Shown here piece after piece: positions 1-224 of a stretch of 224 nt of DNA. Positions within the stretch are counted from its first letter, which is position 1. Every line of letters starts with the position of its first letter. This DNA comes from Escherichia coli (lineage in GTDB: Bacteria > Pseudomonadota > Gammaproteobacteria > Enterobacterales > Enterobacteriaceae), in assembly GCF_003334355.1 (NCBI RefSeq), contig NZ_QOWP01000120.1. One strand, given 5' to 3'. The position numbers and the translations under genes were made by a program. The notes beneath the pieces were generated by a model. That model searched no databases, had not been told where the DNA came from, and saw only the letters and a program-made list of their open reading frames with translations.

Positions 1-16
1 AATTTGAGAGACTCAC

Positions 17-34
17 GAACAACTTTCGTTGTTC
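17..34 (-). other. Small spacer hairpin with GAAA (GNRA) tetraloop
   Basis: Perfect inverted repeat gaacaac (17-23) and gttgttc (28-34) around a 4-nt loop. In minus-sense RNA this is GAACAAC-GAAA-GUUGUUC, a 7-bp stem with a GNRA tetraloop. No U-tract follows in the transcript (next bases are GUGAGUCUCUCAAAUU), so it is not an intrinsic terminator. Confidence 0.5.
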
Positions 35-60
35 AGTGTTTCAATTTTCAGCTTGATCCA

Positions 61-75
61 GATTTTTAAAGAGCA
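61..75 (-). promoter_or_regulatory. Spacer boxA antitermination element (binding site for the NusB/NusE-containing rrn antitermination complex)
   Basis: Minus-strand sequence TGCTCTTTAAAAATC (+ strand gatttttaaagagca) contains the boxA core GCTCTTTAA, close to the rrn leader boxA TGCTCTTTAACAA. It sits immediately 3' of a hairpin in the transcript, the boxB-then-boxA order described for rrn leader and spacer regions. Confidence 0.7.
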
Positions 76-76
76 A

Positions 77-114
77 ATATCTCAAACATCACCCGAAGAT
101 GAGTTTTGAGATAT
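77..114 (-). promoter_or_regulatory. boxB-like stem-loop with UUCG tetraloop, upstream of spacer boxA in the transcript
   Basis: Minus-sense RNA AUAUCUCAAA-AC-UCAUC-UUCG-GGUGA-UG-UUUGAGAUAU. Outer stem is 10 perfect bp (77-86 with 105-114). Inner stem is 5 bp including one G-U wobble that pairs only in minus-sense RNA (it would be a C/A mismatch in plus sense). The stem closes a C(UUCG)G tetraloop (+ strand cgaa at 94-97). Confidence 0.6.
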
Positions 115-148
115 TAAGGTCGGCGACTTTCACTCACAAACCAGCAAG

Positions 149-224
149 TGGCGTCCCCTAGGGGATTCGAACCCCTGTTACCGCCGTGAAAGGGCGGTGT
201 CCTGGGCCTCTAGACGAAGGGGAC
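149..224 (-). tRNA. gltT|gltU|gltV|gltW: tRNA-Glu (anticodon UUC), complete 76-nt gene with encoded 3' CCA
   Basis: Reverse complement of 149-224 reads GTCCCCTTCGTCTAGAGGCCCAGGACACCGCCCTTTCACGGCGGTAACAGGGGTTCGAATCCCCTAGGGGACGCCA. It folds as a cloverleaf: acceptor stem GTCCCCT/AGGGGAC (7 bp), discriminator G, CCA; anticodon stem CCGCC/GGCGG with loop CTTTCAC (anticodon TTC, + strand gaa at 188-190); T-arm AGGGG/CCCCT with loop TTCGAAT. It matches E. coli tRNA-Glu as I remember it. The paralog cannot be resolved from 224 bp; the symbol lists the four E. coli K-12 copies. Confidence 0.95.

Follow-up and report, generated by a model that had tools for sequence, protein, structure and literature searches.

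The 224-nt window analyzed here, by which we mean the whole stretch of Escherichia coli DNA at its full length, represents the middle and distal portions of a Glu-type 16S–23S spacer from an E. coli (or Shigella) rrn operon, transcribed from the minus strand within the long pre-rRNA. We put the probability of this reading, spacer type and transcript taken jointly, at about 0.97. The window belongs to a well-studied operon and is an already known, textbook locus, for which we established the identity, genomic context, copy numbers, hairpins, and a long-range complementarity with covariation. The initial annotation had likewise described a known rrn spacer without a novel system, and that description holds; its accompanying statement that no unexplained sequence was left slightly overstates the case, given a hairpin at 142-118 in the linker that follows the tRNA. 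This hairpin is a 25-nt RNA element, not a "system."

Placement in the rrn Operon

How securely is the window placed in an rrn operon? Because its 224 nt contain no rRNA genes, we infer the context from identical loci in the databases. Matches to the window occur in 5,425 of 5,426 complete E. coli genomes—as had been expected of a sequence with near-identical copies inside rrn operons—and 1,510 records match the whole window at 99% identity or more (i.e., at least 99%), E. coli chromosomes at 100% identity among them. At the exact-match locus of O157:H7 PV15-279, a 16S rRNA gene on one side and a 23S rRNA gene on the other enclose the window, all on one strand (minus), and clpB and kgtP as neighbors identify the locus as the rrnG position; exact matches are found at this position in O157:H7 and in other strains. 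There the 16S gene ends 85 nt past position 224, upstream of the tRNA, and the annotated 23S start is 45 nt past window position 1. The orientation proposed in the initial annotation, a spacer leading to 23S on the same strand with 16S beyond position 224 and 23S beyond position 1 on the minus strand, is thus borne out, but its guess of 60-80 bp for the distance to 23S was too long.

Median copy numbers per genome are four for the tRNA-Glu segment and seven for the distal spacer. Both marks of a Glu-type spacer were found: a position between the 16S and 23S genes on their own strand, and a single tRNA-Glu in a subset of the rrn operons (four of seven in K-12). In K-12 MG1655, these four are rrnB, C, E, and G, exactly as previously named, while rrnA, D, and H carry tRNA-Ile and tRNA-Ala. 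Ten of about 37,958 matching places are plasmid-borne, and with these matches in mind a plasmid-borne rrn copy may be kept as a formal possibility for the window.

Set against the K-12 rrnB spacer (gltT to rrlB), the window is identical over the tRNA (76 of 76 positions) and differs at a single base over the spacer part (147 of 148 identical), with the same element order and the same tRNA-to-23S distance (193 nt). The differing base is in the tetraloop of the hairpin at 38-14, which reads GAAA in the window and GAGA in rrnB. Against the K-12 operons the window reads as a mosaic: the linker matches rrnB/G and the tetraloop rrnC/E, a pattern consistent with gene conversion among operons.

In RNA sense on the minus strand, the order is tRNA-Glu (224-149), linker (148-116), boxB (115-76), boxA (75-63), and the 5′ strand of the pre-23S helix (64-43 and 12-5), which is interrupted by a hairpin (38-14). 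The individual features, with what they were recognized by, are as follows.

149-224, minus strand: tRNA-Glu(UUC) gene (ARAGORN, Rfam RF00005, RefSeq annotation of the matches)
143-148, minus strand: 3′ trailer CUUGCU, single-stranded, between CCA and the linker hairpin (unpaired in the fold)
118-142, minus strand: trailer hairpin (fold, covarying stem, invariant loop)
76-115, minus strand: spacer boxB hairpin with a UUCG-type apical tetraloop, directly upstream of boxA (inverted repeat, fold)
63-75, minus strand: spacer boxA, UGCUCUUUAAAAA (read from the sequence; matches the consensus UGCUCUUUA)
43-64, minus strand: distal segment of the leader strand, pairing with the 23S–5S spacer ~3 kb downstream (co-fold with the 23S 3′ flank)
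14-38, minus strand: local hairpin in the leader strand, CAC-U-GAACAAC GAAA GUUGUUC GUG (folds)
5-12, minus strand: second leader segment, GUCUCUCA, pairing with the GAGAG motif of the 23S 3′ trailer (co-fold)
1-71, minus strand: Rfam RF01830 (StyR-44), covering positions 1-71 of the 107 in the model (81.5 bits)

A tRNA-Glu Gene with a Trailer Hairpin

ARAGORN found one gene in the window, a tRNA-Glu with anticodon UUC (ttc) at 149-224 on the minus strand, which are the very coordinates given in the initial annotation, and the Rfam tRNA family agrees (60.1 bits against a gathering score of 29). The tRNA finders return a cloverleaf with a Glu anticodon—i.e., a bacterial tRNA-Glu(UUC)—and the gene is identical to K-12 gltT/U/V/W. 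Its CCA is genomically encoded (positions 151-149), and the anticodon (190-188) sits in the loop CUUUCAC (192-186), all on the minus strand. The single-stranded trailer behind the CCA is fairly conserved, as CTTGC, in the alignment and is where an endonuclease probably cuts to initiate tRNA 3′ maturation. We draw this placement from general E. coli tRNA processing; cuts by RNase E downstream of CCA have been described for other tRNAs, as part of the general pre-tRNA scheme (PMC3378859). A stem enclosing the tRNA, in which upstream AGCAAGGCGUC would pair with the tRNA 3′ end and the trailer, was noticed by eye and discarded; it is not in the minimum-energy fold, and the whole fold, tested for such a stem, is no better than shuffles (z = -1.1).

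The linker from tRNA to boxB is 33 nt long and contains the hairpin, whose stem pairs 142-134 with 126-118 around the 7-nt loop GUGAAAG (133-127, minus strand). This loop is the exact Watson–Crick complement of the anticodon loop CUUUCAC, and the complementarity ends at both loop edges, so that an anticodon-complementary sequence is presented in a loop. GUGAAAG is unchanged in 11 of 11 enterobacterial linkers from 8 genera, and the stem around it covaries: across these linkers and seven metagenome operons, 82.9% of cells are paired (30-48% in slid controls), and all 10 of 10 pairs have changes on both sides. The same hairpin follows tRNA-Glu in unrelated tRNA-Ala(GGC)-tRNA-Glu operons from metagenomes, located 6-9 nt past CCA there as in the rrn spacers. 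When metagenomes were scanned for distant Glu-type rrn spacers, nearly all matches were non-rrn tRNA-Glu genes; the hairpin is absent from the sole match in an rrn context (L073). No Rfam family, T-box included, was assigned to the hairpin in searches of the window at E ≤ 1 and of seven metagenome loci at gathering threshold. Nor did we find a paper on the motif or on tRNA-Glu trailer processing, a weak negative in that the rrn-spacer literature of the 1980s-1990s was thinly covered.

What might this hairpin do? We give slightly less than even odds to its being a processing or protection signal that is read by a protein, with the complementarity to the anticodon loop a coincidence. Such a signal could position the RNase E cut after CCA, block 3′-to-5′ exonucleases, or bind another factor. 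The distance of 6-9 nt past CCA is where E. coli pre-tRNAs are cut endonucleolytically (PMC3378859), and hairpins recognized by proteins typically combine an invariant loop with a variable stem. However, general nuclease positioning has no need of an invariant 7-nt loop, and it leaves the restriction of the element to tRNA-Glu, among 358 tRNA trailers, unexplained. It also counts against this explanation that we know of no candidate protein for the hairpin.

Unlikely, though worth setting out, is a second explanation, in which the hairpin would be an undescribed, tRNA-Glu-specific cis element that works by predicted pairing of GUGAAAG with the anticodon loop, either in trans or before the tRNA has fully folded. 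It could then serve as a chaperone for a misfolding-prone tRNA, order processing or modification, or sequester tRNA-Glu (i.e., act as a folding/processing chaperone or as a trap). The exactness of the complement and its confinement to the loops favor such pairing, as do the invariance of the loop within a stem that covaries at every pair and the recurrence of the element 3′ of tRNA-Glu in two unrelated contexts. So does its distribution: the element is present in 20 of 128 tRNA-Glu(UUC) trailers, whereas a complement of the cognate anticodon loop occurs in none of the 230 trailers of other tRNAs (noncognate background, 0.24%), and loop match lengths are bimodal, at either 7 or at most 4. In addition, E. 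coli tRNA-Glu2 is a textbook example of a tRNA with a stable inactive conformer, and it forms tight anticodon–anticodon complexes with tRNA-Phe carrying a GAA anticodon.

Several observations nevertheless weigh against loop pairing. Both loops are invariant in all carriers and the 230 other tRNAs yielded no analogue, which leaves no loop–loop covariation to score. When the spacer is shuffled with its dinucleotides preserved, 4.2% of the shuffles contain GUGAAAG at some position, and the complementarity alone is therefore weak evidence. The element is missing from 108 of the 128 tRNA-Glu trailers, the rrn-context locus included, and so is not generally needed. By geometric reasoning, moreover, a linker of 6-9 nt looks too short for a coaxial helix in cis with a folded, L-shaped tRNA.

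Loop–loop (kissing) interactions, anticodon–anticodon complexes, and T-box specifier–anticodon recognition are the known systems with which the hairpin can be compared. As in kissing and anticodon–anticodon complexes, a 7-nt loop is fully complementary to the anticodon loop; as in an anticodon-loop or specifier-type presentation, GUGAAAG holds the cognate codon GAA, preceded by a U and followed by a purine. Unlike a T-box, the hairpin sits downstream of the matching tRNA gene rather than in an mRNA leader. It shows no T-box architecture in the Rfam searches, any contact with the tRNA is a predicted one, and we do not file it as a member of the T-box or kissing classes.

Antitermination Signal and Pre-23S Leader Strand

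Downstream of the linker, the window carries boxB and then boxA, an order known from rrn spacers (PMC6614797, PMC10250234), where the boxB/boxA(/boxC) set stands upstream of 23S (PMC10250234, PMC6614797). The 40-nt boxB hairpin folds at -15.8 kcal/mol (z = -5.3). It occurs in three sequence versions among the K-12 operons, each of which folds as a hairpin, and is paired locally in about 20 of 22 species co-folds, its sequence varying between genera while the pairing is kept. Structure is thus conserved over sequence in boxB, whereas the stretch from boxA to 23S is invariant across all seven K-12 operons, boxA itself included. boxA matches the rrn consensus UGCUCUUUA (PMC6614797) and is mostly unpaired in the 22 co-folds, as befits a single-stranded signal; its end reads AAAAA in E. 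coli and AACAA in Xenorhabdus, Photorhabdus, and Edwardsiella. We regard boxA at 75-63 as the putative point where NusB/NusE(S10) load in rrn antitermination. NusB/NusE binding and Rho-resistant elongation are known for this spacer element of E. coli from the literature (Pfeiffer and Hartmann 1997; Berg et al. 1989; both as relayed in PMC6614797).

Two apparent matches at the boxB apex were set aside. The apex UGCAAA of the Ile/Ala-type spacers in E. coli is the complement of the tRNA-Ala anticodon loop UUUGCA, which we attribute to chance, other genera having GAAA, GAGA, etc. at this place; the UUCG apex of the Glu-type boxB holds the anticodon triplet and is taken as simply a stable tetraloop that varies between genera.

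How does the spacer signal compare with the one in the rrn leader, where boxB, boxA, and boxC follow promoter P2? The boxB–boxA order and the boxA core UGCUCUUUA are the same in both, and the block after the spacer boxA is the 5′ strand of a leader–trailer helix, as boxC is for 16S (PMC10250234, PMC6614797). The sequences of these blocks are unrelated, however: the leader boxC is UCUGUGUGGG, and the post-boxA spacer sequence UCUGGAUCAAGCUGAAAAUU pairs with the 23S trailer, not with the 16S trailer.

The pairing with the 23S trailer goes beyond chance and is maintained by covariation across species. In the co-fold, the positions engaged with the 23S–5S spacer are 64-43 and 11-5. Block 43-64 and its own trailer form a duplex of -21 to -26 kcal/mol in 21 leader/trailer pairs, with z from -4.1 to -7.9 against 200 shuffles each, and the block is trailer-paired in 14-22 of 22 co-folds. 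Leader and trailer change together between clades—as judged from per-species duplexes rather than from a formal alignment count—with leader GGAUCAAGC accompanied by trailer GCYUGAUAC, leader GGAACAAGC by trailer GCUUGUUC, and, in Arsukibacterium, leader AAUUUGGCAAGCUGAUGUA by trailer AAUAUCAGCCUGCUAAAUA. Segment 5-12 is trailer-paired in 19-22 of 22 species, and GAGTCTCTCAA, which the search pattern left free, is conserved across Enterobacterales. The hairpin at 14-38 is paired locally in 20-22 of 22 species despite genus-level sequence differences; it belongs to the Rfam StyR-44 consensus structure. Leader–trailer helices around 23S are ubiquitous, found in nearly all bacteria (PMC11404451), and the long, covarying complementarity seen here is not different in kind from those described elsewhere (PMC11404451, PMC10250234). 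What is particular to the helix of the window is that it can be traced to the last bases of boxA and that a conserved local hairpin interrupts it. RNase III canonically cleaves beside the 5′ end of 23S, at a site beyond the window.

The leader strand overlaps a catalogued RNA. StyR-44 (Salmonella Typhi npcRNA 44) corresponds to the stretch of spacer reaching from boxA to the 5′ end of 23S and was detected as a 109-nt RNA in both Salmonella Typhi and E. coli. It is located ahead of 23S in each of the seven operons and has been described as a possible metastable intermediate of processing (PMC2943607). Positions 71-1 of the window align to model positions 1-71 with a score well above gathering (81.5 bits against 54; E = 3.5e-13); only the first two-thirds of the model are present, the match ending at the window edge. 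Could positions 1-71 be an independent regulatory small RNA, with a function of its own beyond that of a leader strand or its by-product? Its above-threshold Rfam match, the growth rate–regulated Northern signals in S. Typhi and E. coli (PMC2943607), and a reasonable local fold of the fragment (-22.9 kcal/mol) speak for one. That fold has a z of only -1.8, however, and its outer helix, as drawn in Rfam, uses bases that pair with the 23S trailer in the full precursor: bases 52-43 do so, covarying, in all species examined, and AAUUUUCGC, with which they pair locally, is not conserved in Xenorhabdus, Photorhabdus, or Edwardsiella. A scan of both strands of the window found neither promoter-like nor terminator-like sites, and the discoverers themselves suggest a metastable maturation intermediate (PMC2943607). 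We consider an independent small RNA quite improbable. A published weak spacer promoter, Pi, and in vitro termination sites (PMC5179076) could not be placed in the window.

A gene on the plus strand, be it a small ORF or an antisense RNA, has a practically negligible chance of being real: three ORFs of 20-26 aa exist, but they are at the minimum listed length, lack a promoter-like site in the window scan, and overlap the tRNA gene and rRNA-processing elements conserved as RNA structure, and the above-threshold Rfam matches are all on the minus strand. Rfam hits far below gathering (SNORD24, Plastid-psbl-rps4, mascRNA-menRNA, and Tymo_tRNA-like) are chance or matches to parts of the tRNA, and a 10-nt direct repeat in two copies (D1) was also treated as chance.

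Discussion

How would the spacer work as part of the pre-rRNA? For protein binding, antitermination, and the cleavages, the following scheme draws on the literature. The tRNA-Glu(UUC) would be excised from the precursor by general tRNA-processing nucleases. Through the boxB hairpin and the single-stranded boxA, NusB/NusE and the other components of the rrn antitermination complex would be loaded anew or kept in place, and RNA polymerase could then traverse 23S free of Rho-dependent termination. Between the end of boxA and 23S runs the 5′ strand of the long pre-23S helix, which pairs with the 23S–5S spacer once the latter has been transcribed; this leader–trailer pairing would join the ends of 23S and so create a substrate for RNase III. 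The boxA-to-23S fragment that would be released in the process is what has been catalogued as StyR-44.

Together, these assignments account functionally for the window in full: tRNA, boxB, boxA, and a pre-23S leader strand that is traced up to boxA. Such a layout agrees with current thinking, in which the leader strand is held close to the polymerase by the antitermination complex until the trailer has appeared. The finding itself is of little consequence; its main value is that a textbook locus has been flagged as such and will not be mistaken for something new. The trailer hairpin is the only element of the window that is possibly of wider importance, and is for now a modest curiosity. If its loop truly contacts the anticodon loop, this would be a rare case of a tRNA gene that carries its own anticodon-matched partner.

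Identity and genomic context of the window

What does the window encode, and how widely is it shared? With both strands read, the only gene called by ARAGORN is a tRNA-Glu with anticodon UUC at 149-224 (-), exactly where the initial annotation had placed it, and the Rfam tRNA model scores 60.1 bits (gathering score 29). StyR-44 (RF01830) is the second above-threshold Rfam match, at 71-1 (-) with 81.5 bits (gathering 54), cut by the window end. The remaining Rfam matches, far under gathering, were rejected as chance.

Features of the window
224-149 (-), tRNA-Glu with encoded CCA
148-116 (-), linker, 33 nt
142-118 (-), linker hairpin from the fold: stem 142-134 / 126-118, loop GUGAAAG 133-127
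115-76 (-), hairpin of 40 nt (boxB), -15.8 kcal/mol, z = -5.3
75-63 (-), boxA, UGCUCUUUAAAAA
62-1 (-), 62 nt toward 23S, with a hairpin at 38-14

The near-identical matches that had been predicted were abundant: of 5,426 complete E. coli genomes searched by megablast, 5,425 contain a match to the window, and 1,510 records match at 99% identity or above. An exact match, O157:H7 PV15-279, places it in the rRNA operon that has clpB and kgtP on its flanks (the rrnG position), with every gene on one strand, between 16S and 23S as proposed. From window position 224 it is 85 nt to the 16S end, and from position 1 it is 45 nt to the annotated 23S start, nearer than the 60-80 nt first guessed. The tRNA segment by itself matches a median of 4 places per genome, and the distal spacer (1-148) a median of 7. 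All seven K-12 MG1655 rrn spacers were retrieved for comparison; tRNA-Glu occupies rrnB, rrnC, rrnE and rrnG, the four of seven that had been claimed, and tRNA-Ile plus tRNA-Ala occupy rrnA, rrnD and rrnH. The nearest K-12 copy is rrnB, identical in the tRNA and at 147/148 spacer positions.

The window belongs to the Glu-type 16S-23S spacers of enterobacteria. Within it lie the rrn nut-like signal in its spacer copy, the strand that serves as leader in the pre-23S helix, and two thirds of StyR-44; every defining feature of these that was open to computation was found. As a spacer, it is already known.

The K-12 spacers are mosaics (columns 100-250 of an alignment of the K-12 rrn operons; window 120-124 and 26). 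A 9-nt-shorter variant just before 23S is common to rrnG and rrnD, the boxB apex of rrnG is its own version, and in the window an rrnB/G-type linker stands together with an rrnC/E-type GAAA tetraloop. Such mixing suggests gene conversion among the operons. Two collected contigs, L042 (labelled as a metagenome-assembled genome of Oxalobacter sp.) and L048 (labelled uncultured Desulfovibrio sp.), have spacers identical or nearly so to that of E. coli, which points to mis-binning of E. coli rRNA-operon contigs into these assemblies.

The nut-like signal and the pre-23S helix

The published rrn boxA consensus is UGCUCUUUA (PMC6614797), and the boxB-boxA(-boxC) set is located in the leader and also upstream of 23S (PMC6614797, PMC10250234). 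When the seven K-12 operons are aligned, the boxA-to-23S stretch is nearly invariant regardless of spacer tRNA, and the hairpin preceding boxA occurs in three sequence versions, all of which fold. A hairpin variable in sequence and always folding is the behaviour expected of a spacer boxB. At L053 (Citrobacter amalonaticus S646, ~1540-1580, minus-strand orientation), the 16S 3' end GGATCACCTCCTTA is followed by ~29 nt and then boxA, with neither tRNA nor boxB hairpin between 16S and boxA; such an arrangement points to one of two things, a spacer variant with no tRNA or an artefact of assembly.

Does the spacer pair with sequence beyond the 23S gene? Co-folding the 23S 5' flank with its 3' flank recovered the known helix joining the 23S ends and carried it into the window, where the partners of the 23S-5S spacer are positions 11-5 and 64-43. 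Conservation was assessed in 58 loci (from Escherichia, Enterobacter, Klebsiella, Citrobacter, Xenorhabdus, Photorhabdus, Dickeya, Edwardsiella, Mangrovibacter, Superficieibacter, Rheinheimera and Arsukibacterium), collected with a pattern demanding only TGCTCTTTAA and a 23S start. The blocks UCUGGAWCAAGCUGAAAAUU and GAGUCUCUCAA, neither of them demanded, are kept, and in the boxB and 38-14 hairpins the sequence shifts and pairing is kept. Across 21 leader/trailer pairs, the post-boxA block has a predicted partner within the trailer of the same locus, at -21 to -26 kcal/mol (z -4.1 to -7.9 against 200 dinucleotide shuffles). Matched changes occur on both strands (GGAUCAAGC with GCYUGAUAC; GGAACAAGC with GCUUGUUC), and Arsukibacterium has another matched pair with different bases.

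Pairing in 22 per-species co-folds projected onto window coordinates
115-76 (-), local hairpin
75-66 (-), mostly unpaired
64-43 (-), trailer-paired
38-15 (-), local hairpin
12-5 (-), trailer-paired

The literature documents such long helices between the leader and trailer of 23S well (PMC11404451, PMC10250234), which makes this result a confirmation, not a discovery.

StyR-44 is a 109-nt RNA that its discoverers considered perhaps only a metastable maturation intermediate (PMC2943607). Its Rfam outer helix (GCUGAAAAUU with AAUUUUCGC; window 43-52 (-), and 5994-6003 in L001) is built from bases whose partner in the full-length precursor is the 23S trailer; the two pairings therefore exclude each other. 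In Xenorhabdus, Photorhabdus and Edwardsiella the trailer pairing is conserved and the local partner is not.

From the identity, context, structures and covariation observed for the window, and with protein binding, antitermination and cleavage at it taken from the literature, the following course of events is very likely. The entire window would be transcribed within pre-rRNA and tRNA-Glu cut out of it. Single-stranded boxA beside the boxB hairpin would bind NusB/NusE and keep the transcribing polymerase antitermination-competent across 23S. Sequence from boxA onward would await the trailer and then pair into the helix, which RNase III would cut beside the 23S ends; the boxA-23S fragment thus released is the RNA catalogued as StyR-44.

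A conserved hairpin downstream of tRNA-Glu

The initial annotation is confirmed in its observation and supported in its interpretation, with two minor corrections. Its claim that the whole window was explained goes slightly too far, as the linker also holds a conserved hairpin, 142-118 (-). The loop does not vary among 11 distinct Glu-type linkers (8 genera of Enterobacterales), and the stem shows covariation: 78% of cells are paired (30-49% in slid controls), 6 of 9 stem pairs are altered on both sides, and none of 500 shuffles reached the observed covariation.

When metagenomes were scanned with the tRNA-Glu 3' end as sole anchor, most of the hits were non-rrn genes, and seven such loci (L077 at 120-190, L081, L119, L124, L145, L156 and L176) carry a stem-GUGAAAG-stem hairpin just downstream of tRNA-Glu, 8-10 nt past CCA, with entirely different stems. 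All seven are environmental tRNA-Ala(GGC)-tRNA-Glu(UUC) operons without rRNA, with an intrinsic terminator after the hairpin. With these added, the loop being a selection criterion for the metagenome group, 82.9% of cells pair in the 17 combined sequences (30-48% in slid controls) and 10 of 10 stem pairs are altered on both sides; RNAalifold independently recovers the stem. Among the metagenome loci sampled, a single tRNA-Glu had an rrn context (L073, contig ADGC01001322.1, ~8410-8434; 16S 223 nt upstream, 23S 231 nt downstream), and it has no GUGAAAG hairpin and no recognisable boxA within the criteria used; thus, the hairpin is not universal in Glu-type spacers. We found no Rfam family or published description for it, in a search that covered the older rrn literature thinly. 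The hairpin is real, conserved and linked to tRNA-Glu.

What might it do? The more conservative reading is a signal recognised by a protein or nuclease. That the loop instead acts by pairing with the tRNA-Glu anticodon loop we consider unlikely, although GUGAAAG is the exact Watson-Crick complement of CUUUCAC (192-186), with complementarity stopping at the loop edges. Complements of the tRNA's own anticodon loop occur in 20 of 128 unique tRNA-Glu(UUC) trailers and in 0 of 230 trailers of other tRNAs (non-cognate background 0.24%), and first-hairpin loops of tRNA-Glu trailers match the anticodon loop at all 7 bases or at no more than 4. However, GUGAAAG is also present in 4.2% of shuffled spacers, the majority of tRNA-Glu genes lack the hairpin, and steric constraints appear to make a loop-loop helix hard to form in cis once the tRNA is fully folded; both loops being invariant, there is no variation from which loop-loop covariation could show. 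The hairpin resembles anticodon-binding loops in complementarity only, and it lacks T-box architecture and is not placed in that family. It merits the attention of those who study how tRNA-Glu matures or what rrn spacers do.

Follow-up and report, generated by a model that had tools for sequence, protein, structure and literature searches.

The 224-nt stretch of Escherichia coli DNA analysed here (the window) reads as the minus-strand distal part of a tRNA-Glu-type rrn 16S-23S spacer, a dispersed repeat present in seven copies over positions 1-77 and in four copies over positions 78-224, with a strain-dependent operon home for the exact 224-base allele. We put the probability of this reading at about 0.96. 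It rests on the placement of the window in finished genomes, on its RNA features, on copy counts and on comparison of the copies within and between strains.

The placement follows from a 100% match in the O157:H7 strain PV15-279, which has the 16S gene on one side and the 23S gene on the other, in the operon bounded by clpB and kgtP, that is, rrnG. There, 45 nt separate the start of the window from the 23S gene downstream, and the window ends on the first (5') base of tRNA-Glu. Together with the Rfam and ARAGORN calls described below, this placement identifies the window as the distal two-thirds of a tRNA-Glu-type spacer, written on the antisense strand. Every exact and near-exact match among the loci fetched was located in the interval from an annotated 16S to an annotated 23S gene. 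ARAGORN, Rfam and the RefSeq annotation (gltW/U/T/V) all recovered a single tRNA-Glu(UUC) gene inside the window, the content expected of a tRNA-Glu-type spacer. The open reading frames of the window are all trivial (20-26 aa) and carry no protein-coding signal, a promoter and terminator scan of the window returned no matches and thus no independent transcription signal, and a repeat scan found only the two expected inverted repeats. Weak Rfam matches to SNORD24, Plastid-psbl-rps4, mascRNA and a Tymo tRNA-like element were rejected; all score below gathering and overlap the tRNA or the spacer, and they are therefore taken as chance or tRNA-likeness.

The tRNA-Glu(UUC) gene, of the gltT/U/V/W type, occupies positions 149-224 on the minus strand (76 nt), with an encoded CCA at 149-151, and is supported by ARAGORN (anticodon ttc), Rfam RF00005 and RefSeq. 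The RF00005 match scores 60.1 bits against a gathering threshold of 29 and covers model positions 1-71 of 71, a whole match with a full cloverleaf. The gene is invariant, with no difference in a position-wise comparison of 12 Glu-type copies (K-12, PV15-279 and 14EC033), and it is also identical in the exact copies of strains 26561, AR_0369 and 720632. The adjoining 34 nt (positions 115-148, minus strand) comprise the tRNA 3' trailer and a spacer segment, which is copy-variable at 116, 120, 121 and 124.

For comparison across genera, an alignment of 41 sequences (40 distinct) was assembled from E. coli copies and Enterobacterales loci retrieved by a boxA...tRNA pattern. Its first 77 columns contain two sequence types of tRNA-Glu(UUC) in the rrn spacers of Enterobacterales: the E. 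coli type (…AGAGGCCCAGGACACC…GGUAAC…) and another (…AGCGGUUAGGACUCC…GGCAAC…) seen in Klebsiella, Silvania, Huaxiibacter, Superficieibacter and Escherichia sp. ESNIH1. Outside the window, 171 nt separate 16S from tRNA-Glu in K-12 rrnB, K-12 rrnG and rrnB of strain 26561; the interval is 85 nt in rrnC and rrnE of K-12 and in the four Glu operons of each of PV15-279 and 14EC033. This length polymorphism likewise shifts among operons and strains.

Directly upstream of boxA lies a boxB-like hairpin (positions 77-114, minus strand; 38 nt). It was found as an inverted repeat and comprises a 10-bp lower stem, an internal loop, a 5-bp apical stem and a UUCG loop, with a minimum free energy of -14.9 kcal/mol. 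Across the 40 distinct Enterobacterales sequences of the alignment, 96.5% of cells are paired at this hairpin, and both sides have changed in 7 of its 15 pairs. When both hairpins of the window were scored jointly, the covariation score was reached by none of 500 column shuffles, and slid controls fell to 25-48% pairing. In K-12 rrnG, all five apical pairs are swapped (UCAUC/GGUGA to AGACU/AGUCU); these changes compensate each other, so the hairpin fold is kept.

The spacer boxA itself, UGCUCUUUAAAAA, occupies positions 63-75 on the minus strand; its core, UGCUCUUUA, was read directly at 67-75, and the element is near-invariant in the alignment. This core is identical to the boxA consensus, and the stem-loop at 77-114 (minus strand) stands before it, as expected of a boxB-boxA element (PMC6614797). 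In rrn operons, boxB and boxA occur in the leader and again in the spacer, with the same boxA consensus (PMC6614797), and each operon has two boxA copies, one upstream of 16S and one upstream of 23S (PMC4807359). Judged from its sequence and from the literature on such elements, the spacer boxA of the window would be the site on which NusB/NusE of the rrn antitermination and chaperone complex load. NusB/NusE binding by the spacer boxB-boxA and its promotion of 23S synthesis were reportedly described by Pfeiffer and Hartmann in 1997 and Berg et al. in 1989.

Closer to 23S, a hairpin of the form CAC(U)GAACAAC-GAAA-GUUGUUCGUG is predicted at positions 14-38 (minus strand), with a GNRA tetraloop at 24-27 and copy-variable positions at 25, 26 and 28. 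It falls inside the consensus structure of Rfam StyR-44. Among E. coli copies, T25C yields a GAGA loop and T26G a GCAA loop, both of which retain the GNRA pattern, and with G28A the closing pair becomes a U-G wobble. Conservation of this hairpin across genera was not found in the alignment, where 54.7% of cells are paired in a poorly aligned region; the low pairing is attributed to that poor alignment and to other sequences that replace the region in other genera. The StyR-44 family (RF01830), a pre-23S spacer fragment, matches positions 1-71 (minus strand) with 81.5 bits against a gathering threshold of 54 (E = 3.5e-13). The match covers the first 71 of 107 model positions, its 3' end being cut by the window edge, and homologous loci give full-length matches at 122-123 bits. 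StyR-44 was described as a 109-nt RNA with seven copies upstream of 23S within the ribosomal operon, possibly only a metastable processing intermediate (PMC2943607).

The initial annotation had placed the window inside an rrn operon present in several near-identical copies per genome, and the public E. coli genomes bear this out. When 5,426 complete genomes of E. coli were searched with megablast, 5,425 of them matched, at 37,958 places in 5,432 records, with a median of seven places per genome; all but ten of these places (37,948) are chromosomal. The copy number in the source sample is taken over from these public genomes. Full-length alignments of the window in K-12 MG1655 fall in rrnB, rrnC, rrnE and rrnG, at 94.2-99.6% identity, and only positions 1-77 align to rrnA, rrnD and rrnH, whose spacers hold tRNA-Ile and tRNA-Ala. 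These alignments resolve the window into two repeats of different copy number, a refinement that goes beyond the initial annotation in naming the part of the operon and in placing a step from seven copies to four at 77/78. The segment 1-77 is common to all seven operons, Glu- and Ile/Ala-type alike (100% identity in K-12 rrnA and rrnD, 98.7% in rrnH), and homology stops at 77. The segment 78-224 is confined to the four tRNA-Glu-type operons (rrnB, rrnC, rrnE and rrnG), the only ones to give full-length matches in K-12, PV15-279 and 14EC033.

The multi-copy caveat was to be abandoned if unique flanking sequence lay within a few hundred bases. In PV15-279, non-rrn sequence is first reached about 1.6 kb out past 16S and about 3.2 kb out past 23S/5S, and at these distances the caveat stands.

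Copies within one genome differ at a small set of positions. Seven genomes were sampled, and in three of them (K-12 MG1655, O157:H7 PV15-279 and 14EC033) all four Glu-type operons were compared position by position. Mismatches of the four copies to the window number 1, 3, 3 and 13 in K-12, 0, 1, 1 and 1 in PV15-279, and none at all in 14EC033, where rrnB, rrnC, rrnE and rrnG are all exact. In K-12, rrnB has the single difference T25C, rrnC and rrnE differ at positions 120, 121 and 124, and rrnG differs at 13 positions, mostly in the 77-114 hairpin and with 116 among them. In PV15-279, a single base tells the operons apart: rrnG is exact, rrnC has T26G, and rrnB and rrnE have T25C. The paralog-variable positions are accordingly 25, 26, 28, 81-116 and 120-124 (with 120, 121 and 124 the ones seen in the last interval). 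The expectation that single-base variants here may be inter-copy heterogeneity was thus observed directly. The perfect identity of the four copies in 14EC033 and the single-base differences elsewhere could partly stem from assembly polishing or collapse rather than from biology. Among closely related O157:H7 records, two hold an exact copy (100%) and two others have a best copy at 99.6%, at similar record coordinates and possibly at the same locus; this contrast could be due to recent gene conversion or to a polishing error at one loop base.

The allele of the window combines a GAAA loop, the state TC..C at 120/121/124 and a UUCG-topped boxB hairpin. Operons were named by the unique genes beside them, and exactness was confirmed by string search; this 224-base allele was found in rrnG of PV15-279, in rrnB of strain 26561, in rrnE of AR_0369 and in rrnC of both 14EC033 and 720632. 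An exact copy is absent from K-12, where rrnB comes closest (1 mismatch) and rrnG is the most divergent (13). To estimate frequency, records were ranked by the best place of each and sampled at 60 evenly spaced ranks. Matches at 100% occurred only at the first 4 of the 60 ranks, by which roughly 5-7% of complete E. coli genome records would carry the exact allele, and in most genomes of this sampled ranking the best copy is 1-4 mismatches from the window. Because the exact allele sits in different operons in different strains, the allele-to-operon map is unstable and permits no assignment without the strain's own finished genome. The initial claim that such a window cannot be assigned to a specific operon is therefore upheld, with the exact allele in four different operons over five strains and all four copies exact in 14EC033.

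An opposing view is that spacer variants are stable, operon-specific markers, so that the window is assignable and the caveat overstated. The single exact copy of PV15-279, with rrnC, rrnB and rrnE each one base off, speaks for it, as do the four copies of K-12, which fall into three distinguishable alleles with a very distinct rrnG (13 differences). Yet the spread of the exact allele over four operons in five strains and the uniform copies of 14EC033 run against it, the rrnG copy resembles the window least in K-12 yet is identical to it in O157, and the discrimination in PV15-279 hangs on one base, within the range of read and polishing error. As a general rule, this view is unlikely and is refuted by the present results; it survives only where a finished reference of the same clone is at hand, and assignment is feasible only against such a genome, sometimes by one base. 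Less likely again is the converse, that inter-copy differences are mostly assembly or polishing errors and the real copies in a cell are identical. The region is indeed badly handled in many public records, and the related O157:H7 records do differ in their best copy (100% versus 99.6%). However, the differences of K-12 rrnG form a coherent 13-base block with five apical pairs swapped and compensated, which is no error pattern, the loop variants all stay GNRA, and alternative boxB hairpin tops of the K-12 kind recur in other genera of the alignment.

The least credible account, to which we give almost no weight, derives the window from an rrn fragment carried by a phage or plasmid, and not from an operon on the chromosome. 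Matches do occur in 14 phage-collection and 87 plasmid-collection records, but none of them is at 100%, and the chromosome accounts for 37,948 of the 37,958 places in E. coli genomes. Those of the collection records that were inspected are bare rRNA-operon contigs, labelled UNVERIFIED_ORG or non-mobilizable, and many of the "plasmid" entries are megabase-sized with 4-8 places, which indicates mislabelled chromosomes or chromids. Among the inspected records, OR844775.1 ("Escherichia phage ECO111 5-P", 5,386 bp) contains an rRNA operon and nothing else, OR850364.1 ("Staphylococcus phage SA 1298 Kay", 1,627 bp) is a bare rRNA operon with an E. coli-like spacer, and CP088871.1, an E. coli "plasmid" of 7,211 bp, is an rRNA operon alone. 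Their content is 16S, tRNA-Glu, spacer and 23S, with 5S in one; they are host rRNA-operon contigs and no mobile elements. A phage or plasmid origin of the window was rejected on this inspection.

These records also illustrate the warning that short-read assemblies often collapse or mis-join such regions, for which public records supplied bare rrn contigs, terminal patchworks and a chimeric-looking join. A pattern scan of species-representative genomes gave at least 57 stretches. E. coli, Salmonella enterica and K. pneumoniae are missing from the matches listed, although all E. coli Glu-type loci fetched fit the scan pattern, and no taxonomic range was drawn from the scan. Contigs shorter than 1 kb (207-984 bp) account for 35 of the 57 cross-species matches listed; they come from short-read drafts, and many have names with high k-mer coverage. 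Fifteen short contigs were checked with Rfam: most end in the last 56-251 nt of 16S, in the first 97-271 nt of 23S, or in both, and the shortest hold the tRNA and spacer only. The short contigs checked are isolated repeat contigs.

Other records show the same trouble. In the RefSeq "complete" genomes of XL1-Blue (NZ_CP081007.1, 4649881-4663358) and IH5 (NZ_CP168949.1, 5151122-5167198), pieces of the spacer lie in terminal patchworks of truncated genes, tRNAs, and IS and RHS fragments, which are apparently small contigs joined end to end. The IH5 record has one partial place for the window, against the usual seven. In a metagenome-assembled "Oxalobacter" sp., the match (12851-13074) lies on a 49-kb contig whose terminal 3.4 kb consist of 23S and spacer sequence 97-98% identical to E. 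coli, and the remainder of the locus has no match to E. coli rrn flanks. This tail points to contamination or a chimeric join. The Enterobacteriaceae-type tRNA-Glu spacer was also seen in two assemblies of another unrelated taxon, Chryseobacterium.

As to how the region works, its parts may be ordered as follows. The region would be transcribed within the 30S pre-rRNA, from which tRNA-Glu(UUC) would then be excised. The boxB-like hairpin and spacer boxA would re-load NusB/NusE and the remaining antitermination/chaperone complex before RNA polymerase reaches 23S, and the StyR-44 region would form the remaining spacer, leading into the 23S processing stem. Nus-factor binding and the processing steps are taken over from the literature on rrn operons. 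Gene conversion between operons may keep the copies near-identical and shuttle a few variant bases among them, a process that would place one and the same 224-base allele in operons that differ from strain to strain. García-Martínez et al. in 1996 (J Bacteriol) and Antón et al. in 1998 (J Mol Evol) are said to have reported mosaic variation among the spacers of E. coli rrn operons. The unstable allele-to-operon map fits short-tract gene conversion, which we infer as its cause. Concerted evolution among rrn copies through short-tract gene conversion has been documented (PMC6002687).

A more speculative idea is that the copy-variable bases (GAAA/GAGA/GCAA at 24-27; the boxB apical stems at 81-102) are non-neutral and tune Nus loading, 23S processing or StyR-44 stability operon by operon, which would give each operon a distinct expression behaviour. 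We regard this as very improbable. The structure-preserving variation is compatible with operon tuning, and purifying selection on structure alone explains it equally well.

The practical relevance of these results is to data handling only. Variants called from short reads in the window should be treated as a mixture of four paralogs over 78-224 or of seven over 1-77, contig ends or joins near the window are suspect, and the window alone is unfit for placing a sequence in the genome or for strain typing. Two refinements are usable: a depth step is expected at 77/78, and positions 25, 26, 28, 81-116 and 120-124 are known to vary among paralogs.

Compared with known systems, the window resembles the rrn leader (boxB-boxA-boxC) and the lambda nut sites in having the boxA core UGCUCUUUA behind a hairpin, and its order, boxB then boxA, is that of rrn (PMC6614797). 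It differs from the leader in being the second, spacer copy, which would act before 23S instead of 16S, and from both the leader and lambda nut in that no boxC was identified in it and in that its boxB sequence is free to vary while the stem is kept. Its match to Rfam StyR-44 (RF01830) is above gathering but shortened by the end of the window. With the E. coli Ile/Ala-type spacers (rrnA, rrnD and rrnH), it has positions 1-77 in common, and with them boxA, the GNRA hairpin and the StyR-44 region; upstream of boxA those spacers are unrelated to the window, with a different hairpin and with tRNA-Ala where the window has tRNA-Glu. Position, gene content and sequence all agree with the E. coli tRNA-Glu-type spacer (rrnB, rrnC, rrnE and rrnG; gltT, gltU, gltV and gltW), from which the window shows no difference in kind, although K-12 lacks its particular allele. 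Every feature of the window fits this long-described spacer with its boxB-boxA element, which is already known and involves no new biology.

Follow-up and report, generated by a model that had tools for sequence, protein, structure and literature searches.

A covarying hairpin in the 16S-23S spacer of Escherichia coli as a probable side arm of the 23S leader-trailer helix

The inverted repeat at positions 17-34 of a 224-nt stretch of Escherichia coli DNA (the whole stretch is called the window here) specifies a hairpin in the leader of pre-23S rRNA. Comparative evidence, namely covariation and homologous inserts in other genera, rather than the sequence of the hairpin alone, shows that it is a genuine RNA helix. 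The hairpin probably branches off the helix between the 23S leader and trailer at a three-way junction, where it would have a structural role, and it would be discarded with the StyR-44 fragment.

Read as its reverse complement, the window is the part of an E. coli rrn 16S-23S spacer that extends from tRNA-Glu to the 23S gene, as established by a minus-strand tRNA-Glu, a StyR-44 match and identity to an rrnG locus. A complete tRNA-Glu(UUC), the spacer tRNA gene, was found at positions 149-224 of the minus strand by ARAGORN and Rfam. On the same strand, positions 1-71 matched StyR-44 (Rfam RF01830) with 81.5 bits and E = 3.5e-13 (gathering score 54); the match covers model positions 1-71 of 107 and is cut off by the end of the window. 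By megablast, the window was matched in 5,425 of 5,426 complete E. coli genomes, with a median of 7 places per genome, and the best place per record was at least 99% identical to the window in 1,510 records. A place with 100% identity was the kgtP-rrnG-clpB locus of O157:H7 PV15-279, in which the operon is on the minus strand, as it is in the window. The window also aligned with all seven MG1655 spacers and, with the tRNA-Glu and StyR-44 matches, this upholds the attribution to an E. coli rrn spacer made in an earlier note on this DNA. The E. coli rrn spacer had been sequenced by the early 1980s. An antisense RNA from the plus strand, with a UUUC loop, was unsupported, as all recognisable gene and RNA matches were on the minus strand.

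The E. coli genome searches also returned 10 spacer matches on plasmid-annotated records and up to 17 places in some genomes; in the XL1-Blue and XL10-Gold assemblies there were 8-9 places, and close to the end of the record the match was split in two. The plasmid and extra places may be assembly artefacts or additional partial rrn copies. Elsewhere in the window, a 7-nt perfect inverted repeat (CTTTCAC / GTGAAAG, positions 127-133 and 186-192) would join the spacer downstream of tRNA-Glu to the anticodon arm, and is probably a chance match.

On the plus strand, positions 17-34 read GAACAAC TTTC GTTGTTC, with arms of 7 nt each (17-23 and 28-34) that are 100% complementary. The RNA sense is the minus strand (34..17), GAACAAC-GAAA-GUUGUUC, which gives seven Watson-Crick pairs and a GAAA loop closed by C-G, and thus a sequence of the GNRA type (G-N-R-A closed by a base pair). 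The perfect 7-bp stem and GNRA tetraloop recorded in the earlier note were confirmed. The 18-mer RNA folded as (((((((....))))))) with -7.4 kcal/mol, an ensemble frequency of 0.96 and z = -4.8, and 2 of 200 shuffles of it folded equally well. The helix is longer than was reported, since CAC/GUG adds 3 bp with one bulged U, extending it to positions 14-38 of the minus strand. Rfam, the fold and covariation all delineate this bulged stem-loop (CAC-U-GAACAAC-GAAA-GUUGUUC-GUG; 10 bp, 25 nt, dG -10.3 kcal/mol). The hairpin is located 29 nt 3' of the spacer boxA and 62-79 nt before mature 23S.

Taken from the sequence alone, a hairpin of this kind was moderately unlikely and only suggestive, because a perfect 7-bp stem with a 4-nt loop was present in 353 of 20,000 dinucleotide shuffles of the window (1.8%); with loops of 3-8 nt allowed, a perfect 7-bp stem was present in 8%. 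These frequencies would leave room for a chance inverted repeat in AT-rich spacer DNA that forms no RNA structure, but such an explanation is contradicted by compensatory changes at seven of nine pairs and by the formation of a hairpin at the same position in all 20 distinct homologous inserts, and we regard it as extremely improbable. The comparative evidence is as follows.

Homologues were collected by two pattern scans. A 15-base pattern applied to genome contigs was too short, and most of its 120 loci were chance matches, with approximately 23 true homologues from 8 taxa; a 24-base pattern applied to metagenome contigs gave 31 further loci. True homologues were found in E. albertii, Enterobacter cloacae, Photorhabdus, Xenorhabdus, Serratia and further Enterobacterales contigs. 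The sequences flanking the hairpin were conserved across genera, the 5' flank being ...AAUCUGGA(U/A)CAAGCUGAAAAUUGAAA(C) and the 3' flank (G)AGUCUCUCA. Enclosed by GAAA(C) and (G)AGUCUCUCA were 20 distinct inserts of 22-60 nt, every one of which folded as a single flank-based hairpin. Their stems ranged from 6 bp upward to a maximum of approximately 20 pairs in branched inserts of 51-60 nt, with z = -2.5 to -5.5.

The hairpins themselves differed widely. In E. albertii (GAAUAGUC GAAA GAUUAUUC) several stem pairs were changed and one was added relative to E. coli, and GAAA was retained. The Enterobacter-type hairpin was ACACACA GCUCA UGUGUGU; in one variant, ACACACU GUUCA AGUGUGU, the closing pair was changed from A-U to U-A, and a further variant was ACACAUC UUAAU GGUGUGU. 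Photorhabdus and Xenorhabdus each had a 12-bp stem, with the loops ACCGA and GAAU, respectively, and Serratia-like arms measured 57-60 nt. The pair counts were made from per-sequence folds and an alignment designated A3. A MAFFT alignment (A2) was left out of these counts; it shifts the Escherichia stems by one column relative to the Enterobacter-type stems, because their bulged U is on opposite strands. In A3, which still underestimates apex pairing, 88.9% of the cells of nine hairpin pairs were standard-paired, compared with 66.7 +/- 2.8% in shuffles, and 88.9% was reached in none of 500 shuffles. Double-sided changes occurred in seven of the nine pairs, and the covariation score of the hairpin was 0.627, against 0.233 when shuffled and at most 0.114 with slid partners. 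The co-variation of stem positions, which the earlier note had proposed as a check, was therefore present across Enterobacterales. By these comparisons, the stem is a selected RNA structure that is kept by compensatory change across Enterobacterales, and the sequence, length and loop of the hairpin are free to vary.

Larger inserts were seen at the same site. In Serratia oryzae and Enterobacterales contigs (loci L057, L131, L138 and L132), branched or extended arms of 51-60 nt replace the 25-nt stem-loop and have a common internal CUCCGUA motif. The hairpin site behaves like a leader expansion segment. In the Arsenophonus endosymbiont of Aleurodicus floccissimus (L113), approximately 170 nt separate the conserved GCUGAAAA from the beginning of 23S; this endosymbiont retains boxA and the AAUCUGGAACAAGCUG segment and has a long unrelated insert in place of the hairpin and the UCUCUCA segment. 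In another locus (L139), UCUCUCA and 23S are separated by an insert of more than 150 nt.

The loop was less conserved than the ability to pair. Loops beyond Escherichia were GCUCA, GUUAA, GUCAA, GUUCA, UUAAU, GUAAA, ACCGA and GAAU, mostly unrelated pentaloops. Among the sampled genera, the GNRA loop was restricted to Escherichia (E. coli and E. albertii), and the pattern expected of a conserved motif was not found. On the other check proposed in the earlier note, whether the loop stays GNRA, the loop did so within Escherichia, where it is GAAA or GAGA, and did not past the genus, where GNRA gives way mostly to unrelated 5-nt loops. It is unlikely, in our estimate, that the tetraloop itself is functional, as a motif docking with a receptor in nascent 23S or the leader or as a protein site, with selection allowing GAAA to become GAGA. 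All the E. coli variants seen, as well as E. albertii, do keep GNRA (GAAA or GAGA) on a stable stem, and E. albertii altered several stem pairs and added one while keeping GAAA. However, loops differ outside Escherichia, some lineages have an expanded hairpin of 50-60 nt, no candidate receptor or protein was identified, and Escherichia is too shallow to separate selection from shared ancestry. The hairpin resembles GNRA tetraloop hairpins in its GAAA or GAGA loop closed by C-G (or U.G) and its regular A-form stem, and differs from them in that it gave no sign of a receptor contact and the motif was unconserved outside Escherichia.

Within E. coli, three forms of the hairpin were present among the seven MG1655 spacers, which were retrieved and aligned (alignment A1). 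The copies rrnA, rrnC, rrnD and rrnE have the same hairpin as the window, GAACAAC GAAA GUUGUUC. In rrnB a loop A is changed to G (GAACAAC GAGA GUUGUUC), and in rrnH and rrnG the closing C-G pair becomes U.G (GAACAAU GAAA GUUGUUC). No other variation was seen among the seven K-12 copies from boxA to approximately 20 nt beyond the hairpin. The copies are thus not all identical, and the sole stem change, C to U in rrnH and rrnG, still pairs as a U.G wobble, so that neither of the outcomes named in the earlier note as evidence against its proposal was observed. The GAAA/GAGA and C-G/U.G differences leave the fold intact.

The frequency of each form was counted by exact matching of 67 nt centred on the hairpin in 5,432 E. 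coli records. The C/GAAA form, which is that of the window, was present in 4,764 of the records, the GAGA form in 3,863 and the U.G form in 2,237. A tentative statement in the earlier note that one rrn copy has GAGA proved correct, as K-12 rrnB has it, and the GAGA copy of O157:H7 PV15-279 is located between murI and murB and is likewise rrnB. The suggestion that GAAA is a copy-specific variant was not sustained, given that the window carries the majority allele (six of the seven K-12 copies and the 4,764 records above). As for the difference being a paralog-distinguishing one that keeps the stem and alters only a loop base, the rrnB stem is indeed unchanged, but GAGA is too widespread and is found on several haplotypes. 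In E. coli-like metagenome contigs it was joined to at least 5 different downstream spacer haplotypes, including the short K-12 rrnG/rrnD type, which fits gene conversion between copies. The GAGA site is evidently an old, common polymorphism that has moved between copies and is rrnB-associated in two distant strains, and the GAAA/GAGA difference looks like a neutral variant shifted by gene conversion. The A/G site of the loop and the C/U site next to it offer simple markers for rrn-copy typing and for tracing gene conversion.

Other parts of the leader also varied between copies. A second leader hairpin nearer 23S (A1 columns 234-250) had a long form (CGAUGAUGAAUCG...) in K-12 rrnA, rrnB, rrnC, rrnE and rrnH and a short form (CUCUGAAGUG) in K-12 rrnD and rrnG; in the E. 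coli-like contigs, the long and short forms combined freely with the GAAA, GAGA and U.G alleles. The best rrn copy of strain 7CC (mink, China), which is labelled E. coli, had the E. albertii-type hairpin GAAUAGUC GAAA GAUUAUUC (NZ_CM137006.1, 2161540-2161908, locus L162, locus positions 172-198). It was the only one of the 5,432 records whose best place had less than 95% identity, and it may be misassigned or a divergent lineage.

As a structure the hairpin is known, since the Rfam RF01830 consensus already includes it as its central stem-loop. The stem-loop at 14-38 corresponds to the <<<-<<<<<<<____>>>>>>>>>> stretch of that model, and all 10 model pairs of the central stem-loop were standard in E. 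coli and E. albertii, with an NC line free of 'v' marks. In MG1655 rrnB, the StyR-44 match was full-length (122.9 bits), began within boxA and stopped 8 nt short of the annotated 23S start. Its end is presumably near the RNase III cut site in the 23S leader. StyR-44 was found in all seven MG1655 spacers, between the last spacer tRNA and 23S, and also in the rrnG and rrnB loci of O157:H7. The hairpin studied here therefore has the locus of StyR-44, the leader upstream of 23S in every rrn operon, and the same central stem-loop, whereas the E. coli stem and its GNRA loop differ from the StyR-44 consensus (gcAcagc uAAa gcugUgc).

StyR-44 was described as Salmonella Typhi npcRNA 44 and cloned as a 109-nt RNA (Chinni et al. 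2010; PMC2943607). It was northern-positive in S. Typhi and E. coli, with a level that changes with growth phase (PMC2943607), and as sYJ118 in Salmonella it was induced by tigecycline and ampicillin (PMC3511261). These reports, together with the 81.5 bits scored by the window on the Rfam model, would be accommodated if StyR-44 were a trans-acting small RNA with the hairpin as its core, folded locally as in the Rfam consensus, whose outer helix, GCUGAAAAUU/AAUUUUCGC, closes over the hairpin. However, its discoverers allowed that it is possibly a mere metastable processing intermediate (PMC2943607), the tigecycline paper also raised the possibility of a by-product (PMC3511261), and no target or phenotype was found in the literature examined. 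The outer helix itself also argues against this reading. It can form in Enterobacteriaceae, where both strands are invariant (the window ends before the 3' strand is complete), but it had zero covariation and every departure was a broken pair. It was broken in Photorhabdus and Xenorhabdus, in which the 3' strand is absent. Its 5' strand is, moreover, fully complementary to the 23S trailer, and the comparative counts favour trailer pairing of this strand instead. A small-RNA function for the hairpin is accordingly given a low probability, similar to that of a function residing in the tetraloop.

The position of the hairpin near boxA raises a role in the control of transcription, either as a second boxB-like element of a nut-like site or as a pause or termination hairpin for RNA polymerase. 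The spacer boxA (UGCUCUUUAAAAA, positions 63-75, minus strand) was read from the sequence and is invariant in the seven K-12 copies. It is the NusB/NusE site of the second rrn antitermination element (PMC6614797, PMC10250234). The hairpin lies downstream of it, and nut-like sites contain a hairpin (PMC6614797), so that it shares with the boxB of rrn and lambda the character of a short hairpin near boxA in an antiterminated transcript. However, the order in rrn is boxB, boxA, boxC from 5' to 3' (PMC10250234), and identity with boxB was rejected because the hairpin is 3' of boxA, the wrong side for rrn boxB. That position is already filled by a separate element at 76-115 (minus strand), a long boxB-like hairpin that precedes boxA, has C(UUCG)G at its apex and was defined by sequence and fold. 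In addition, boxB has been reported to be dispensable for rrn antitermination (PMC6614797). An intrinsic terminator was also rejected, as there are only 2 G-C pairs in the core stem, the 3' flank is GUGAGUCUCUCAAAUU, the stem is followed by no U-tract, and the scan of the window gave 0 terminator-like sites; neither promoter nor terminator sites were found by that scan. Control of transcription is consequently a very improbable role for this hairpin, more so than either of the two functions discussed above.

The apex of the boxB-like hairpin varied between operons. The C(UUCG)G apex was shared by the window and K-12 rrnB, rrnC and rrnE (A1 columns 110-148), and the rrnG locus of O157:H7 also had the rrnB-type apex. 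In K-12 rrnG the apex was CAGACUGUUAAGUCUUG, different yet self-complementary, which makes it a second structure-preserving, operon-specific variant.

The conserved sequences on either side of the hairpin point to its probable setting, as a side arm of the leader-trailer helix. By cofold and RNAduplex, a 22-nt leader segment, AAUCUGGAUCAAGCUGAAAAUU (positions 43-64, minus strand), was predicted to form a helix with GAUUUUCAGCCUGAUACAGAUU in the distal 23S-5S trailer. The conserved leader UCUCUCA (positions 5-11, minus strand), which lies between the hairpin and 23S, was predicted by cofold and RNAalifold to pair with the trailer UGAGAGA. The latter adjoins GAUUUUCAGCCUGAUACAGAUU, and the trailer sequence complementary to the two leader segments is thus uninterrupted. 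The GAAA linker at positions 39-42 (minus strand), which joins the trailer-pairing strand to the hairpin, is conserved across genera, was unpaired in the cofolds and is the predicted single-stranded part of the junction.

Minimum-energy cofolds of leader and trailer shared one architecture across 7 operon types, which came from Escherichia, Enterobacter-like contigs and Photorhabdus (3 or more genera), with energies of -82 to -117 kcal/mol. The helix ran along the trailer strand almost without a break, from the 23S termini to a point just past boxA, and two hairpin branches left it on the leader side, the first of which was the 14-38 hairpin. RNAalifold predicted the same junction architecture on 13 sequences. 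The distal duplex had -20 to -23 kcal/mol by RNAduplex, with z of -4.3 to -6.6 versus shuffled trailers, in 16 of 16 leader/trailer pairs, including Xenorhabdus. In the 16 pairs of the distal helix, a structure derived from the same sequences that were used for its pair counts, 99% of cells were paired, against 23-50% with slid partners. Changes consisted of one U-A to A-U swap, seen in three Morganellaceae sequences, which may represent one evolutionary event, and of wobble changes in three pairs. The remaining pairs had no covariation, 10 being invariant and 2 being off by a single unpaired cell. The placement of the hairpin at this predicted junction is thus supported, mainly by conservation and thermodynamics. 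The searchable literature yielded no structure-probing or mutational data for the hairpin.

A difference between trailers was observed in O157:H7 PV15-279 (L129, L161), which had GAUUUUCGGCC compared with GAUUUUCAGCC in K-12 rrnB and other E. coli-like trailers. This change would convert a predicted leader-trailer U-A pair to U.G; it is one-sided, and the long-range pairing is kept.

In the full precursor, then, the conserved leader segments that flank the hairpin would pair with one contiguous 23S-5S trailer stretch, and the hairpin would be a leader-side branch, at a three-way junction, of a helix that reaches from the 23S ends to a point immediately past boxA. This branch would have a structural role: a fast-folding local stem could take up surplus leader nucleotides and bring the two trailer-pairing segments side by side, and sequence-specific reading of the loop would be unnecessary. 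We infer from this arrangement that the hairpin organises the junction. RNase III cutting approximately 8 nt before 23S would then release the hairpin with the excised leader fragment, which would be detected as StyR-44. The local alternative, the outer helix GCUGAAAAUU/AAUUUUCGC, takes as its 5' strand the one predicted to pair with the trailer, and could form before the trailer is made approximately 3 kb later. The hairpin may also be a tolerated insertion whose sole requirement is self-pairing, given that any stem from 6 bp upward, to a maximum of approximately 20 pairs, fills this position across genera.

Leader-trailer helices of 16S and 23S are generally important (PMC10250234, PMC11404451) and have been reported to be near-universal (PMC11404451). 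In the 16S case, boxC follows just after the leader boxA, and it is the structure of the helix and not its sequence that matters (Warner et al. 2023; PMC10250234). The arrangement predicted here is similar to that of 16S and other pre-rRNA leader-trailer helices, in that a leader strand after boxA pairs with a trailer made kilobases later. Bacterial pre-rRNA leader-trailer helices also contain the RNase III site and have local leader hairpins branching off (PMC10250234; Gemler et al. 2024, PMC11404451). In contrast to the 16S case, the version here is that of 23S, and its distal part and branch hairpin are not described in PMC10250234 or PMC11404451.

A stronger form of the junction proposal is that the hairpin is a required arm of the three-way junction, and that the pre-23S helix starts 1-2 nt after boxA, copying the 16S arrangement. 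The antitermination complex would hold the leader strand by the RNA exit channel until the trailer emerges, and the hairpin, perhaps with GCUGAAAAUU/AAUUUUCGC, would prevent mispairing of the leader during transcription of approximately 3 kb of 23S. We consider this stronger form possible but doubtful, and less probable than a structural side arm. If it were true, deletion of the hairpin or unpairing of its stem would measurably impair 23S processing or 50S assembly.

The finding as first given matters little: the E. coli rrn spacer has long been known, the stem-loop is in a curated Rfam family and the loop variant is seemingly neutral. What is modestly new is that the hairpin is placed here within a 23S leader-trailer helix extended as far as the spacer boxA. 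To our knowledge, the formation of leader-trailer helices during transcription has been worked out for 16S and not for 23S. As the hairpin sits between two leader segments that apparently pair with the 23S trailer, it is a convenient, sequence-tolerant handle for studying the co-transcriptional formation of the 23S leader-trailer helix.

Follow-up and report, generated by a model that had tools for sequence, protein, structure and literature searches.

Results

An rrn 16S–23S spacer with tRNA-Glu

The window, the whole stretch of 224 nt that was analysed, is the 16S–23S spacer of an E. coli rrn operon. A tRNA-Glu gene (anticodon UUC), the tRNA that rrn operons of this type carry in their spacer, occupies positions 149–224 on the minus strand. 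It was found by ARAGORN and by Rfam (tRNA, 60.1 bits) and is annotated in an identical E. coli locus, L001. The remaining positions, 148–1, are spacer, and the window has no coding content. E. coli chromosomes match the whole 224-nt window at 100% identity, and the window was matched in 5,425 of 5,426 complete E. coli genomes, with a median of 7 places per genome. L001 comes from E. coli O157:H7 PV15-279, where the operon that carries the identical copy, between its 16S and 23S rRNA genes, is flanked by clpB and kgtP. This is the rrnG position, as borne out by the annotation of MG1655, in which clpB adjoins rrsG. Because tRNA-Glu and the flanking 16S and 23S genes are all on the minus strand, the minus strand of the window is the sense strand and represents the transcript. 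The annotated 23S start is approximately 45 nt past the end of the window. The element described below sits in the tRNA-Glu-to-23S part of the spacer, about 120 nt upstream of 23S.

A search of the window against Rfam at permissive thresholds found no family for a hairpin–boxA module, and only tRNA and StyR-44 scored above threshold. The weak matches (SNORD24, SpF36 and others) were set aside as chance. A scan of the window for terminators and promoters returned 0 sites.

Hairpin and boxA core

A preliminary description of this DNA had proposed that a long hairpin in the minus-sense transcript of positions 61–114 is followed within 2 nt by a boxA-like motif. Folding confirmed the hairpin: the minimum free energy of 61–114 was -15.0 kcal/mol (RNAfold; z = -4.9), and none of 200 shuffled sequences was as stable. 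The hairpin, the ‘boxB’ of the spacer, could be extended from 114–77 to 115–76 on the minus strand, giving 40 nt, and with 5 more nucleotides the minimum free energy was -16.3 kcal/mol (RNAfold; z = -5.2). Its sequence from 115 to 76 is AAUAUCUCAAA-AC-UCAUC-UUCG-GGUGA-UG-UUUGAGAUAUU. The outer stem of 11 bp pairs 115–105 with 86–76, and the inner stem of 5 bp pairs 102–98 with 93–89 and contains one wobble, U99·G92. The loop is UUCG at 97–94, forming a C(UUCG)G tetraloop. A repeat finder independently gave identical arms. The plus strand of the inverted repeat also folds, more weakly (-11.5 kcal/mol), because it has an A·C mismatch in place of the wobble and no UUCG loop. The hairpin begins 33 nt downstream of tRNA-Glu. 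Between the two lies a weaker predicted stem-loop, GGUU-GUGA...UCGC-GACC, at 118–142 on the minus strand; the rrnC/E copies differ in this region (GTCACCTGCC versus GTCGCCGACC).

The spacer boxA core, UGCUCUUUAA in the transcript, is at positions 66–75 on the minus strand. TGCTCTTTAA at 75–66 is an exact match to the rrn boxA core and the single match in the window, and none of 200 shuffled windows contained it, even with 1 mismatch allowed. The published boxA consensus is UGCUCUUUA (PMC6614797), and this consensus is present on the transcribed strand of the rrn spacer. The preliminary description had drawn the motif as 15 nt, TGCTCTTTAAAAATC at 75–61, which starts 0–1 nt after the hairpin stem and so agrees with the proposed distance. 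The core was single-stranded in every fold of the window. In the 5,425 of 5,426 E. coli genomes with a match, boxA was found at about 7 places per genome.

Comparison with the leader and with the other rrn operons

In the 8.2-kb operon, TGCTCTTTAA (1 mismatch allowed) occurs exactly twice, both times on the sense strand: once in the window and once in the leader, 144 nt upstream of 16S. The leader copy belongs to the nut-like element boxB–boxA–boxC downstream of promoter P2, and the two elements have the same order, with a hairpin, 0–3 nt and then boxA, and share the core on the same strand of the same operon. In the leader the hairpin is followed by AC, TGCTCTTTAACAA and, 14 nt later, the GU-rich boxC TGTGTGGG; in the spacer it is followed by TGCTCTTTAAAAA. 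The first 10 nt of the two boxA copies are identical, and 12 of the 13 nt of TGCTCTTTAACAA match. The sole difference is at position 11, which is C in the leader and A in the spacer and lies outside the 8–9 nt recognised core. The spacer hairpin is longer than that of the leader (40 nt, UUCG loop) and is unrelated in sequence.

With A at position 11, the ACA triplet of the leader is absent from the spacer. A MazF cleavage site, ACA, has been reported inside leader boxA (PMC12541390), and leader boxA of L001 (2231–2243), UUUAACAAU, contains ACA. Spacer boxA lacks ACA and reads UUUAAAAAU in Escherichia, Enterobacter, Klebsiella, Superficieibacter and Rosenbergiella, and AACAAU is kept in spacer boxA of Photorhabdus, Xenorhabdus, Tatumella, Mixta, Edwardsiella, Symbiopectobacterium and Serratia. 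As a side possibility, spacer boxA of Escherichia, Enterobacter and Klebsiella may have lost the ACA of the leader, which might provide a MazF-resistant second loading site.

We compared all seven rrn operons of MG1655. boxA was invariant in all seven spacers, and the stretch from two bases 5′ of boxA to window position 1 was nearly invariant in the 7 copies. The spacer hairpin occurred in three versions. Those of rrnB, rrnC and rrnE are the same as in the window; in rrnG the inner stem is replaced (AGACU/AGUCU, closed by the loop GUUA) and the outer stem contains a C·U mismatch; and rrnA, rrnD and rrnH, which carry Ile/Ala spacers, have an unrelated sequence. Each of the three forms a hairpin (-10.8 to -16.3 kcal/mol, z -3.1 to -5.2) that stops 0–3 nt short of boxA, while loop and stem sequences vary between operon copies (the other loops are GUUA and GCAA). 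The leaders of MG1655 showed the same arrangement: boxA and everything downstream were invariant, and two to three hairpin versions were present, ending 2–3 nt before boxA. The pattern is an invariant linear motif together with a hairpin that is variable in sequence and constant in position.

Compared with MG1655, the window departs from rrnC/E at 123–120 and from rrnB at a single base around position 25. At the rrnG position, the operon of O157:H7 has the rrnB/C/E-type hairpin, and rrnG of MG1655 (L003) has another inner stem. The spacers have a mosaic appearance, which gene conversion among operons would be expected to produce.

Conservation of sequence and structure in Enterobacterales

For comparison across species, one genome per species was scanned with two anchors, the tRNA T-arm GGTTCGAATCC and the 23S 5′ region ACGGTGGATGCC, at a distance of 200–230 nt. 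The scan demanded neither boxA nor a hairpin, and it gave 64 loci. The Enterobacterales among them were Enterobacter, Klebsiella, Escherichia, Superficieibacter, Rosenbergiella, Tatumella, Mixta, Photorhabdus, Xenorhabdus, Edwardsiella, Symbiopectobacterium and Serratia symbiotica, and every one of their loci had boxA at the same place with 0–1 mismatches to the 10-nt core. The variants were TGCTCTTTAA[A/C]AATC, AGCTCTTTAACAATC in three Photorhabdus species and TACTCTTTAACAATC in S. symbiotica. In Actinobacillus the site carries 1 mismatch, TGTTCTTTAAAAAAT, and lies 45–50 nt nearer to the tRNA. Together with the match to the leader core over 10 nt and the invariance among the seven MG1655 spacers, this bears out the expectation that the core is kept across spacer copies.

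Some loci deserve separate mention. In the endosymbiont S. symbiotica (L033), the A of TACTCTTTAACAATC replaces G2, a position described as critical for NusB binding, and the upstream hairpin is intact and strong (-24 kcal/mol). One contig from an ‘Oxalobacter sp.’ metagenome-assembled genome (L066) has a tRNA-to-23S spacer hairpin and boxA identical to those of E. coli; it is probably an Enterobacteriaceae contig that was mis-binned. In Photorhabdus asymbiotica and P. bodei (L018, L061) the 23S distance between the 5′ and 3′ anchors is about 3,020 nt, compared with about 2,905–2,911 nt in the other genera, which suggests that their 23S genes carry an intervening sequence of about 110 nt.

Among the segments upstream of boxA 22 were distinct, and each of them folds into a hairpin whose end coincides with or adjoins boxA; that of Actinobacillus is short (7 bp). 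Covariation was analysed in an alignment of 22 sequences from 13 genera, consisting of the window, MG1655 rrnG and 20 Enterobacterales, without Actinobacillus. RNAalifold predicted the same 14 hairpin pairs as were specified by hand. In these 22 sequences 96.8% of the cells were paired, compared with 29–43% when the 3′ partner was slid by 1–3 columns, and 9 of the 14 pairs had compensatory changes on both sides. None of 500 shuffles reached the observed values for pairing, double changes or covariation. The predicted hairpin is thus backed by covariation. The alignment contained 15 G·U cells and 1 A·C cell, and this imbalance points to RNA-level selection on the minus strand. In the preliminary description, the G-U wobble of the inner stem was taken to confirm the functional strand. 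The strand was right, yet a single G-U in one sequence is weak proof; it is the gene orientation and the ratio of 15 G·U to 1 A·C that fix it. These comparisons show the hairpin to be selected for structure and boxA for sequence.

The same scan reached distant phyla, where a looser boxA-like motif was present in 17 of 27 intervals and in 0.4% of shuffled intervals. Examples are TGCTCTTTGACAA, CGTTCTTTAACAA and GGCACTTTAAAAA; many of the intervals have a stem-loop shortly upstream of the motif, at a varying distance. The regular expression for this loose motif was written after the data had been seen, and these matches are therefore indicative only.

A stable hairpin with a U-rich tract right behind it (UUUGCUCUUU, 5 U in 8 nt) could in principle be an intrinsic terminator or a pause site that attenuates transcription into 23S. 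We regard this as highly unlikely and rejected the intrinsic terminator. The terminator scan found none in the window; the base of the stem is A-U rich, with an invariant UAU/AUA across genera, unlike the G+C-rich base of intrinsic terminators; and the U-tract is broken by GC. Moreover, the tract is the conserved boxA, and a terminator between 16S and 23S would unbalance rRNA stoichiometry.

Predicted pairing of the strand 3′ of boxA with the 23S trailer

Co-folding with the trailer of 23S in L001 predicted that AAUCUGGAUCAAGCUGAAAAU, at 44–64 on the minus strand, supplies the 5′ side of the pre-23S leader–trailer helix in its outermost part. The intermolecular helix ran from window position 64 to the 23S 5′ end, the partner of 44–64 in the trailer was L001 7164–7226, and the boxA core was unpaired. 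The strand that pairs with the trailer is conserved, and boxA precedes it by 1–3 nt. A homologous trailer block, …TTTCAGCTTGT·T··AGATT…, was found by MAFFT sequence alignment and then trimmed by hand, and was aligned in 14 operons from 8 genera. The post-boxA segment paired with this block in all 14 constructs. Overall, 86.4% of the cells were paired, compared with 26–46% in slid controls; the rows of Enterobacter cloacae and Klebsiella michiganensis are off by one base, which lowers the paired percentage. One pair covaried, being A-U, U-A or U-G at columns 22/62. Because there is only one covarying pair, the trailer helix is counted as consistent with the data rather than proven. The data are consistent with a conserved helix, mostly through conservation of sequence.

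This prediction bears on the extent of the motif. The core at 75–66 stood as described, whereas the last four nucleotides of the 15-nt motif, AATC at 64–61, appear to belong to the trailer helix and not to the core recognised by NusB/E. If the helix is real, boxA would lie at the foot of the pre-23S leader–trailer helix in the same way as leader boxA, which likewise precedes the 5′ strand of an rRNA leader–trailer helix, precedes the 16S helix.

Since the sequence directly 3′ of the core pairs with the trailer, boxA could be conserved solely as a strand of the 23S processing helix and not as a protein-binding site. We consider this very improbable. Neither the co-fold nor any of the 14 constructs paired the core UGCUCUUUAA, apart from that of Tatumella, in which the last core bases (UUUAA) were paired. 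The same core is present in the leader, where the pairing partner differs, and its sequence is the experimentally defined ligand of NusB/E (PMC6614797; PMC3177189; PMC2800207).

boxC and StyR-44

No clear GU-rich boxC follows the spacer boxA, unlike the leader; between boxA and 23S there are only GTTGTT and GGGTTGTG, the latter adjoining the 23S start. boxC is not required for antitermination. Some reviews give the spacer element a boxC too, and SuhB binding to leader RNA depended on the boxA–boxC region (PMC6614801). Given this dependence and the lack of a boxC-like GU run in the spacer, the spacer complex may assemble differently.

The Rfam family StyR-44 (RF01830) matched positions 1–71 on the minus strand with 81.5 bits (gathering score 54), and the match is cut by the end of the window. 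It starts inside boxA (CUUUAAAAAUC...), which it overlaps in part, and runs toward the 23S 5′ end; it begins 3′ of the hairpin and leaves the hairpin outside. The model is 107 nt long, and a full-length copy would therefore end a few nucleotides before the annotated 23S start. This end is near the expected RNase III cut, which suggests that the ‘sRNA’ is an excised fragment of the pre-23S leader. In the paper describing it, StyR-44 is a species of 109 nt, located upstream of 23S in each of the seven operons and ‘processed from longer precursors’; it is possibly a metastable intermediate of maturation, which the authors could not exclude (PMC2943607). An independent sRNA gene was accordingly rejected as the primary reading of this DNA. 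StyR-44 is a by-product of the same transcript and not the boxB–boxA signal. A sister species, StyR-215, is located 123 nt upstream of 16S, near leader boxA.

Within the pre-23S leader, a small hairpin, GAACAAC-GAAA-GUUGUUC, was predicted at 17–34 on the minus strand, and it is part of the Rfam consensus structure of StyR-44. As judged by eye, other genera have different inverted repeats at this place (ACACAC...GTGTGT in Enterobacter, ATAATA...TATTAT in Photorhabdus). It looks like a second hairpin that is conserved in structure and variable in sequence.

These fragments bring up another account of the boxB hairpin, in which it is a determinant of processing or stability unrelated to boxA, for example in tRNA-Glu 3′ maturation or in protection of a spacer fragment, and the two are adjacent by accident. 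tRNA-Glu is 33 nt upstream, spacer fragments such as StyR-44 are detectable (PMC2943607), and the structure is under selection, yet rrn boxB is without an established role in antitermination (PMC6614797; PMC10250234). However, in the Ile/Ala spacers, with another tRNA and another hairpin sequence, the hairpin still ends 2–3 nt before boxA; the same layout of hairpin and then boxA recurs in the leader, where there is no tRNA; and StyR-44 leaves the hairpin out. We therefore think this account improbable.

Discussion

Our comparison indicates that the element is very probably the nut-like boxB–boxA of the E. coli rrn 16S–23S spacer, a loading site of NusB/NusE for the rRNA antitermination complex. 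The proposal that this module is the rrn spacer antitermination signal is supported by the 100% identity of the window to an rrn spacer, by the match to leader boxA and by the literature. The sequence-level features of an rrn nut-like element were found at the locus, namely the consensus, the location, a hairpin on the 5′ side and conservation, with the exception of boxC. The element is not new: accounts of the spacer boxB–boxA go back to the 1980s, and experiments have been done on it. In E. coli rrn operons boxB and boxA are present in both the leader and the spacer, in an order that is the reverse of lambda nut (PMC6614797; PMC10250234; PMC8632103; PMC6614801), and the leader and spacer elements nucleate the antitermination complex (PMC8632103; PMC6614801). 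Identity, location and conservation come from the sequences compared here; the binding of proteins, the composition of the complex and the effect on 23S synthesis are taken from published work.

NusB–NusE binds boxA specifically, with a Kd of 5–8 nM for leader boxA of rrnG (PMC2800207). NusB/E recognise an 8-nt core in which G2, C5 and U6 are critical (PMC3177189). The spacer core is the same as the leader core at every recognised position, and from this the binding of NusB–NusE to spacer boxA can be safely inferred. The complex, rrnTAC, consists of boxA-bound NusB–NusE with NusA, NusG, SuhB and S4; it resists Rho, cuts pausing and speeds elongation (PMC6614797; PMC10250234; PMC6614801). It has also been reported to boost co-transcriptional cleavage by RNase III. 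Pfeiffer and Hartmann (1997), as cited, found that mutation of spacer boxA lowers rRNA synthesis (PMC6614797; PMC4807359). Read-through of Rho-dependent terminators and efficient synthesis of 23S are credited to the element in citations of Berg et al. (1989) and Pfeiffer and Hartmann (1997) (PMC6614797; PMC4807359). The standard interpretation, supported at second hand by the cited mutations of spacer boxA, is that the Nus complex would be reloaded at the spacer before 23S.

The lambda nutL and nutR sites (boxA–spacer–boxB) likewise combine a linear boxA bound by NusB–NusE with a stem-loop and nucleate a processive antitermination complex that includes NusA and NusG (PMC6614797; PMC8632103; PMC6614801). 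The order of lambda nut is reversed relative to the rrn spacer, and rrn boxA binds NusB:NusE about 10-fold more tightly than nut boxA (PMC2800207). Lambda boxB is a short hairpin with a GNRA-like fold that is bound by the arginine-rich motif of the N protein. E. coli has no N protein, and SuhB and S4 replace it. The spacer hairpin, which varies in sequence, is not a lambda-type boxB with a short stem and a GNRA-like, purine-rich pentaloop; it has UUCG on an interrupted 16-bp stem. The hairpin is a boxB by position only.

During transcription, the NusB–NusE(S10) heterodimer would bind the single-stranded boxA core UGCUCUUUA, and the modified polymerase would resist Rho-dependent termination and pause less. 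If the polymerase keeps hold of boxA, the 5′ flank of pre-23S would stay near the RNA exit channel, and because it is held there it would be able to pair with the 23S trailer approximately 2.9 kb later, forming the helix for RNase III processing. In the delivery model, the complex holds the nut-like RNA and presents 5′ regions to 3′ regions that emerge later (PMC6614801). The position of boxA just 5′ of the trailer-complementary strand fits what this model expects.

It is also to be asked which output dominates. The element may be mainly a tether for RNA folding, in which boxA-bound NusB/E loops out 23S and presents the 5′ flank for RNase III, and antitermination would be secondary. This concerns the physiological output of the element and not its identity, and we regard it as a serious possibility, if somewhat short of an even one. 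boxA lies 1–3 nt 5′ of the conserved strand that pairs with the trailer, and Singh et al. hold that at rRNA the complex serves chiefly in folding and processing and that antitermination is not the major function (PMC4807359). On the other hand, classical reporter and in vitro data, as cited, give boxA segments antitermination activity (PMC4807359), the long-range helix has one covarying pair only, and the two outputs are not mutually exclusive. The main output, read-through or folding and processing, is debated, and the position of boxA beside the leader–trailer strand fits folding and processing at least as well. The read-through of the operon named in the preliminary description is thus only one proposed output of the element (PMC4807359).

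Deletions of leader boxB had little phenotype (PMC10250234), and boxB is reported as not required for antitermination (PMC6614797). For this reason, the role proposed here for the hairpin is unproven. What speaks for such a role is a structure that is strongly kept although the sequence is not: 9 of its 14 pairs covary, three unrelated versions are present in one genome, and the hairpin is always 0–3 nt 5′ of boxA. Usually called dispensable or puzzling, the rrn boxB hairpin may possibly, although we think it rather unlikely, contribute to the loading of Nus factors next to boxA as a working component of the site and dock on NusB–NusE.

Our study carries little weight as a discovery, and it indicates that a real regulatory RNA signal can be recognised from raw sequence alone. 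The spacer boxB–boxA element gives a clean comparative demonstration of a hairpin under selection for structure beside a boxA under selection for sequence. Its place at the predicted foot of the pre-23S leader–trailer helix fits looping or ‘delivery’ models of co-transcriptional rRNA processing, and the element touches the question of the purpose of the rrn boxB hairpin.

Follow-up and report, generated by a model that had tools for sequence, protein, structure and literature searches.

How does a tRNA whose gene lies between two rRNA genes obtain its mature 3′ terminus: is the terminal CCA specified by the gene itself, and how is the RNA that follows it removed? This question is raised by a 224-nucleotide stretch of Escherichia coli DNA (the window), which can be identified with high confidence as the antisense strand of a 16S-23S rRNA spacer from an rrn operon of the tRNA-Glu type. 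Very probably, the window encodes the CCA of tRNA-Glu(UUC) at positions 151 to 149, this CCA is followed by a trailer of 193 nucleotides that extends to the 23S gene (the first eight nucleotides at 148 to 141), and the tRNA is released from its precursor by the pathway proposed below. That the CCA is encoded and that a spacer tRNA has to be excised belong to textbook knowledge of E. coli and are not new.

The window is matched at 100% identity by E. coli chromosomes, and in many genomes an annotated tRNA-Glu lies beneath the match. In O157:H7, the locus that is 100% identical to the window has the order clpB, 16S, 85 nucleotides, tRNA-Glu (76 nucleotides), 193 nucleotides, 23S, 5S and kgtP; this operon on the clpB side occupies the position that is rrnG in K-12. 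Strain 14EC033 displays the same layout, and its RefSeq tRNA-Glu likewise ends at the CCA, as do gltW, gltT, gltU and gltV of K-12 MG1655, each of which is annotated as 76 nucleotides long within the same rrn arrangement. Of 5,426 complete E. coli genomes, 5,394 contain a sequence at least 95% identical to an 81-nucleotide query centred on the junction between the CCA and the trailer, and the median number of copies per genome at this threshold is four. The spacer/tRNA-Glu segment is also present in a few plasmid copies among E. coli genomes (10 places in the search with the window, five in the search with the junction), and in XL1-Blue the best match is broken in two and lies where no feature is annotated.

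Both strands of the window were checked for open reading frames, which are limited to three of 20-26 amino acids, all on the + strand and none with support, and a search of the window for promoter-like and terminator-like sites gave none. Matches to the Rfam models for SNORD24, plastid psbI-rps4, mascRNA and the Tymo tRNA-like structure scored far below the respective gathering scores and were taken to be chance resemblances or echoes of the tRNA T-arm. In practical terms, the window can be used as an annotation anchor, being antisense to the rrn spacer with the tRNA 3′ end at position 149. The features assigned within it are collected in the table.

Features of the 224-nucleotide window, with the basis on which each was assigned
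Feature	Position	Strand	Basis
tRNA-Glu(UUC) body, tRNA positions 1-73, including the discriminator G73	152..224	-	ARAGORN, Rfam RF00005, K-12 alignment, RefSeq
Encoded 3′-terminal CCA (tgg on the + strand), expected mature tRNA 3′ end	149..151	-	Direct read, RefSeq annotation, related copies
Linker CUUGCU, trailer nucleotides 1-6, predicted to be mostly single-stranded	143..148	-	Motif scan, pairing probabilities
Small hairpin GGUUUGUGA-GUGAAAG-UCGCCGACC, trailer nucleotides 7-31	118..142	-	ViennaRNA fold, RNAalifold
Stem-loop with a 16-bp stem, boxB-like position, part of the removed trailer	76..115	-	Inverted repeat, fold
boxA-like UGCUCUUUAAAAA, directly after the stem-loop	75..63	-	Recognised by sequence
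StyR-44 (RF01830), 5′ two-thirds, cut by the window end (truncated 3′)	1..71	-	Rfam

ARAGORN reports a single gene in the window, a tRNA-Glu with the anticodon UUC (ttc) at 149-224 on the - strand, with the CCA included. The Rfam tRNA model (RF00005) matches from 224 to 152 with a score of 60.1 bits, relative to a gathering score of 29 (E = 5.7e-13), and its match stops at the discriminator G at position 152, which the CCA adjoins without a gap. Read directly, the + strand at positions 141-151 is CCAGCAAGTGG, the reverse complement of which is CCACTTGCTGG, and the trailer located directly 3′ of the CCA, at 148 to 141 on the - strand, is CUUGCUGG (also written CTTGCTGG). The trinucleotide itself is unremarkable in number, occurring four times in the window where about seven occurrences would be expected; the significance of this particular CCA lies not in its count but in its placement right after the acceptor stem and the discriminator base. 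An initial sequence-only reading had held that the CCA at 149-151 (tgg on the + strand) is encoded and that the trailer begins immediately after it, and had proposed annotated tRNA-Glu coordinates as a check. Both statements hold: the trailer is found by direct reading where it had been placed, the 76-nucleotide RefSeq tRNA-Glu has its 3′ end at window position 149, the RefSeq coordinates of the O157:H7 gene and of K-12 gltT, gltU, gltV and gltW end there, and three papers agree that the CCA is encoded, describing it as a feature of every one of the 86 tRNA genes of E. coli (PMC4681348, PMC6961547, PMC5824355).

It could be supposed that the CCA at this position is a coincidence and that the functional CCA is added post-transcriptionally, given that many bacteria possess some tRNA genes without an encoded CCA and that 53 of the 65 tRNAs of S. 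coelicolor have their CCA added (PMC4681348). In E. coli, with CCA encoded in all of its tRNA genes, the CCA-adding enzyme serves for repair rather than synthesis and is dispensable for de novo maturation (PMC4681348, PMC6961547, PMC5824355), and E. coli tRNAs as a group end, when mature, at the encoded A76 without CCA addition (PMC6961547, PMC5824355). Conservation points in the same direction. The 26-nucleotide 3′ half of tRNA-Glu, taken without its CCA, was used to scan one genome per species and returned at least 120 loci, mostly from Gamma-, Beta- and Alphaproteobacteria; of the 174 copies of the tRNA 3′ half among the matches listed, 173 have CCA directly after the discriminator base, relative to a chance expectation of 1 in 64. 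The conservation count and the literature together effectively refute post-transcriptional addition as the origin of this CCA, leaving it with almost no probability.

The sole exception among the matches listed, which taken alone would lend some support to an added CCA, is a copy with CAT in place of CCA in Pantoea sp. Brub, a metagenome-assembled genome labelled as an insect symbiont. The CAT is on the - strand of its locus, immediately beyond the match (256-281), and the genome of this symbiont is rich in A+T. This copy seems to have lost its encoded CCA and would need the CCA-adding enzyme.

Conservation of the trailer as a whole along with the tRNA was also considered and can be ruled out, as the 8-mers that follow the CCA are highly diverse outside the Enterobacterales among the matches listed. 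In an alignment with K-12 gltT, gltU, gltV and gltW, all 76 tRNA columns and the first 24 nucleotides of the trailer are invariant, and downstream of these the window combines, as a mosaic, stretches of the K-12 rrnB, rrnC, rrnE and rrnG spacer variants. Thus, GCCGAC is present as in rrnB and rrnG, the hairpin as in rrnB, rrnC and rrnE, and CGAAAG as in rrnC and rrnE, the closest K-12 spacer overall being that of rrnB, with one mismatch. This mosaic pattern fits gene conversion between rrn operons and would then represent ordinary allelic variation.

Residing within the rrn transcript, 85 nucleotides after 16S and 193 nucleotides before 23S, the tRNA needs to be excised. As gene order and the literature indicate, tRNA-Glu is co-transcribed with the 16S, 23S and 5S rRNAs, and, again from the literature, RNase III cuts the 16S and 23S stems, which leaves the tRNA on a spacer fragment. 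The 5′ end of the tRNA would be made by RNase P, in line with the general model. On the 3′ side, an endonuclease, most probably RNase E, would cut the short single-stranded stretch after the CCA, with candidate cuts (marked by a bar) at A-C|UU after trailer nucleotide 1 and at GG|UUU after nucleotide 8, and the remaining one to eight nucleotides would be trimmed by 3′-to-5′ exonucleases that halt at the CCA. Addition of CCA would be unnecessary in this scheme, the CCA-adding enzyme just repairing damaged ends. The proposal follows the E. coli model, in which an endonucleolytic cut a few nucleotides 3′ of the CCA is succeeded by exonucleolytic trimming (PMC4681348, PMC6961547, PMC5824355), and in which the literature attributes the trimming back to the CCA to RNases T, PH, D, II and BN. 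Conversion of the rrn precursor into rRNAs and tRNA-Glu has been described as involving RNases III, E, G, R and T, PNPase and YbeY (PMC5179076). The same work proposes an additional promoter within 16S, from which the spacer tRNA could at times be expressed independently of the full rRNA precursor.

The in vivo consensus of RNase E is RN|WUU (PMC5222698), and the sole full match that a motif scan detects near the tRNA is GG|UUU, between window positions 141 and 140. This site sits in a predicted stem, with an unpaired probability of 0.01-0.07 (ViennaRNA), which counts against it, as RNase E disfavours base-paired sites. A relaxed match, A76-C|UU, is located between positions 148 and 147, in the linker, where the unpaired probability is approximately 0.7, and the CUUGC of this linker is conserved in Rosenbergiella, Pantoea and Photorhabdus. 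Mapped cuts of other E. coli tRNAs, such as CCAc|t|a and CCActt|tt, fall 1-4 nucleotides after the CCA (PMC4681348, Table S4) and resemble CCAC|UUG at this locus; RNase E is likewise described as cutting 1-3 nucleotides downstream of each encoded CCA (PMC2190699). By analogy with these sites, and given the predicted pairing, a cut within the CUUGCU linker would be favoured.

Conceivably, RNase E is dispensable here, and the tRNA is released either by RNase BN/Z, which has endo- and exonucleolytic activity, or by processive 3′-to-5′ exonucleases that start from the RNase III cut near the 23S 5′ end. Maturation of tRNA 3′ ends through tRNase Z/RNase BN is possible (PMC4681348), the abundant cleavage that dRNA-seq detects downstream of the spacer tRNA-Glu is described as “of unknown origin” (PMC4681348), and on tiling arrays the rrn spacer signal rises just slightly when RNase E is inactivated (PMC3082872). 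However, exonucleases acting alone would need to traverse some 186 nucleotides with three predicted hairpins, one of which has a 16-bp stem, and the abundant 5′ ends downstream of the tRNA point to endonucleolytic cuts (PMC4681348). The general E. coli model also favours RNase E, and release without this enzyme is considered unlikely.

A shorter course would be for RNase E to cut exactly after A76, maturing the 3′ end in one step without exonucleolytic trimming. Such a pathway is known in E. coli for proK, proL and proM, but it is described as requiring that the mature 5′ end be a C (PMC8860583), and tRNA-Glu starts with G1. Moreover, the context of A76, C-A|C-U-U, is a poor fit to RN|WUU, with C at both the -2 and the +1 position. 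One-step maturation of tRNA-Glu is therefore highly improbable. The proline tRNAs nevertheless temper one statement of the sequence-only reading, namely that the mature tRNA must be released from the rRNA precursor by endonucleolytic and 3′ exonucleolytic processing: release of this kind fits the accepted E. coli model and the location of the tRNA within the rrn transcript, but exonucleolytic trimming is an expectation rather than a logical necessity, and “must” overstates it.

For the preferred pathway, in which an endonucleolytic cut is followed by trimming, the last trimming step would probably be carried out by RNase PH or by enzymes other than RNase T, a preference that reflects the C at the start of the trailer and the G at the discriminator position. 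RNase PH is inactivated by the rph-1 allele. The preference for RNase PH or enzymes other than RNase T is inferred from the argument that RNase T is inhibited by C and that such tRNAs are probably finished by RNase PH or others (PMC6961547). K-12 laboratory strains are given as rph-1 in a strain table (PMC4191395), and RNase PH therefore cannot be obligatory.

No assignment of a nuclease to the tRNA-Glu trailer, or of a cut site at nucleotide resolution, was found in the literature searched. RNase F is a historical spacer-tRNA activity, and a literature search on it returned no match. The supplement of PMC4681348 contains no entries for gltT, gltU, gltV or gltW, and its Table S4, which gives 3′ processing sites for 12 E. 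coli tRNAs, does not list tRNA-Glu; there are no glt or rrl entries in the supplements of PMC4191395, and PMC7049720 contains nothing on rrn tRNAs.

The hairpin that begins six nucleotides after the CCA holds the GG|UUU motif in its stem. Among eight enterobacterial trailers, a small sample from five genera (two E. coli variants, one Rosenbergiella, two Photorhabdus, two Pantoea and one Morganella), RNAalifold identifies compensatory changes at six of the eight stem pairs, and the GUGAAAG loop is invariant. The conserved GUGAAAG hairpin is only a small addition to the known biology of this spacer. It might act as a processing determinant that blocks downstream 3′ exonucleases, offers CUUGCU to the endonuclease and fixes the point of release, or the released trailer fragment might be functional in the manner of the leuZ 3′ETS; such roles are considered unlikely.

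The longer stem-loop farther along the trailer and the UGCUCUUUAAAAA segment that follows it presumably represent, judging by their appearance, the boxB and boxA antitermination elements of the rrn spacer. The hairpin arms of K-12 rrnG differ in sequence and look like a compensated stem variant. The StyR-44 match (81.5 bits relative to a gathering score of 54, E = 3.5e-13) is located just upstream of 23S, and its 5′ end falls within the boxA-like segment. StyR-44 was cloned as an RNA from this part of the spacer; it belongs to the ribosomal operon and may be no more than a metastable intermediate of rRNA processing (PMC2943607).

Comparisons can be made with several known systems. The K-12 genes gltT (rrnB), gltU (rrnC), gltV (rrnE) and gltW (rrnG) have the same 76-nucleotide tRNA, the same first 24 nucleotides of the trailer and the same position between 16S and 23S, whereas their spacers differ from the window, in mosaic fashion, further downstream. 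Other E. coli tRNAs with mapped 3′ cuts likewise have an encoded CCA with the trailer directly after it, but the trailer of tRNA-Glu is an rRNA spacer leading to 23S, whereas in those tRNAs it leads to another tRNA or a terminator. The proline tRNAs of E. coli share with tRNA-Glu both the encoded CCA and an endonucleolytic cut on the 3′ side; as described in PMC8860583, they require C1, and the G1 of tRNA-Glu leads to the expectation that, unlike the proline tRNAs, it undergoes exonucleolytic trimming. Finally, tRNA genes without CCA, including most of those in S. coelicolor, have in common with tRNA-Glu the need for trailer removal, but the CCA that is supplied there by the adding enzyme is, in tRNA-Glu, templated by the gene.
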